Positions 1-62,564 are shown, counted from the first letter of the stretch. The stretch: DNA of 62,564 bases from an uncultured Muribaculaceae bacterium (GCA_964349455.1 CAYGGG010000001.1:1-62564); one strand, 5' to 3'. The notes: generated from the sequence alone by a model not told the origin. Numbers and translations are program-made.

Positions 1-28
1 ATACTACAATTTATACTAACTTATATTA

Positions 29-57
29 TTGACAAAAAAAAATATTCAACATATAAT
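29..57 (+). promoter_or_regulatory. sigma-70-type promoter (TTGACA-17 nt-TATAAT)
   Basis: ttgaca at 29-34 and tataat at 52-57 with an exact 17-nt spacer. RBS taggagga (67-74) and ATG at 81 follow. Confidence 0.6.
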
Positions 58-80
58 AATAGCGTATAGGAGGAATAATA

Positions 81-659
81 ATGTTAGAAAATAATAATGA
101 CACACAACCATTATTAAACAAGGATGGTAGCCGAAAGTATAATACATTAACTGATTTCATTGATAGGGCTTGGTTAGATACTAAACTAGTATATAACCTT
201 GGAGAAAACACAGACGAAATAGAACAAAAATTTAAAAAAGCATTTCTAGATCAAGTAAAAATCGATTTTGAAAGAGGAACAACAATACTTAATCACGTAC
301 ATGGCGAAGGTAGAGAAGAAGCCATTAACGAACAAATCAATTGGTTACAATTTGGCGCACCTAAAATTGAAGAAGATAAAATAACTGCCGAGATGACCCA
401 AAGAGAACTTGATTTTATAAGTAACGAGGAAAGCAATATCACACATGTTAGAATAGGATACGCTAGCGGTGGTAATAAACTAACCGGAAATTTAAAAGCT
501 GGAATAATTGCCGCAGGAATCAACGAAAAAGGCGAGCTTCCTTATCCTGATACAACAATGGAAAACCACACCACCCGTCCGTGTTACCTTTATGAATATA
601 TAGAATTACCACTAGACTATGAATTCACAGAAGAATTTGAAACTTCAAAACAAAGATAA
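81..659 (+). CDS. hypothetical protein (192 aa), no recognisable domain
   Basis: ORF with a consensus promoter, a strong RBS and a downstream hairpin terminator. No motif recognised. Confidence 0.6.
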   Translation: MLENNNDTQPLLNKDGSRKYNTLTDFIDRAWLDTKLVYNLGENTDEIEQKFKKAFLDQVKIDFERGTTILNHVHGEGREEAINEQINWLQFGAPKIEEDKITAEMTQRELDFISNEESNITHVRIGYASGGNKLTGNLKAGIIAAGINEKGELPYPDTTMENHTTRPCYLYEYIELPLDYEFTEEFETSKQR

Positions 660-661
660 AG

Positions 662-689
662 AAAAAGGAATCACTTGATTCCTTTTTTT
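662..689. terminator. bidirectional rho-independent terminator between convergent genes
   Basis: Stem ggaatca/tgattcc (667-682) flanked by an A-run and a T-run. Confidence 0.7.
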
Positions 690-1777
690 CATAAATACTT
701 TTCGATTTTTTTGAACTCTGGTTCTTTTTTTAATTCAGTTCTTTCTAAATCACTAAAAATCTTTTTTTGATCACGATCAATTTGCTTAGGAATTACAACT
801 TTAATAACAACATACATATCACCCTTACCATAAGCATTAACCGAATTAACACCTTTATTTTTCAAACGATGCTTATCACCAGTTTCACTACCTGCTGGAA
901 TCGTTAACTTAACACTACCATCAATCGTTGGAATCTCTTTTTTAACCCCCAAAACCGCTTCTGAAATAGTAATTGGTAACTCCAAATAAATATCATTTCC
1001 TTCTCTTAAAAAAATTGGATGCTTTTTAACCTTAAACTCAATATACAAATCACCATTTGCACCACTACCAATATCACCTAATCCACTCATTCTCAGTTGA
1101 TTTCCAGTATCAATTCCTGCTGGAATTTTTACTTCGATTTTTTTCTTTTTTTTAACCTTACCAACTCCACTACAACTAGGACAAATTTTTTCAAACACTA
1201 GCCCCTGTCCTTCACAAGCAGAACAAACATTTCTCGTCGCAAAATTACCAAAAATAGTTCTTTGGTTCATCTCAACATAACCAGAACCGCCACAACTAGC
1301 ACATCTTTTTTCACCAAAACCACCAACCCCACTACACTCAGAACACTTCTCATTAGCCATCACTTCAATTTCTTTTTTAGCACCAAAAACAGCCTCCTCA
1401 AAAGAAATTTCCATCACCGTTAACATATCTCTTCCTTTTCTTGATCTACTAGTTCTTCCTCCAAAAAAATCAGAAAACCCACTCGCACCAAAAATATCAC
1501 CAAACATATCCGAAAAATCAAAACCAGAAAAATCAAAACCTGCACCATTACCACCAGCAAAAGCCGAATGACCATGTTGATCATACTGTGCTTTTCTTTT
1601 TTCATCACTTAAAACTGCATAAGCTTCTTGGGCTTCTTTGAATTTTTCGGCAGCTCCTACTTCCTTTGAAACATCAGGATGATATTTTTTAGCTAATTTT
1701 CGAAATGCACTTTTAATTTCTTCATTTGTTGCACTTTTTGAAACACCTAAAATTTCATAATAATCTCTTTTGCTCAT
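689..1777 (-). CDS. dnaJ: molecular chaperone DnaJ
   Basis: J-domain (YYEILGV...KKYHPD), G/F-rich linker and four CxxCxGxG zinc-finger repeats. GGAG RBS. Last gene of the hrcA-grpE-dnaK-dnaJ order. Confidence 0.97.
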
Positions 1778-1815
1778 CTTCTATCTCCTTCAATGAAGAA
1801 AAAGTCTTTCGACTT

Positions 1816-3648
<1,833 letters not shown>

Positions 3649-4107
3649 CTATTCGCTAATTTTTACCTTAGCTGGTCTTAAGACCCTTTCATTTAATAAA
3701 TATCCTTTTTGTAAAATTTCCACTACCATTCCTGGTTCAATACCATCAACTTTTTCCTTAATTAAAGCCTCATGGTAAATTGGATCAAATGGTTTATTAA
3801 TACCATCAATTTCTTTTAAATTAAAACTATATAAAGCGTTCATGAAATTGTGATAAATCATTTTATAGCCTTTCAAAAATTTAGATACCTCATCATCCAG
3901 ATTAGCATCATCCATTGCAACAGCACGCTCAAAGTCATCTAAAAACGGAAGTATTTCTTTAATTAAGTCGGCATTGGCCAAACAAACCATTTTCATAAAC
4001 TCTTCGTCTTTACGCTTGCGATAGTTAATTGCTTCTGCTTGTTGACGAATTAACTTATCCTCTAACTCGGCAATTTTTTCATTTAATTCATCTTTTTTCT
4101 TAGTCAT
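3649..4107 (-). CDS. grpE: nucleotide exchange factor GrpE
   Basis: Coiled-coil N-terminus plus a GrpE C-terminal domain (FDPxxHEA...). Lies between hrcA and dnaK and overlaps the hrcA stop by 8 nt. Confidence 0.93.
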   Translation of the reverse strand: MTKKKDELNEKIAELEDKLIRQQAEAINYRKRKDEEFMKMVCLANADLIKEILPFLDDFERAVAMDDANLDDEVSKFLKGYKMIYHNFMNALYSFNLKEIDGINKPFDPIYHEALIKEKVDGIEPGMVVEILQKGYLLNERVLRPAKVKISE

Positions 4108-5095
4108 CGTTTCCTCCTATATTTTCCTTAATATATTTCAACAAAGACAACACGCGATCATATTCCATTCTTTTTGGACCAATAATTGCAATCGTTCCTT
4201 TTTGACCACCAATCTGATAATTAGTTTTAATAATTCCAACATCATTATCAAATTCGCTCTCACTCCCAATATAAACCTTTATATCTTGATCATCAGTCTT
4301 AATCTTATTAATCAAGTCATAATCATCAAACTTTGTTAAAATTTCTCTTATTTTTTTAGTATCATTAAACTCTGGTTGAGCAAAAAATTTACTAGCGCCT
4401 TTTATTCTTATCTCTGGTTCAGTTACATCGCGAAATGCTTCATAAAAAGCCGAATATAATACTTCATGTTGTTTAATATATTTCTCAATTACTGGTTTTA
4501 TCTTAAACTCAAGCACCGAACCAACTTGATTAAGTGGTGTCCCAACAATCAAACGATTAATAATATCAACCGTTTTCTTAACCTCAGCCAAACTAATCGC
4601 TTCACTTAACAAAATATTCTTGTGCTCAACATACCCCTTATCAGTGATTAACAAAGCAACTAACTTATTTTCTGAAGTAGGTATGACCTCAACCTTAGCA
4701 ATTAAATTACTTGATGAGTCATCACCCAACACAACCGCTGTATAATTAGTCAAATCACTAACAATTTCCATGCTCTTGGTAATTACGTCATTTAAAGCAA
4801 GCGAATGATTATGAAAAATCGTTTGCAATTTTAACATGTCCTCTCCCGTTAACTCCTTTGGGCTCATAATATGATCAACATAATAACGATACCCCTTTTC
4901 ACTAGGAATTCTCCCCGAAGAAACATGCATTTTTTCAAGCATTCCTAATTCCTCTAAAAAAGCCATTTCGTTACGAATCGTTGCACTAGAACATTTTATC
5001 GCTTTGCAAATTGCATTTGATCCAATTGCTCTGGCTGATGAAATATATTCCTCAACAATCATTTTAAAAATCTTTTGTTGGCGGTTGCTTAACAT
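4100..5095 (-). CDS. hrcA: heat-inducible transcription repressor HrcA
   Basis: N-terminal winged HTH (RQQKIFKMIVEEYISSARAIGS), typical length, first gene of the dnaK operon. AAGGGAGG RBS. Confidence 0.93.
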   Translation of the reverse strand: MLSNRQQKIFKMIVEEYISSARAIGSNAICKAIKCSSATIRNEMAFLEELGMLEKMHVSSGRIPSEKGYRYYVDHIMSPKELTGEDMLKLQTIFHNHSLALNDVITKSMEIVSDLTNYTAVVLGDDSSSNLIAKVEVIPTSENKLVALLITDKGYVEHKNILLSEAISLAEVKKTVDIINRLIVGTPLNQVGSVLEFKIKPVIEKYIKQHEVLYSAFYEAFRDVTEPEIRIKGASKFFAQPEFNDTKKIREILTKFDDYDLINKIKTDDQDIKVYIGSESEFDNDVGIIKTNYQIGGQKGTIAIIGPKRMEYDRVLSLLKYIKENIGGNDD

Positions 5096-5109
5096 AAAAT
5101 CGCCTCCCT

Positions 5110-5136
5110 TTAGCAGTCTGAAACTTCAAGCGCTAT
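5110..5136 (-). promoter_or_regulatory. CIRCE-like HrcA operator (degenerate) at the transcription start of the hrcA operon
   Basis: Minus-sense ATAGCGCTT-N9-GACTGCTAA matches 14/18 positions of TTAGCACTC-N9-GAGTGCTAA. It lies just downstream of the -10 box. Confidence 0.55.
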
Positions 5137-5139
5137 TTA

Positions 5140-5169
5140 ATTATAACATACCTTTTTTAGCAATGTCAA
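5140..5169 (-). promoter_or_regulatory. sigma-70-type promoter of the hrcA-grpE-dnaK-dnaJ operon
   Basis: Minus-sense TTGACA (5164-5169), 18-nt spacer, TATAAT (5140-5145). Confidence 0.6.
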
Positions 5170-5183
5170 CACCTAATTGCTAA
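5157..5183 (-). promoter_or_regulatory. second CIRCE-like inverted repeat overlapping the -35 box
   Basis: TTAGCAATG-N9-AATTGCTAA, a 9-N9-9 palindrome with 14/18 matches to the CIRCE consensus. Confidence 0.5.
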
Positions 5184-5216
5184 AAAACGAAAACAAAAAA
5201 AAAGATAAGAAATTTC

Positions 5217-6533
5217 TTATCTTTCAACAATCTTAATGTTTACTTTTCTCGTCTTTGGTGTGTAGTTAACACGTACATCAGTTCCCTCAACCTGAACATC
5301 AATCTCATATTCGCCAGCTTTTAAGCCCGCTAAATCTAAGAAGGCTCGAACATCATCAATATTAATCCCTTCTAACACTGAAGCAACCCCTTGTAATCCA
5401 ACGTTCACCTTAACATCAGCTTGCGAAACCGCCTGCACCGCAAGACCGGTTTCCAAATTACGATATTCAATATTAATACCTTTGATTTCTTGTTCAACCG
5501 CTTCGCCAAGTGATATTCCGACCGTTACCGAACTAATACTCAAAGCACGAACTCCCAAAGGTGCTCGCAAATCAACCTTAAATTCGCGGTCTTCAGCAAG
5601 ATTATTAACATCAATTTCCAGATCAATAAAATTAATTGCTTCAATAACATCTTCTGTTCCAAAAATTTCAACTCGCGTATCACTTAATTCAATTGCACTA
5701 ATTGCTTTACCAAAGCCAACCTTACCAATTGGTTTAACACGAATTGCCACTTCCTTACTTGGCGACTCAACTCGCATTGAAGCATCAACCCGCTCTGGTT
5801 CAATTTCTACCTGAACAATTTGTCCATTACTATCATAAGCAACAATTGGCACCCCTTTTAAAACAACATCACCAATATCCGTGCTAGCTAAATTTTTTAA
5901 ATCAACCAACGCCTTTACCACTGCCACTTCATTTAAATCTTTTTCCGCACCCTTTACAATTACCGTATCAGCCGATACTTTTAAATTACTAATTACCAAT
6001 CGCTCTGATAACACATCTTGATTTAACACATCAACCGATAATGGTTTAATCTCAGAAACCTTTGGATAAATTACAACCGTTGCAACTGATGGATTAACAC
6101 TATGGGTAATTGATGGTAACGCTTGCTTATATTCAATACTAACCCGATGCGTTCCCGGCAAAAGCCCCGTCAAATCAATTGTCACTTTATGATTTGATGC
6201 CTGCTTTGCAAACATTAACTCTGAGCGTCTTCCAATTAACGTTAAATCAACTTTCTCTGGGATCCCCTCAATCACATAAGCCTCTTCATTATAAACAACA
6301 TCAATCGTTAAATCAGAAATAATTTCTGCCGAACTTTCGGTATAAACAATTAATTTCTGGTCAATTACAATAAAAACCAAAATTGAAATTGCAAGCGAAA
6401 TAAATATTAGCGTAGATTTCATCAACAACCAATTTTCAAAAAGTTTCGTAAAACCAGAAAACATTTTATTAACACTGTAAATTGCTTTCCCAATTGGCGT
6501 AATAATTATTTTTTCAAAAACAGATATTATCAT
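5217..6533 (-). CDS. cdaR: YbbR-domain protein CdaR (regulator of diadenylate cyclase CdaA); start uncertain
   Basis: N-terminal TM segment followed by repeated YbbR-type beta domains, alignable by eye to B. subtilis YbbR (GTHRVSIEYK...INPSVATVVI). Immediately downstream of cdaA. Candidate starts are 6551, 6545, 6533 and 6464. Confidence 0.85.
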   Translation of the reverse strand: MIISVFEKIIITPIGKAIYSVNKMFSGFTKLFENWLLMKSTLIFISLAISILVFIVIDQKLIVYTESSAEIISDLTIDVVYNEEAYVIEGIPEKVDLTLIGRRSELMFAKQASNHKVTIDLTGLLPGTHRVSIEYKQALPSITHSVNPSVATVVIYPKVSEIKPLSVDVLNQDVLSERLVISNLKVSADTVIVKGAEKDLNEVAVVKALVDLKNLASTDIGDVVLKGVPIVAYDSNGQIVQVEIEPERVDASMRVESPSKEVAIRVKPIGKVGFGKAISAIELSDTRVEIFGTEDVIEAINFIDLEIDVNNLAEDREFKVDLRAPLGVRALSISSVTVGISLGEAVEQEIKGINIEYRNLETGLAVQAVSQADVKVNVGLQGVASVLEGINIDDVRAFLDLAGLKAGEYEIDVQVEGTDVRVNYTPKTRKVNIKIVER

Positions 6534-6534
6534 T

Positions 6535-7356
6535 TTAAATATCATTTTCATCTTTATCACCATCTTCATCGTCAACCTCAATCGCCATTTTTTTTGGTTG
6601 AAGTTCCTCTAATAATATTAACTTTAATTCATCAATCGTTAAATTATAACGTAATTCCGAATCAATTGCAACTGAAACACGCCCTGTTTCTTCAGAAACA
6701 ATCAAAGCTAAACAATCAGTTTCCTCAGCAATTCCCAAAGCCGCTCGATGCCTCGTTCCAAGTCGTTTACTAATTTTTAAGTTGTCACTTGTCGGAAACA
6801 CAGCCCCAGCCGAAATAATTTTATCACCTTGAAGAATTACACCACCATCATGCAATGGATTATCTGGGAAAAAGATTGCAACTAGCAAATCGCTTGATAT
6901 ATCAGCATATATTTTTTTTGATTTTCCAATATATTCACCCAACGAAACATCTTTTTCAATCACAATCAAAGCACCTATCATATCCTTTTTTAATATTGAA
7001 ATCGCCTGAACAATCTCATAAACCATTCTTTCTCGCTCATCAATCGATAAAACTTTGTGCCGTCCTAAAAATTGACTTCGACCAATTTGTTCCAAAAAAT
7101 TTCTAATTTCTGGTTGAAAAATAATAATTAAGGCCAGCGGTCCCCACATAATCATATAATCAATAACATAAGCCGTTGCCACCAAATTAAAAAGATCACT
7201 AACAATTTTTAAAAACAAAACAAAAATTATTCCTTTAAAAAGCAATAGCATTCGCACATTATTTCGCAAGTTTTTCATTAAATAGTAAAAAACAAGCCAT
7301 AAAATCGCTACATCTAAAATCTTTATCATCATCATTACAATACTATTAAGTGTCAT
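6535..7356 (-). CDS. cdaA: diadenylate cyclase CdaA (DisA_N domain)
   Basis: Three N-terminal TM helices, then DGGVILQGDKI...GTRHRAALGIAEETD (DAC domain motifs). I chose the ATG at 7356 behind a GGAGGGG RBS; the track start at 7368 is a TTG inside that RBS. Confidence 0.93.
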   Translation of the reverse strand: MTLNSIVMMMIKILDVAILWLVFYYLMKNLRNNVRMLLLFKGIIFVLFLKIVSDLFNLVATAYVIDYMIMWGPLALIIIFQPEIRNFLEQIGRSQFLGRHKVLSIDERERMVYEIVQAISILKKDMIGALIVIEKDVSLGEYIGKSKKIYADISSDLLVAIFFPDNPLHDGGVILQGDKIISAGAVFPTSDNLKISKRLGTRHRAALGIAEETDCLALIVSEETGRVSVAIDSELRYNLTIDELKLILLEELQPKKMAIEVDDEDGDKDENDI

Positions 7357-7429
7357 TTTCCCCTCCAATTAACATAATCATTATAACATACAAAAAGACA
7401 AAAAAAAACACTTTCAAATGAAAGTCTTT

Positions 7430-7771
7430 TTAAAATTTCCAAACATCCTCTTCATCACTTGTTTCTTCAACCTTGGGTTCCTTTTTTTCCTCTTTAGCAA
7501 TTTGTTCAATATCAATTTGTTCAGTTTTACTTAAATCGACTTCACTAATCTCTTCTTCAACAATTTCGCTATTATCACTTTGAATCACACCAGCCTCTTC
7601 AATTTCAGTAACTTCTAAATCAGGATTACTTCGTCGCGTTTTCTTATCAACACTTCCCTGACCAAAATTTGTTTTTTCAGCAAAATAACCAATAAATGCC
7701 ATTAAAGCAACAATACCGCCAGTTAAAACCCACGTTAAATTATCTTTTACAAAACTAATTGCTTGATCCAT
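7430..7771 (-). CDS. small membrane protein with a highly acidic C-terminal tail
   Basis: One TM helix (WVLTGGIVALMAFIGYF) followed by an E/D-rich tail. GGGGTGA RBS before the ATG at 7771. Confidence 0.55.
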   Translation of the reverse strand: MDQAISFVKDNLTWVLTGGIVALMAFIGYFAEKTNFGQGSVDKKTRRSNPDLEVTEIEEAGVIQSDNSEIVEEEISEVDLSKTEQIDIEQIAKEEKKEPKVEETSDEEDVWKF

Positions 7772-7832
7772 ATCTTTCACCCCAATATATTCTACATATC
7801 ATCATATCACTATTTTTTTATTTTTTCAACAT

Positions 7833-8327
7833 TTAATTTAAAAAATCAATTCCTTTATGAATATCATAACCGATTAAACCTGAAAACGATAATTGACGCA
7901 TCGCTTCATATGCAACAATCGCCACCGAATTAGCTAAATTCAACGATCTCACCTTATCAGTTGTTGGAATTCGAAAACAATTCTCAAGATTATTTTTTAG
8001 AATTTCCTTATCAATTCCAGTGCTTTCTTTTCCAAAAATCAAATAATAATTTTCAGTTTCATCAAAGAGGAATTGACAATAATCTTTTGTTGCATATCTA
8101 GTATAAAACAAATATATTCCTTTATTATTAACCTTAAAATCCAAAAAATCATCATAAACAAGATAATCTAAACTATCAGTATAATTAACAGCTGCTCGCT
8201 TTGTTTGACTTAACGCAAATCCAAACGGCTTAATTAAATGTAATCTTGCGCCAATTGCTACACAAGTACGCATAATATTGCCCGTGTTTTGAGGGATTTC
8301 CGGTTCAAACAACACAACATTAATCAA
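7833..8327 (-). CDS. trmL: tRNA (cytidine/uridine-2'-O-)-methyltransferase TrmL (SpoU/TrmH family)
   Basis: INVVLFEPEIPQNTGNIMRTC...LIFGKESTG...SLNLANSVAIVAYEA aligns along the full length to E. coli TrmL. The TTG start at 8327 is preceded by AAGGGG. The longer track ORF adds a non-homologous N-terminus. Confidence 0.88.
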   Translation of the reverse strand: MINVVLFEPEIPQNTGNIMRTCVAIGARLHLIKPFGFALSQTKRAAVNYTDSLDYLVYDDFLDFKVNNKGIYLFYTRYATKDYCQFLFDETENYYLIFGKESTGIDKEILKNNLENCFRIPTTDKVRSLNLANSVAIVAYEAMRQLSFSGLIGYDIHKGIDFLN

Positions 8328-8787
8328 TATTATACCCCTTTGTTTCAATAAAATTACGCAATCCTTCAATATCCCGATCAAACAAACTATACTTATTTTC
8401 AACAAGAAAATCATGCACAAACAAAACATAATCATTTTGATCAATCTCGTGGTCTATTAATGCTTTGATCTTCTCTTTATCCTTTTCACTCAAATCTAAT
8501 CGGTTAATATAAATCACTTCATTCAAAATATTTTGTTGTGCAAAAAGATTAACCACCTCTAGCATAAAATCCTTTTCTTGTTTTTTATCAGTAAAAATAA
8601 TAATGACATCTGGCGTTTCCAAAAGAAAATCATCTAAATTAGCAACTTTCACTTCTGGAACTAAGTTATCAATAAAACTCTCTTCTTCAACTTTTTTTTC
8701 GGCTTCACTGTATTCTTTAATCAAAAATAAAGTTAACCAAACAAACCCAATTGAAATAATGCCTAACAACAAATAATTTTTCACCAA
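8320..8787 (-). CDS. membrane-anchored hypothetical protein (possibly a thioredoxin-like fold without CxxC)
   Basis: GTG start and an N-terminal TM helix. No catalytic motif recognised. Sits in an operon between the AAA+ gene and trmL. Confidence 0.5.
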   Translation of the reverse strand: MVKNYLLLGIISIGFVWLTLFLIKEYSEAEKKVEEESFIDNLVPEVKVANLDDFLLETPDVIIIFTDKKQEKDFMLEVVNLFAQQNILNEVIYINRLDLSEKDKEKIKALIDHEIDQNDYVLFVHDFLVENKYSLFDRDIEGLRNFIETKGYNID

Positions 8788-8798
8788 ACACCTCTTTT

Positions 8799-9776
8799 CT
8801 AAAATTCCTGAATTGCTTCTACATCATTTAATGTAACATCCGGGAACACAACATTTTCCTTATCAGCTAAAGTTTGAAATTTAGTTCTAAAACTCTCTAA
8901 TTCTTTTACAATACTATCAGGATAAATTCGTTTGCTCGTTTTAATTGCATTATATACATCAATCAATTCAACAGCCTTTCGATCAGCGAACAACGCTTGT
9001 GAAAACGCTTGTGATAAAACCGAAAAAGCAACATCAGGATACATTGCTGACAAACCATATATTCTTTTAAATTCTGAAGTTGCGTCAACAATTGATTCCA
9101 TTAATTGCTTTGCAACAAAATCTTTATATTTAAAACTAATTTTAGTTTGCTTTTCAATCTTGGGCAGTGTTTCTTGTAAAATTTTAATCGTTGTTTCACG
9201 ATCAGGCTCCAACACATCAATCTTTTCAAATCGCCTTAAAAAAGCTCGATCACGAATAATATATGCATAATATTCCTCTGCAGTAGTTGCGCCAATCACC
9301 TTAACATCCCCTCGATCAATAACCGGTTTTAAAATGTTGGCCAGATCCATTGGGCCGGCTCCTTTGCCACCCATTAAAGTGTGAACTTCATCAATAAATA
9401 TAATTGTCTTACTCAAACTTTTTGCTTCATTAACAAAAACCGACATAATTAATTCTTCCCGCCCTTTGTAAAACATTGTTCCAACTAATGAATTCGCCGT
9501 TATTTTCAAAATTTTATAACCAAGCAATCGTTCTGGTACTTTACCCATTTGAATTCGATAAGCCAGCCCCTCCACAATTGCCGTTTTACCAATTCCCGCC
9601 TTGCCAACTAACAATCCCGATTTTTCTGGCGTTAATAAAACCATAATCAGTTTTTTTATTTCATCATCACGAGCAATTGCCGGATTAGTAATAAAATTCT
9701 TGCTGGTTAAATATTCACCATTCAAAGCAACCAAACTAATATTGTCATCAAAATCTAATATTTCGATTTTTTCCAC
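8799..9776 (-). CDS. stand-alone Clp/Hsp100 D1-type AAA+ ATPase module (325 aa)
   Basis: Walker A LLVGKAGIGKTAIVEGLA, Walker B IIFIDEVHTL, and LKPVIDRGDVKVIGATTAEEY...RRFEKI align to the first AAA domain of ClpB/ClpC. No N-domain, middle domain or D2. GTG start with a GAGGGG RBS. Confidence 0.8.
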   Translation of the reverse strand: MEKIEILDFDDNISLVALNGEYLTSKNFITNPAIARDDEIKKLIMVLLTPEKSGLLVGKAGIGKTAIVEGLAYRIQMGKVPERLLGYKILKITANSLVGTMFYKGREELIMSVFVNEAKSLSKTIIFIDEVHTLMGGKGAGPMDLANILKPVIDRGDVKVIGATTAEEYYAYIIRDRAFLRRFEKIDVLEPDRETTIKILQETLPKIEKQTKISFKYKDFVAKQLMESIVDATSEFKRIYGLSAMYPDVAFSVLSQAFSQALFADRKAVELIDVYNAIKTSKRIYPDSIVKELESFRTKFQTLADKENVVFPDVTLNDVEAIQEF

Positions 9777-9790
9777 AAAACCCCTCTTCT

Positions 9791-11059
9791 CTATCTTTTT
9801 ATATAAACCCCATATCCTAACGACTCATTAAACAAAAATTCTTGATTAACCACTAATGTTTTTAATCCATATTCGTCATGATAATATCGTACATAAAGTC
9901 TCTCTTTATAATAAACATAATCTCTTAAAAATATAATGTTTGCTGGTTCTTTTGTTGTAAATACATATTTCATATAATCTGGTCTTCGCCCGGGGGCCTG
10001 ATAAACTAAGTAATCTTCATCTCTTTCAATAACATAATAAACATATCCAATCTCACCCAATATTTTTTTCACTAACCAATAATCATCTTTATTACGCACT
10101 TCATCTTCTAAAACAAATTTTACACTACTTTTTGACGCATCGTCAACGTTAGTCACTTCCCATTTGCCATTTTTAAAAACTTTTATTCCCAAATAAACAT
10201 TCCCTATTTCAATAACCTTCCCATTATCAACATCAACCTGATATTGCTTACGATTATCAAAATTATAAATATATAGCAAATCGTCAACCACTCCTTGAAA
10301 AACAGCATCAAATCCTATTGCTTCAGGCAACTCAATCGTTGTCATTACATTATTAACCAAACTAATACGCCACAATTTATCAAAATCTAAATCACGATTA
10401 TAATCAGCAAAAACAACATACTCACCAACAATTATTCTTAATTCTGTTTTATAAACATCTTTATTGAAAGGAGCTACACTAGTAATTCTTCGGCTACTAT
10501 TTTTACTCACATTATCAATTCCACGATAATTATCAACAAAAACGTAATGATCATCCAGCACGTGATCCAAATGCACCGCCGTAAATCCCTCATCCAAAAC
10601 ATTATCGGCCTCATCTACAAATTGTTCAACACTGTATGCCGGATGAATTAGTTCAACTTCCGCATCAAAACTATCATCGATTCCCCGAATTGTTTGATAA
10701 TTATAAACACCCTCATTATAATGGCAAACCACATCCGAAATTAACTGATTAAAAGCCAAAACTGGTAATAAACATGTCGCAAAATCAGTTTCAACATAAC
10801 CAATTTGTTTTATAATTTCTTCAGCACGGTAAAAATGACGATAAGTTTGAAAATAAAATGTCTCATTACCTACTCTTATTTGAAAAAAATAGTGGGAATC
10901 ATCTTTATCTCGGACAAATTCTTCATATATTTCATATGTTTTACCATCTTTTTCAATGAAATAAGTTGCTTGATGACCTTTATTAAAAAAAAGTAAAATT
11001 AATTGTAAAATAACATACAAGAAGACCAAATAAAATAGTGCCGAAATTAATTTCCTCAT
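9791..11059 (-). CDS. hypothetical membrane-anchored protein (422 aa)
   Basis: N-terminal TM helix followed by a Tyr/Asp-rich, probably beta-rich extracytoplasmic region. GAGG RBS. No motif recognised. Confidence 0.55.
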   Translation of the reverse strand: MRKLISALFYLVFLYVILQLILLFFNKGHQATYFIEKDGKTYEIYEEFVRDKDDSHYFFQIRVGNETFYFQTYRHFYRAEEIIKQIGYVETDFATCLLPVLAFNQLISDVVCHYNEGVYNYQTIRGIDDSFDAEVELIHPAYSVEQFVDEADNVLDEGFTAVHLDHVLDDHYVFVDNYRGIDNVSKNSSRRITSVAPFNKDVYKTELRIIVGEYVVFADYNRDLDFDKLWRISLVNNVMTTIELPEAIGFDAVFQGVVDDLLYIYNFDNRKQYQVDVDNGKVIEIGNVYLGIKVFKNGKWEVTNVDDASKSSVKFVLEDEVRNKDDYWLVKKILGEIGYVYYVIERDEDYLVYQAPGRRPDYMKYVFTTKEPANIIFLRDYVYYKERLYVRYYHDEYGLKTLVVNQEFLFNESLGYGVYIKR

Positions 11060-11106
11060 CTTATCAACCTCATCTATATCATATCATAAATTAACCAATA
11101 AGAAAA

Positions 11107-11136
11107 CAAAAAAAAATACTGAAATTCAGTATTTTT
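11107..11136. terminator. rho-independent terminator
   Basis: atactg-aaatt-cagtat hairpin flanked by an A-run and a T-run, downstream of the lipoprotein gene. Confidence 0.6.
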
Positions 11137-11144
11137 AATAATAA

Positions 11145-11603
11145 TTATTCTTTAATATAAACAGTTTTATACTCTTCAGTTAAAATATTATTTTCTTTAC
11201 CACGAAGCGGACAACCCAAATCGTCAAAATGAGTATGCGTTTTATCAGCAAAATCTTTATACGTGTCATATTTCATTTCCGCTTTTAAATCATCAAATCG
11301 ATCAGTTGCATAATCATTGTCAGCAAATATTTGGTCATTATTAATAAATAACTCTATATTCCCTGCTTCTTTCATAAAGACAAATACATTTGAACTAATA
11401 TTCCAAACTAAATAATTATCTTCTTTATTGGTAAAGATAACATCTGCCGTTCTCGTCCAACCTTCATCTTCAAGATACCCTTCGATATACTCCGAACAGG
11501 TAACATCAACTGTTTTTTTATCGTCTTTTTTATCCTCATCATTTCCACAACCACATCCTGTTGCAACTAATGCCACAAATAACAATAATAATAGTTTTTT
11601 CAT
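11145..11603 (-). CDS. lipoprotein, function unknown
   Basis: Signal peptide with a lipobox, MKKLLLLLFVALVATG|C. Confidence 0.7.
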   Translation of the reverse strand: MKKLLLLLFVALVATGCGCGNDEDKKDDKKTVDVTCSEYIEGYLEDEGWTRTADVIFTNKEDNYLVWNISSNVFVFMKEAGNIELFINNDQIFADNDYATDRFDDLKAEMKYDTYKDFADKTHTHFDDLGCPLRGKENNILTEEYKTVYIKE

Positions 11604-11634
11604 TTACGCTCTCCTTTCATAATTATTCCTTTTC

Positions 11635-11663
11635 ATTATAATACAATAATCCTAAAAATGCAA
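11635..11663 (-). promoter_or_regulatory. sigma-70-type promoter of the lipoprotein gene
   Basis: Minus-sense TTGCAT (11658-11663), 17-nt spacer, TATAAT (11635-11640). Confidence 0.5.
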
Positions 11664-11670
11664 CATTTTT

Positions 11671-13434
11671 TTAATTTCCATTATTTATCGACCATCTTTT
11701 TACAACATCCGCATTACTACTAGTTGGTTCTGGAGCCGGCAAATCCATTTTAACAATCATTGGCACCTTAAACGCCTTTCCAAAAGCAACACAAGTCCCA
11801 GGCTGTAAACTCTTTTGTTTTTCAACAATTTCAGCACTAATATTCGGCAGCATTTTTCGAATATAATCCAAATCCCTTGGATGATTCATTTTAAAAATTA
11901 AAAAATTACTACATTGTGAAATAACGGTATCAGAAATTTCAACCGGGCGCTGCGAAATAAGATTTAACACCATCCCATACTTTCGACCCTCTTTTGCAAC
12001 CCGTTCGAACACATTGTAACCTAACAAGTAAACATCACGATCATTTTGAACATATCGGTGCGCCTCTTCAACAAAAATATGAATTGGAATTGAAGCCCGA
12101 TCTTTTAACCTTTTTGAAAAATCAAATAGCATTTTTGAATAAATTTTTACAACTACTTTTGCAAACCAATCATCAACATCTTCTAAATTAAAATTAATAA
12201 TTTGCGCCTTTTTCCCACCAATCGAAACCAAACTAGAAATAAAACTATCAATTGATGTATACTTAGGAACATCAAAAAATCGTTCGTACTCACCATTAAT
12301 AATTCCGTGCAAACGAACTTTCAAAGTAACAGCTTCATGATAAGTTTTTTCATTTCGCAAAAGACCTTCCGAAATCAAAGTAAATTCAAGTGCGCGTTCT
12401 AAATCTTGAACTGTATAATACGCTATTTTCGGTGGCTGGTGTTTTTCTAATTCTTCATCGATAAACTGCGTAATATAACTATTAACCAAAATGCTTTCAA
12501 CAAACTCGCCCTTTAAATCAATAATAAAACATTCACGAAACTTTCTAACATAACCAACTCCTTGCACCGGGGCTTCCAAGTTAAAATGACTCGTCTTACA
12601 AGAAGCAAAAATAGCAAAAATATCATTTCGCTTACTCGCTGCTGTTTGATTAGTATATAAAATTGTCATAATTGCCTTTGCAATCAAATGATCTTTGTAT
12701 TTTTCAGAAAGTTCATTTTCCTCGGAAAAAATCCTAGCCAGTTTTAACATTCGTTCAATAATTAACAATTGCGAATGCTCTTCCGCATCAAGCAACAAAG
12801 CAACCTCATCAACCCCTAAAAACCAAATTGGAATTTCTAACTTTACGCCCTTTGCTTGAAACTTATTAGTTGTGTATATTTTAAAATTAAAATTTGGATT
12901 AATTTGATTAATATTTTCAAACGCATTATGATATTCACCATAAGCATCAAAAATAAAAAAATTAGAACGAAAAGGAACAACATTCTTATTCAAAAAAATA
13001 TTTTGCAAAATACGAGCAACGCCATAAGACTTTCCACTACCGCTATTTCCAAAAATAGCCATATGATTACTAAACAATTCATTAATATCAACATAAATAG
13101 GACAATTATCATAAAGCGGTGACGACCCTAAATAAAAATTGCTCATATTGCTAGTTCCAACGATCATCGATAATTCTTCCTTTGTAATTAGTCGTAAACT
13201 AGCTGATAAAGTTGGTTTACGAATAACACCGCCAATGAACTGCCCATCAACAACTTCTCCAAGAAAACGAATCTTAATTATTTCCTTGCCAACGTCTTCA
13301 ACCTCACCAAGAATTTTCTTCTTTTCGTCTTCAAAAACAACATGCATATTCATCAAGTTAGTTGCCAATGACATTCCTGTTTCAACTTCAATATGCGCTA
13401 AATTATCGCTAATATACACTATCTTCCCAAACAT
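11671..13434 (-). CDS. HerA/DUF87-like ATPase (HAS-barrel plus FtsK/HerA-type P-loop)
   Basis: N-terminal beta-barrel region. Walker A FGNSGSGKS, Walker B IHIFVEEAHRY, and LNLISQRPVEISDTVISQCSNFLIFKM typical of HerA/DUF87. Strong AAGGGAGG RBS embedded in the end of ylxM. Confidence 0.8.
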   Translation of the reverse strand: MFGKIVYISDNLAHIEVETGMSLATNLMNMHVVFEDEKKKILGEVEDVGKEIIKIRFLGEVVDGQFIGGVIRKPTLSASLRLITKEELSMIVGTSNMSNFYLGSSPLYDNCPIYVDINELFSNHMAIFGNSGSGKSYGVARILQNIFLNKNVVPFRSNFFIFDAYGEYHNAFENINQINPNFNFKIYTTNKFQAKGVKLEIPIWFLGVDEVALLLDAEEHSQLLIIERMLKLARIFSEENELSEKYKDHLIAKAIMTILYTNQTAASKRNDIFAIFASCKTSHFNLEAPVQGVGYVRKFRECFIIDLKGEFVESILVNSYITQFIDEELEKHQPPKIAYYTVQDLERALEFTLISEGLLRNEKTYHEAVTLKVRLHGIINGEYERFFDVPKYTSIDSFISSLVSIGGKKAQIINFNLEDVDDWFAKVVVKIYSKMLFDFSKRLKDRASIPIHIFVEEAHRYVQNDRDVYLLGYNVFERVAKEGRKYGMVLNLISQRPVEISDTVISQCSNFLIFKMNHPRDLDYIRKMLPNISAEIVEKQKSLQPGTCVAFGKAFKVPMIVKMDLPAPEPTSSNADVVKRWSINNGN

Positions 13435-13435
13435 A

Positions 13436-13729
13436 CTAGACCTCCCTTAAGATTCTTAACACCTGTTTTTTAACCTCATTATCTTTTATCATTTTCTCAA
13501 TTTTTGCCGTTTTTTGCAATAGTTTTAACTTATTTTCTAAATCAAATAATTTTTCCTCAACTTCTTTTAATTGTTTATGGATAGCATTACGACTAATTTG
13601 ATTATTTTCAGCAATTTCTTGTAAAGACAAATTATCAAAATAATAATCAATAAAATATTCTTTTTGCTTTGAAGTCAACAACACTTGATAAAAATCAAAC
13701 AATTGACACAACAACAATTTTTCTTTCAC
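13436..13729 (-). CDS. ylxM: YlxM/UPF0122 putative SRP-associated HTH protein
   Basis: LFDFYQVLLTSKQKEYF...LSLQEIAENNQISRNAIHKQLK signature. The likely GTG start at 13729 overlaps the upstream stop (GTGA). Position after ftsY is as in Bacilli. Confidence 0.85.
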   Translation of the reverse strand: MKEKLLLCQLFDFYQVLLTSKQKEYFIDYYFDNLSLQEIAENNQISRNAIHKQLKEVEEKLFDLENKLKLLQKTAKIEKMIKDNEVKKQVLRILREV

Positions 13730-13965
13730 GCCATCACCAACAATAAGCAAATTACAGCAATAGCTAAATAAGCAACCGTAAAATACTTTCGCTTGAAAGT
13801 ATGATAATTATTATAAGCCATCCCAAACATTAAAAAGGCAAGCATCACATTTATAAGCATTTGAAATGCCGGTTCAATTAAAACCATTATAAATGTCATC
13901 ACTGTCGCAACGCTAAACATTAACTGGTAAATCAATCCAATCATTTGTTTTTGACTATACTTCAT
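13726..13965 (-). CDS. small integral membrane protein (about 79 aa, 2-3 TM)
   Basis: Hydrophobic ORF wedged between ftsY and ylxM with overlapping stops and starts. I chose the start at MKYSQK (13965). Confidence 0.5.
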   Translation of the reverse strand: MKYSQKQMIGLIYQLMFSVATVMTFIMVLIEPAFQMLINVMLAFLMFGMAYNNYHTFKRKYFTVAYLAIAVICLLLVMA

Positions 13966-14899
13966 CTTCCCACCCCCTAAACAATCCGTAAACATACTTT
14001 TCTAATTCAAACTTTTTTAAATCTTCCTTTTTTTCACCAAGACCAATAAATTTAACTGGTACTCCAGTTTCATCCTTAATCGCCAAAACAATCCCCCCCT
14101 TAGCTGTTCCATCCAATTTAGTTAAAATAATTCCAGTTACATTTACAATCTCACAAAAACTAATCGCTTGCGAAATACCATTTTGACCAGTTGTTGCATC
14201 AATTACTAACAACGTTTCGTGTGGTGCCCCCTCAACCAATCGTCCAATAACCTTATTTATTTTTTCCAATTCAGACATCAAATTTTCCTTGTTTTGCAAA
14301 CGTCCAGCCGTATCAATCAAAACAACGTCATAATTTTCTTTTCGCGCAATAGCCATTCCGTCAAAAATAACACTAGCAGGATCCCCATCACCTTCAATAA
14401 CCCGGATTCCCAATCGGGCGCCCCATTCACGCAACTGTTCCGTCGCTCCTGCACGAAACGTATCAGCCGCAATAATTAACACTTTTTTATTAAGTTCCTT
14501 CATCTGCCATGCCAGCTTAACCAAGGACGTTGTTTTTCCACTACCGTTAACACCAACAAAAAGCAATACCGTTAAATCAACAAACTTTATTTCATTATCA
14601 ATTTGACCGTAAAAAGAAATTAACGAATTAACCAATTCTTTTTTAAAATCAACAAACTTCATTTTTTTATCATTATTAATTTTATCAATAAACCGATTAA
14701 CTGTTTTAACACCCATATCAGCGCCAATTAATATTTCTTCTAACTCTTCAAAAAATGCACCATCAACATTGCGATATTTTTTTGCAAGCTCTTCAATTTT
14801 ACCAACAACATTTTCACTTGTCTTCAAAAAACCCTTTTCATAATCAGTTTTTTCTTCATTGCTTTTAAATAAATTCTTAAATTGATTGATTAACCCCAT
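13955..14899 (-). CDS. ftsY: signal recognition particle receptor FtsY
   Basis: SRP GTPase motifs GVNGSGKTTS, DTAGRL and TKLDGTAKGG. Confidence 0.95.
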   Translation of the reverse strand: MGLINQFKNLFKSNEEKTDYEKGFLKTSENVVGKIEELAKKYRNVDGAFFEELEEILIGADMGVKTVNRFIDKINNDKKMKFVDFKKELVNSLISFYGQIDNEIKFVDLTVLLFVGVNGSGKTTSLVKLAWQMKELNKKVLIIAADTFRAGATEQLREWGARLGIRVIEGDGDPASVIFDGMAIARKENYDVVLIDTAGRLQNKENLMSELEKINKVIGRLVEGAPHETLLVIDATTGQNGISQAISFCEIVNVTGIILTKLDGTAKGGIVLAIKDETGVPVKFIGLGEKKEDLKKFELEKYVYGLFRGWEDEV

Positions 14900-14942
14900 C
14901 TTACCACCTATTCTTATTTTACAATAAAAAAGATTAAATTAC

Positions 14943-14971
14943 TAGACAAAACAAAAAAAAAGAGTTATAAT
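14943..14971 (+). promoter_or_regulatory. sigma-70-type promoter of rnj
   Basis: TAGACA (14943-14948), 17-nt spacer, TATAAT (14966-14971). Confidence 0.5.
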
Positions 14972-15013
14972 GGTTTAGTTGCTTTTCGGTTAAAAAAAAA
15001 GAAAGGAGGAAAA

Positions 15014-16666
15014 ATGACTCAAAACACTAATGACGACACAAAAATTTTTGCACTCGGCGGTTTAGGCGAGGTTGGCAAAAACATGTTTTGTGTTGTTCAC
15101 AAAGAAGAAATAATCATTATTGATGCAGGAATTGCTTTCCCTCAAGGAGAACTACTGGGGATTGACTATGTTATTCCTGATTTTACCTATTTAAAACAAA
15201 ATGAAAGTAAAATAAAAGCTTTATTTATCACCCACGGGCATGAAGATCACATTGGTGGCATTCCGTTTTTATTACAAACCGTAAATGTTCCTTCTATTTA
15301 TGCACCAAATCAAGCAATTGGATTAATTAACAAAAAGTTAACCGAGAGAAATATCCAACACAAGCACCTACTTACATACGATGATAAAGCAAAATTTAAC
15401 TTTAAATATTTTCAACTAGAATTTTTCAAAACAACTCACTCAATTCCTGATTCACACGGTGTCTCAATTAAAACACCAAATGGGCGAATTGTTTTATCAG
15501 GCGATTTTAAATTTGATTTTACACCGATTGGTCCAATGACCGATCTTCATAAAATTGCTAGAATTGGCGAAGAAGGGGTTGATTTATTACTAAGCGATAG
15601 CACCAACGCTTTACACGAAGGAATATCAAGTAGCGAATCAAAAGTTGATGAAGCGTTAGGAGAAATGTTTAAAAAATATGAAGGGCGAATAATAATTGCC
15701 ACTTTTGCGTCAAATGTTTATCGCTTAAAACATATTATCGATACATGCAGAAGAAATAATCGTAAAATTGCCGTTTTTGGACGGAGTATGGAAAACAATC
15801 TTGAAAATTCAATTCAAAGCGGATTCATTAAAAAAGAAGATATCTTTATCACACCAGACGAGGCCAATTTATTACCCGATCATAAAGTTTGTTTGCTTTG
15901 TACCGGTAGCCAGGGCGAACCCCTTGCTGCATTAAGTCGAATTGCAAATGGAACTCATAAACAAATTGAATTAAGAGAAGGCGATATCGTCGTTTTCTCA
16001 TCTTCAGCAATTCCCGGTAATGCTTTGAGTATTTCAAGAACAATCAATAAACTTTATATGCGTAATGTTCAAGTATTCACTAACACTTCATTAAGCGATA
16101 TTCACACATCTGGTCATGGTAAACAAGAAGAATTAAAACTAATGATTCGCTTATTAAAACCAACTCACTTTATGCCAGTCCACGGTGAATTTAGAATGCA
16201 AAAAGCACACGCCAACTTGGCAATCGAATGCGGTATTCCCAAAAACAAAACATTTATCTTAAAAAATGGCGATGTATTATCACTCAATCAAAAAAAAGTA
16301 TCTTTAACGGGGACCGTCATTGCTGATAATGTATATATTGATGGAACGCAGGTTGGTAATATTAGTAATATAATCATGAAAGAAAGAAAAGCAATGTCCA
16401 ATGAAGGAATAATCATAATTGCTGCTAATGTTAAAAACAACAAATTACTAGCAGATCCAGTTCTTTCAACAAGAGGCTTTGTTTTAATAAATAATAGTTT
16501 AGAATTCTTAAACAAATTAGCTGAAATTGCTAAAACAACAATTAACCAAACCGAAAGATATGAAGAAATTGACAATAATTTAACAACTGCCATTAGTAGT
16601 TATATATTTGAAAAAACCGGCCGTAAGCCAGTTCTTGTCAATCTAATTAATCAAATAAATAGTTAA
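15014..16666 (+). CDS. rnj: ribonuclease J
   Basis: Metallo-beta-lactamase HGHEDHIGG, a beta-CASP region and a C-terminal domain; typical 550-aa length. AAAGGAGG RBS. Confidence 0.93.
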   Translation: MTQNTNDDTKIFALGGLGEVGKNMFCVVHKEEIIIIDAGIAFPQGELLGIDYVIPDFTYLKQNESKIKALFITHGHEDHIGGIPFLLQTVNVPSIYAPNQAIGLINKKLTERNIQHKHLLTYDDKAKFNFKYFQLEFFKTTHSIPDSHGVSIKTPNGRIVLSGDFKFDFTPIGPMTDLHKIARIGEEGVDLLLSDSTNALHEGISSSESKVDEALGEMFKKYEGRIIIATFASNVYRLKHIIDTCRRNNRKIAVFGRSMENNLENSIQSGFIKKEDIFITPDEANLLPDHKVCLLCTGSQGEPLAALSRIANGTHKQIELREGDIVVFSSSAIPGNALSISRTINKLYMRNVQVFTNTSLSDIHTSGHGKQEELKLMIRLLKPTHFMPVHGEFRMQKAHANLAIECGIPKNKTFILKNGDVLSLNQKKVSLTGTVIADNVYIDGTQVGNISNIIMKERKAMSNEGIIIIAANVKNNKLLADPVLSTRGFVLINNSLEFLNKLAEIAKTTINQTERYEEIDNNLTTAISSYIFEKTGRKPVLVNLINQINS

Positions 16667-17583
16667 CTTTTAACTATTTTTTTTGCAAATTTTGCAATCT
16701 TAATAAAGCGATGATATAAACCAGATTTTGTTATTTTTTGTTCTGTTTCCAAACTAATAATTTCCGCTAATTCCGTCAAAGAAGCATCTGGATATTTTAA
16801 ACGATAATCAGCAACAACCATTAACTTATTTGACAAGGCATCATACAACCCCTCATTTATAATCAAATTTATATCTCTAATTTGCTTATCTGAACTAAAA
16901 ATCGTTTTATCAACATTAGCTTGCTCACAATTATTTAAACGATTTGTCATGTTCTTATGATCACGATAAATTCTCACATCTTCAAAATAAAACAAGCCAC
17001 CCCCGGTTCCAATTATTTTCAAAAAGTCACTAATTTTTTCAGATTCTTTAATATAAATCATCATCTTCTTTTCTCGTTCTAATATTTTTGCATTTAGTGA
17101 AAAATTATTTAACAAATCCAAAATAAAAATCGCATAGTTAACATCATCAACCACAAACTCTAAATGGTAACTTGTTTTTTTAGGATCACTTAAACTCCCA
17201 ACCGCTAAAAAAATACCCCTTAAAAAAACTTTCTTCATTTCATCATCATCAATCACAAAAAACAACGGTAACTGTTGTTTTTTTTCAACACTTAAACCTA
17301 ACGTTTTTAAAACAAAATCATCTTTTTCCTCTATCTCTAAAATATAAATATAACGATTGCGAAACCGAAGCCCCTTACGAACCGTTATTTTACAATTAAT
17401 TTGAAAAACCTTTTTTGTTAAACTAAAAACTCTTTTTGCCAAAGCAACACTCTCAGTTGTTATTTTTAAATTGGTTTCAAAAAAACCGACAACACTAAAA
17501 ATAGCAGATAATTCGGAAATTGCTTCCAATCTACTACTCTCAATTCCGACAATTTCATTTTTTAGTTGTGAAGTAAAAGACAT
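16663..17583 (-). CDS. whiA: DNA-binding protein WhiA
   Basis: MSFTSQLKNEI N-terminus, a degenerate LAGLIDADG-like core and a C-terminal HTH (SLTELAEI...KSGLYHRF). About 306 aa. Confidence 0.85.
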   Translation of the reverse strand: MSFTSQLKNEIVGIESSRLEAISELSAIFSVVGFFETNLKITTESVALAKRVFSLTKKVFQINCKITVRKGLRFRNRYIYILEIEEKDDFVLKTLGLSVEKKQQLPLFFVIDDDEMKKVFLRGIFLAVGSLSDPKKTSYHLEFVVDDVNYAIFILDLLNNFSLNAKILEREKKMMIYIKESEKISDFLKIIGTGGGLFYFEDVRIYRDHKNMTNRLNNCEQANVDKTIFSSDKQIRDINLIINEGLYDALSNKLMVVADYRLKYPDASLTELAEIISLETEQKITKSGLYHRFIKIAKFAKKIVKS

Positions 17584-17593
17584 AAAATCACCC

Positions 17594-18799
17594 CTATAAG
17601 AAAAAATAATAAGAATTTTTTAATTCTAAAATATCATATTTTAATACTTTTTGATACAACATATTTTTACTAATCCGTTCACCATACTTTTCAAAAGTCT
17701 TCTTTTCACTACCAGTTAAATATGGTTCAATGATTTTTTTCACACTCTTCAAAGCGCCCTTAACATTTTCTTGTTTTTCTAAAGACTGATCAATCAACAA
17801 ATAAAACTGTAAAAAATTAGCATTACCTAACAATAACATTTTTTCGATTTCTAAATAACCTTTTTTGCTGCATTCTAATATCTTATATCGATATAAATCC
17901 CATTCAGCAAACAAATATTCTTTTTTCTTCTCCCGAATAATGACATTGTTACATTTAACGGCTGATATGTTTTTGTCCTTCACTTCCAACATAATATCAA
18001 CGTTAATTTCGAGTTTCATCACAAAATCAAGAAAAGAAATCAAATCAATTCGCTTTGAATGTGAACCATTTCTTTTTTTTACATCCTGATTTGAATAATG
18101 AATCTTTGGCGTTTCATCCCACGTATCAGCACATCTTTTAATTAACGAAAAAGGATTTTCATGTAAATTAGACGGATTTATTTGATCATGCAAATAATCA
18201 TAAACAACTGGTATTTTTAACTTTTCACTAATCATTAACACATCTAGCACATTATAAGACTTATCATCATTTTCCACGACTAGTCTTTTTTTTATCCTAT
18301 CATCTAACCGACGATAATTTTCGATGAAACGAACTATCGCCACTTCTTTGTCCTTATACACGCCACCAATGTGCAATATAATTTTATGATCATCATTAAG
18401 ACCTAAAGCAGTTAACACCTTCTCATGATAAGCTAAATCAGCAATTGCATTATTCACAACAGTAGCAGAAGGTGAATTTAAAACCGTATATTGACCAGGA
18501 TGCATCGAAACGCGCATATCATGTTTTTTAATTTTTTTGCCAATCAAATCAAACTGATCAACAAAATATTCCGCCCAATCAAAAACATTTAAAACACTTG
18601 ATCCAAATGGAATTAAATCTGATGAAATTCGAAACAATTTTATTTCATGTTTTATATTATATTCAATAATATTTAGCAATGAATTTAAATTATGGCGAAT
18701 AATTTTTTTTAAATTATTTTCATTTAAATTTTCCTTACGAAAAGTCTTAAAATCAGTATCCAAAACACCAACCGTTAAACAAGCATAACCAATCCTCAT
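17594..18799 (-). CDS. uvsE: UV DNA damage endonuclease UvsE/UvdE with a C-terminal extension
   Basis: MRIGYA..., LFRISSDLIPF, MHPGQYTVLNSP, HIGG and ENDDKSY align to B. subtilis UvsE. Confidence 0.85.
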   Translation of the reverse strand: MRIGYACLTVGVLDTDFKTFRKENLNENNLKKIIRHNLNSLLNIIEYNIKHEIKLFRISSDLIPFGSSVLNVFDWAEYFVDQFDLIGKKIKKHDMRVSMHPGQYTVLNSPSATVVNNAIADLAYHEKVLTALGLNDDHKIILHIGGVYKDKEVAIVRFIENYRRLDDRIKKRLVVENDDKSYNVLDVLMISEKLKIPVVYDYLHDQINPSNLHENPFSLIKRCADTWDETPKIHYSNQDVKKRNGSHSKRIDLISFLDFVMKLEINVDIMLEVKDKNISAVKCNNVIIREKKKEYLFAEWDLYRYKILECSKKGYLEIEKMLLLGNANFLQFYLLIDQSLEKQENVKGALKSVKKIIEPYLTGSEKKTFEKYGERISKNMLYQKVLKYDILELKNSYYFFL

Positions 18800-18812
18800 T
18801 TAATCACCCCCG

Positions 18813-19202
18813 TTAGCGAACAAAATAATAAGTAATCGATGAAACAGCAAGGGTTAGAAAACCACCCCAAGCAATATCAATTAACGTTACTTGAAGAGGC
18901 CAATCTTTAATCGTTGCTAAATTCGTTAAATCATATGTTGCATAAGTAATCGTTCCAAACAACAACGCCGCAATTACTAAATATCGAAAACTTTCTTTTT
19001 CAATTGCTGGATTAATTACAAAAAAAACAACCCCAACAATAAAGAACAAATAGAAAACACCAGCTGCTATCCAATTTGGACTATCTTTTAATAAAAAACC
19101 AATTTCTTTACTATAAAAATTACGAGCCACAAGTCCTAACCAAATACCATCAATAACTAAAAAAACAACCAAAGCAATCAAATAAATTTTTAAAAATCCC
19201 AT
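18813..19202 (-). CDS. DUF2177-family membrane protein
   Basis: Four TM helices and an N-terminal VIDGIWLGLVARNFY signature, as I remember it for DUF2177. Confidence 0.55.
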   Translation of the reverse strand: MGFLKIYLIALVVFLVIDGIWLGLVARNFYSKEIGFLLKDSPNWIAAGVFYLFFIVGVVFFVINPAIEKESFRYLVIAALLFGTITYATYDLTNLATIKDWPLQVTLIDIAWGGFLTLAVSSITYYFVR

Positions 19203-19204
19203 CT

Positions 19205-19963
19205 TTACCTCCTTCCTGGTCCTGGAAAAAACATATTTGTTTTTCTTGCATATTCAATAAAATCAGGTCGATTTTGATATTTTTTTTCTAACAAAGGCAC
19301 CCCTGAAACAAAAATCAATAAATAATTTATTAAAAGCGGACTGATTAAACTAATGTAACCAGATGGCACTGAAAGGGCGATTACACCAAGTCCAATCCAC
19401 ATTAGTCCCTCGCCAAAGTAATTCGGATGACGGGTGTATTTCCAAAGCCCAATAGTCATTAGTTTCCCTTTGTTCTTTTCCAAAGAAATAAACTTTTTTA
19501 ATTGATAATCACCGACCACTTCAAAGAAATATCCAATTATCCATAATAAAACTCCAACATAATCAAATAAGGTTAATCGCCCACTATCGCTCATTATAAA
19601 CACAATTGGTAATGAAATAATATATAACAAAACCATTTGTGACATAAAAACATTTACAAATGCTTTTATCTCTTGCTTGTCACCCCATTTTTTGCGCATT
19701 TCTTGATAACGAAAATCTTCTTCTTTATTCCAATTACGCAAAAACAAATGATAAGACAAACGAAGGCCCCATAATAAAATTAAAATAAAAACAACGTTTG
19801 ATCTAATATCAAAAGCACTAAAAAGATAGTTTACAATTGCAATTAAAACAAACCCAAGGCCCCAAGCAATATCAATTAAAGCATTGTTTTTCTTCTTTTG
19901 CGCTAAAAAGAAAAACAAACAAAAATAAACGAACAACAAAATTAAATTATAAAAAAACATCAT
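19205..19963 (-). CDS. DUF1295 / steroid 5-alpha-reductase-like membrane protein
   Basis: WKYTRHPNYFGE motif in a polytopic membrane protein. I chose the start at MMFFYN (19963) to avoid overlapping the mscS gene. Confidence 0.65.
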   Translation of the reverse strand: MMFFYNLILLFVYFCLFFFLAQKKKNNALIDIAWGLGFVLIAIVNYLFSAFDIRSNVVFILILLWGLRLSYHLFLRNWNKEEDFRYQEMRKKWGDKQEIKAFVNVFMSQMVLLYIISLPIVFIMSDSGRLTLFDYVGVLLWIIGYFFEVVGDYQLKKFISLEKNKGKLMTIGLWKYTRHPNYFGEGLMWIGLGVIALSVPSGYISLISPLLINYLLIFVSGVPLLEKKYQNRPDFIEYARKTNMFFPGPGRR

Positions 19964-20006
19964 ATTATCACCAAATTTATTATAACATAAAAAAAGAAGC
20001 GAAAAA

Positions 20007-20729
20007 TTAATCGTTCTTCTTAAGATGAACATCCATTTGCGGAAATGGAATTTTAATCTTCGCCCTATCAAATTCTTCTTTAACCTGTTCCATTAAATCG
20101 TAATACACCGTCCAATAATCTTCTGTCTTCGCCCAAACTCGAACAACAAACACCAAATCATTACTGCCGTGTTCAAATAATTTAATAAAGGGCTCTGGTT
20201 CTTTCATGATCAGCTCGTGTTGATCAATTACTTTCGTTAAAACTTTTTTTACCTTACTAATATTCGATTCATAATCAACATTAAACTTTAAATCAACTCG
20301 TCTCGTTTCATTTTTAGTAAAATTGGTAATTGCCGAATTAGCTAACCCACCATTCGGAATAAAAATTGTTTTATTGTCAAAAGTGTTAATTTCCGTATAA
20401 AGAATTTTAATCCCCGCAACAAATCCTAAAATACCATTGGTTTCAATCACATCTCCAACTTGAAAAGGCCTTGTTACTAACAATAAAACACCACCCGCAA
20501 AATTAGAAAGCGATCCTTGAAATGCAAGACCAACCGCAAAACCAAACGATGCCAGCACCGCAATAAAAGATGATGTATCAATTCCTAAAATTCCAATTAT
20601 CATTAAAATTAAGATAATTCGTGAACCAATACTTAAGACTGATACTAAAAAGGGTTTTAAATTGTCATCGATTTTACTTTTTATCATTACCTTTTCTAGT
20701 CGAACAACTAATCTCTTAATAATAAACAA
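20007..20729 (-). CDS. mscS: small-conductance mechanosensitive channel (MscS family); true start probably upstream of the track's TTG
   Basis: TM3-beta domain signature SNFAGGVLLLVTRPFQVGDVIE...IFIPNG. The frame stays open upstream to 20816 and encodes the missing TM1 (see findings). Confidence 0.85.
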   Translation of the reverse strand: MFIIKRLVVRLEKVMIKSKIDDNLKPFLVSVLSIGSRIILILMIIGILGIDTSSFIAVLASFGFAVGLAFQGSLSNFAGGVLLLVTRPFQVGDVIETNGILGFVAGIKILYTEINTFDNKTIFIPNGGLANSAITNFTKNETRRVDLKFNVDYESNISKVKKVLTKVIDQHELIMKEPEPFIKLFEHGSNDLVFVVRVWAKTEDYWTVYYDLMEQVKEEFDRAKIKIPFPQMDVHLKKND

Positions 20730-20841
20730 ACCAACAACTAATACAAATAAAGCGGCTGCTAAACTTTTTACAATTGGAATTATTTCTTCAATTATTCTTT
20801 CCGTTTTATCACTCCTTTAATTATCAATACTTCTTTTTTCA

Positions 20842-23337
20842 TTATGTCATCTCCTTTAATTTTATTTCAATATCATTTAACTTTTTCTTTTCTAACAACA
20901 ACTTTTCTTCATCCAATAAAACAATCTCTTTTGGCGCATTCGCCACATAACTTTCATTACTCAATAACTTTTCTCTTCTTAAAATCGAAGTCATTAATTT
21001 TTCTTTTTCCTTCAACAAATTATCTCCTAATTCGACGCCAGAAACCCCTTCATAACAAACAATAACACTCCCTTTGCCAAAAGAAATCTCATGCTTTATT
21101 AATTCAGAACTCATAACAATTTGACTTTTCAATAATTTTTCTAACATTTCTCGATTATCATCAATTAAAGATTTATTATCCAAATTATTAATCAAATCCA
21201 CCTTACTCAAACCCAATTCAGTTTTCAAATTACGAACCTTAATTATAATTTCTTTTAAATCTTCCACATAATTATCCTCCGCAAAACAATTTTCTTTTTC
21301 TTGCGGAAACTGACTAATCATAATTGAATCAGAAAATCCTAAAGAATTATAAATCTCTTCAGTAACAAAGGGCATGAAAGGATGTAATAACTTTAAAATA
21401 CTAACTAACACTTCTCTTAACACTTTGTCATTTCGCTTAAACTTAGAAAACTCTAAATACCAATCACAATACTCATGCCAAACAAAATGATAAATTTCTG
21501 CACCAACAATATTAAACTCATAACGATCAAGATGCTTTCTAACCTTCGTAACCAATTGATCTTTTTTAGACAAAATCCATTGATCAAAAATGCTTGCTTC
21601 AACTGAATCATCACTCATCATAACATACCTTGAAGCATTCCATAATTTATTAATAAAATTCCAAGTTGATCTAACTTTTTCCTCATCATAACGCATATCT
21701 TGACCAGGACCACTATTTGTTGCCACGAAAAATCTCAAGGTATCCGCCCCATACTGATCAATTACATCCATTGGGTCAATTCCGTTACCAAGTGATTTAC
21801 TCATTTTCCGGCCTTGATTATCACGTAAAATTCCATGAATTAAAACATCATCAAATGGTTTCAAATCAGTAAACTCAAGCCCCATTACCACCATCCGACT
21901 AACCCAAAAAAAGATAATATCATAGGCCGTTACCAAACAACTATTTGGAAAATAGCGCATATCTAAATTATCCGGCCATCCTAAAGTTGAAAAAGGCCAT
22001 AAACCACTTGAAAACCAAGTATCCAACACATCTGGGTCTTGTATATACCCTTCCCCAGGGCTTTCAATTGAAGCAACTACATCATCACCTTTGTACCAAA
22101 CCGGAATTTGATGACCCCACCATAACTGCCTTGAAATACACCAATCATGAACATTTTCCATCCAATCAATCAAAACCTTTTCAAAGCGAACTGGAATAAA
22201 ATTAACCTTATCATTACATTTTTGTAATTCCAAAACCCTTTTTGCAAGTAAATTCATTTTAACAAACCATTGTTTTGACAAATAGGGCTCAACAATCGAA
22301 TCGCTTCTTTCACTATGACCAACCGCATGTTTTATTAATTCGATTTTTTCAATTAAACCTTTTTCTTCTAAAATTTTAACTAATTGCTTACGACACTCAA
22401 AACGATCAATTCCCGAAAATTGCAAGGCCTCATCATTCATCGCTCCATTTGGGCTAATGCAAACGACACGATCCAAACCATGTCTTTCGCCAACCTCAAA
22501 ATCATTTAAATCATGCGCTGGCGTAATTTTAACCGCACCCGTTCCAAAATTAGCATCAACATATTCATCTTCAATAATTGAGATTAACTTACCCGATACT
22601 GGAATCATTACTTTTTTTCCAATTAAATGCTTATATCGCTCATCACCAATTGCAATCGCAACGGCCGTATCACCAAAAATGGTTTCCGGTCTTGTTGTTG
22701 CAACAACCAAATAATCAGAATCATCCTCAAATAAGTACTTAATATAATATAAAGAACCGTTTAACTCTTTATAGATTACCTCTTCATTTGAAATAGCTGT
22801 TTTCGCTTCAACATCCCAATTAATAATTCTTTCGCCCCGATAAATCAATCCTTTTTCATAAAGATCAATAAATACTTTTAAAACGGCTTTGCTCAAACAA
22901 TCATCTAACGTAAATCGTTCACGACTATAATCTAAACTTAACCCTAACTTCGCCCATTGATTGCGAATGTTTAAAGCGTAATCGTCTTTCCATTTCCAAG
23001 CAATTTTAAGCCACTCTTCACGAGCCAATGATCTTGGATCAATTCCTTCATCACGTAACTTTGCATCAACCTTGGCCTGCGTTGAAATTCCAGCATGATC
23101 CATCCCCGGAACCCACAAAGCATCATAACCATCCATTCTTTTATAGCGAATTAAAACATCTTGCAAAGTTGTATCCCAAGCATGGCCTAAATGTAAATTA
23201 CCCGTCACATTTGGCGGTGGAATAACAATACAATATGGTTCTTTACTTAAATCCCCAGCCTTAAAATAATTAGCTTTTAACCAATTATCATATTTGCCCA
23301 TTTCAACTTTTTTATGGTCATATTTCTTTTCAAGCAT
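20842..23337 (-). CDS. valS: valine--tRNA ligase
   Basis: PPPNVTGNLHLGHAW (HIGH), KMSKSLGN (KMSKS), an editing domain and a C-terminal coiled coil. Confidence 0.96.
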   Translation of the reverse strand: MLEKKYDHKKVEMGKYDNWLKANYFKAGDLSKEPYCIVIPPPNVTGNLHLGHAWDTTLQDVLIRYKRMDGYDALWVPGMDHAGISTQAKVDAKLRDEGIDPRSLAREEWLKIAWKWKDDYALNIRNQWAKLGLSLDYSRERFTLDDCLSKAVLKVFIDLYEKGLIYRGERIINWDVEAKTAISNEEVIYKELNGSLYYIKYLFEDDSDYLVVATTRPETIFGDTAVAIAIGDERYKHLIGKKVMIPVSGKLISIIEDEYVDANFGTGAVKITPAHDLNDFEVGERHGLDRVVCISPNGAMNDEALQFSGIDRFECRKQLVKILEEKGLIEKIELIKHAVGHSERSDSIVEPYLSKQWFVKMNLLAKRVLELQKCNDKVNFIPVRFEKVLIDWMENVHDWCISRQLWWGHQIPVWYKGDDVVASIESPGEGYIQDPDVLDTWFSSGLWPFSTLGWPDNLDMRYFPNSCLVTAYDIIFFWVSRMVVMGLEFTDLKPFDDVLIHGILRDNQGRKMSKSLGNGIDPMDVIDQYGADTLRFFVATNSGPGQDMRYDEEKVRSTWNFINKLWNASRYVMMSDDSVEASIFDQWILSKKDQLVTKVRKHLDRYEFNIVGAEIYHFVWHEYCDWYLEFSKFKRNDKVLREVLVSILKLLHPFMPFVTEEIYNSLGFSDSIMISQFPQEKENCFAEDNYVEDLKEIIIKVRNLKTELGLSKVDLINNLDNKSLIDDNREMLEKLLKSQIVMSSELIKHEISFGKGSVIVCYEGVSGVELGDNLLKEKEKLMTSILRREKLLSNESYVANAPKEIVLLDEEKLLLEKKKLNDIEIKLKEMT

Positions 23338-23392
23338 CTTTTCACCTCAATTAATATCTTTCTAGAATAACACAATTAACTTTTTAAGAAAC

Positions 23393-24268
23393 TCAATAAC
23401 GTGCCCGGTCAATTGCATAATTACGAACAATTTCATTTAGCGATATTGCTCGATCATATATTCTAACCGAATACAACTCCATATTCGAAAAAGAACCAGT
23501 CAAAGTAATATCGTGAACTGCATCAGTTCCAATCACAATATTACCCAACACTTCAATAAAATCACCCGTTAAACTAGCGCTTGTTCCAATTAATTTACCA
23601 TTAACATAAAATCTAATTTCACTATAAAGATCGCTATATACCATCGTTACGTGTTGTTTAATTGAAAAATCAGTTAACTCATAACTATCAGAAAAACTTT
23701 CCCCAACATCATCACGTGCACCTACTCGCAAAAAATATTTCGAATCATCTTCATCATAAGTTTCCCAAACAATTCCAAAGCCTTCATCATTAAAAGCCCC
23801 TAATAAAAGTGAACTACTATCAGTAACAGCCACAACTTCTTTAATTCGAAAAAACATTTCTAAACTATAATCATCCGATGGTCCAAAATTGTTAGCAGCA
23901 ATCCCTGTATCAATATAATCATCAACCCCATCAAACTCTAAATAATTATCGTACCATCCATCTTCAAAAGCGATTAAATTTCCAATATTTATATTATCAC
24001 TTAAATCAAAAAATTCATCCTCACTACTTAACAATTGATTAATCCGATCAATATTTGTAATAGCATCATACCAAACAACTAATCCTTCACTAACGTAATC
24101 CTCAATTATTGGAGGAACATCAATTTTTTCTTGAATTTTTACACGATAGTTGTCAATAATTATTTTACGGCTACCCAAAACAACAAACATTCCAAAAATA
24201 ATTACCACAAAAAGTAACAATAAAATATACATAATTCCCGTGATTGCAAATCCTCTTTTATTTAACAT
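23393..24268 (-). CDS. membrane-anchored LamG (concanavalin-A-like) domain protein with a prepilin-like N-terminus
   Basis: N-terminus MLNKRGFAITGIMYILLLLF resembles a type IV prepilin leader but lacks Glu+5. The C-terminus (LEFDGVDDYIDTG...FYVNGKLIG...VRIYDRAISLNEI) is typical of a Laminin_G_3 fold. Confidence 0.65.
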   Translation of the reverse strand: MLNKRGFAITGIMYILLLLFVVIIFGMFVVLGSRKIIIDNYRVKIQEKIDVPPIIEDYVSEGLVVWYDAITNIDRINQLLSSEDEFFDLSDNINIGNLIAFEDGWYDNYLEFDGVDDYIDTGIAANNFGPSDDYSLEMFFRIKEVVAVTDSSSLLLGAFNDEGFGIVWETYDEDDSKYFLRVGARDDVGESFSDSYELTDFSIKQHVTMVYSDLYSEIRFYVNGKLIGTSASLTGDFIEVLGNIVIGTDAVHDITLTGSFSNMELYSVRIYDRAISLNEIVRNYAIDRARY

Positions 24269-24366
24269 ACTACCTCCAACTATAATCTCATTATATCATT
24301 ACTAAAAAAAAATATCTAGACAAAACCAATCTAACCATGTACAATTAAAAAGAAAGAAGTGATCTA

Positions 24367-25089
24367 ATGACAATTTTTTTATTCTATTTTTTAGCCTTCT
24401 TCATTTATTCAGTTCTAGGATGGATAATTGAAGTCATTTTCGTCTTTATCTTTACCAAAAAGCTTTTAAACAGAGGATTTCTAATTGGTCCATACTGCCC
24501 AATCTATGGTGTCGCTGCCTTATCAATGCATTTTCTGTTAATTGAATTCATAAAATATCCATTTCTAATCTTCATCTTAGCAGCACTATTAGTTGTTACA
24601 ATTGAATTCATCACTAGTTATGTTCTAGAAAAAGTTTTTAAAACACGTTGGTGGGATTACTCACAACTTCCATTCAACATTGAGGGCCGAGTTTGCTTAG
24701 TTCATGCTATTTTATTTGGCATTTTAGGACTTGCCTTTATCTACATTCTAGATCCAAAAATGATGCAAATTTTAACCAATCTGAGTTATAATCAAATGTA
24801 TATAATATCAATCATCGCTTTTGTTATTTTTATAATTGATCTCTTCATTTCATTTAACGTTATCAAAAAGATTACCGCGACTGCTGAAGCAATCAAAAAA
24901 GACAACACAGCAGAAATAAATGAGAAAATGAAGGAAATACTTTTAAATCAATCATATTTAACCAAAAGAATTATTCTTAATTTTCCTAATTTGAAAACAC
25001 TCATCTTGCAAACCAAAAAGAAAATTAAACATACCCATTCACAAATAAAAGAAAAAATAAATGGTTATCAAAAAGACTCACAAAAGTGA
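24367..25089 (+). CDS. polytopic membrane protein (CmpB / putative ABC-transporter type IV family)
   Basis: FFIYSVLGWIIEVIF...NRGFLIGPYCPIYG signature. A TAGACA-17-TACAAT promoter lies at 24317-24345. Confidence 0.55.
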   Translation: MTIFLFYFLAFFIYSVLGWIIEVIFVFIFTKKLLNRGFLIGPYCPIYGVAALSMHFLLIEFIKYPFLIFILAALLVVTIEFITSYVLEKVFKTRWWDYSQLPFNIEGRVCLVHAILFGILGLAFIYILDPKMMQILTNLSYNQMYIISIIAFVIFIIDLFISFNVIKKITATAEAIKKDNTAEINEKMKEILLNQSYLTKRIILNFPNLKTLILQTKKKIKHTHSQIKEKINGYQKDSQK

Positions 25090-25098
25090 GTCTTTTTC
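25071..25098. terminator. rho-independent terminator overlapping the stop codon
   Basis: gactcac-aaaa-gtgagtc hairpin (25075-25092) plus a T-run, between convergent genes. Confidence 0.6.
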
Positions 25099-25464
25099 TT
25101 AACACTTGGCACAGGTATTATAACCACCTTCAAAAATATAAACTTGAAAACTATCTTTTATATCTTCATAAGCCTCCAAAGCTCTTTTTGTTGTCCCACA
25201 ATAAAGAACTAATTTTTGATAATCCTCTAATTCAGAAAGACGATAAACAACCTGATCATGAGGAATTAAAATTGATCCTTCAATATGACCAGCATCATAC
25301 TCCACCCGCGTTCTAACATCAACGATTACCACATCTTCTTCTTTAGCAAGAGCCATCATTTCATCATAAGTAACAAAATAAACCCCATCAACAACTTTTT
25401 CACTCTCAACACTATTACCGCACCCCACCAACAATAACAAACAAATTAGCGCCCAGATTTTCAT
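25099..25464 (-). CDS. rhodanese-domain lipoprotein
   Basis: Lipobox LLLVG|C. Rhodanese fold with the active-site loop YCGTTKRA. Confidence 0.8.
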   Translation of the reverse strand: MKIWALICLLLLVGCGNSVESEKVVDGVYFVTYDEMMALAKEEDVVIVDVRTRVEYDAGHIEGSILIPHDQVVYRLSELEDYQKLVLYCGTTKRALEAYEDIKDSFQVYIFEGGYNTCAKC

Positions 25465-25465
25465 C

Positions 25466-25591
25466 CTAAAACCTACTTATTAATTGTTTAATCATTTCAT
25501 CAATTTGGGGCAGTAAGAGGATAAAAGCAAAAATAACAATCGCAATCAATATATAGACCAATGTTTCATTTTCAAATTTTATTTTCTTCAT
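25466..25591 (-). CDS. unannotated 41-aa single-TM micro-protein (MKKIKFENETLVYILIAIVIFAFILLLPQIDEMIKQLISRF)
   Basis: GAGGTG RBS 5 nt before the ATG at 25591. Its TAG stop lies 1 nt before the rhodanese ATG. It is below the ORF-track size cutoff. Confidence 0.45.
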   Translation of the reverse strand: MKKIKFENETLVYILIAIVIFAFILLLPQIDEMIKQLISRF

Positions 25592-25633
25592 AAATACACC
25601 TCATCTTAATCATAACATAAACCCCTTTTTTTC

Positions 25634-28237
25634 TCAAGATTTTTTTAACCTAACCCACTTATATAACTCCATTACCAAAACAATTGGGAGCGCTAGAATA
25701 AATACATAAACAATGTGTGAAAAAGGAATCGGTTCAACCGATAAAATCCTACTCAAAGATGTTTGTGTGACCAAAAAATGAATTCCTAACGTAATAAAAA
25801 TTGATCCGAAAACAAATGGGTTATTTCTAAATTTCATCTTAAATAATGAATGCTTTTCACTTCGACAATTAATTACATGAACATTCTGCATAAATACCAT
25901 TAACAATATCACATAACTTCTTGCTTCTGCTAAAGGAACATTGTTTGCTAGCAGTTCAGTCCAAAAATAAAAAGTAATAATCGCCATCACCACCGCGGCC
26001 AAAAATATTTGTTCGATCATTTTCAAATCAAAAATTTTTTCATCGGGTCTTCTCGGTTTCTGTTCCATGACCCCTTTTTCAGCTTTTTCAAAGGCCAATG
26101 CCACATCTTGAATTCCACTCGTAACAATGTTTAACCATAATAATTGCAAAGCAATTAACGGTAATGGCAAGTTAAAAATAATTGCCATTACAAACATTAA
26201 CACTTCGGCGACCCCTGTTGACAACAACATTGCAATAACCTTCCGAATATTACTATAAGCCACGCGCCCCTCTTCAACTCCCGCCACAAGCGACATAAAA
26301 TTATCATCAATAATTATCATTTGGCTTGTTTCCTTTGCAACGTCAGTTCCACTACCAACTGCCACGCCAATATTAGCTACTTTTAAAGCTGGCGCATCAT
26401 TAACCCCATCCCCCGTTACCGCAACAAATTCACCACCACGCTTATAAGCTTTAACAATTTCTAACTTTTGTAATGGCGAAACACGACTAAAAACTTTCTT
26501 TGAAAACACAAACCGATCAAAACCCTTCCCCTTTAATTTTTTGTCAATTTCTTCTCCGTCAGTTACTTCGGAAATATTATCGGCCATTTTTAATTGCTTT
26601 GCAATTGCAAAAGCGGTCAACGGATGATCACCCGTTATCATAACAACTTTAATTCCCGCTTGCCGACATTTTTCAATAGCCGTAATGACCTCTTCCCGAA
26701 TTGGATCAATAAAGGCAACCATTCCTAAAAATGTTAAATCTTTAATGTCACTAGCTAATTCACCATAACTGCCACCGCTTGCCAAAGCAATTACTCGATA
26801 ACCCATTCCCGCTAAAAGTAAATTTTGTTTTTCTAGCAATTCTAAATTAATTGGTTTATCCCCGCCATCAATCCTCATCTTATTACAGAAAGAAATCACT
26901 TTTTCAAAAGACCCTTTAATCGTACATTGCTTTTCATCAAAAAAAACAGCCGAAAATTTTTGCTCAGATTCATAAGGAATCGAACTTGTAATTCTTTTCT
27001 TATCCACTTTTACTTTAGCTTTTAAAGCTAAAGACAAGAAAGCAACATCAATTGAATCACCAAAATAATGCCACTTATCATCCTTTAAAAACAAATTGCC
27101 CTCGTTATTCAAAGCACCCATCTCAGCAATCATAACCGTTTGTTGATTAATTTCAACTTTTCCGTTCCCATTATAACCAATTCCTTCAATCATAAATTGC
27201 CTTTCATCTGGCACTAATATAATAGATGCTGTTTGTTGATTATTAGTTAATGTTCCCGTTTTATCAGTAGCAATCACCGTACAACTACCCAAACTTTCGA
27301 CGGCATTTAATTTTTTAACAAGCACATTCCTTTTAGCCATTCTTGTTGAAGCAATTGATAATGCAAACGTTAATACAACCGGCAGCCCTTCTGGAATTGC
27401 CGAAATCGTTAAAGCAACAATTAAAAAGAAAATTTCTTGAAAAGCCTCACCTTTAAAATACAACAAAAACAATAAAAAAAGCCCAACAATTATTGTTAAA
27501 AAGGCAATTTGCTTAGTAAATTTTTCCATCCGAATTACTAAAGGTGTTTTTTCACTTTTACTCAACAAAACACTATCAATAATCTGACCGATTTCGCTAT
27601 TAAGACCAACCGCAACGACAATCCCGCGACCGCGACCACTAAAAACACTCGTCCCCACAAAAGCCATATTTGTTTGATCCCCGATTGACTTTTTCGTTTC
27701 AATTATTTCACAATTTTTGCTTTCAGGAATAGACTCCCCTGTTAAAATAGCCTCATCAATTGTTAAATTATTAGATTCAAACAATCTTAAATCAGCGGGT
27801 ACCTTAACTCCTGATTCAATTAAAACAACATCGCCAACCACTAATTCTTCAGACGGAATAATCATTTCTTTTCCATCTCTAATTACCTTTGCAGTTGCTT
27901 TAATTAAATTTTGCAAACTTTGCGCCTTTTTACTAGCTCGCCATTCTTGAATAGTTCCTAATAAAGCATCTGAGATAACAATTCCCAAAATAAACCATGC
28001 GTCCAACCTCTCGCCAATTGCAAGCGATAAAAAAGCGGCAATTAATAAAATGATAATTATTGGATTAATAAACTGTTGAAAAAATATTTCAAAAATTGTT
28101 AATCCTCTTTTTTTAGGAATAACATTTTTTCCAAATCGCAGAGCACGCTCGCTGATTAAAGAACTCGACAGTCCTTCTTTATTCGTTTCTAATTTCTTAA
28201 TAACATTGTCAATACTCATTCGATAAAATTCTTTCAT
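25634..28237 (-). CDS. cation-transporting P-type ATPase (type II, Ca2+-ATPase-like)
   Basis: TGES, PEGLP, DKTGTLT, TGDHPLTA and VTGDGVNDAPALK motifs; 10 TM helices. Confidence 0.92.
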   Translation of the reverse strand: MKEFYRMSIDNVIKKLETNKEGLSSSLISERALRFGKNVIPKKRGLTIFEIFFQQFINPIIIILLIAAFLSLAIGERLDAWFILGIVISDALLGTIQEWRASKKAQSLQNLIKATAKVIRDGKEMIIPSEELVVGDVVLIESGVKVPADLRLFESNNLTIDEAILTGESIPESKNCEIIETKKSIGDQTNMAFVGTSVFSGRGRGIVVAVGLNSEIGQIIDSVLLSKSEKTPLVIRMEKFTKQIAFLTIIVGLFLLFLLYFKGEAFQEIFFLIVALTISAIPEGLPVVLTFALSIASTRMAKRNVLVKKLNAVESLGSCTVIATDKTGTLTNNQQTASIILVPDERQFMIEGIGYNGNGKVEINQQTVMIAEMGALNNEGNLFLKDDKWHYFGDSIDVAFLSLALKAKVKVDKKRITSSIPYESEQKFSAVFFDEKQCTIKGSFEKVISFCNKMRIDGGDKPINLELLEKQNLLLAGMGYRVIALASGGSYGELASDIKDLTFLGMVAFIDPIREEVITAIEKCRQAGIKVVMITGDHPLTAFAIAKQLKMADNISEVTDGEEIDKKLKGKGFDRFVFSKKVFSRVSPLQKLEIVKAYKRGGEFVAVTGDGVNDAPALKVANIGVAVGSGTDVAKETSQMIIIDDNFMSLVAGVEEGRVAYSNIRKVIAMLLSTGVAEVLMFVMAIIFNLPLPLIALQLLWLNIVTSGIQDVALAFEKAEKGVMEQKPRRPDEKIFDLKMIEQIFLAAVVMAIITFYFWTELLANNVPLAEARSYVILLMVFMQNVHVINCRSEKHSLFKMKFRNNPFVFGSIFITLGIHFLVTQTSLSRILSVEPIPFSHIVYVFILALPIVLVMELYKWVRLKKS

Positions 28238-28249
28238 CTTTTCACCTAC

Positions 28250-28603
28250 TTAATAACAAGTCGACTTCTTCTCTTCACTTCGATTATATATCTCATAGTT
28301 TAATATCATTTCTCCTGCATAGTTTTTTTTCAAACTAAATTCAAAACCAATCAATTCACTAAACTGATCAATCACATCTTGTTTCACCGATTTATCATTA
28401 GCTTTCATTTCTTTAATTTTCAAAAACCCATATTTATAATAAATTCTCTTCCCATCATGTCTTATACAAGTTATCTCACCCTCATACCATTGATCAAAAA
28501 ATAAGCGACCAAAGCCAATCAAAACTAAACCAATAATCAAAACCAATCCAATTTTATAATACTTAGAAAAATAATAACGAAAATCATGATTAACAGCTTG
28601 CAT
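28250..28603 (-). CDS. hypothetical membrane-anchored protein
   Basis: ORF with one TM helix, 12 nt upstream of the ATPase gene. No motif recognised. Confidence 0.45.
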   Translation of the reverse strand: MQAVNHDFRYYFSKYYKIGLVLIIGLVLIGFGRLFFDQWYEGEITCIRHDGKRIYYKYGFLKIKEMKANDKSVKQDVIDQFSELIGFEFSLKKNYAGEMILNYEIYNRSEEKKSTCY

Positions 28604-28704
28604 TTCACCACCCCATTACATTAAAAATATACCACAAAACAATAATAAACACAAACTATCTTTTTCCTTATTATTTTGGTATAATTAATCAAAGGAGCGA
28701 TTCA

Positions 28705-29406
28705 ATGTTTGATTTTATTTCGGAAAATAGACATCATTTTGTTTACCTTTTTATTATTTTAATTGCACTCGGTTTTTATTATGCCGTTAATCGCTTACAA
28801 CACAATCCAATGGGACAGTTTTTTACTGAAACTGGACTAGTAACTGATATCCATCACGATAAAAACAAGACAACCATTTTAATTGAAGAAGAAAACAGAC
28901 CGATCTATATTCACTTCAAAAAAAGAATTAATAATATTCAACTTGTTGATCAGGTCTTAATTCATACAAATGGAATTATTTTAGAAAGTTTCCCTGAACA
29001 AACAAACGGTCATGTTAATAAAAATATTTCACGTCAAATAATTCAAAAAATTGAACACCAGCAATTTCAATTTACAACCAATCAAATACTTGAACCCACT
29101 CATCAATATCGAAGATTTAGCACCCTCACATTCAACAAAGATGATTTCATTTTATATAACGAGCAATTCAATTTAATTGAAACCATTGAGTTAGATGATA
29201 GTGATACAATAATTGTTTCTTGGGGAAGCACAAAAGAAAATGACAAAATTACTTTTAATAACTTCATCATTTTTGATAATCAATTATATTTAATTTTTAA
29301 TATTACTTCAAACAACGAAGAAAAAACAATCACAACTGGATTCATTACCATTATAAAAGAAACATATGATGATTATCACAGTTTAATAAATCAAACAACA
29401 AAATAA
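28705..29406 (+). CDS. hypothetical membrane-anchored protein (233 aa)
   Basis: Extended -10 TGGTATAAT upstream, AAAGGAG RBS, an N-terminal TM helix and a terminator downstream. Confidence 0.55.
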   Translation: MFDFISENRHHFVYLFIILIALGFYYAVNRLQHNPMGQFFTETGLVTDIHHDKNKTTILIEEENRPIYIHFKKRINNIQLVDQVLIHTNGIILESFPEQTNGHVNKNISRQIIQKIEHQQFQFTTNQILEPTHQYRRFSTLTFNKDDFILYNEQFNLIETIELDDSDTIIVSWGSTKENDKITFNNFIIFDNQLYLIFNITSNNEEKTITTGFITIIKETYDDYHSLINQTTK

Positions 29407-29430
29407 AAAACGAGTTACCTCGTTTTTTTT
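29405..29430. terminator. bidirectional rho-independent terminator
   Basis: aaaaaacgag-ttac-ctcgtttttttt. Confidence 0.7.
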
Positions 29431-29842
29431 ATTCCATTATTTTTTTTGTTAAATTACCAATAAATGGAATTTTTGCTTCAGCATGATTAAAGACTCTTAC
29501 AACGCCAATGATGAATAGAACAATAAAGGCATACTCAACATACTTTAGAAGCGCTTCATTAAACTCTTGCAATGAATTTAATGTTTCGAGCTTAGTTTCA
29601 AATAAATCAAAAATATCAAGCAAAACTTTATAAAGTAAATTCCAAGCTCCAATTACAACATCATATGCCACTTTTAAAACTAAAACTTGTGTTAATTGAA
29701 AATTCAAAGCCGAACTTTTTTCAACCAACAATGCAAATCCCAAAAGCAACATCAGGTGTAAATACATTCCGTAATAAGCAAAGAAATACCCTAATAGTGC
29801 CAAAGCAATGATTTTAAAACCTGTTCTCCCTATCTTATCCAT
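29429..29842 (-). CDS. hypothetical integral membrane protein (137 aa)
   Basis: Hydrophobic ORF with an AGGAGG RBS. Confidence 0.5.
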   Translation of the reverse strand: MDKIGRTGFKIIALALLGYFFAYYGMYLHLMLLLGFALLVEKSSALNFQLTQVLVLKVAYDVVIGAWNLLYKVLLDIFDLFETKLETLNSLQEFNEALLKYVEYAFIVLFIIGVVRVFNHAEAKIPFIGNLTKKIME

Positions 29843-29890
29843 AATTACCTCCTAATTATATTATAGTACAAATATTATATTTTGTAAAGT

Positions 29891-30226
29891 TTATATTAAA
29901 TTATTTCGCTTCAAAACATTATAAATACAAGAGTAACTTCTTTTACTATAAAACATCGTAAATTTCCGAATACTTGCATTAGATCTTTTATAAAGATTAA
30001 CAATTTTTTCTTCTTCTTCCCTAGAAATAGCCAAGGCCGGTTTCCGATCCTTATTTCCATGCACTAATGAAATCTGATTATTTAAAAAAGCTTTCTTAAA
30101 GCGTAAAACATATTTCGGATGATACTCAGTCACATCAGCAATTTCCTGATAAGACATTCTAATTCGTCCCGCCAGCTTATCTTTTATAAGCATTAACAAC
30201 TGTTCTTTTCGATTCATTTTCATCAC
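29891..30226 (-). CDS. HTH protein resembling only the N-terminal DNA-binding part of rve-type (ISNCY/IS481-like) transposases; probable IS remnant
   Basis: ...MSYQEIADVT...LVHGNKDRKPALAISREEEEKIVNLYK... resembles transposase N-termini from memory. It stops at 111 aa with no DDE/integrase core following. Confidence 0.35.
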   Translation of the reverse strand: MMKMNRKEQLLMLIKDKLAGRIRMSYQEIADVTEYHPKYVLRFKKAFLNNQISLVHGNKDRKPALAISREEEEKIVNLYKRSNASIRKFTMFYSKRSYSCIYNVLKRNNLI

Positions 30227-30311
30227 CTATAATCTAATTATATAGTAACTTTTTCAAAAAATAAAGGCCTAATTTAAAAAAAATATGATATCATATTAAA
30301 AGAGGTGTAAT

Positions 30312-31673
30312 ATGCGGAAAAGAAGAACAATAAAATTCATCATCGCCCTTACAATCGGAAAAATAATCTTTAACACTATTAAAATAATAAAACCAAATCG
30401 CGGATCACATACACCAGGAGAAATAGCAATCAAAATATGTCCTAATTTTTTATCGCGAATCCGCATTCCAAAAACAATCATTGCCGTTACTGGAACAAAT
30501 GGCAAAACAACCGTTGCCAATTTATTAAGCAATATTCTTAATCAAAATAAATATCAAACAATTATTAATAGCAAAGGGTCAAACACCGATGCCGGTGTCG
30601 CAACCGCTTTGATTCAAAAAGTTGATTTTTTTGGTAATTGCCACCATCATTTCGGTATCTTTGAACTTGACGAACGCTTAGCACATCGTGTTTTTGCTCA
30701 CATTGAACCGACCTATTTAGTATGTACTAATTTATTCCGTGACTCAATTAAAAGAAACGGTCACTTTGAATTTGTCTTCAACAAATTAAATCCGGCCATT
30801 CCAAACAAAACAACTCTTATTCTAAATGCCGATGATTTAATATCAAGTTCGTTACAGCCAAAAAATAAAAGAATCTATTTTTCAGTTGAAAACGTTTTAA
30901 ACCATGAACAAAAAAACATTGTTCAAGATATCAGTACCTGTCCGAAATGTCATTATTTTCTTGAATATAAATATCGCCATCATCATCATATTGGCAAGGC
31001 CTTCTGTCCAAAATGTTCATTTAAATCACCAACCAGTGATTTTACTTGTATCGAAATAAATAAAACAACCTTAACCATAAAAGAAAAAACAACTGATCAA
31101 TATCCTTTAATCGCAAACAACATCTATAATATTTATAACACAACCGCTATCATCGCCACTTTAAAAACAATTGGTTTAACGAAAGAACAAATAGCAAATG
31201 GTTTAAACCAGAGCACTTTAATTGAAAATCGTCAAAAAAGTTATCAAAAAAATAACCTTGAAGTATTAACAATCCTTTCAAAAAATCAAAACCCAATCTC
31301 AACTTCACTCGCACTTGACTATATCGCTAATCTTGAAGGCAACAAAGTTATTGTTTTATTAGTAACTGATACCTTAGATAAAATTCACGGTAGCGAAGAT
31401 ATCTCTTGGTTATATGATACCGATTTTGAATTTTTAAACAAACCAAATATCAAACAAATAATCGCCTGTGGAAACCGTTGTTATGATATCAGTACCCGTC
31501 TACAATTAGCAGGAATTAAAAAAAGCATCATTACAACCAAAGAAAACTATTTTGCAATTAAACGAGTAATTAAAAAAAATAAAATTAATAAAATAATTAT
31601 TGCATACGAACTTTACGGCTATAACATTGCGCTCGATTTAAAAAATAAAATAATAGGAGATCAAAATGATTAA
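30312..31673 (+). CDS. murT: Mur-ligase family protein MurT (lipid II isoglutaminyl synthase subunit-like)
   Basis: VTGTNGKTTVANLL P-loop, a Cys4 ribbon CPKC...CPKC, and a C-terminal DUF1727-type motif ISWLYDTDFE. Aligns along its length to S. aureus MurT. Confidence 0.85.
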   Translation: MRKRRTIKFIIALTIGKIIFNTIKIIKPNRGSHTPGEIAIKICPNFLSRIRIPKTIIAVTGTNGKTTVANLLSNILNQNKYQTIINSKGSNTDAGVATALIQKVDFFGNCHHHFGIFELDERLAHRVFAHIEPTYLVCTNLFRDSIKRNGHFEFVFNKLNPAIPNKTTLILNADDLISSSLQPKNKRIYFSVENVLNHEQKNIVQDISTCPKCHYFLEYKYRHHHHIGKAFCPKCSFKSPTSDFTCIEINKTTLTIKEKTTDQYPLIANNIYNIYNTTAIIATLKTIGLTKEQIANGLNQSTLIENRQKSYQKNNLEVLTILSKNQNPISTSLALDYIANLEGNKVIVLLVTDTLDKIHGSEDISWLYDTDFEFLNKPNIKQIIACGNRCYDISTRLQLAGIKKSIITTKENYFAIKRVIKKNKINKIIIAYELYGYNIALDLKNKIIGDQND

Positions 31674-32352
31674 ATTAGAAATTCTTTACCCTGAATACAT
31701 GAATCAATATGGGGATATTGGTAATATTAAATATCTTGAAAAAATAATTCCGAAGCTAAAAATAATCAAAACTCATCTAACTGATGAACCACACTTTTTA
31801 AAAGAAAAAATTGATATTTTATATTTAGGACCAACTACTGAGCAAAGACAAAATGAAATAGTTCAAAAATTATTACCATATCGCGAACAAATAAAAACCT
31901 TAATTGAGCAAAAAACATTAATTATTGCCACCGGTAATGCGATTGAATACTTCGGCAAATACATTCAAACCGACACAAAAGATTTAATTTCTTGTTTAAA
32001 CCTTTACAATGTATACGCCGAACAAATCCCTTTAGTAAGATATAATGATAACGTTACCTGCCCACTTGAAGGATTTACGGTCGTTGGTTTTAAAAATCAA
32101 AAAAGCCATCTTTATGGTAAAGATAAACACGCTTTAAAAGTGCCAACTGAAAAAAATTTAATTAATTTCATTATCGATAAAAATTTATTTGCCACCTATC
32201 TAATTGGTCCAATTCTTGTTTTAAATCCTTTACTAACTGAAGCGCTATTAAAAAAAGCAAACATTCCTTATAAGAAACCACCATTCTACGACATAGCTAT
32301 TGAATCTTATCAAAAAAGAGTAATTGATTTTAATCAACAAAAAAAACCGTAA
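31666..32352 (+). CDS. gatD: GatD-like (CobQ-type glutamine amidotransferase fold) partner of MurT, apparently lacking the catalytic Cys and His
   Basis: YGDIGNIKYL, VVGFKNQ and TYLIGPIL align to S. aureus GatD. The nucleophile elbow reads IIATGNAIEYFG instead of ICGGYQFLG, and YLIGP replaces YLHGP. Overlaps murT by 8 nt. Confidence 0.7.
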   Translation: MIKLEILYPEYMNQYGDIGNIKYLEKIIPKLKIIKTHLTDEPHFLKEKIDILYLGPTTEQRQNEIVQKLLPYREQIKTLIEQKTLIIATGNAIEYFGKYIQTDTKDLISCLNLYNVYAEQIPLVRYNDNVTCPLEGFTVVGFKNQKSHLYGKDKHALKVPTEKNLINFIIDKNLFATYLIGPILVLNPLLTEALLKKANIPYKKPPFYDIAIESYQKRVIDFNQQKKP

Positions 32353-32361
32353 GGTTTTTTT
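32338..32361. terminator. bidirectional rho-independent terminator
   Basis: aaaaaacc-gtaa-ggtttttt, including the gatD stop codon. Confidence 0.65.
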
Positions 32362-32362
32362 G

Positions 32363-32914
32363 TTAACAATTCTTTTCTCTTTTATATTTAACCAATTGTT
32401 TTCTTTTTAAACCTTTTTCAATTGGATCGACAATTTCACAACTAGACCTTGCCTCTTTTTTGCGCATTAGTTTTTCCAAACAAAAATCCTTATACCGTAA
32501 AACTAGTTTTTTCTCTAATTCATTTCTGTTATCTTCTAATTTGGTTACCCTTTTAACACAACAATGAACGTAATAACAATTAGAATTTTGATTAAAATCC
32601 CTAAACAATTTGGCCACTCGAAAATAATCACTCCCTGCACTATGCACAATTCGTCTAATATTCGCCCTTGGCGTTTTATAGACGTAACCCAAATGTACAA
32701 TCCCATCTTGCGCTGTAACATCCAGAATAGTATACCTGTTTAAGTCATTATATAAATGTAACCACTCCATCTTAGTTGACATTGTCAACAAATGAACATT
32801 AGTATTATCAGCAAACAAAACAAAACACGGTCTTCCGTATTTTGATTTATCTTTTTCACCATTCTCAAAAACAATATCCGTTACTAAAGCAATATCACCT
32901 GGCCAAATATACAT
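32363..32914 (-). CDS. hypothetical protein; the N-terminus is faintly PemK/MazF-like
   Basis: PGDIALV...GRPCFVL is reminiscent of the MazF/PemK SH3-like N-terminus. The basic C-terminus is unassigned. Confidence 0.3.
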   Translation of the reverse strand: MYIWPGDIALVTDIVFENGEKDKSKYGRPCFVLFADNTNVHLLTMSTKMEWLHLYNDLNRYTILDVTAQDGIVHLGYVYKTPRANIRRIVHSAGSDYFRVAKLFRDFNQNSNCYYVHCCVKRVTKLEDNRNELEKKLVLRYKDFCLEKLMRKKEARSSCEIVDPIEKGLKRKQLVKYKREKNC

Positions 32915-32938
32915 ATTATCCTCTCTTCCAAAGACCCC

Positions 32939-34156
32939 TTATAACCCTCTTTTATTAAAATAACACGCAAACATTTTTCTTGAAATCATGTACACCCGAT
33001 AAGTAATAAAATAGCGAAGAAAACTAAAATCATTTAAATAATAAAGCGTGTAACCATATTTCTTTTTTCTAATTAGTTCTTTAATCTTTTCAAGATAAGC
33101 TTTATTGGCATATTTTACCAAAACATCCTTTGGAATGTCAAGCCATAACCACTCATTATCGGTATAAACAATATCCAAATCCTTACCATACACATACTCA
33201 TCAACCAAAAACCTCACCAAATTATAACCCGCCCCAGTTATATAATAACTTCCTCTTCCTTGGCGAAGATTCATTTCAAACAACTTATACTTATTATCTC
33301 GATAATCAAACTTAAAATCAAAATGAGCATAACCAACATAATTAATTTTTTCTAAGAATTCTTTAAACTGTTGATACATTTCTTGATTAGAAGTAGAAAT
33401 CATTGCCGCATAATTCCCAATTTCAGCAGGGTGATAATGTTCTAAAATAACATCACCCAAACACATCATCTTCACTTTCCCCGAAGCATCTGAATAGGTA
33501 TTTAAAACCCAACTAGCACTATCATCACCAGGTATAAAATCTTGAATAATAATATTACCTCGATAAGAAGACCCATAAATTCGTCTAACAATTTCTTCTA
33601 ATTCTTCTCTACTAGAAGCCATATAGGCTTTTTTTCGCCCCTCAAACTTAGCAGACAAATAACGAATACTATCAGCTGGCTTAACCGCCACTGGGAAGGA
33701 AAACGAAAACTCAATCTTATCCCGCGTTTCATAAGTACAAACATAAGTAGTAGGATAATCTAAATTATACTTCTCACACATTTCATAAAAAGAATCCTTA
33801 TCCTCCAATTGTTTATGTAAATCCTCATCAATATAAGGAACAACAAAATACTTCTGTAGGGCCTTCTTATTTTTTATTATCAGCTCAATATAATTATCCC
33901 CACAAGCAATTAGTAACAACTTTTTATACTTGGAACTTAACTCCTCACCAACAGCCACCATTGTTTTTAAAAAAACTGCTTGCTGATCAAAATTTTCATC
34001 AGTTCTCACTTCAACAATCCGACTATGTTTAGTCGCTCGCAATGCCATTTTCCCCAATGCCAAAGCCTTTTCACCATAGGCCTCATGCAATGATTTTGAC
34101 ATTCCATAAGCATTTTTATCGGTTCCTAACAATACTAATTTAAAATCTTTTTTCAT
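32939..34156 (-). CDS. ATP-grasp family protein (carboxylate-amine ligase-like)
   Basis: Length and pattern of the predicted ATP-grasp enzymes (FPVAVKPAD..., IIIQDFIPGDD, FEMNLRQGR). Confidence 0.6.
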   Translation of the reverse strand: MKKDFKLVLLGTDKNAYGMSKSLHEAYGEKALALGKMALRATKHSRIVEVRTDENFDQQAVFLKTMVAVGEELSSKYKKLLLIACGDNYIELIIKNKKALQKYFVVPYIDEDLHKQLEDKDSFYEMCEKYNLDYPTTYVCTYETRDKIEFSFSFPVAVKPADSIRYLSAKFEGRKKAYMASSREELEEIVRRIYGSSYRGNIIIQDFIPGDDSASWVLNTYSDASGKVKMMCLGDVILEHYHPAEIGNYAAMISTSNQEMYQQFKEFLEKINYVGYAHFDFKFDYRDNKYKLFEMNLRQGRGSYYITGAGYNLVRFLVDEYVYGKDLDIVYTDNEWLWLDIPKDVLVKYANKAYLEKIKELIRKKKYGYTLYYLNDFSFLRYFITYRVYMISRKMFACYFNKRGL

Positions 34157-34881
34157 TTTTTCACCTCAATAAAACGATTTACATTATTTCGTATCACATC
34201 TAAATTGTACGCCGAATCTTGATATAAATCAATAATCTGATTAATATAATCATGTTCAATTAAATAATTAAAACTAAACTTAAAATTTAAATCATAAACA
34301 AACGACAAAAACAAAATCAATTGATCAAGATTAGTTTTAACATCTAGAAAACTAATTGGTTCCTTTGCCAAAAAAGAATTCCACACCTTTTTTGACACCT
34401 CATCACCACTCAAACCAAAATCAATTTGCCGATCAACAATTAAAAAAAAGATATCTAATTTATCAGCATCACGAATGATCTTCGAAAAAACCAACTCCAT
34501 TCCCGAAACATCACCAATTTTCATCTTATTATGATTACCAATTGCCGTTTTAATACTCGAGTAATACTCTTCTTTGTCATAAAAATTGTTAATCAATCTC
34601 TTTTCAAACAACATTTTTATGCCATACTCTCCATGATCAACATTTCGATCATCCATATTATCAAAACTCTCAACTTGCTTAAATCGCCCAATATCATGAA
34701 GTAATCCAATCACATAGGCCGCCTCTTTTTCATCATCATTTAGTGCTAAAGATTCAGCAATTCTATACGCTAATTTAGCAACCCGATAGGAATGAAAATA
34801 TTTCAACTTAATTAAAGGAATATTCATATCATACTCCTTAACAAACATATCAAATTTACGATGTAACAAATCCTTATCCAC
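34153..34881 (-). CDS. HD-domain phosphohydrolase
   Basis: H...HDIGRF metal-binding signature and a later DADKLD. Overlaps both neighbours. Confidence 0.7.
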   Translation of the reverse strand: MDKDLLHRKFDMFVKEYDMNIPLIKLKYFHSYRVAKLAYRIAESLALNDDEKEAAYVIGLLHDIGRFKQVESFDNMDDRNVDHGEYGIKMLFEKRLINNFYDKEEYYSSIKTAIGNHNKMKIGDVSGMELVFSKIIRDADKLDIFFLIVDRQIDFGLSGDEVSKKVWNSFLAKEPISFLDVKTNLDQLILFLSFVYDLNFKFSFNYLIEHDYINQIIDLYQDSAYNLDVIRNNVNRFIEVKK

Positions 34882-35606
34882 TAATCATCCATCCTTTTAA
34901 AATAAAGTAAATACTCAACATTACCATCACCACCAGTAATTGGTGACTTAATCGAACCGACTAAATAAAAATTAATTTTTGAAAACTCCAAAACTAATTT
35001 ATCAACCACATCCAAACGAACCTTTTCATCTAAAATAACTCCTCGGTATTTTTTGGCAATCTCCCGTCCACATTCAAACTGGGGCTTAGCCAAACAAACA
35101 ATTTCGAACAAATTTATTTCTTTCAACTTATCCAATAATTTTAAAACCGAAATAAAAGAAACATCAATCACCGCTATTTCTGCTTTTTTAATTTTTTCCA
35201 ATTCAATTAAACGGACATCTTGATTTTCATGCAAAACAACCCGCTTATCTTTTCTTAACCAGTCAACCATCTGCTCACGCCCAACATCAACGGCAATCAC
35301 TTGCTTAGCACCATGACGTAAAACACAATCAGTAAAACCGCCAGTACTAGAACCAATATCAAGTACCATCTTATTCAAAAAAACTATTCCGAACTCCTTA
35401 ATCGCCGCCTCCAACTTAACACCGCCTCTTGAAGCAAAAAAATCAACCACCTTCAATAATTTTATTTCATTATCAGCCACCAGAAAACTATTTTTCTTAA
35501 CTACTTTATCATCAACCAGCACTATTCCTAGCCTAATCATTAACTGTGCTCTTGTTCGTGAATTAGCTAATCCAATTTCAACTAATTTATTATCTAATCT
35601 TTCCAT
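34881..35606 (-). CDS. tlyA: TlyA-family rRNA 2'-O-methyltransferase
   Basis: S4 domain (RLDNKLVEIGLANSRTRAQ) followed by the FtsJ SAM motif VLDIGSSTGGFTD. Confidence 0.88.
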   Translation of the reverse strand: MERLDNKLVEIGLANSRTRAQLMIRLGIVLVDDKVVKKNSFLVADNEIKLLKVVDFFASRGGVKLEAAIKEFGIVFLNKMVLDIGSSTGGFTDCVLRHGAKQVIAVDVGREQMVDWLRKDKRVVLHENQDVRLIELEKIKKAEIAVIDVSFISVLKLLDKLKEINLFEIVCLAKPQFECGREIAKKYRGVILDEKVRLDVVDKLVLEFSKINFYLVGSIKSPITGGDGNVEYLLYFKRMDD

Positions 35607-35639
35607 TATCCACCTATTAAAAAAAAACGAATCATCGTT

Positions 35640-35828
35640 TCATTTTTTATTTTCCTTTTTTGGCGTCAACGAATGATATTTAACACCAAGGATTGGCGTC
35701 ATAACACCATTATTAAAACTGTCCCTTAACTTTGAAGTAAACCAAAGCAAATTGCGCGCGCCAACAACCGATACTTTCATTACTTTCCCAGCACCATGAA
35801 CAAAATTTCCTCTATTCATTTTCTTCAC
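35640..35828 (-). CDS. small basic hypothetical protein (about 59-62 aa)
   Basis: ORF overlapping the end of the DUF1292 gene. No motif recognised. Confidence 0.35.
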   Translation of the reverse strand: MKKMNRGNFVHGAGKVMKVSVVGARNLLWFTSKLRDSFNNGVMTPILGVKYHSLTPKKENKK

Positions 35829-36078
35829 CCATTTCCTTTAAATTTTTCAATTCAACTAAATCGTTAATAACACGTTCGATTTCTTCCATATCAGTATCAT
35901 CTTCAACAAACCAAAAACTCGCTTCTTCTTCATTATAAATCAAAGGAATTAGTGCGATTTCTTCGCCCATACTCTGACTATCATCAAGACAAATAACATA
36001 TTTATGTTTTGTTTTTTCCGATTCAAAAGAACTTAAAACAACATACTCTTTCTCGCTTCCATTTAAATCAGTAATCAT
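35812..36078 (-). CDS. DUF1292 (YrzB/UPF0473) family protein
   Basis: ITDLNGSEKEYVVLSSFE...IALIPLIY...DTDMEEIERVINDL matches the YrzB pattern. I chose the start at MITDLNG (36078), downstream of the trpS stop. Confidence 0.7.
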   Translation of the reverse strand: MITDLNGSEKEYVVLSSFESEKTKHKYVICLDDSQSMGEEIALIPLIYNEEEASFWFVEDDTDMEEIERVINDLVELKNLKEMGEENE

Positions 36079-36139
36079 AATTTTTTCTTTTTCTTGTAAA
36101 ATAATACCACTCCTCTTTTTTATTATAAGAAAATAAAAA

Positions 36140-37123
36140 CTAAATATCAATCCCCATCTTATTTTTCACTTCATTTAGTTTACACTCTGCCACCCTCAAC
36201 GCCTCACAACCACCTTTTTTCAAAATATCAATTAATTCATCACTATATCTAATTTTATTATATTTTTTCTGAAAATTAACAATAAATTGACAAACAACAT
36301 CGGCCACCGCTTCCTTAAACTGACCATAATTACTATTAGCAAATTCTTTTTCAATTTCTTTAATATCTTTTTTATTTAAAACTGACATAATCGTAATCAA
36401 ATTAGAAATACCTGGTTTTTTCTTTTCATCAAATTTAATTAAATTTTCACTATCAGTTACCGCACTCATTATCTTTTTTCTAGTTACCGCAACATCATCT
36501 AATAAAAAAATTGTTCCCTTATCATCAAGATCAGCTGACTTATTCATTTTTTCCAAAGGATTTTGCAAATTCATAATTCGGCTTCCAACTTTGGGGATAT
36601 AGTAATTGGGCAGTTTAAACATATCCCCATACCTTTTATTAAGACGTTCCCCCAAATCCCTCGTAATTTCAATATGTTGCTTTTGATCAGCACCAACTGG
36701 CACAATCTCAGCATCATAAAGCAAAATATCTGCAGCCATTAATGCCGGATAAATAAACAAGCCTAAGTCAACACTCTCTTTCTTTCTTTTTGCCTTATAT
36801 TGAGTCATTCTAGATAACTCACCGACTCGACATTGAAATGCGACCAAAAAACCTAACGCACTATGTTGATTAATATTGCTTTGAATAAAAAAATTAGTTT
36901 TCAAAGGGTCAATCCCACAAGCAATATAAATTGCCGCTAAATCTAAAATTGTTTTATTAATTTTTTTAGGTTCTTGATAAGACGTCAACGCGTGCAAATC
37001 AGCAATAAAAATATAAGAATCATACTCCTCTTGCAAAGCAACAAAATTCCTAATTGCTCCAATATAATTGCCCAACGTAAAACCACCAGTTGGCGTAACG
37101 CCGGTTATCATTCTCTTTTTCAT
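36140..37123 (-). CDS. trpS: tryptophan--tRNA ligase
   Basis: GVTPTGGFTLGNYIGA (HIGH region), GADQKQH and KMNKSA (KMSKS). About 327 aa. Confidence 0.95.
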   Translation of the reverse strand: MKKRMITGVTPTGGFTLGNYIGAIRNFVALQEEYDSYIFIADLHALTSYQEPKKINKTILDLAAIYIACGIDPLKTNFFIQSNINQHSALGFLVAFQCRVGELSRMTQYKAKRKKESVDLGLFIYPALMAADILLYDAEIVPVGADQKQHIEITRDLGERLNKRYGDMFKLPNYYIPKVGSRIMNLQNPLEKMNKSADLDDKGTIFLLDDVAVTRKKIMSAVTDSENLIKFDEKKKPGISNLITIMSVLNKKDIKEIEKEFANSNYGQFKEAVADVVCQFIVNFQKKYNKIRYSDELIDILKKGGCEALRVAECKLNEVKNKMGIDI

Positions 37124-37363
37124 AAAATCACCCTTTCTATAAAAAAATCCTTATCCTAAAATAGGACAAGGGATTTGTGCCACCTAAATTTATGTACTAT
37201 CATACATTTATTCAATAACGGGAATTCCCGTATTTCCCTACTACTATTTCAAGAAATCTCTCATTAGTCCATTCACTAATCTTTAACTACAATTTTTCAC
37301 CAAACAATTGCTCTCTTAAAGTTTCCAAAAAGTTACTAATCTAAATCATCAATTTAAAATTAC
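37124..37363 (-). promoter_or_regulatory. T-box riboswitch leader, Trp (UGG) specifier, controlling trpS
   Basis: Promoter TTGACA (37393-37398), 17-nt spacer, TATATT (37370-37375). K-turn UGAUGA, AGUA, distal GGUGAAA. Specifier context GAA-UGG-A (UGG at 37269-37271). T-box AAUUUAGGUGGCAC (37177-37190). Terminator aatccttatcct/aggacaagggatt (37146-37176) plus a U-run. Confidence 0.88.
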
Positions 37364-37400
37364 ACTCATAATATACACCAAACAACTAAAAATGTCAAAC

Positions 37401-37422
37401 GAAAAGCAGTATTAACTGCTTA
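37401..37422 (-). terminator. rho-independent terminator of hsp20
   Basis: aagcagt-atta-actgctt hairpin overlapping the stop codon, followed on the minus strand by a U-rich run. Confidence 0.55.
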
Positions 37423-37809
37423 TTCAATTGGAATTAATTTAGTAGTCTTTTTCTTTTCTTCTTTTGGAAAGCTTACTTTTAATATACCATCTTCAAACTT
37501 GGCCTTAATATCTTTTTCAACAATATCGCCAATATAATAGCTTCGTGATTGTTCACCATAATAACGCTCGCGCTTAATATAGTTTTTTTCTTCAGACTTT
37601 TTTTCTTCTTCCTTACGAGCAATAATAGTCAAGTATCCGTTCTCATAGTCGACCTTAACCTCGTCTTTATTAAAGCCTGGAACATCAACTTCAATCACAT
37701 ATTTCCCTTCTTTTTCATAAATATCTGATTTCATAATACTTGATTTTTTTGTTTCGAACAAATCATCAAATAAGCTTCCAAAAAAAGGATCTCGCGTCAC
37801 TAAATTCAT
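37420..37809 (-). CDS. small heat-shock protein (Hsp20/alpha-crystallin family)
   Basis: Alpha-crystallin domain (MKSDIYEKEGKYVIEVDVPGFNKDEVKV...GILKVSFPK). The start at MNLVTRD (37809) is preceded by GGAGGTGG. The longer track ORF would run through its own promoter and operator. Confidence 0.9.
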   Translation of the reverse strand: MNLVTRDPFFGSLFDDLFETKKSSIMKSDIYEKEGKYVIEVDVPGFNKDEVKVDYENGYLTIIARKEEEKKSEEKNYIKRERYYGEQSRSYYIGDIVEKDIKAKFEDGILKVSFPKEEKKKTTKLIPIE

Positions 37810-37831
37810 TATTCCACCTCCAATCATCTCT

Positions 37832-37860
37832 ATTTTAGCACCTCTTTTAGCACTTGTCAA
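37832..37860 (-). promoter_or_regulatory. sigma-70-type promoter of hsp20
   Basis: Minus-sense TTGACA (37855-37860), 17-nt spacer, TAAAAT (37832-37837). Confidence 0.55.
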
Positions 37861-37873
37861 GAGGGAGTGCTAT
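37847..37873 (-). promoter_or_regulatory. CIRCE (HrcA operator) overlapping the hsp20 -35 box
   Basis: TTAGCACTT-N9-GAGTGCTAT matches 16/18 positions of the CIRCE consensus. Confidence 0.8.
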
Positions 37874-37928
37874 TTTTTTTAATTGATTTTTCTTCTTCTT
37901 TTTGCTATCATCAAGATGGAGGTAAAAC

Positions 37929-38390
37929 ATGAAAATAATAATTACCATTTTTTTTATAATTTTAATCCTTTTTATTGTTTTAAACAAAATTGAACTTCCC
38001 AAACAAGAACCAAAAGAAAATAATGCCACCGAACAAAACAATAACAATTCAGAAGAAAAGGACGGTTTAATTCAAGAAGCACAAAAAACCACCTTTGAAG
38101 CAAACGCTTATGCTTTATTAAAAGCAATTGAAAACACTTATATGTTTGAAGCTTTAAACACCACAATTGAAGAAAAAACATATTACATCGAAAACGGCGA
38201 ATTCACTGATGATTCACCAAAAATAAGCGATTTTGATAGACTACCCGAAACCGGAATCGCTCACATTAGCATAACCGGTGGCGTTACATTTGCTCTTTAT
38301 AACCTAAAATGGTGCGCAACCAAAAGCGCTGATGAAGCCACAATTACAATAACAGAAACATCAATTGATTTATGCAAAATGCCAAATTAA
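37929..38390 (+). CDS. membrane-anchored hypothetical protein (possibly a pseudopilin-like fold)
   Basis: N-terminal TM helix, then AQKTTFEANAYALLKAIENTY, reminiscent of the pilin alpha1-C region. No G|FxxxE cleavage motif. GGAGG RBS. Confidence 0.45.
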   Translation: MKIIITIFFIILILFIVLNKIELPKQEPKENNATEQNNNNSEEKDGLIQEAQKTTFEANAYALLKAIENTYMFEALNTTIEEKTYYIENGEFTDDSPKISDFDRLPETGIAHISITGGVTFALYNLKWCATKSADEATITITETSIDLCKMPN

Positions 38391-38413
38391 AAGCAACCAA
38401 AGTTGCTTTTTTT
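38390..38413. terminator. bidirectional rho-independent terminator
   Basis: agcaac-caaa-gttgct plus a T-run. Confidence 0.65.
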
Positions 38414-39818
38414 ATTCCCTAATTTCAATATCCCACTCAGTTCCACACCTTGTGTCTTTTAACAAAATTCCTCTTTCCAAAAGTTGATTACGCACCCTAT
38501 CAGCACTTCCATAATCACCTTGTTTTTTCAGTTCATCTCGATTTAAAATATATTTTTCAATTTCATCAACCGAGATATTATATTTCATTAAATACTTATT
38601 CTTAATTTCAGAAATCACTTTAACAGGTTTTTCTTGAAACAATCCCAAAACTCGATAAACTTGAATAACACTATTTTTATACTCACCTAATAATTTTTCG
38701 TCACTAATTTTTTCCATTTCACTAAAATATTCAAACAAATTAGCAAAAACAACCGCCGTATTAAAATCATTATCCATCGCATCTCTAAACTCCCGATCAA
38801 TTCTCGCAAATATTTCACTATCTTTAAACTCAATCAATTCAATATCTAAAAACATTTTATAAAACCGATAAATTTTACTTTCATTCAAAGAAAACATTCC
38901 ATCAACCAAATTTAAACTAGAACGATAATTATTTTGTAACAAAGTCATTTTAATCACATCCGGATGATATTCGGAAAGTAAATCAGCAAGTAAAATTGTA
39001 TTGCCAATTGATTTACTCATCTTTTGACCGTTAATCAAAACTAATCCATTATGCAACCAATACTTAGCAAACTGCTTGCCCGTTAAAGCTTCCGTTTGAG
39101 CGATTTCATTTTCATGATGAGGAAAAAGCAAATCCTCCCCACCGCCATGAATATCAATTGTTTCACCCAAATATTTCATGCTCATCGCCGAACACTCAAT
39201 ATGCCATCCTGGTCGCCCCCTGCCCCAAGGTGATTCCCAAAAAATTTCATTTTCTTTTGCACCCTTCCACAAAGCAAAATCACGATCATCTCTTTTACCT
39301 GGTTCAACATCTTTACGAACGCCAACAATACTATCATCAAGCGTTCGATTAGAAAATTTTCCATAATCTTTAAACGACCCGACCTTAAAATAAACGTCCC
39401 CATCTTCCGTCGCGTAAGCATAATCTTTCGCAATTAAAGCATCAATAAAATCAACCATGTCATCAATGCACTCAGTCGCCTTGGCTTGAATTGTTGGTTC
39501 ATCAACGCCCAACATTTTAAACTCTAAATCCGTTTTTTCAATCATTTTTTTCGCAAAAACGCTTGGATCTTCACCTAATTGATTAGCTTTTGCAATAATT
39601 TTATCATCAATATCAGTATAATTACGAACATAAATTACCTTATATCCAATATATTCTAAATAATTTCGAATCATATCAAAAACAACCGCTTGATAAGCAT
39701 GACCAATATGGGCATTATCAGAAACAGTAATCCCACAAGCATACATCTTAACAATTCCTTTTTCCAAAGAAGAAAACTCTTCTTTTTTTCTTGTCATAAC
39801 ATTATAAACTTTTAACAT
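38412..39818 (-). CDS. cysS: cysteine--tRNA ligase
   Basis: NAHIGHAY (HIGH) and KMSKSIGN (KMSKS), with the WHIECSAM zinc-site region. Overlaps the tyrS stop by 7 nt. Confidence 0.95.
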   Translation of the reverse strand: MLKVYNVMTRKKEEFSSLEKGIVKMYACGITVSDNAHIGHAYQAVVFDMIRNYLEYIGYKVIYVRNYTDIDDKIIAKANQLGEDPSVFAKKMIEKTDLEFKMLGVDEPTIQAKATECIDDMVDFIDALIAKDYAYATEDGDVYFKVGSFKDYGKFSNRTLDDSIVGVRKDVEPGKRDDRDFALWKGAKENEIFWESPWGRGRPGWHIECSAMSMKYLGETIDIHGGGEDLLFPHHENEIAQTEALTGKQFAKYWLHNGLVLINGQKMSKSIGNTILLADLLSEYHPDVIKMTLLQNNYRSSLNLVDGMFSLNESKIYRFYKMFLDIELIEFKDSEIFARIDREFRDAMDNDFNTAVVFANLFEYFSEMEKISDEKLLGEYKNSVIQVYRVLGLFQEKPVKVISEIKNKYLMKYNISVDEIEKYILNRDELKKQGDYGSADRVRNQLLERGILLKDTRCGTEWDIEIRE

Positions 39819-41032
39819 ACAACCACCTTTAAAAATATTTTCTTCCCGCGCTGAACAATCACATCATTACATAATTCGATTTCATCATCAACACTCAAAA
39901 CAACTTCCTTATTAATCTTAATTCCCTTTTGCTCAATCAATCTTTTTGCCTCTGACTTTGAACTAACTATTTCAGTTAAAACAAGAAAATCTAAAACATT
40001 CATCTTCAAACAAGAAACCTTTAACTTGAAGGTGGGCATATTTGAACAAGTTTCGCCCTTAGCAAATAACTTTTCACAAGTTTCACGAACCTTTAACGCT
40101 TCCGCTTCACCATGAACTAATTTAGTCACCTCAAAAGCCATTATTTTTTTGGCCTCAACAATATCATCATCACAAATTTTCTTAATCCAATCCATTTCAT
40201 AATCACCAAAGAAAGCCATTAACCTTTCGACATCCTCATCATAAGAATTAATAAACATTTGATAAAAATCATAAACCGTTGTTTTTTCACGCGAAACCCA
40301 TAAAGTACCACTTTCCGTTTTACCCATCTTCTCGCCATCAGCCTTAACTAACAACGGACAAGTTAAACCAAATATTTTTTCAACGTCCTTACCCTCTAAA
40401 TTATCTAATTTTCTTCCCAAATCAACCCCAGCGACAATATTACCCCACTGATCAGAACCGCCAACTTGTAATACACAATTATGCTCACGATTTAAATAAA
40501 CAAAATCATAAGCTTGCATCAACATATAGCCCATCTCTAAAAAAGTTAACCCACCTTCTTTTAACCGTTTTTTATAACAATCAGCTGCAAGCATTTTATT
40601 AACATTAAAATGAACGCCAATCTTTCTTAAAAAGCCGATATAAGACTCACCATTAATCCAATCAGCATTATCTAAGATAATCGCCCTATTAGACCCTTCA
40701 ACATCAACAAACCGCTCAATTAGACCCCGGACTTCTTTTTTATTATGATCAATTTCTTTTTCAGATAACATATCACGCATTTTTGCTTTACCACTCGGAT
40801 CACCAACCATCGCTGTTGCTCCACCAATCACAATAATCGCTTTATGGCCCATTTTTTGTAACCGACGTACAATTGTCAAGGCAAAAAAATGACCAATATG
40901 CAAACTATCCGCCGTTGGATCAATTCCAAAGTAAAAAGTAATTTTTTGATTATTCAATAAATCCTTTACCTTTTCCTCATTAGTAATTTGGTAAACATAT
41001 CCTCTTTCCTTTAAAACATCAAACGCTTTCAT
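39812..41032 (-). CDS. tyrS: tyrosine--tRNA ligase
   Basis: DSLHIGH (HIGH), KMGKTE (KMSKS) and a C-terminal S4 domain. The start at MKAFDVL (41032) is preceded by AAAGGAG. The track's longer N-terminus would run into the T-box terminator. Confidence 0.95.
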   Translation of the reverse strand: MKAFDVLKERGYVYQITNEEKVKDLLNNQKITFYFGIDPTADSLHIGHFFALTIVRRLQKMGHKAIIVIGGATAMVGDPSGKAKMRDMLSEKEIDHNKKEVRGLIERFVDVEGSNRAIILDNADWINGESYIGFLRKIGVHFNVNKMLAADCYKKRLKEGGLTFLEMGYMLMQAYDFVYLNREHNCVLQVGGSDQWGNIVAGVDLGRKLDNLEGKDVEKIFGLTCPLLVKADGEKMGKTESGTLWVSREKTTVYDFYQMFINSYDEDVERLMAFFGDYEMDWIKKICDDDIVEAKKIMAFEVTKLVHGEAEALKVRETCEKLFAKGETCSNMPTFKLKVSCLKMNVLDFLVLTEIVSSKSEAKRLIEQKGIKINKEVVLSVDDEIELCNDVIVQRGKKIFLKVVVC

Positions 41033-41246
41033 AATATCTCCTTTCAAAAAAAACGACAAATCAATCACTTAAGAACGAATTGTCGCGGTACCACCTTAAT
41101 TCATAGTAAACTATGCACTTATTACTATAACGCATTACCGATTAAACTCATAAATGGTAACTTCAATTTTATTTATTATCAATTCACACCAGCCATTGAT
41201 TCTCTTTGCAAAAAATAAAATTTACTTCATTTAATCACTGCTTAAT
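41033..41246 (-). promoter_or_regulatory. T-box riboswitch leader upstream of tyrS-cysS (probable UAC Tyr specifier)
   Basis: Promoter TTGACA (41276-41281), 17-nt spacer, TAATAT (41253-41258). Base helix GAUUAAA/UUUAAUC with a K-turn, and an AGAGA box. Candidate specifier UAC at 41157-41159, with an uncertain register. T-box AAUUAAGGUGGUACCGCG. Terminator gcgacaa...ttgtcg plus U8. Confidence 0.85.
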
Positions 41247-41339
41247 ACCAATATATTAGCACCCCTAAAAAGCAATGTCAAGTTTGACTTGTTTTTTTTC
41301 AAAATTATGCTATACTATTTAAATCTTTAGGAGGAGAAA

Positions 41340-41810
41340 ATGATTGAAAAAGAAGAATTAGAATTACAAATAAAAGCAATCGAACAAGAATTGAAATCAA
41401 ATGCAAGTGAGTATTATCGTTTACAAAAAAATCCAAAAGTCGAAAGATATCTCGAACTTGACAGAATAATTAGTGACCTTTCAACCAAAAAACATCATCT
41501 TCGCATCGCTCAGCAACAACTAAAATACGAGGAATGCACCCACCCTTTATGGTATTTCTTAAAATCAAGCCACGATTTTACCAAAGGAGATATTAATTGG
41601 ACTTGCCAATGCCTAAATTGTGGGCAAGTTCAAACAGACAAAAATTACTTTTTCTGGAATAAAGTAATTCTGCAAAGCATTTTGTTGGGGCATGGACGAA
41701 AAAGTCAACACTCTTATAACACTGTCGCAAAAGCATATCAAGAAGCAAGTAGAGATGAACCCATAAAACAGGTAAACAAAAAATTAGTCAAACAATACAG
41801 TGCAAAATAA
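41340..41810 (+). CDS. hypothetical coiled-coil plus Cys/His zinc-ribbon-like protein (paralog A)
   Basis: AGGAGG RBS. Motif C-x-H-P-LWY...W-T-C-x-C-L-x-C-G is shared with the convergent neighbour. Confidence 0.6.
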   Translation: MIEKEELELQIKAIEQELKSNASEYYRLQKNPKVERYLELDRIISDLSTKKHHLRIAQQQLKYEECTHPLWYFLKSSHDFTKGDINWTCQCLNCGQVQTDKNYFFWNKVILQSILLGHGRKSQHSYNTVAKAYQEASRDEPIKQVNKKLVKQYSAK

Positions 41811-41835
41811 AACAGAAAAGATTTTCTGTTTTTAT
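41809..41835. terminator. bidirectional rho-independent terminator
   Basis: acagaaa-agat-tttctgt flanked by A and T runs. Confidence 0.7.
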
Positions 41836-42446
41836 TTTCCCATAAATTTTCTTTTCAACAATTTAGTAACAGGCTTTTTACTATAAACCAAGCAATCATC
41901 TTCTAGAATCAAATTATCGCTTACTTTCTGATCATAAATTCCCTTTCGCTTATCAAAATAACGTTCATACTTATCCAGCAAAAGACGGTAAGCATATCTC
42001 ACTTCATTATAAGTATAATCACTTTGTTTTAACCTTCCAAAAATTCCACCACCGTGAATAACTGTTCCTGAAAAATTACGGCTACGGTCTTCTTTTTTAT
42101 ATCCACAATCCAAGCAACAACAAGTCCAATATAACCTTCCTTCATAATCATCATTTTCTGAATATATTAAATACCACAATTCATGATCACAACTATCAAT
42201 CATCTTTTTTTGATATTCTTCCTCTATTTTTTTATGTAAAGCCCCATATTTTTCTTCCCGCTTTTTAATCCCAATATACCGCTTCACCCTCTCATCTTCT
42301 AACAAATCAGCTTGTTCCTTTCTAATTAAACTCAAATCACCACCCACCTTTGCCAATAAATCAAGCAATTCTTTTTCCTTTAAATCTTCAACCACTACTT
42401 TCTCATCGCCAACTATTTCTTTCAACAAATTTCCATAATAACTCAT
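41832..42446 (-). CDS. hypothetical coiled-coil plus Cys/His zinc-ribbon-like protein (paralog B)
   Basis: SCDHELWYLIY...LYWTCCCLDCGYKK...RNF...YTYNEV..AY parallels paralog A. Confidence 0.6.
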   Translation of the reverse strand: MSYYGNLLKEIVGDEKVVVEDLKEKELLDLLAKVGGDLSLIRKEQADLLEDERVKRYIGIKKREEKYGALHKKIEEEYQKKMIDSCDHELWYLIYSENDDYEGRLYWTCCCLDCGYKKEDRSRNFSGTVIHGGGIFGRLKQSDYTYNEVRYAYRLLLDKYERYFDKRKGIYDQKVSDNLILEDDCLVYSKKPVTKLLKRKFMGK

Positions 42447-42469
42447 ATTTTCCTCCTAAAACATTCTAA

Positions 42470-43618
42470 TCAATTCTTAAAAGCTGGTTCTATTTTCATA
42501 TCAACAATCCAATTCATAAAAATTTGATACCCTTCTTTATAAGTTCCATCTTCCCTAATCAAACCTGTCATATATCTTGGATTAAAACTAGCCTCATGAA
42601 TGTTACACATATAATTGAAACCGATAATTCTTTCATTCTCAGAAAAAAAGTCTAACAAATCTTCCAACACCATTGCTTGCCACTTCTCAGAATAACCTCC
42701 TGGCGGTGTATTTCTTGAATATATACTTTTCTCTACTTCAGTCATATCCTTCACTGGTTCACTTAATATCCAAAATTCCCAAACATAAACATCCAAATCT
42801 AGCGCTGTTATCATATTAATAAACTGTTTTGTATAATTAATGTCATAATGAGTATGACCACCAGGTTGAATTTCAATTCCAACAGCCGTAAAAGGCGTTT
42901 TCTTTTTTTGTAATTCCTCTAAAAAGGTAATCGTATCCGGCACCCTATCCATTTTTATCATATCATAACCACCACCAGGATAATAAACATCTTCACTAAA
43001 AGCATAAACAGGGATTATGTCAACTACCACAATCGCATCTGGCATCTCTTCCTTAATAATTCTAATCGCACTATCATAATAATCAATAATATTGTCCTTT
43101 GTAAAACCTAAATTATCGATTCCTTTTAAATTAAATTCATCACCAAACTCACACATTTCAAAAACCACACCCTGGTCCTTAAATAATCTTAAATATCGGC
43201 GTAACGTATTCATTTCAGCCTCTAAATAATGATCAAACGACTTTGGAATATCACCATTAATTGTTGCGGTATATCGCAATATGATCTTCATCCAAGGTCT
43301 TGAACCATCATTTCTAATCCCTTGCGCCCATTCAATATTACCGTATTCTAGAATTTCTTGATCACTTAAATTATGCTTTATTTCATAATCTAGCATCATA
43401 AATGGAGTCTCTAACACAATACTATTTTGATAAAACGCGTTTTTTTCATTATCACCATTAGCTGTCAAAAAGAATTCTTTAACTTCTTCTGGTTGCTTTT
43501 GCTCATTAACCTTTGGTTTTTCAACCTTTTTATCTTCTACCTCTCCCTTATAAAACAAAACAAATCCCACAAAAATCAAACAAACAAGAAAAAAAATTAA
43601 CAGTTTATATTTTTTCAT
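42470..43618 (-). CDS. exported or membrane-anchored protein, possibly a TIM-barrel glycoside-hydrolase-like enzyme
   Basis: N-terminal signal anchor MKKYKLLIFFLVCLIF. Alternating beta/alpha-like pattern with conserved acidic residues (FEMCEFGDE, GIEIQPGG, VWEFW). The family is not identified. Confidence 0.35.
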   Translation of the reverse strand: MKKYKLLIFFLVCLIFVGFVLFYKGEVEDKKVEKPKVNEQKQPEEVKEFFLTANGDNEKNAFYQNSIVLETPFMMLDYEIKHNLSDQEILEYGNIEWAQGIRNDGSRPWMKIILRYTATINGDIPKSFDHYLEAEMNTLRRYLRLFKDQGVVFEMCEFGDEFNLKGIDNLGFTKDNIIDYYDSAIRIIKEEMPDAIVVVDIIPVYAFSEDVYYPGGGYDMIKMDRVPDTITFLEELQKKKTPFTAVGIEIQPGGHTHYDINYTKQFINMITALDLDVYVWEFWILSEPVKDMTEVEKSIYSRNTPPGGYSEKWQAMVLEDLLDFFSENERIIGFNYMCNIHEASFNPRYMTGLIREDGTYKEGYQIFMNWIVDMKIEPAFKN

Positions 43619-43734
43619 TATCTCACCACTTAAATTATAACACATTACTAAAATCACAACAATTATAAAAAAACAAAAATAAAATTGATTTTTTTAAAAA
43701 AAAATGTATAATTAAATTAGAAAGAAGGTGTATT

Positions 43735-44577
43735 ATGATTAAAACATTATTTGCTGGCTATAACAAATTCATTATTATTGGTCTCATGTTGTTGGCTGGT
43801 GGTGGGACTTATTTCTTTTTCAACCAAAAAGAAGAAACAAAAAAAGAAAAACCAGAAGTAGAAGAAAAAGAAGACACTAAAGAGGAAGAGGAGGAAGAGG
43901 AAATAACATATCCTATTGAACTATCATTAACAACAAAACAACGAATGGATTTAATTAAATTTTTACTAGAAAATGATGTTTATGCATTGCCATATTACGA
44001 AAATACAAACGAAATTGACACAAGTGTCATTGCTCACAAATTCATTAATTGGGATACAAATCCTGCCTTAACCGAAGCACAAATCACTTATATTGTTGAT
44101 AATTATGAAGAAATGGATGATTACGCAATTCATTACCTTGAAAAATACATTCCCTATCAAGAAGTTGGTAATTACATAAAAAGCTTAACTGGTAACACTG
44201 ATGCAGCAAAAGATTCATCGTTTTGTATGGTTTATATCGAAGAATATGACTTTTATGTTCATATTGGTGGTCACGGTTGGCGAGGTGGCAGCGTTGAATA
44301 CTTATCATTTGGTGATGAAGGCGGGTCTACCCATTTATTCTATGTCGAAAAAATTACCCAAATCAATGCCGAACAATATGTATTTGAAATATCACAATAT
44401 AGATTAAAACCAGAACACGAAACACTTGATACTAAAACATTATTAGAAAAATTCATTTTGGGCGAATACAATGCTTTTCAAGCAAAAATCGAAATGGAAA
44501 CCAATTCCTATTATTTAATGAAAAAAGATGGCGACCAATGGCAATTTATTTCTCATTCAGAAACTTCGCCTTTATAA
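43735..44577 (+). CDS. hypothetical membrane-anchored protein with an acidic linker
   Basis: TM helix, an E/K-rich linker, then a globular domain. Terminator downstream. Confidence 0.5.
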   Translation: MIKTLFAGYNKFIIIGLMLLAGGGTYFFFNQKEETKKEKPEVEEKEDTKEEEEEEEITYPIELSLTTKQRMDLIKFLLENDVYALPYYENTNEIDTSVIAHKFINWDTNPALTEAQITYIVDNYEEMDDYAIHYLEKYIPYQEVGNYIKSLTGNTDAAKDSSFCMVYIEEYDFYVHIGGHGWRGGSVEYLSFGDEGGSTHLFYVEKITQINAEQYVFEISQYRLKPEHETLDTKTLLEKFILGEYNAFQAKIEMETNSYYLMKKDGDQWQFISHSETSPL

Positions 44578-44580
44578 CAA

Positions 44581-44603
44581 AAAACTCCTCAAGGAGTTTT
44601 TTT
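44581..44603. terminator. bidirectional rho-independent terminator
   Basis: aactcc-tcaa-ggagtt plus a T-run. Confidence 0.65.
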
Positions 44604-45143
44604 ATTACAAATTTTTTCATATTCTTTAATCAAGCCCAACCAACCCTGATGAAGTCCCGCCAACTTCTCTTTTTCCTTTGGGAAAAAAGATAAATCACAA
44701 AAATCACGTTCCATTTTTTGATAAACTTTCAAAAAATCTTTTGTCTCACAAGCCATATCAAAATATGTCCATCTTGTTAAATGACTTGCAGCATCAGCAA
44801 AAGCAACTATCTTTGCCTCTTCTGTTACTGGCATTACATCATCACACCGATGAGCCCGGACACAATGCAAAACCTCACTTATCTTCGCATATTTTTCTTT
44901 TAATAAAAACTCTTTAGCTATTTTTTCACTTACAACCGCATGATTAATTTCCCTTTCAAAATAATGCCCGATATCATGTAATCAGACACTAACCAAAACA
45001 ACCTCCCGATCAACTGCTAGATTCAATTCAATCAGTTTTAAGGCCCACTTCTCCATCTCTAGCACATGTTTATCTAAATAATATCGGTCATCTTTTTTAA
45101 AAGAAAAAAATAAGTCTTTCGCCTTATCAACAATATCAATCAT
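44589..45143 (-). pseudogene. HD-domain phosphohydrolase (YpgQ/YedJ-like) interrupted by a single in-frame TGA at 44982-44984
   Basis: One continuous frame runs from the ATG at 45143 (ATGA overlap with the upstream stop) to 44589: ...DKHVLEMEKW...VVLVSV*LHDIGHY...EAKIVAFADAASHL. The only interruption is a TGA immediately before the LHD of the HD motif. Confidence 0.7.
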
Positions 45144-45754
45144 CTTCGACGACACTTATTTTCTAACACAAAATTGCCCATTGCTTCATTTAAACCAATA
45201 ATAGTCGGTTTAGATGAAACAAAAACATTTTCATCTAACACATTAGCACCAAATACCGTTGGCATAAAACCATTATAGAAAACATTAACTCCCAAATTCT
45301 TCAATCGCTCTTCACCATGTTCATGAACCGGATAATTATCATCCGCATACCCTGTCCAAATCACCTCCACATTCTCTTTTTTTAATTGTTTGATATGATT
45401 AGCCAATTGCACTAACCGATCCCCACTTTTTACTTCCTCAATTTGAAATTCATTATAATTACCTTCAAACTTTAACTCGCCATCACTCATAAATACTTTA
45501 GACAACTCCAAATTCAAACCATTTTCGCTTGCTTGTACAAAAAGCAAATCAAGCAATTCTCTAACCTTCTCAAATTGACCAATTCGATACGAAGTAGAAA
45601 AACTAATCATAACTTTTGAAGCATCATAAATCTCTTTAATCTGATTTAACTTCTCAACGAAAAATTCAATTTCTTTTTTATACTCAGTTCCAGACAAAAT
45701 TGGTGATATTGTCATCGTATTATTAATATCTGAAAAAAATAATATTGCTTTCAT
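45140..45754 (-). CDS. hypothetical protein (204 aa)
   Basis: ORF in a tight operon. The N-terminus ILFFSDINNTM is weakly HAD-like, but the second Asp is missing. Confidence 0.45.
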   Translation of the reverse strand: MKAILFFSDINNTMTISPILSGTEYKKEIEFFVEKLNQIKEIYDASKVMISFSTSYRIGQFEKVRELLDLLFVQASENGLNLELSKVFMSDGELKFEGNYNEFQIEEVKSGDRLVQLANHIKQLKKENVEVIWTGYADDNYPVHEHGEERLKNLGVNVFYNGFMPTVFGANVLDENVFVSSKPTIIGLNEAMGNFVLENKCRRR

Positions 45755-45762
45755 AAAACCTC

Positions 45763-46209
45763 CTAAATAACATAATCATTTCCAATTTGTTTTTTTAACA
45801 AATCAATTACAATTTGATGATTAAAACCATTGCAATAATCCTTTAAAACATAAACATTATATCCCTTTTCAAACAAATCCAAAGCTGTCTTATAAACGCA
45901 AGCATCAGTTTCAAAACCACACAAATATATTTCATCAATTTGATTATCAGCAATAAATTTAAGCAACTCTTCGGTCACCATTGAATATTGACAACGCTTA
46001 ATTACCAAATCAGCATTTGCACCCAAATCAATCAACTTTGAATCAAACGCATCTAAATAATTTAATTTCTTAACAAAAGGAGAATCACCATGATTAACAA
46101 ACTGACCAAAAACAACTTTATCATAATTCTTTAAAATTGTTTTTATTTTTTCAACTATCTTTAAATCAGCAAACTCTTCTTGAACATCAATTACAATCAA
46201 TAATTTCAT
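45763..46209 (-). CDS. isochorismatase-family cysteine hydrolase
   Basis: LLIVIDVQEEF ... IYLCGFETDACV (catalytic Cys context). Confidence 0.75.
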   Translation of the reverse strand: MKLLIVIDVQEEFADLKIVEKIKTILKNYDKVVFGQFVNHGDSPFVKKLNYLDAFDSKLIDLGANADLVIKRCQYSMVTEELLKFIADNQIDEIYLCGFETDACVYKTALDLFEKGYNVYVLKDYCNGFNHQIVIDLLKKQIGNDYVI

Positions 46210-46211
46210 CG

Positions 46212-46703
46212 TTATTTCTCCAAAAAAGATAACATTTTATTTAAATTTTTTTCATCAACATGATCAGCACCATCAACAAATCCCTTTAAACTTTCTTGAT
46301 CTTCAATCGACATTTTCGCCAAATTTTCTGGTTTTAACATAAACTTCATCATTGTATTTATCATCAATCGATAAAACCCTTTTAAACCATCCATATCAAA
46401 AGCTCCTCTCAACATAAATAAATTACTAGCATCATTTTTAACAATTAATTGTGCTTCTTTTTCAACTGTTTCATTATCTAAACCAACGGCCCCAATCGCT
46501 TTTAATTTAAATCTTTTTTTGGCTTTTCCTAAATCCTTCACCATCCCACCTAAAACCCAACCCAAGTAAATTACTTCACTATCTTTTTTTAGTTCACGAT
46601 AAGCCTCGCTTAAAGAAAAAACTGAAAGATTTACCTTCTTCCCTAACATTTCCGCATATCGTTTGGTACTTCCCCCTCTTGACGTATAAACAATTGCATT
46701 CAT
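46212..46703 (-). CDS. flavodoxin-like domain protein
   Basis: MNAIVYTSRGGSTKRYAEML N-terminus typical of flavodoxin-fold proteins. The ATG at 46703 forms an ATGA overlap with the upstream stop. Confidence 0.5.
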   Translation of the reverse strand: MNAIVYTSRGGSTKRYAEMLGKKVNLSVFSLSEAYRELKKDSEVIYLGWVLGGMVKDLGKAKKRFKLKAIGAVGLDNETVEKEAQLIVKNDASNLFMLRGAFDMDGLKGFYRLMINTMMKFMLKPENLAKMSIEDQESLKGFVDGADHVDEKNLNKMLSFLEK

Positions 46704-47170
46704 TCTTGCGGCCTCCATAACTTATCTTCAAAATTTTTCACAAAATACCTTTGACCCTTTTGAATAACCTCATGGCCTTCGTCTTCTAATTTCATTTTTT
46801 GTTCTTCAATTCCGCCAGGATATTTAATATTTAACTCACCATCTTTTTTTAAAGTTCGCCAAAAAGGCGTATCATCACCTAACTCATTAACAACTCTTTC
46901 ATGAGCAGCATTAGCAACCATATTAACAAAAATCCCCGCTGTCAACTGACAAGTAAAATCAGCACCATGCTTTCTTGCAAGATTGTTTCTAATTTCTGGC
47001 ACCGTTAACAACTTCCCTTTAGGAACTTCTTTCATAATTTGATCAAACTCAATTGGTGGTGCAATTAACATTTTGCCACTACCAAATCTCTTTGCCATCT
47101 TTTCATCATGCCCAACATCAATGATTTTGGGCAGGTCACAAGGTTGATGCATTTTTTCATTTATTTTCAT
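46700..47170 (-). CDS. MGMT-family DNA-binding-domain protein lacking the PCHR acceptor cysteine (Atl-like)
   Basis: VPKGKLLTVPEIRNNLARKHG...TPFWRTLKKDGEL resembles the O6-alkylguanine transferase DNA-binding fold without the active-site Cys. Confidence 0.45.
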   Translation of the reverse strand: MKINEKMHQPCDLPKIIDVGHDEKMAKRFGSGKMLIAPPIEFDQIMKEVPKGKLLTVPEIRNNLARKHGADFTCQLTAGIFVNMVANAAHERVVNELGDDTPFWRTLKKDGELNIKYPGGIEEQKMKLEDEGHEVIQKGQRYFVKNFEDKLWRPQE

Positions 47171-47178
47171 TTTTCCTC

Positions 47179-47847
47179 CTAATCTTTTCTTTTTGCTAAA
47201 ACTTTATCTCTTCTTTTTTGTTGTACCTTTGCAATAAAAATGTCCATCATTTCATCTTCATAATCTTGATAACCACTTTCACCTAACTCAATTATCTTAG
47301 CGAAGCAATCACAATAAAACCTCGCCAATTCTGGATCACGACTATGACTTCTTCTAAGAAAAAAATCCAATTTAGCCAATCCAATCGTTGCCTTCCCAAA
47401 ACTTAACGAATAACCGTGGTCCTCCACCTTCATCAACTCTAACCTCGGTACCCATTCACAATTTGGTTCCTCAGAAAAATAATTAATTTCTTCACAATTA
47501 CTATATAAATACCGATGCTGCGCTTCATGATTTGTCCGATTATCATTTCCTATTTTCGTTGATCTATTCTGAATTATATGCTCCCTACCCTTATCAAATA
47601 ATTCCCCAAAAATTTCTGCCAACTCAGAATCAGTTTGCTTAATAACATCAAGTGATTTAACAAACCAAGTACTACCTCCACCTCTTAACAAATCATATAA
47701 ACGCGTATCAAACTCAACCCTATAACAACCCATTTCACCGTATCTTGGTTGCCAATCAAAAACAAGATCCTCCTCAATATTAACCTTCACTAATCCTTCA
47801 AGATCAAAAATCGAAGCCCCCTCTTTCGTTCTTAATACCTTTAACAT
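47179..47847 (-). CDS. hypothetical protein (222 aa)
   Basis: ORF 36 nt downstream of hydA with no intervening terminator. No motif recognised. Confidence 0.45.
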   Translation of the reverse strand: MLKVLRTKEGASIFDLEGLVKVNIEEDLVFDWQPRYGEMGCYRVEFDTRLYDLLRGGGSTWFVKSLDVIKQTDSELAEIFGELFDKGREHIIQNRSTKIGNDNRTNHEAQHRYLYSNCEEINYFSEEPNCEWVPRLELMKVEDHGYSLSFGKATIGLAKLDFFLRRSHSRDPELARFYCDCFAKIIELGESGYQDYEDEMMDIFIAKVQQKRRDKVLAKRKD

Positions 47848-47883
47848 CCTATCATCTCCTTGGTTAAATATTATAACATAACC

Positions 47884-49563
47884 TTACTTTTTTCGATCAA
47901 CATATTTTGTATGTAATAACTTATGTGCAATTGGACTGGCAGGATACTTTAAAAAATCTTGATAAAGACTAATAATTGCCGGATTACGATGTGATTTTCG
48001 AACCGCTGATTTCTTATCAATATTATACAAAATCGATCGTCTTATTTTTCGAACTCGTTCACTGTTGTAGGGCTGGCCACCACCACCAATACAGCCCCCT
48101 AAACAAGCCATCACTTCAACAAACGTATATTCATTTGGGTTTTCCTTAATTCTTTCAACTAACTTTTGCGCACCAATCAATGAATGAACAACAGCCACTT
48201 TAATTTTTTGATCGCCAATCACAACTTCCGCTTCCTTAAATGCTTCAGTTCCCCTTAACTCATTAAACTCCAAACTACTTAATTCCTGTCCAGTAATAAT
48301 CCCATAAGCCGTCCTTAAAGCCGCTTCCATTACGCCACCAGAATTACCAAAAATCGCCCCTGCCCCACTAGCAATTCCAAATGGATTATCAAATGCTACA
48401 CCATCAATTTGCAAATAATCAATTGCTGATTCATCAATTAACTGAATAATCTCTCTTGTTGTTAAAGCAATATCCACATCGCCTTTCATTTCTTCTCTTT
48501 GTGCTTCATGTTTCTTAGCAGTACATGGCATAGCAGACATTACTACCAATTCTTTTTTAATTTTATCAGCATAAAAACTCTTAGCCACCGCCCCAAACAT
48601 TTGCTGCGGCGATTTACAAGTTGAAAGATGCGCAATTAACTCCGGATGATACTGTTCAACATAATTAATCCATCCTGGACAACAAGAAGTTAACATTGGT
48701 AATCCCTTATTTTCTTTAATTCTTTTAACCAACTCATAACTCTCTTCAATAATCGTCAAATCAGCTGCAAAATTAGTATCAAACACTTCATCAAATCCAA
48801 TTCTTTTCAAAATAGCAACCAACTTACCAATTGGAAAATGATCATAAGAAACCCCATAATGCTCACAAATAGTCGCTCTAATTGAAGGGGCAATTTGAAT
48901 AATCTTATGCTTTGACTTATCTTCTAAAATATTTCTAACTTTCATAACTTCATTTTTTTCAGTAATTGCTCCAACTGGACAAATGGCGGCACACTGACCA
49001 CAAAAAGTACAAGCCATATCAGACAAATTGCAACCCGCTGGCACTCCTATTTTTAAATCATGACTTCGCCCATACTTTTCAATAATATGCAGCCCTTGAA
49101 CATCCTTGCAAATTTCTAAACAACGATTACACTCAATACACTTATTTAAATCTCTAAAAATTGCAACATTTTTATCATCGATTTCCTTTTTCTCTTTTAA
49201 ACCAACAAAAGAACTCTTTTTAATCCCCAACTTTTCACTCAACACAAATAACTGATCTCTTTTTTGATCACAATTACTTAAATCATGATTAGCTAACAAC
49301 AACTCAAAATTAATCTTACGCGCACTGTTAACCTTCCCGCTATCAGTAAAAACTTCAATCGCCTCCCATATTTCAGTCGAACAAGCCGTCTTTAAAATAC
49401 GACTTCCTTTTATTTCGACCAAACACAAGCGGCAATTAGCTTTATTCTTTTGATCCTCATGGTAACATAACGTTGGAATAAAAATATTATTTCTTAAACA
49501 AACATCTAAAATCGTTTCATTTTCTTCACCTAAAAATTCACGTCCATCAATTATTACTCTCAT
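47884..49563 (-). CDS. hydA: [FeFe]-hydrogenase catalytic subunit HydA
   Basis: N-terminal 2Fe-2S and 4Fe-4S Cys clusters. H-cluster motifs TSCCPGW (L1), MPCTAKKHE (L2) and EVMACLGGCIGGGGQP (L3). Confidence 0.93.
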   Translation of the reverse strand: MRVIIDGREFLGEENETILDVCLRNNIFIPTLCYHEDQKNKANCRLCLVEIKGSRILKTACSTEIWEAIEVFTDSGKVNSARKINFELLLANHDLSNCDQKRDQLFVLSEKLGIKKSSFVGLKEKKEIDDKNVAIFRDLNKCIECNRCLEICKDVQGLHIIEKYGRSHDLKIGVPAGCNLSDMACTFCGQCAAICPVGAITEKNEVMKVRNILEDKSKHKIIQIAPSIRATICEHYGVSYDHFPIGKLVAILKRIGFDEVFDTNFAADLTIIEESYELVKRIKENKGLPMLTSCCPGWINYVEQYHPELIAHLSTCKSPQQMFGAVAKSFYADKIKKELVVMSAMPCTAKKHEAQREEMKGDVDIALTTREIIQLIDESAIDYLQIDGVAFDNPFGIASGAGAIFGNSGGVMEAALRTAYGIITGQELSSLEFNELRGTEAFKEAEVVIGDQKIKVAVVHSLIGAQKLVERIKENPNEYTFVEVMACLGGCIGGGGQPYNSERVRKIRRSILYNIDKKSAVRKSHRNPAIISLYQDFLKYPASPIAHKLLHTKYVDRKK

Positions 49564-50722
49564 TAATGCCTCCTAAAAACTTATCTTCAAAAAACTCCAA
49601 CGCTGATAACAAAGTCGTTACTGAATAAAGACCCAGTCCACAAAAAGAAGAAACGCTAATCACATTAGTCAATTCTTTTAACACAATTAAATCATCCATT
49701 GACGCTTTTTTCATAATAAACTTATCCAATAAAACCAATATCTGAGTTAACCCCTCACGACAAGGCGTACACTTGCCACAAGACTCATGGTTAAAAAAAC
49801 CAATATTGTTTTTAACTAATTCTAAAATATTATCATCCGCAATAATCAAAGCCCCTGAACCAATCGAAAACCGTTTATCTTCCAATTTATCCATATTAAT
49901 ATTTATATTACTCAAATGATAAGGGATTAACATTCCCGAAGGGCCTCCTAAAATAACCGCATAAACATCTTGACAATATTGATCAAGAAAATCTTTAACT
50001 ACAATATCGTTTAACACTTCATAGACACCTGCATGATCAGTTTTACCAGACAAACTAATTAACCTTGTGCCATAAACCGGATAATCGGCTTTAAAAAGAT
50101 GGGGCATATTTGATAGCGTTTCAACATTTAACAGTAAAGTTGGCTTATCAAATAAACCACTAGTAGTTGGGAATGGCGGTTTTTGCCGCGTCTTCCCCCT
50201 GATCCCTTCTAAAGACGAAATCAAAGCGGACTCTTCACCACACAAATACGATCCAGCACCACTAAAAACAATCAGCTTTAAATCATCTAAAAAGCCTCTT
50301 ATTTTTGCTTCATTAATCGCTTTCAACAACTTCTTCTTTGCCAAATCATACTCTTCTCTAATATAAACATAAGCAACTGAAGCACCAACAATATGAGCCG
50401 CAATAATCATTCCTTCAATTAGTTGATGAGGATTATTTTCAAGCAAAAACTTGTCCTTAAAATTACCCGGTTCCCCTTCATCAGCATTACAAATTAAATA
50501 CTTAAGACCCTCTTGCTTAAAAACATCATTCATTTTCATCCAAGTTGGAAAATTTGCACCACCACGGCCATATAATTTTATTTCTTTTACTCTTTCAATT
50601 AACGCTAATCTATCTTTTTCACGAATTTCACAAAAAGTTTGATAACCACCATAAATAATATAATTATCAATCAAAGCCAAATCAACTTCACCCACATGTT
50701 TTGTTAACAACTTATGCTCCAT
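49547..50722 (-). CDS. hydB: NuoF-like flavoprotein subunit HydB (short form)
   Basis: GRGGANFPT (NADH), GAGSYLCGEESALISSLEG (FMN) and CGKCTPCREG (4Fe-4S). The start at MEHKLL (50722) is preceded by AGGAGTGG. Confidence 0.88.
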   Translation of the reverse strand: MEHKLLTKHVGEVDLALIDNYIIYGGYQTFCEIREKDRLALIERVKEIKLYGRGGANFPTWMKMNDVFKQEGLKYLICNADEGEPGNFKDKFLLENNPHQLIEGMIIAAHIVGASVAYVYIREEYDLAKKKLLKAINEAKIRGFLDDLKLIVFSGAGSYLCGEESALISSLEGIRGKTRQKPPFPTTSGLFDKPTLLLNVETLSNMPHLFKADYPVYGTRLISLSGKTDHAGVYEVLNDIVVKDFLDQYCQDVYAVILGGPSGMLIPYHLSNININMDKLEDKRFSIGSGALIIADDNILELVKNNIGFFNHESCGKCTPCREGLTQILVLLDKFIMKKASMDDLIVLKELTNVISVSSFCGLGLYSVTTLLSALEFFEDKFLGGINESNN

Positions 50723-51173
50723 TTTCGCCACTCCTATATTCATTCAAAATCTCTTTAATTTTTTCTGCAGTTAAATTATCATAAATTTTTTTATTAATTC
50801 GCATCACTGGTGCCTTATCACAACATCCCAAACAACTAACCAATTTCAAAGAAAACAAACGATCGTCAGTTGTTTCATCAACTGCAATCTTTAATTCATC
50901 TTTCAACACTTCTAACATATTAAAAGCACCATTAATATAACAAGAAGCAACCGAACATAACTGAACAACATACTTTCCTTGTGGCTTATCTGACAAGTAA
51001 CTATAAAAAGTAATTAAACTATAAATCTTACTTTTAGTAATCCCCACTTTTTTTGCAATTATTTCAATATCTGACTCACTAATATAATTAAAAGAATTCA
51101 TTTCCTGAACCTCAGTTAAAATTGGAATAATGTTTTCTTCCTTCATCTCATACTTTTTTAAAATTTCTTCCAT
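50712..51173 (-). CDS. hydC: NuoE-like 2Fe-2S thioredoxin-fold subunit HydC
   Basis: C-x4-C ... C-x3-C pattern (CSVASC...CLGCCDKAPV) and a typical size. Confidence 0.85.
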   Translation of the reverse strand: MEEILKKYEMKEENIIPILTEVQEMNSFNYISESDIEIIAKKVGITKSKIYSLITFYSYLSDKPQGKYVVQLCSVASCYINGAFNMLEVLKDELKIAVDETTDDRLFSLKLVSCLGCCDKAPVMRINKKIYDNLTAEKIKEILNEYRSGENGA

Positions 51174-51240
51174 CTTATCGCCTCTATTATCAATTATATC
51201 ATTTCTTAAAAAAATATGATATGATTTTTATGGTGATAAT

Positions 51241-52089
51241 ATGGAATTATGGATTGAATATGTTTTAATTTCTGCTCTTATTCTAGGCCTTTACAACATC
51301 TTTAAAAAGAAAGCCTTAGAAAAAAACAACGCAATTGAAGTCTTAATCACATTTACCATTTTATCGTTTATTTTTGTCATTCCTGAAGCAAAAAATGCCT
51401 TCCAAACCGATCTTCACTATATTTCAATTATTCTTTTAAAATCAGTAATTGTTTTTTCAAGTTGGATTATTAGTTGGAATTGCCTAAAACATATGCCCAT
51501 CAGCACCTATAGCATTTTCTATTTATCAAGACTTCTTTTTATTGCCATTTTAGGAATCATTCTCTTACAAGAAAAAATAATCTTTATCCACTTAATCGGT
51601 ATGATTCTAATTATGATAGGTTTAATTATTGCAAATTTAAATCAAAAAACAAAAACCGAAAACTTTAATACCAAATACACTTATTACCTAATTATTAGTT
51701 GCTTTATTATTTCTTTTTCAAGTGTAATCGATAAACTAGTAATGAAACACATTAATCCTGGTCAGATGCAATTTTGGTTCATGGGCTTTATGGCTGTTTT
51801 ATATATTCTCTACACCATTTTTACCAAAGCAAAATTAAACTTCAACACGATTAAAAAAAATTATTGGCTCCCAATCATTGCTATTTCAGTTATTGTTGCT
51901 AGCCGCTTTCATTTTATGGCCAATGCCGTCCCCGAAAGCAATATTTCATTAATTGCTTTTATCCGTACTCTTTCAGTTGTTATTTCTTTGCTAATTGGTG
52001 GCCTTTTATTTAAAGAAAAAAATCTTTTATTTAAATTATTTTGCTCCATTATTATCTTAATTGGAATTGCATTATTAACTTTGTATTAA
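51241..52089 (+). CDS. EamA/DMT-family transporter
   Basis: Ten predicted TM helices in a duplicated 5+5 arrangement. Confidence 0.65.
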   Translation: MELWIEYVLISALILGLYNIFKKKALEKNNAIEVLITFTILSFIFVIPEAKNAFQTDLHYISIILLKSVIVFSSWIISWNCLKHMPISTYSIFYLSRLLFIAILGIILLQEKIIFIHLIGMILIMIGLIIANLNQKTKTENFNTKYTYYLIISCFIISFSSVIDKLVMKHINPGQMQFWFMGFMAVLYILYTIFTKAKLNFNTIKKNYWLPIIAISVIVASRFHFMANAVPESNISLIAFIRTLSVVISLLIGGLLFKEKNLLFKLFCSIIILIGIALLTLY

Positions 52090-52118
52090 AAAGAAGCTAT
52101 TCTAAAAGCTTCTTTTTA
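52088..52118. terminator. bidirectional rho-independent terminator (end of the lipoyl operon)
   Basis: aagaagct-(8 nt)-agcttctt with flanking A and T runs. Confidence 0.7.
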
Positions 52119-52391
52119 GTTTAGAAATAATTTTTCAATATCCTCACTACCAAACCCGACAAGCACAATCTCATTTTTCTTAATCGTTTCGTCTAATCTT
52201 TCTTTAACCCCTTCAACTTCACCTAACATACAATTTTCTAACAAACTAATTGAAGTTTCCGGATAAACAAAAAAATCACCAAAAATATTAACAAACGTAA
52301 TCTTGTTATCAATTATCTCAATATCCAATCTTAATAACTTTCCATTAGTAACCTTGTAATCAATCTTTTTTCTCATCTTTGATTTAACCAC
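52116..52391 (-). CDS. lplB: lipoate-protein ligase C-terminal (accessory) domain as a separate polypeptide, LplB-like
   Basis: 91 aa. DYKVTNGKLLRLDIEIIDNKITFVNIFGDFFVYPE matches the LplA C-terminal domain. Overlaps the lplA end by 19 nt. Confidence 0.7.
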   Translation of the reverse strand: MVKSKMRKKIDYKVTNGKLLRLDIEIIDNKITFVNIFGDFFVYPETSISLLENCMLGEVEGVKERLDETIKKNEIVLVGFGSEDIEKLFLN

Positions 52392-53116
52392 TCACTTGTA
52401 TTATATTTCTCATCATATAATTTTCTAGCTAAATTCTTTTCTTCATCAGTTAAATTAGACTCACAAAATTCAATCTGAAACTTTTCCATAAATCCCTTTT
52501 TTAAAGCCTCAACCACTTCAGAATAAGCAACTTCTCGATTCAACTCATTTTTAATTGAAGTAACACATTCGCTTACATCATTAATCATTTTATCACGCAA
52601 CTTTTCATCAGGAACTTTTAAAATCGAAAACATCTTTGCCACATCAACATCAACTAAAACCGTTCCATGCTGTAAAACCATTTTGTTTCTCCTTGTTTGC
52701 GCACTACCAGAGATTTTTTTACCGTTAACCATAATATCATTAATCGGTTTAAATTGACAATCAATTTCAAGCTCCTTAAACCCACAAATAACGGCTCCGC
52801 ATATTTCCTCATAAGACTTTAAAATATCTTTGTCCAAATCATCCTCACTTAATAAAACCGAATAAGTAATTTCTTGATCATGAAAAACCGCCCCACCACC
52901 AGTATAACGACGAACAATATCAAATTGATATTGTTTTAATTTATCTAAATCAACTTCCTGATTCACACTTTGAAAAAACCCAATACTAATTGCTGGTGGA
53001 TACCAACTATAAAAACGTAACGTATTGACACTCTTAGAAATCAACAACGCCTCATCAATCGCCATTTGCATTGCGGCATTATCTTCACAATAACTAATTA
53101 ATCGCCATTTTTTCAC
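52373..53116 (-). CDS. lplA: lipoate-protein ligase catalytic domain (LplA, N-terminal domain only)
   Basis: RRYTGGGAVFHD and the KISGSAQ lysine motif. 247 aa with no C-terminal domain. GTG start behind AAGGAAGTG. Confidence 0.85.
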   Translation of the reverse strand: MKKWRLISYCEDNAAMQMAIDEALLISKSVNTLRFYSWYPPAISIGFFQSVNQEVDLDKLKQYQFDIVRRYTGGGAVFHDQEITYSVLLSEDDLDKDILKSYEEICGAVICGFKELEIDCQFKPINDIMVNGKKISGSAQTRRNKMVLQHGTVLVDVDVAKMFSILKVPDEKLRDKMINDVSECVTSIKNELNREVAYSEVVEALKKGFMEKFQIEFCESNLTDEEKNLARKLYDEKYNTSEWLNQR

Positions 53117-53924
53117 TAAAACACTTCCTTGCTTGATAAGAACTTCGGACTAACTTCCCTGAAATAACACAATCAAACCCAATCTCATAGCCCATTTTTT
53201 CGATCATTTTAAACTCTTCATCAGAATAATACTTCACCACCGAATATTGCTTTGCACTTGGTTTCAAATACTGCCCAATTGTTACAATATTAACACCATT
53301 ATTTTTCAAATCAATTAACGTTTTTTCAATTTGTTCGATTGTTTCACCCAAACCAACCATTAACCCTGACTTAACTATCTTTTTCATAGAAGCCTCTTTT
53401 AAAATCATCAGTGATCTTTCATAATTACCTTCTTTTCTTAACAAAGAAAACAAATCTTCAACCACTTCAATATTATGATTTAAAACATCAATCCCAGAAT
53501 CCAACACTTTTTGCAAAGCATTTAAATCACCCTTTAAATCAGAAATCAACACTTCAACTTTAATATCACTAAACTCTTTTTTAATTTTATCCACAATTAA
53601 AGCCACATAACCAGCACCACCATCATCTAAATCATCTCTTGTTACTTGTGTTAAAACAACATATTTCAAATCCAAATACTTAATTGCTTTTAAAATATTA
53701 TCTATTTCAAAATAATCAACCTCATTTGGAATGCCACTTTCAACATTACAATAAGCACAATTCCGGGTACAAATATTACCTAACAACAAAAAAGTGACCG
53801 TGCTTGCCGAAAAACACTGATAGCGATTCGGACAATCACCGGCCATACAAATAGTATTAATATTTAATTTTTTAATTTTTTCTAAAACAACCAAATACTT
53901 TTTTCGATCAACCTTATTAATCAT
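53094..53924 (-). CDS. lipA: lipoyl synthase (radical SAM)
   Basis: Auxiliary-cluster cysteines CMAGDCPNRYQC and the radical-SAM CTRNCAYC motif. Confidence 0.9.
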   Translation of the reverse strand: MINKVDRKKYLVVLEKIKKLNINTICMAGDCPNRYQCFSASTVTFLLLGNICTRNCAYCNVESGIPNEVDYFEIDNILKAIKYLDLKYVVLTQVTRDDLDDGGAGYVALIVDKIKKEFSDIKVEVLISDLKGDLNALQKVLDSGIDVLNHNIEVVEDLFSLLRKEGNYERSLMILKEASMKKIVKSGLMVGLGETIEQIEKTLIDLKNNGVNIVTIGQYLKPSAKQYSVVKYYSDEEFKMIEKMGYEIGFDCVISGKLVRSSYQARKCFSEKMAIN

Positions 53925-55185
53925 TTTGATCCTTTAAAAAATTAATTTTTTTCAAACAAATAGTAGCAGCCATTACCACCGGATCAAAAATAGAAGCCGA
54001 AGCTGGATTATAACACGTTTCCATATTAACAACATCATCCAACTGAATTTTCTTTTCAATTGCCAAAGCGATTAAATTCAAGCGCCCCGCCACTTCATGA
54101 TGACCTATAATTTGACCACCAATTATTTCTTTATCAAAATTACAAATTAACTTAACAATTATTTTTTCCTCATTATTATAATAATTTGAACGAACCGTTC
54201 CAATATACCTGCCCACAACACAATTATCAACTTCTTCTTCAATCACCCCAACTGAGCCAATATATAAATTTCCTAATTTCGTAATTGTATTATTCAAAAC
54301 ATACGAAAATTGCTTAGAATCAGATAAAAGATTGGCCGCGACTACTTTTGCCTGCCTAACCGCTGTTGTTCCAAGCTGGCTCAATACTATCTTTCTCGTA
54401 ATCAAGTGAATTGATTCAACACAATCACCACAAGCAAAAATATTTTCATCAGATGTTTGCAAAAATGAATTAACCTTTACCCCTATCCCCACTTCAAGCC
54501 CAATTTTTTTTGCCAAATCAGTTTTAGGAAGAAGACCCGTACACATAAACAAATTATCAAACTTAATTTCTTTTTCATTACAAACTAAACTATTACCACT
54601 AATTCTTTCAATTTTAGCATTAACCTCAACCTTGATATTCCCCAACTCCAAAAATCCAGCCATATCTTTATCAAGCATTTTACTTAAAATTTGCGATTTT
54701 TCTTCAAAAAGATACACCTCATGACCAAGAATTGATAAAGCATTCGCAAGTTCAGTCCCAATCATCCCACCGCCAACTACCACCGAACAATTTCCATTTT
54801 TCATATTAACATCATCAATTGTTTTCAAAGTTTGATAATCTCGACCGGCCTCGCTTCCAGTTGTCATAACCAACCGATCATAATCAATTTCTTTAGAGAC
54901 ACCATTTTCTAAATAAAAAACTTTTTTTAACTTTCGATTAACATCCATTACTTCTGAATTTAATCTTAATTCAATTTGATTTAATTGATAATCCTCCTCT
55001 TGATAAATAAAAATATCTTCCCGATTTTTTATTTCACCAGAAATCAAGTAAGGGAGCGCACAAGGAGAGTACTCCAAATATTTCGTTTTTTCAATAATAA
55101 AAATTTCAACATTTTTATTTAACTTGCGAAGTTCAAAAGCGCAAGTTGTTCCAGCACTGCCCCCACCAATAATTACAACTCGCAT
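53917..55185 (-). CDS. FAD-dependent pyridine nucleotide-disulfide oxidoreductase of the CoA-disulfide reductase / NADH oxidase class
   Basis: VVIIGGGSAGTT FAD fold, a single redox Cys in YSPCALPY, and a second dinucleotide fold VVVGGGMIGTE. No C-terminal rhodanese domain. Confidence 0.8.
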   Translation of the reverse strand: MRVVIIGGGSAGTTCAFELRKLNKNVEIFIIEKTKYLEYSPCALPYLISGEIKNREDIFIYQEEDYQLNQIELRLNSEVMDVNRKLKKVFYLENGVSKEIDYDRLVMTTGSEAGRDYQTLKTIDDVNMKNGNCSVVVGGGMIGTELANALSILGHEVYLFEEKSQILSKMLDKDMAGFLELGNIKVEVNAKIERISGNSLVCNEKEIKFDNLFMCTGLLPKTDLAKKIGLEVGIGVKVNSFLQTSDENIFACGDCVESIHLITRKIVLSQLGTTAVRQAKVVAANLLSDSKQFSYVLNNTITKLGNLYIGSVGVIEEEVDNCVVGRYIGTVRSNYYNNEEKIIVKLICNFDKEIIGGQIIGHHEVAGRLNLIALAIEKKIQLDDVVNMETCYNPASASIFDPVVMAATICLKKINFLKDQND

Positions 55186-55186
55186 T

Positions 55187-55558
55187 TTATCCCCTCGTCT
55201 TTTCTTGATAATAAATCAACGCTTCATCTTCATTCATTAAGTCATCTAATTCAGTTTTATCGCTTAATTTAATTTTTACAATCCAACTATCAAAAGGATT
55301 TCGATTAATCAAAGCGGGCTCATCAAATAACACTTGATTCGCTTCAACAACTTCACCAGTAACCGGGCTTGTTAAATGACCTGACCACTTAACCGCTTCT
55401 AAAGTAACATAAACTTCATCTTTTTTAATCATATTTCCAACTTTGGGCAGCATTACAAAAACAAACTCTTGAACTTGCTTTGCCGCTTCTTTTGTCACAC
55501 CTAAAGTAGCTACGTCGCCTTCAATCTTCACCCACGAATAATCTTTATTAAATTTCAT
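55187..55558 (-). CDS. gcvH: glycine-cleavage-type H protein (lipoyl carrier)
   Basis: Lipoyl-lysine context VTLEAVKWSGHLTSPVTGEVVEAN. 123 aa. Confidence 0.88.
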   Translation of the reverse strand: MKFNKDYSWVKIEGDVATLGVTKEAAKQVQEFVFVMLPKVGNMIKKDEVYVTLEAVKWSGHLTSPVTGEVVEANQVLFDEPALINRNPFDSWIVKIKLSDKTELDDLMNEDEALIYYQEKTRG

Positions 55559-55565
55559 AAATACC

Positions 55566-56816
55566 TCATTTCACTTTATAAAATTTTGCAATTATTAACG
55601 AAATAACAATTGCACCACCAAAAACAACAATCGTTCCGCCAATATCATTTAATAAATTTGGGTCATATAATAATACCCCAGCCATACTCAACATAATCAT
55701 ACCACCAATTAGCTTTAATAAACGGCCATGCTTTTCTTCAAATTTTGAAACCTTTAAAGTATAAACCACAATAAAAAATATAATTAATTCATCAATAATA
55801 TAAACTAATAAATATAGCACAAATAAAAAGATAAAAAATGATTTTTCAATTTGGTGAGTAGCAATCATATTTGACCAAATTAAAGGGAACCCAGCCGTAC
55901 AAGGAAGTTCAACTAAAGTAATGCCAAGCGCTAGCGTGGCTGACCCAAGAATCAAAGTTTTTACATTATTTTCAGGCCTCATTAAATTTCTAACTTTGGC
56001 AAATATTTTAGGTTTATATGAATCAGAAATTGTTAAAGAAATTCCTTTCTTATACCAAAAGAAATCTTTGATATTTATCAATGCAAACACTATCGCTATC
56101 GTTGCCACAATTATTCTAATCCAAAGCAAATAACTTACATACGTAAAAATATTAATCATTCCTAAAATAAAGAAACCATAAACTGCACCCGCAACAGTAA
56201 GATAAGTCAGCCCAACTAATAAAATCTTTTTACGATCACCAGTTAAAACAACAACCCCAAGTAAAAACATCAATACCCACAAAGAACATGGGTTAAACCC
56301 ATCAACAAACGCAATTAAAACCGTTGACAACACAAGCGGCATTCCAGACACATTAAACTCTTTTCCAAAAATTTTAATCACACTATCATCAAGCACTTTT
56401 TCATCATTCACATCCGGTTCCTCAACCTCAGTCCCCGAAACAACCGAATATGCCTTATCGTTACAAAAACCTCTTTGGCACTCTTCAATTTTATCTTCCA
56501 TTTCAACACTCATTGCCTCTGAAAAGCCAAGCCAACTTTTTTCACCAATAAACGTTGCCGGTACTCCTTGCGGCAAAATATTATAAGCATTAGCTACCTC
56601 TTCAAATAATTTTGCATTACTTTTATTATTATAAACCTCAAAATAATGAATCTCAACATCAGAATAATCTTTCGCCCATTTCTCTAGATAGGGCTTTTGA
56701 CTCGCACAATGTGGACACCCATCACCATAAAAAAAGTATACATTTACTTTTTTTTGAGCTTCAACACTAGGTATAAATAAAAACAACAAAACAAACAACA
56801 ACAATAATTTCTTCAA
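55566..56816 (-). CDS. exported thioredoxin-like domain (CPHC) fused to a CcdA/DsbD-type thiol-disulfide transmembrane transporter
   Basis: Signal peptide MKKLLLLFVLLFLFIPSVEA, a Trx motif YGDGCPHC, then 6+ TM helices with GFNPC and LPCTAGFP cysteines typical of the DsbD_2/CcdA family. TTG start behind GAGGAGG. Confidence 0.8.
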   Translation of the reverse strand: MKKLLLLFVLLFLFIPSVEAQKKVNVYFFYGDGCPHCASQKPYLEKWAKDYSDVEIHYFEVYNNKSNAKLFEEVANAYNILPQGVPATFIGEKSWLGFSEAMSVEMEDKIEECQRGFCNDKAYSVVSGTEVEEPDVNDEKVLDDSVIKIFGKEFNVSGMPLVLSTVLIAFVDGFNPCSLWVLMFLLGVVVLTGDRKKILLVGLTYLTVAGAVYGFFILGMINIFTYVSYLLWIRIIVATIAIVFALINIKDFFWYKKGISLTISDSYKPKIFAKVRNLMRPENNVKTLILGSATLALGITLVELPCTAGFPLIWSNMIATHQIEKSFFIFLFVLYLLVYIIDELIIFFIVVYTLKVSKFEEKHGRLLKLIGGMIMLSMAGVLLYDPNLLNDIGGTIVVFGGAIVISLIIAKFYKVK

Positions 56817-56855
56817 CTAAATTTCCTCCTCAAATTAACACCCTTATCTATCATA

Positions 56856-56883
56856 ATTATACTCTATTATCAAGAAAAGTCAA
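56856..56883 (-). promoter_or_regulatory. sigma-70-type promoter of the trx-ccdA/gcvH/lipA operon
   Basis: Minus-sense TTGACT (56878-56883), 16-nt spacer, TATAAT (56856-56861). Confidence 0.5.
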
Positions 56884-57032
56884 ACAAACTTTTTTTGTTT
56901 TTATATTTATCCTAACATTAATAAAATGTATTTAAAACTAAATTATGAACTTGTTTTCACGAACAATAAGCAAATTTTACAAAAATACATTTAAGCAATT
57001 AGGATGAAAAATGAAGAAAAAAAGTAATTTAA

Positions 57033-58175
57033 CTATGCATCATCTAAAGTTTTTTTCAACTCATTTATAAACTTCTCACCAATCACCTTTTTGTCATATC
57101 TTTTAAATACATAATCTTTAAGCTTCCCGCTATCAAAAAAATCATAATTATGATATATCTTTAAAATCCCCTTTGCATACTCTTGCGGATCATCAACCGA
57201 GACTAACACCCCGATTTCATCATTAATCATTTCTTCAGGTCCACCACACTTAGTTGATATAACCGGAATTCCACATGCCAAGGCCTCGATAACTGGAATT
57301 GCAAATGTTTCACCGCGACTAGAAACACACAATAAATCAGAAATTTTCATATATTCGATTATTTTTTCTTTCGTTAAATAACCCGTAAAATTAACATATT
57401 GTTCCATCTTAAACTTCTTTGCAGCCAGCTTATAATAATCTTCATATTCGCCAGTTCCGACAATATTTAATCTTATATTTTTCATATCATACTGTTCAAC
57501 TAAAATACTCATTGCCTCAATTAACACTTCAAGCGCTTTTACTTTATAAAAATTAGCAATACTAATTAAATTAAAAGTATCATGACTTTTTCTTTCAACA
57601 TCAAAACTTTTCACATCAATAAAATTAGGAACAATCACTACTTCCTTGTCCGAAAATTCAGTTAGTTTTCTCTTAACTACTTCACTTACTGCAAACACGC
57701 CAGAACTATTCTCTAACAACTTTGGTGCATATTTACCATAATGCTCCAAGACATTAATCGAATGCTCATGAATTACATAAGGGATTTTTTCTTTCTTAGA
57801 AATATATCTTGCCGCCAAACCAGCCGGAAGAATACTTTGAGCAACAATAACATCTGGTTTCCCAATTACTCTTTTCATTTTCTTAAATACTCGATAAGCA
57901 AAAAAAGCATACAAATAAAAAGATAAAGTTACATTAATCGCCTTTAAATTTAATATTGAAATTTGATAAAATCCAAACCCAAATCTTTTATCATCAAATC
58001 CATCTTTTTGATATTTTTTAGAGCCTCTTATAAATTCCTTAAAACCTCTTCTATTTACATGCAACATATTAACTTCAGCAAGCTTAGACAACTCACACGC
58101 TTGCTTAATTAAATAATCACCCCAGATCGGATTCTTAACACTTGGAAACCAAGAAGGAATAACCAATATTTTCAT
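57033..58175 (-). CDS. GT4-family (GT-B) glycosyltransferase
   Basis: E-x7-E region ETFAIPVIEALACGIPVISTKCGGPEE. I chose the start at MKILVIPSW (58175), downstream of the selU stop. Confidence 0.8.
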   Translation of the reverse strand: MKILVIPSWFPSVKNPIWGDYLIKQACELSKLAEVNMLHVNRRGFKEFIRGSKKYQKDGFDDKRFGFGFYQISILNLKAINVTLSFYLYAFFAYRVFKKMKRVIGKPDVIVAQSILPAGLAARYISKKEKIPYVIHEHSINVLEHYGKYAPKLLENSSGVFAVSEVVKRKLTEFSDKEVVIVPNFIDVKSFDVERKSHDTFNLISIANFYKVKALEVLIEAMSILVEQYDMKNIRLNIVGTGEYEDYYKLAAKKFKMEQYVNFTGYLTKEKIIEYMKISDLLCVSSRGETFAIPVIEALACGIPVISTKCGGPEEMINDEIGVLVSVDDPQEYAKGILKIYHNYDFFDSGKLKDYVFKRYDKKVIGEKFINELKKTLDDA

Positions 58176-58191
58176 TTTGCACATCCTTTTT

Positions 58192-59238
58192 TTAAACATT
58201 AATCTTTTTATAATAATCAGATATCTTTTCAACAACTATCTCTAATCTATCCGACTTAATTATCATATCATAATCATACTTTTTCTGCGATTTTAAGTAC
58301 AACACATCATAATAATCCATAACCATATATTTAATAAAATCATTAAAATTAGATTCATTTAATAATTTCATCATTTTTCTAGTCCATTCATCGCCCATAT
58401 TTAACTTAAAATATTTGTTATTTTCAATAATTTTTTTCACCTTATCAACCTCAATATCTTCTGGACGATAAACATTTGACAAAATCTCAATTCTTTTTTC
58501 AAGCGAAACATCCAACAATATATGTGGTGAAATAAGAATTTTTTTATACAAAACATTTGGCAATGACACACTCCCTATTTTTCTACTTTCACTTTCAATA
58601 AAAACATACCTTTTATTATCAACAACAAAATCCTTAAGTAAAAAAAACAACTTATCTTCAAATTTTTTTTGGCTATTAACTTTTAGTCCAATCTCACCAA
58701 AAATAGATCCCCTATGATTAGCACAATCTTCTAAATCAATCACTGGTAATTTTTTAGCAAGTTCATTTAAAACAATTGTTTTTCCACTTCCAGTATTTCC
58801 TGATATTACCAAAAAATTTAATTTCTCAATATAATTATTAATATTATTTAATAAATAATTTCGGTATTCTTTATACCCTCCAACTAATTTATAACAATTA
58901 ACATTCATTAATTTCAATACATCAACAACCGAAGAACTACGGCTACCCCCCCGTGCACAAAAAACCACTATCTCTTTACTAGGATTCATCCTAATCAATT
59001 TTTTTATTTCTTTATAAATAATCGGCAACTGCTCTAGACCATACTTAAAACCCGTTTCATAAGCTAAATCTTTATTTTGCTTATACAAAGACCCGACAAT
59101 ATGACGCGCTTCATTATCGAGAATTGACAAGTTAATAGCATCTCTTATCGTTCCTTCATTATATTCCTTTTCTGATCGAACATCAATCAATATATATTTA
59201 TCAATACAATCAATCAAATCCCCAATTCTAATGTCCAA
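58192..59238 (-). CDS. selU: tRNA 2-selenouridine synthase (SelU/MnmH)
   Basis: N-terminal rhodanese domain with the catalytic loop FCARGGSRS, ARHIVGSLYKQ, and a P-loop SGNTGSGKT. Confidence 0.85.
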   Translation of the reverse strand: MDIRIGDLIDCIDKYILIDVRSEKEYNEGTIRDAINLSILDNEARHIVGSLYKQNKDLAYETGFKYGLEQLPIIYKEIKKLIRMNPSKEIVVFCARGGSRSSSVVDVLKLMNVNCYKLVGGYKEYRNYLLNNINNYIEKLNFLVISGNTGSGKTIVLNELAKKLPVIDLEDCANHRGSIFGEIGLKVNSQKKFEDKLFFLLKDFVVDNKRYVFIESESRKIGSVSLPNVLYKKILISPHILLDVSLEKRIEILSNVYRPEDIEVDKVKKIIENNKYFKLNMGDEWTRKMMKLLNESNFNDFIKYMVMDYYDVLYLKSQKKYDYDMIIKSDRLEIVVEKISDYYKKINV

Positions 59239-59726
59239 ATTCTCTGCCTTCTCTCATTTTTTATTAACACGTCAATAATTTCTTCTTTTGCTTTAAAATA
59301 TTTCTTTTCTAAAATTCCTATCTGCTTCTTATTAAAAACTAGCTTTACCGGAAATGCTCTTCTAATATTATATTTTACACCTTTTCCTTCAAGATACCTA
59401 CAAAAAAACAACTTGCAAGCAATATTTTTATTTAAACAGCACCCGTTATTTAAATGTTTACAAAGACCAACTTTTGATTTGTAGCAACACCCATTTTCCA
59501 CTCGGACCGTTTTTCCTAATCTATTAGCAATGCATTTTCCATCTTGAAAATCACAATAATTATGCTTCATCATTTCAGCATCCAAAAAATCACAAATATA
59601 ATCTATTATTAAGCTATATTTTTTTTCCAAATCGCTTTCATTTATAATTTCTTCTATCTTACAAATTAAATTATCTTCAAACTCTTGATGATTTTTAAAA
59701 TCAGTTATTTTTATTTTTCCCTTCAC
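59214..59726 (-). CDS. cysteine-rich hypothetical protein (possible metal/Fe-S binding)
   Basis: About 11 Cys in roughly 60 residues, including two CC pairs (CDFQDGKC...GCCYKS...LCKHLNNGCCLNKNIACKLFFC). GTG start behind GGTGAAGG. Overlaps the selU start by 25 nt. Confidence 0.5.
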   Translation of the reverse strand: MKGKIKITDFKNHQEFEDNLICKIEEIINESDLEKKYSLIIDYICDFLDAEMMKHNYCDFQDGKCIANRLGKTVRVENGCCYKSKVGLCKHLNNGCCLNKNIACKLFFCRYLEGKGVKYNIRRAFPVKLVFNKKQIGILEKKYFKAKEEIIDVLIKNERRQRIWTLELGI

Positions 59727-59770
59727 TTTACCTTCACCATTTTCTTAATTTAATTATACTACAAATTAAC

Positions 59771-59850
59771 AAAAAAACGAACACCAGGTAACCAGAGTGT
59801 TCCAATTTCATATATGGGGCAATATTCCAATAGGTACAAAATGTTTTTAA
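59771..59850 (-). repeat. intergenic module copy A: terminator hairpin plus conserved ATGGGGCA box
   Basis: gaacac...gtgttc hairpin (59779-59802) behind an A-run. The 37-nt box atggggcaatattccaataggtacaaaatgtttttaa (59814-59850) matches copy B at 35/37 positions. Confidence 0.7.
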
Positions 59851-59858
59851 ATCAAAAT

Positions 59859-60326
59859 TTATATTTTTTTTCTAAGATCTATGGTATATTCCCCGTAACC
59901 ATTTTTTTTATACATGGATATGGCTTTGTGGTTATTATAGAAAACGCTCAATCTTATATATTTGGCTCCATTTCCAACACACCATTTTTCAAATTGTTTT
60001 AATAATTGCTCCCCTATACCATGATTACGACAACGTTGAACAACTACAATAGCAGCCAGTTCTCCCACTGGTTCTTTATAAACGGTTAAATCATCTGCAA
60101 TGTAACCAGATACATATCCAATGAACTCATCATCTAATCGTGCGATATAACATATTGTTCTTTCTCTTAACAAGAAGTCGCGAAACTTACTTTCTCTATC
60201 TTTACCATTTTCTATTTCATTTAAGTTACTGTCATAATTATTTTCTGTGTTTCTAAGTTCCCTATGAAGAATTGCTAATTCTCTTATACTATCTAAAGTA
60301 GCAATCTCTATTCTAATTTTCTTCAT
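59859..60326 (-). CDS. GNAT-family N-acetyltransferase
   Basis: Acetyl-CoA motif A, VVVQRCRNHGIGEQLLKQ. Confidence 0.8.
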   Translation of the reverse strand: MKKIRIEIATLDSIRELAILHRELRNTENNYDSNLNEIENGKDRESKFRDFLLRERTICYIARLDDEFIGYVSGYIADDLTVYKEPVGELAAIVVVQRCRNHGIGEQLLKQFEKWCVGNGAKYIRLSVFYNNHKAISMYKKNGYGEYTIDLRKKI

Positions 60327-60344
60327 TATTATCTCCTCATATCC

Positions 60345-60441
60345 AGTATATATTATTTTAAATGAAAAAACAAACCTCTATTAAAAGTTTGCCTTATTTC
60401 TCTAATGGGGCAATATTCCAATAGGCACAAAACGTTTTTAA
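60345..60441 (-). repeat. intergenic module copy B
   Basis: tatatattattttaaatgaaaaaacaaacc...gtttg terminator, then atggggcaatattccaataggcacaaaacgtttttaa (60405-60441), which includes the GNAT stop codon. Confidence 0.7.
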
Positions 60442-61010
60442 CTGCTCTTTTTTAAATATTCCTCTTTCGTTATTCCATAAGAATAACAATCAATAAAATC
60501 TTCAACGAAAGTGTATTTTTGTTTATGTAATTGTTCGCTTCTTTTTTTAAATCCAAGTTTCTCCATTAATCTAAATGACGATGAATTACATATGGCTGAT
60601 GAAGTTTCTATTGCTTTAATACCCACCTCATCAAACATATAATTTATTATACTTCTTGCCGCTTCGTAAGCATATCCATTTTTCTGATCACTCGGATCAA
60701 TAAACCATCCAATATCTCTGATTTCTATTGGATAATCTGCTTTTTCTAAGATACTAATTTGTCCAATACACTTATTATCTTCCTTTTTTATAATGCTCCA
60801 TTGAAATACATCACTATTTTTTGCTCTTGCTAATTTTTTCATTTGCCAATGATAATCTTCTTCAAAGGTTTTCCCCATTTTACAAGTTAGATAATACTTA
60901 TTAACTTCCGGAATTAACAAAATATTAAAAACTGTTCTTAAATCCGCTTCTTCTGTCGATCTTAATATTAACCTGCTTGTTTCAATTTTTCTAGATCCCA
61001 GCTTTTTCAT
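60438..61010 (-). CDS. GNAT-family N-acetyltransferase (RimJ/RimL-like)
   Basis: LRSTEEADL..., QKNGYAYEAARSIINY and the typical length. Confidence 0.75.
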   Translation of the reverse strand: MKKLGSRKIETSRLILRSTEEADLRTVFNILLIPEVNKYYLTCKMGKTFEEDYHWQMKKLARAKNSDVFQWSIIKKEDNKCIGQISILEKADYPIEIRDIGWFIDPSDQKNGYAYEAARSIINYMFDEVGIKAIETSSAICNSSSFRLMEKLGFKKRSEQLHKQKYTFVEDFIDCYSYGITKEEYLKKSS

Positions 61011-61029
61011 TTAAAATCACCTAATTTGA

Positions 61030-61094
61030 TTATATATCATTTTAAACAAAAAACGAACCTCCTATTAGAAATTCGTTTTGTTTTTAATGGGGCA
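61030..61094 (-). repeat. intergenic module copy C (more diverged)
   Basis: tatatatcattttaaacaaaaaacgaacc...ttcgtttt terminator (61051-61078) homologous to copy B, followed by taatggggca (61085-61094). Confidence 0.55.
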
Positions 61095-61207
61095 TCATTT
61101 TGGTATATGTTACAGCCCTCTAAAGTTAATACACAAACAACATACTATAATTATCGTTATAAGTCTAGTGAAGAATGATATTTATGTCACGTTTTTTCAA
61201 AATTTCT

Positions 61208-62494
61208 TTATATTATATTCGATGCGACTTTCTCATCTGCTTCTATTTCTTCGTCGTTTGGTAAATCATCTATAATCCAATCAATTTTTGCATTTTTCCA
61301 TTTTTCTTGATGTTTTAATTCTTCTTTATAAAATGGACACTTTAAGCAATACTTTTCAATTGAACTTCGTGGCTTTCTTTTTGATGTATAGTGCCTATAA
61401 TATTTTTCAGTATTATCTAAAAACAGTTCTATTTGTAAAGCCGATTCGTTACGAAACCCTTTATCACCAAAAAAACGTTCACAAAATCCAAAATATTTGA
61501 GTTTATTATTTTTCAATAATTTTTGGAAATATTTTTCCTTAATGTATATAGAACCAGTAATACCATCATTATACCAATAGCCTCTGTTGTTATTAACTAA
61601 TATCACTTCTTCATTTTTTTCATTTACCCAAGAACTGTTAACTCTATTGTAACTCAGTTTTAATCTTCTAATAATTTCTGAAGGTGGAACATTAAAATCC
61701 GTTTGAATAAAAATGTCTGAAAATTCACTTGTATTTCTCACACTTGAAGTTCTTGAAAAATTGTAACAATGAACGTTATCCAGATCATCATATATTGTAT
61801 CGGTTTCAATTGTATAAAGGCGATCACTATCTGCATCATAACTAAGTTGATAATCTTCGTTAATCGCTAGATTAAGAATATAATCATCGCTCCAATATAA
61901 TTCCATTCCATCTTCTTTATTCTCTTTCTTTTTGATGCTACCATAAATTAAACGCCAGTCATCATTCTTGTGAGATATGGGTTTTATTATATTTCTAAAG
62001 TTTTGAATTGACAATTTATGATTTTTAGACCAAGTCTCTGTCTTTTTTGTTGGGATAATTAAGTTTTGAAGAAGTTTTTTATCTAAATAATCTATATCCT
62101 CATTATAAACACTTATTGGATAGTATAAAACTGGTTTTTCTTTATAGTAATCATTGGTATAAGCTGTATAGCCTAAATTTCCATCACAATACATGCAAAA
62201 CTCACTCATATAGTAATTACTTGATATGGAACCAATAGTGTTTGATATCGCTAAATCAAGTGCTTTATATACATTATCTTTTTCATCACTTTCATATATT
62301 CGACTTTTTTCTAAATCATCTAACTTGACATTATACTTTTTCATAAATTTTTTATACTGTTTCTGCCACGCTAAATATACATCTTGTGAAGGCCATTCCT
62401 CTTCTCTTATATCTTTATATACATTTTTCAATAAATCTTTTAGTATCCCATGTGCAGGACACTCTTTTTTTATGCACTCAAAATTTTCTTTCAC
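61208..62494 (-). CDS. hypothetical protein (428 aa), no recognised domain
   Basis: Long ORF, Tyr/Asn/Asp-rich, with CxxxC near the N-terminus and CLKC near the C-terminus. Confidence 0.5.
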   Translation of the reverse strand: MKENFECIKKECPAHGILKDLLKNVYKDIREEEWPSQDVYLAWQKQYKKFMKKYNVKLDDLEKSRIYESDEKDNVYKALDLAISNTIGSISSNYYMSEFCMYCDGNLGYTAYTNDYYKEKPVLYYPISVYNEDIDYLDKKLLQNLIIPTKKTETWSKNHKLSIQNFRNIIKPISHKNDDWRLIYGSIKKKENKEDGMELYWSDDYILNLAINEDYQLSYDADSDRLYTIETDTIYDDLDNVHCYNFSRTSSVRNTSEFSDIFIQTDFNVPPSEIIRRLKLSYNRVNSSWVNEKNEEVILVNNNRGYWYNDGITGSIYIKEKYFQKLLKNNKLKYFGFCERFFGDKGFRNESALQIELFLDNTEKYYRHYTSKRKPRSSIEKYCLKCPFYKEELKHQEKWKNAKIDWIIDDLPNDEEIEADEKVASNII

Positions 62495-62564
62495 TTCCTT
62501 ATTTATTTTTGTGATTTTGGATTTTTTTTCTTTTAAAAACTTATAATGAAATCTAATATTATTC

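Follow-up and report, generated by a model that had tools for sequence, protein, structure and literature searches.

The window, the whole stretch of 62,564 nucleotides that was analysed, carries six co-directional minus-strand open reading frames, separated by gaps of 7 and 1 nt and then overlapping by 8, 23 and 19 nt. ORF calling gave spacings and an arrangement identical to those of the initial annotation. The features are the following:

56856-56883, minus strand: sigma-70-like promoter candidate, TTGACT-16-TATAAT, 11/12 positions matching
56825-56830, minus strand: ribosome-binding site AGGAGG, 8 nt before a TTG start, read from the sequence
55566-56816, minus strand: TrxMem, an exported thioredoxin-like domain plus a seven-helix membrane domain (ORF, 416 aa)
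56442-56750, minus strand: Trx/Grx-fold domain of TrxMem (residues about 23-125; CPHC at 34-37, cis-Pro loop with GVP)
55569-56354, minus strand: membrane domain of TrxMem (residues about 155-416), with two invariant cysteines
55187-55558, minus strand: GcvH of the KW subfamily (123 aa; PF01597, 7.8e-34)
53917-55185, minus strand: single-cysteine flavoprotein of the FAD/NAD(P)H disulfide-reductase family, CoADR/Npsr/Nox group (422 aa)
53094-53924, minus strand: lipoyl synthase LipA (276 aa; NF004019, 317.2 bits against a cutoff of 203)
52373-53116, minus strand: catalytic subunit LplA of a lipoate/octanoate-protein ligase (247 aa; LplA-B_cat PF21948, 4.2e-51)
52116-52391, minus strand: accessory subunit LplB of the ligase (91 aa; the start may be ATG 52376)
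52087-52118, minus strand: terminator-like hairpin, found by folding (12 bp)

The genes had been proposed to lie between one promoter and one terminator, and both sites were found. The TTGACT-16-TATAAT site (56883-56856), about 40 nt 5' of the TrxMem start codon, has the joint top score in a 7-kb scan; the region is AT-rich and promoter-like sites are barely above expectation in that scan (39 found, 33.4 expected from shuffles), so the candidate is weak taken alone. The hairpin was absent from the pattern-scan output and was detected by folding, with an energy of -13.8 kcal/mol (z = -4.2) that none of 200 shuffles equalled. Its 5' arm begins at the stop codon of LplB; the hairpin, bordered by an A-run and a U-run, separates convergent genes.

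Translation of the six frames recovered every motif described before (CPHC, GFNPC, LPCTAGFP, SPCALPY and the lipoyl lysine), and the gene identities hold except for the membrane domain, which neither Pfam nor NCBIfam recognises as CcdA/DsbD. TrxMem starts with a signal peptide and, judging by the K/R-rich loops, its Trx domain faces outward. This domain gave only weak Pfam matches (PF00085, 8e-4); DsbA came out on top of a PDB sequence search (3hz8, 3.4e-5), Foldseek matched the domain to thioredoxins, and the helical insert of DsbA is missing from it. TrxMem also contains an invariant Cx4C pair, C113/C118. The membrane cysteines, C177 in TM1 (FNPCSLW) and C306 in TM4 (ELPCTAGFP), show no variation among 20 diverse members of a family whose homologues number more than 3000, and the AF2 model shows both helices broken at these residues.

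We then asked how far the CcdA/DsbD label applies to the membrane domain. Firstly, the domain had zero Pfam matches even at E = 10, which makes the label an interpretation and not an observation; it had no CcdA/DsbD match in NCBIfam and no match in a PDB sequence search, and Foldseek with the membrane model against the PDB returned nothing under E = 1, CcdA being absent among the 50 matches listed. Secondly, a significant match to the DsbD/CcdA family profiles (PF02683 / PF13386; LysE-type clan) is lacking, whereas the Pro-Cys cysteine pair of TM1 and TM4 that goes with these families is there. Ten family members searched against Pfam gave one DsbD_2 match at E = 0.087 and one SfLAP match at 0.014. 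Thirdly, hhalign gave a probability of 0.1% against E. coli DsbD-beta alone; against an alignment of three CcdA/DsbD-beta sequences it produced a co-linear match over 210 columns with both cysteines aligned and P = 9e-4, yet a low probability of 9% (range 5-9%). The score was 19.7, the controls reaching 3.7 (reversed) and at most 9.9 (30 column shuffles). The full-length similarity and the aligned cysteines speak for the earlier assignment, the Pfam, PDB sequence and Foldseek searches against it, and the evidence for CcdA/DsbD membership is weak. One Anaerolineae locus has a canonical CcdA beside its TrxMem gene; hence the two may not be redundant.

GcvH carries its lipoyl lysine, K57, in LEAVKWSGH (codon 55388-55390), and this residue aligns to the lipoyl-lysine of solved H-proteins, within a protein that matches the H-protein profile PF01597. 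Around it, EA(V/I)KWSG replaces the canonical ESVKAAS, with K-W-S-G invariant across the subfamily; the window GcvH reads E-A-V-K-W-S-G-H and so departs from E-S-V-K-A-A-S/A. It scores 93.4 with TIGR00527, under the cutoff of 115.85, and a borderline 117.2 with NF002270 (cutoff 117). Judged by its sequence, the cassette GcvH is a distinct, dedicated subfamily. The initial annotation had seen no glycine-cleavage or 2-oxoacid dehydrogenase partner in the window, and the called genes bear this out, with GCV_T, GDC-P, 2-oxoacid_dh and E3 families all missing; GCV_T, GDC-P, the L protein and E2 are likewise missing from the inspected portions of the 82-kb contig.

The flavoprotein matches Pyr_redox_2 (5e-48), with Pyr_redox and Pyr_redox_dim also present. 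Its Cys42, in YSPCALPY (codon 55060-55062), is invariant in 23/23 cassette-linked homologues, a second conserved cysteine is absent, and an acidic residue after the second Rossmann strand is conserved. The single-Cys CxLPY motif is thus combined with the NAD(P)H and dimerisation domains of the CoA-disulfide reductase group. The equivalog level (TIGR03385 / NF007123) is not reached: the best NCBIfam match, CoADR, scores 260.8 bits, far under its cutoff of 578.8, and the other CoA-disulfide reductase model 210.7 against 458. The nearest PDB relatives are 6pfz, 3cgb, 4fx9, 3ntd and 8a56. Membership of the dihydrolipoyl dehydrogenases (E3/Lpd) was rejected, since CxxxxC is missing and a single cysteine is conserved; Lpd models align only to the C-terminal two thirds (residues 134-391). 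If the flavoprotein reduces lipoyl groups, it would act as an analogue of Lpd and not as a member of that family.

LipA combines a score above its cutoff with the radical-SAM and auxiliary-cluster motifs CX4CX5C, CX3CX2C and RSSY (in sequence, CMAGDCPNRYQC, CTRNCAYC and RSSY). The ligase is bipartite, LplA and LplB being encoded by separate adjacent genes, an adjacency kept in relatives. LplA exceeds the gathering threshold of PF21948 and falls below the NF053750 cutoff at 207 bits; LplB matches NF053749 (7.3e-13) with 48.5 bits against a cutoff of 65, and PF10437 with 20.8 against 24. Public gene calls start LplB at ATG 52376, giving 86 aa and an overlap of 4 nt instead of 19. LipL or LipM amidotransferase/octanoyltransferase genes were found in none of the cassettes. 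These genes had been taken to provide lipoate synthesis plus salvage; they are better read as one LplAB and LipA assembly route starting from free octanoate or lipoate (PMC10332631).

A synteny search seeded with TrxMem returned 80 genome loci with TrxMem homologues. The loci with the homologues closest to the window protein all have gcvH as the next gene downstream. Among them are examples from Bacilli/Mollicutes MAGs, Undinarchaeota, Woesearchaeota and Saccharibacteria; most of these loci also have the flavoprotein, LipA, LplA and LplB genes, and a tree of the membrane domain groups the gcvH-linked proteins in a single clade. For about 65 homologues, belonging to Chloroflexota and further phyla, the neighbourhood lacks gcvH, which means that TrxMem is able to function with a different partner; linked and unlinked proteins differ at one clear specificity position (K257 versus E257). 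In the reciprocal direction, scanning metagenomes with the GcvH subfamily as seed returned 45 loci. With all sources pooled, 49 non-identical loci encode a KW-type GcvH, in CPR bacteria, DPANN archaea and Bacilli/Mollicutes-like MAGs (long-contig examples being an archaeal 307-kb contig and a Moranbacteria 1.3-Mb contig). Thirty-five of them have at least 1.3 kb upstream, and in 34 TrxMem lies directly upstream of gcvH on the same strand. Where at least 5 kb was available downstream (n = 21), we found the flavoprotein in 19 loci, LipA in 17, LplA in 20 and an extra exported Trx in 11. The flavoprotein is frequent, not universal, DUF169 taking its place in some cassettes. Eight distinct loci have an AhpD-like CMD protein with a conserved CxxCxxxH between gcvH and the flavoprotein, and one locus has the GcvH, AhpD-like and flavoprotein genes without TrxMem. 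Chance adjacency of TrxMem and gcvH had been named among the things that would undo the proposal; the two proved syntenic in both search directions. Conservation of this synteny in bacteria and archaea, with a dedicated GcvH subfamily, supports a functional link between TrxMem, GcvH, the flavoprotein and the lipoylation genes.

On balance, we favour the reading in which the operon is a self-contained thiol-redox cassette, built on the dedicated, lipoylated KW-type GcvH and leading from NADH to an exported Trx. LplA/LplB would put free octanoate or lipoate on K57, LipA adding the sulfurs when octanoate was attached. The single-Cys flavoprotein and NADH would reduce the lipoyl disulfide through a mixed disulfide between Cys42 and the lipoyl group, as CoADR-type enzymes do with CoA; the dihydrolipoyl arm would reduce the buried C177/C306 pair of TM1 and TM4, which would hand electrons to the exported CPHC domain of the same protein chain and, in relatives, to the extra exported Trx paralogues as well. 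The exported domain may reduce or isomerise disulfides, or repair oxidised residues, of cell-surface proteins. In some relatives an AhpD-like CxxC protein of the cytoplasm may also draw on the same GcvH carrier; in M. tuberculosis, a dihydrolipoyl protein and Lpd reduce AhpD, and the AhpD-like genes of the cassettes fit a lipoyl-GcvH that acts as a dithiol reductant. NADH lies at about -320 mV and lipoamide at about -290 mV, exported Trx-like proteins being less negative, so that flow would be downhill in the reductive direction. Gene content, catalytic motifs, topology, conservation of the cassette and the dedicated GcvH subfamily are what we observed; we infer every electron-transfer step and its direction, including direct transfer from GcvH to the membrane domain. 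Compared with the relay first proposed, the linkage of the genes stands, borne out by synteny, whereas the CcdA/DsbD label is weak and the flavoprotein is not universal.

Several observations count against such a relay: the weak hhalign result, the negative Pfam, PDB sequence and Foldseek searches, the TrxMem homologues that do without gcvH, the DUF169 cassettes, the canonical CcdA beside a TrxMem gene and the lone K257/E257 position. Others count against its reductive direction, namely CPHC, GVP before the cis-proline and the DsbA chains at the top of the PDB sequence search, features of DsbA that would fit an oxidising role. The same machinery could then run in reverse as a quinone-independent system of disulfide-bond formation, the DsbA-like CPHC domain oxidising exported cysteines and electrons passing from the membrane Cys pair to oxidised lipoyl-GcvH, to the flavoprotein as a dihydrolipoyl dehydrogenase or oxidase, and to NAD+ or O2. 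CPR, DPANN and fermentative Firmicutes are generally without quinones, hence DsbB or VKOR cannot operate in such hosts; VKOR-Trx fusions likewise join a Trx domain to a membrane redox module, and many flavoprotein homologues are labelled 'NADH oxidase (H2O2-forming)' by JGI. However, lipoamide, at about -290 mV, is ill suited to oxidising a DsbA-type domain, and the Trx domain lacks the DsbA insert; the window organism, which has an [FeFe] hydrogenase, looks anaerobic, and the AhpD-like proteins of sister cassettes belong to reductive pathways. We consider the reversed flow unlikely.

We are equally doubtful that GcvH and the flavoprotein form a cytoplasmic antioxidant couple, analogous to Lpd, lipoyl protein, AhpD and peroxiredoxin, with TrxMem merely co-regulated in an oxidative-stress regulon and reduced by thioredoxin. 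In S. aureus, GcvH-L has been identified as a factor in oxidative stress (PMC12440151), and the AhpD-like genes of eight cassettes, the locus without TrxMem and the Chloroflexota homologues without gcvH all point this way. Yet the adjacency of TrxMem and gcvH (34/35) is far tighter than that of gcvH and the AhpD-like gene, the pair is kept in minimal cassettes without the latter, such as the window, and the TrxMem-first order with gaps of a few nucleotides is kept across domains of life.

If GcvH served enzymes whose genes lie elsewhere, as their normal H-protein or as a lipoyl relay (the latter being a role of GcvH in Bacillus), this would be a housekeeping lipoylation operon, with a mechanistically meaningless TrxMem neighbourhood and a flavoprotein acting as CoA-disulfide reductase, NADH oxidase or electron donor of LipA. 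Although LipT-type flavoproteins have been proposed to serve lipoyl synthases (PMC10332631), this is very improbable given the synteny kept over CPR, DPANN and Firmicutes, the subfamily-specific KWSG in place of the canonical VKAAS, the missing LipL/LipM and the lack of GCV_T, GDC-P or E2 genes on the 82-kb contig parts seen. Finally, we give hardly any credence to TrxMem as a device that takes up lipoate or another disulfide/dithiol compound by thiol-disulfide exchange and feeds LplAB: the hosts must scavenge octanoate or lipoate and ligase genes belong to the cassette (LplA in 20/21), but the presence of LipA implies octanoate, not lipoate, as a usual precursor, most TrxMem homologues are without any lipoylation gene, and TrxMem matches no recognised transporter family (Pfam, Foldseek).

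No account of a system such as the putative NADH-to-exported-Trx cassette turned up in the literature searched, and its recurrence in very distant small-genome bacteria and archaea suggests an undescribed transfer of reducing power across the membrane. It resembles the DsbD/CcdA pathways (E. coli DsbD, Bacillus CcdA-ResA/StoA and pneumococcal CcdA-Etrx-MsrAB2) in its TM1 and TM4 cysteines, each beside a proline, and in an outward-facing thioredoxin-fold acceptor that forms one polypeptide with the membrane domain, as in DsbD. In contrast to these, TrxMem has seven helices, large conserved cytoplasmic loops and the additional invariant Cx4C pair, and the cytoplasmic partner genetically linked to it is a lipoylated GcvH that comes with a flavoprotein, in place of thioredoxin and thioredoxin reductase, genes for which are absent from the cassette. 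The flavoprotein shares fold and single redox Cys in CxLPY with CoADR, NADH-dependent persulfide reductase and NADH oxidase, but makes up a separate clade that spans CPR, DPANN and Bacilli MAGs (closest named-genus homologue about 38% identical, in Thermococcus) and is fixed beside gcvH. Like the Lpd-DlaT(SucB)-AhpD-AhpC relay of M. tuberculosis, the cassette would couple a flavoprotein to a lipoylated protein and to a CxxC protein in an NADH-driven reductant chain, AhpD-like genes being present in eight distinct sister cassettes; here the carrier is a free-standing GcvH instead of an E2 subunit, a single Cys (CoADR type) stands in the flavoprotein where Lpd has CxxxxC, and a membrane protein bearing an exported domain is the chief linked acceptor. 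The GcvH-L/LplA2/SirTM/macrodomain operon of Staphylococcus and Streptococcus likewise has an extra H-protein, a dedicated ligase and a link to redox stress (PMC4518038, PMC12440151), whereas the present cassette is without sirtuin or macrodomain, has another GcvH subfamily motif and adds LipA, the flavoprotein and the membrane component. In sHdr-LbpA sulfur oxidation, too, a GcvH-like lipoate-binding protein works outside glycine cleavage and is encoded with its own ligase, lipoyl synthase and flavoprotein, there sLpl(AB)-LipS1/S2-LipT (PMC6067878, PMC10332631); unlike it, the present cassette has a canonical LipA in place of LipS1/S2 and a split LplA and LplB; it lacks sulfur transferases and an Hdr-like complex, the exported thioredoxin-membrane fusion being the partner.

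The six genes of the cassette form a compact block on the minus strand, with the following features:

55566-56816, minus strand, TrxMem (exported Trx domain fused to a membrane domain)
55187-55558, minus strand, gcvH
53917-55185, minus strand, flavoprotein
53094-53924, minus strand, LipA
52373-53116, minus strand, LplA
52116-52391, minus strand, LplB
56883-56856, minus strand, candidate promoter TTGACT-16-TATAAT, 11 of 12 positions matched
8 nt 5' of the TrxMem TTG start, minus strand, AGGAGG, read in the sequence

The spacing reported by the initial annotation, that is, gaps of 7 and 1 nt and overlaps of 8, 23 and 19 nt, is exact; public gene calls for the same contig start LplB at ATG 52376, which gives an LplA/LplB overlap of 4 nt. 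Its terminator also stands: positions 52087-52118, in the 26-nt space separating convergent genes, fold as a 12-bp hairpin (-13.8 kcal/mol, z = -4.2, equalled or bettered by 0 of 200 shuffles), seen on folding and not reported by a pattern scan. The promoter-like site it proposed is present, and since shuffled AT-rich DNA gives nearly as many such sites (39 found, 33.4 expected), it is plausible, not proven. A 10-nt inverted repeat at 56871-56897 (90% complementary, 7-nt spacer) overlaps its -35 hexamer. This repeat may serve as an operator or terminate the glycosyltransferase gene upstream, or it may be a chance product of AT-rich DNA.

The initial annotation had named synteny of TrxMem and gcvH in relatives as a test against chance adjacency. 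We showed that their synteny is conserved in both search directions, and the association is not due to chance. Firstly, a genome scan with the TrxMem alignment gave 80 loci, against which the six window proteins were searched by tblastn. The gcvH gene lies immediately 3' of TrxMem in the Bacilli/Mollicutes metagenome-assembled genomes (MAGs) closest to the window (L007, L008, L009, L013), in Undinarchaeota (L010), Woesearchaeota (L083) and Saccharibacteria (L065), and in three MAGs labelled Gammaproteobacteria or Pseudomonadales (L023, L059, L080). Wherever the contig is long enough, gcvH is followed by the flavoprotein, LipA, LplA and LplB genes, with their order preserved. A membrane-domain tree places the gcvH-linked TrxMem proteins in one clade, L023 excepted, which sits on a separate branch near the root; about 65 homologues from Chloroflexota, Bipolaricaulota and other groups fall elsewhere and have neither gcvH nor any conserved neighbour. 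Near the Chloroflexota homologues, ArsR-type regulators, small Thioredoxin_3 proteins and permeases occur here and there, with nothing conserved beyond them. Secondly, a reciprocal metagenome scan seeded with the cassette's own H-protein subfamily (KW-type GcvH) gave 45 loci, or 49 non-identical loci with all sources pooled. TrxMem is directly upstream on the same strand in 34 of the 35 loci having at least 1.3 kb of upstream sequence, and half of the 14 loci with less (7) begin inside a TrxMem gene. Downstream, among the 21 loci with at least 5 kb, we found the flavoprotein in 19, LipA in 17, LplA in 20, LplB in 16 and an additional exported Trx paralogue in 11. The cassette also occurs on long contigs, namely a 307-kb archaeal contig and a 1.3-Mb Moranbacteria contig (JAXHLG010000002.1). 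The full cassettes of L059 (labelled Gammaproteobacteria), L023 (labelled Pseudomonadales) and L080 have CPR-like flanking genes, for example one for a 1324-aa repeat-rich surface protein, which suggests mis-binning or horizontal transfer.

The cassette GcvH matches PF01597 (7.8e-34). Its lipoyl-lysine motif reads E-A-(V/I)-K-W-S-G-(H/Q) in all close homologues, versus E-S-V-K-A-A-S in ordinary H-proteins. An exhaustive profile search returned about a dozen 50%-identity clusters with the K-W motif, then a sharp score gap, then the canonical H-proteins; judged by motif and score, the cassette GcvH is a dedicated subfamily. The same search returned P0281, a 1391-aa protein from outside the window in which three tandem GcvH-like domains without the lipoyl lysine are fused, by eye, to an apparent FAD-linked oxidase and cysteine-rich Fe-S/CCG-type modules. 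LipA (NF004019, 317 bits, above cutoff) displays the CX4CX5C, CX3CX2C and RSSY motifs; the LplA catalytic domain matches PF21948 (4.2e-51) and LplB matches NF053749 below cutoff (7.3e-13). Split LplA/LplB with LipA is a recognised route, in which free octanoate or lipoate is ligated and sulfur is then inserted (PMC10332631). As this is a single route and no LipB, LipM or LipL is found in the cassette, these genes would form one assembly line for the cassette's own carrier; the initial view that lipoate synthesis and salvage are carried in parallel is abandoned.

The flavoprotein is a pyridine-nucleotide disulfide oxidoreductase whose best models are coenzyme A-disulfide reductases (CoADR; 260.8 bits, far below the cutoff of 578.8); among solved structures it is closest to NoxA-3, CoADRs and persulfide reductases. 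Cys42, in YSxCxLPY, is the only invariant cysteine among 23 cassette-linked homologues, in agreement with its earlier description as a single-cysteine enzyme of the CoADR/NADH-oxidase class, and in these proteins the second Rossmann strand leads into an acidic residue. The single-cysteine chemistry is that of CoADR-type enzymes, and these features suggest the use of NADH. The subfamily contains DPANN and CPR sequences; among named genera, the closest homologue is a Thermococcus protein (about 38% identical) with no gcvH nearby.

TrxMem has a signal peptide, then a domain with CPHC that weakly resembles Trx/Grx/DsbA, then a hydrophobic domain of 260 residues. Its homologues number more than 3000; Patescibacteria, Woesearchaeota and Nanobdellota account for many of them, and a second Trx/Grx domain is common. 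Across 20 diverse members C34/C37 (CPHC), C113/C118 (Cx4C), C177 (FNPCSLW) and C306 (ELPCTAGFP) are invariant and the charged loops are strongly conserved. The AlphaFold model (mean pLDDT 77.8) has a Trx fold followed by seven helices, of which TM1 and TM4 are broken exactly at C177 and C306. Along the chain, loops rich in K/R (at residues 193-196, 250-285 and 353-368, and at the C-terminus) and uncharged loops follow one another alternately, which, read from sequence, places the Trx domain outside and the K/R-rich loops in the cytoplasm. The Cx4C pair lies at the end of the exported Trx domain (window 56463-56480) and may be either a structural disulfide or an additional relay step; it recurs in exported Trx paralogues that stand alone in relatives (for instance L083 6046-6483). 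The extra Trx genes of relatives encode exported signal-anchored or lipoprotein-type proteins that share this Cx4C pair and also have CPxC. In a search for specificity positions, residue 257 (window 56046-56048), in the conserved cytoplasmic loop WYKKG, was the only strong site: 94% of gcvH-linked TrxMem proteins have Lys there, whereas 81% of unlinked ones have Glu. One such site does not suffice to propose a docking surface.

The CcdA/DsbD-type label first given to the membrane domain is weakly indicated. No family was assigned by Pfam (even at E = 10), NCBIfam or a PDB sequence search; ten members run against Pfam gave a single marginal DsbD_2 match. Foldseek with the full-length model matched the Trx domain alone, and with the membrane-domain model nothing significant. 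Alignment with hhalign to E. coli DsbD-beta alone was negative, whereas a three-sequence profile (two canonical CcdA from fetched loci and E. coli DsbD-beta) gave a weak, co-linear match over 210 columns in which both cysteine pairs are matched (P 9e-4, probability only 9%). The match scored 19.7; reversing the alignment gave 3.7, none of 30 column shuffles exceeded 9.9, and an unrelated membrane protein scored 3.1. We treat the membrane domain as CcdA-like in its working and possibly a distant relative, not as a proven family member. In an Anaerolineae MAG (L044), the gene directly upstream of a TrxMem homologue (3439-4743) encodes a canonical CcdA (2741-3373), which shares 34% identity with E. 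coli DsbD-beta; in a Chloroflexia MAG (L085), another (12376-12954) lies 1.2 kb downstream of a homologue. The two proteins may cooperate rather than replace one another.

Two further genes recur in cassettes of relatives:

L099 2437-2754, L107 1343-1669, L118 9948-10286, L121 591-905, AhpD-like genes
L128 2670-2888, L132 4157-4486, L134 3467-3772, L135 1253-1564, AhpD-like genes
L087 8409-9188, L139 10846-11604, DUF169 genes

The first encodes an AhpD-like protein of the carboxymuconolactone-decarboxylase family (PF02627) with a conserved CxxCxxxH, located between KW-gcvH and the flavoprotein gene in eight distinct loci (nine were counted, L118 and L119 having the same sequence). L118, with the order gcvH, AhpD-like, flavoprotein, is the sole KW-GcvH locus without TrxMem upstream. 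Mycobacterium tuberculosis AhpD receives electrons from a dihydrolipoyl protein and Lpd. These cassettes argue that lipoyl-GcvH and the flavoprotein constitute a general NADH-driven dithiol reductant. The second, DUF169 (PF02596), has several conserved cysteines and is a frequent member, also found in L023, L088-L090, L093-L097, L106, L110 and L120; four cassettes (L089, L090, L094 and L110) have DUF169 but no flavoprotein, hence it may be an alternative redox partner.

The window belongs to an 82-kb metagenomic contig (about 31% G+C) carrying MurT/GatD, WhiA, RNase J, FtsY/YlxM and HrcA-GrpE-DnaK-DnaJ genes, and the host appears to be fermentative and Bacilli/Mollicutes-like. No GCV_T, GDC-P, E2 or E3 family was called within the inspected parts of this contig, which extends the absence of glycine-cleavage and 2-oxoacid dehydrogenase genes noted by the initial annotation. 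Over the whole stretch (1-62564), GC skew calculated in 2-kb windows stays between -0.2 and -0.48, a very strong and uniform bias, and nearly all genes are on the minus strand. Immediately downstream of the cassette region, a HydABC-like set (47884-51173) comprises a 2Fe-2S thioredoxin-like NuoE, a NuoF-like subunit and an [FeFe] hydrogenase large subunit, followed by flavodoxin-like and isochorismatase-family genes. Two genes upstream of the cassette, a rhodanese and AAA_SelU domain protein resembling tRNA 2-selenouridine synthase (58192-59238) hints at selenium use.

The best-supported reading is a reductive relay from NADH through the flavoprotein, lipoyl-GcvH and TrxMem to surface substrates, built from documented components, motifs, topology and conserved linkage. 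We infer each transfer step as follows. NADH would reduce the flavoprotein, whose Cys42 would form a mixed disulfide with the lipoyl group of GcvH and yield dihydrolipoyl-K57; this would reduce the C177/C306 membrane pair, which would pass electrons, possibly via C113/C118, to the exported CPHC and from there to surface substrates. The reductive direction, likewise inferred, follows from standard potentials and the AhpD-like clients. Running the same relay in reverse, as an oxidant, is the main rival: the exported domain has DsbA-like CPHC and GVP motifs and DsbA as its best PDB sequence match, and this direction would be attractive in quinone-free organisms, but it is thermodynamically awkward. 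We give lower weight to a purely cytoplasmic antioxidant role with thioredoxin feeding TrxMem, and to a housekeeping reading.

A bolder and rather improbable proposal is that the cassette is a horizontally mobile unit of small-genome, quinone-free CPR, DPANN and related Firmicutes in which lipoyl-GcvH is a dedicated transmembrane thiol-disulfide currency; in its boldest, oxidative form it would be the missing DsbB/VKOR-independent machine for surface disulfide bonds, from exported cysteines through the membrane pair, lipoyl-GcvH and the flavoprotein to NAD+/O2. More generally, if the cassette works as a transmembrane relay, lipoic acid would have a third job beside acyl/aminomethyl carriage and sulfur oxidation, as a protein-bound dithiol driving extracellular redox chemistry. 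It would also explain why strictly fermentative or symbiotic minimal-genome organisms without 2-oxoacid dehydrogenases, as CPR and DPANN generally are, retain a costly lipoyl-assembly pathway. It would further define a large unannotated membrane protein family (more than 3000 members) and offer a unit compact enough, at six to eight genes, for direct testing in vitro.

A full-text literature search found no link of GcvH or lipoyl proteins to CcdA/DsbD-like membrane relays. The evidence for the lipoyl-GcvH/TrxMem cassette comes from comparative genomics only, and its closest known counterparts are the thioredoxin-fed DsbD/CcdA systems, the Lpd-DlaT-AhpD-AhpC chain of mycobacteria, sHdr-LbpA together with its dedicated lipoate assembly, and the GcvH-L/LplA2/SirTM operon.
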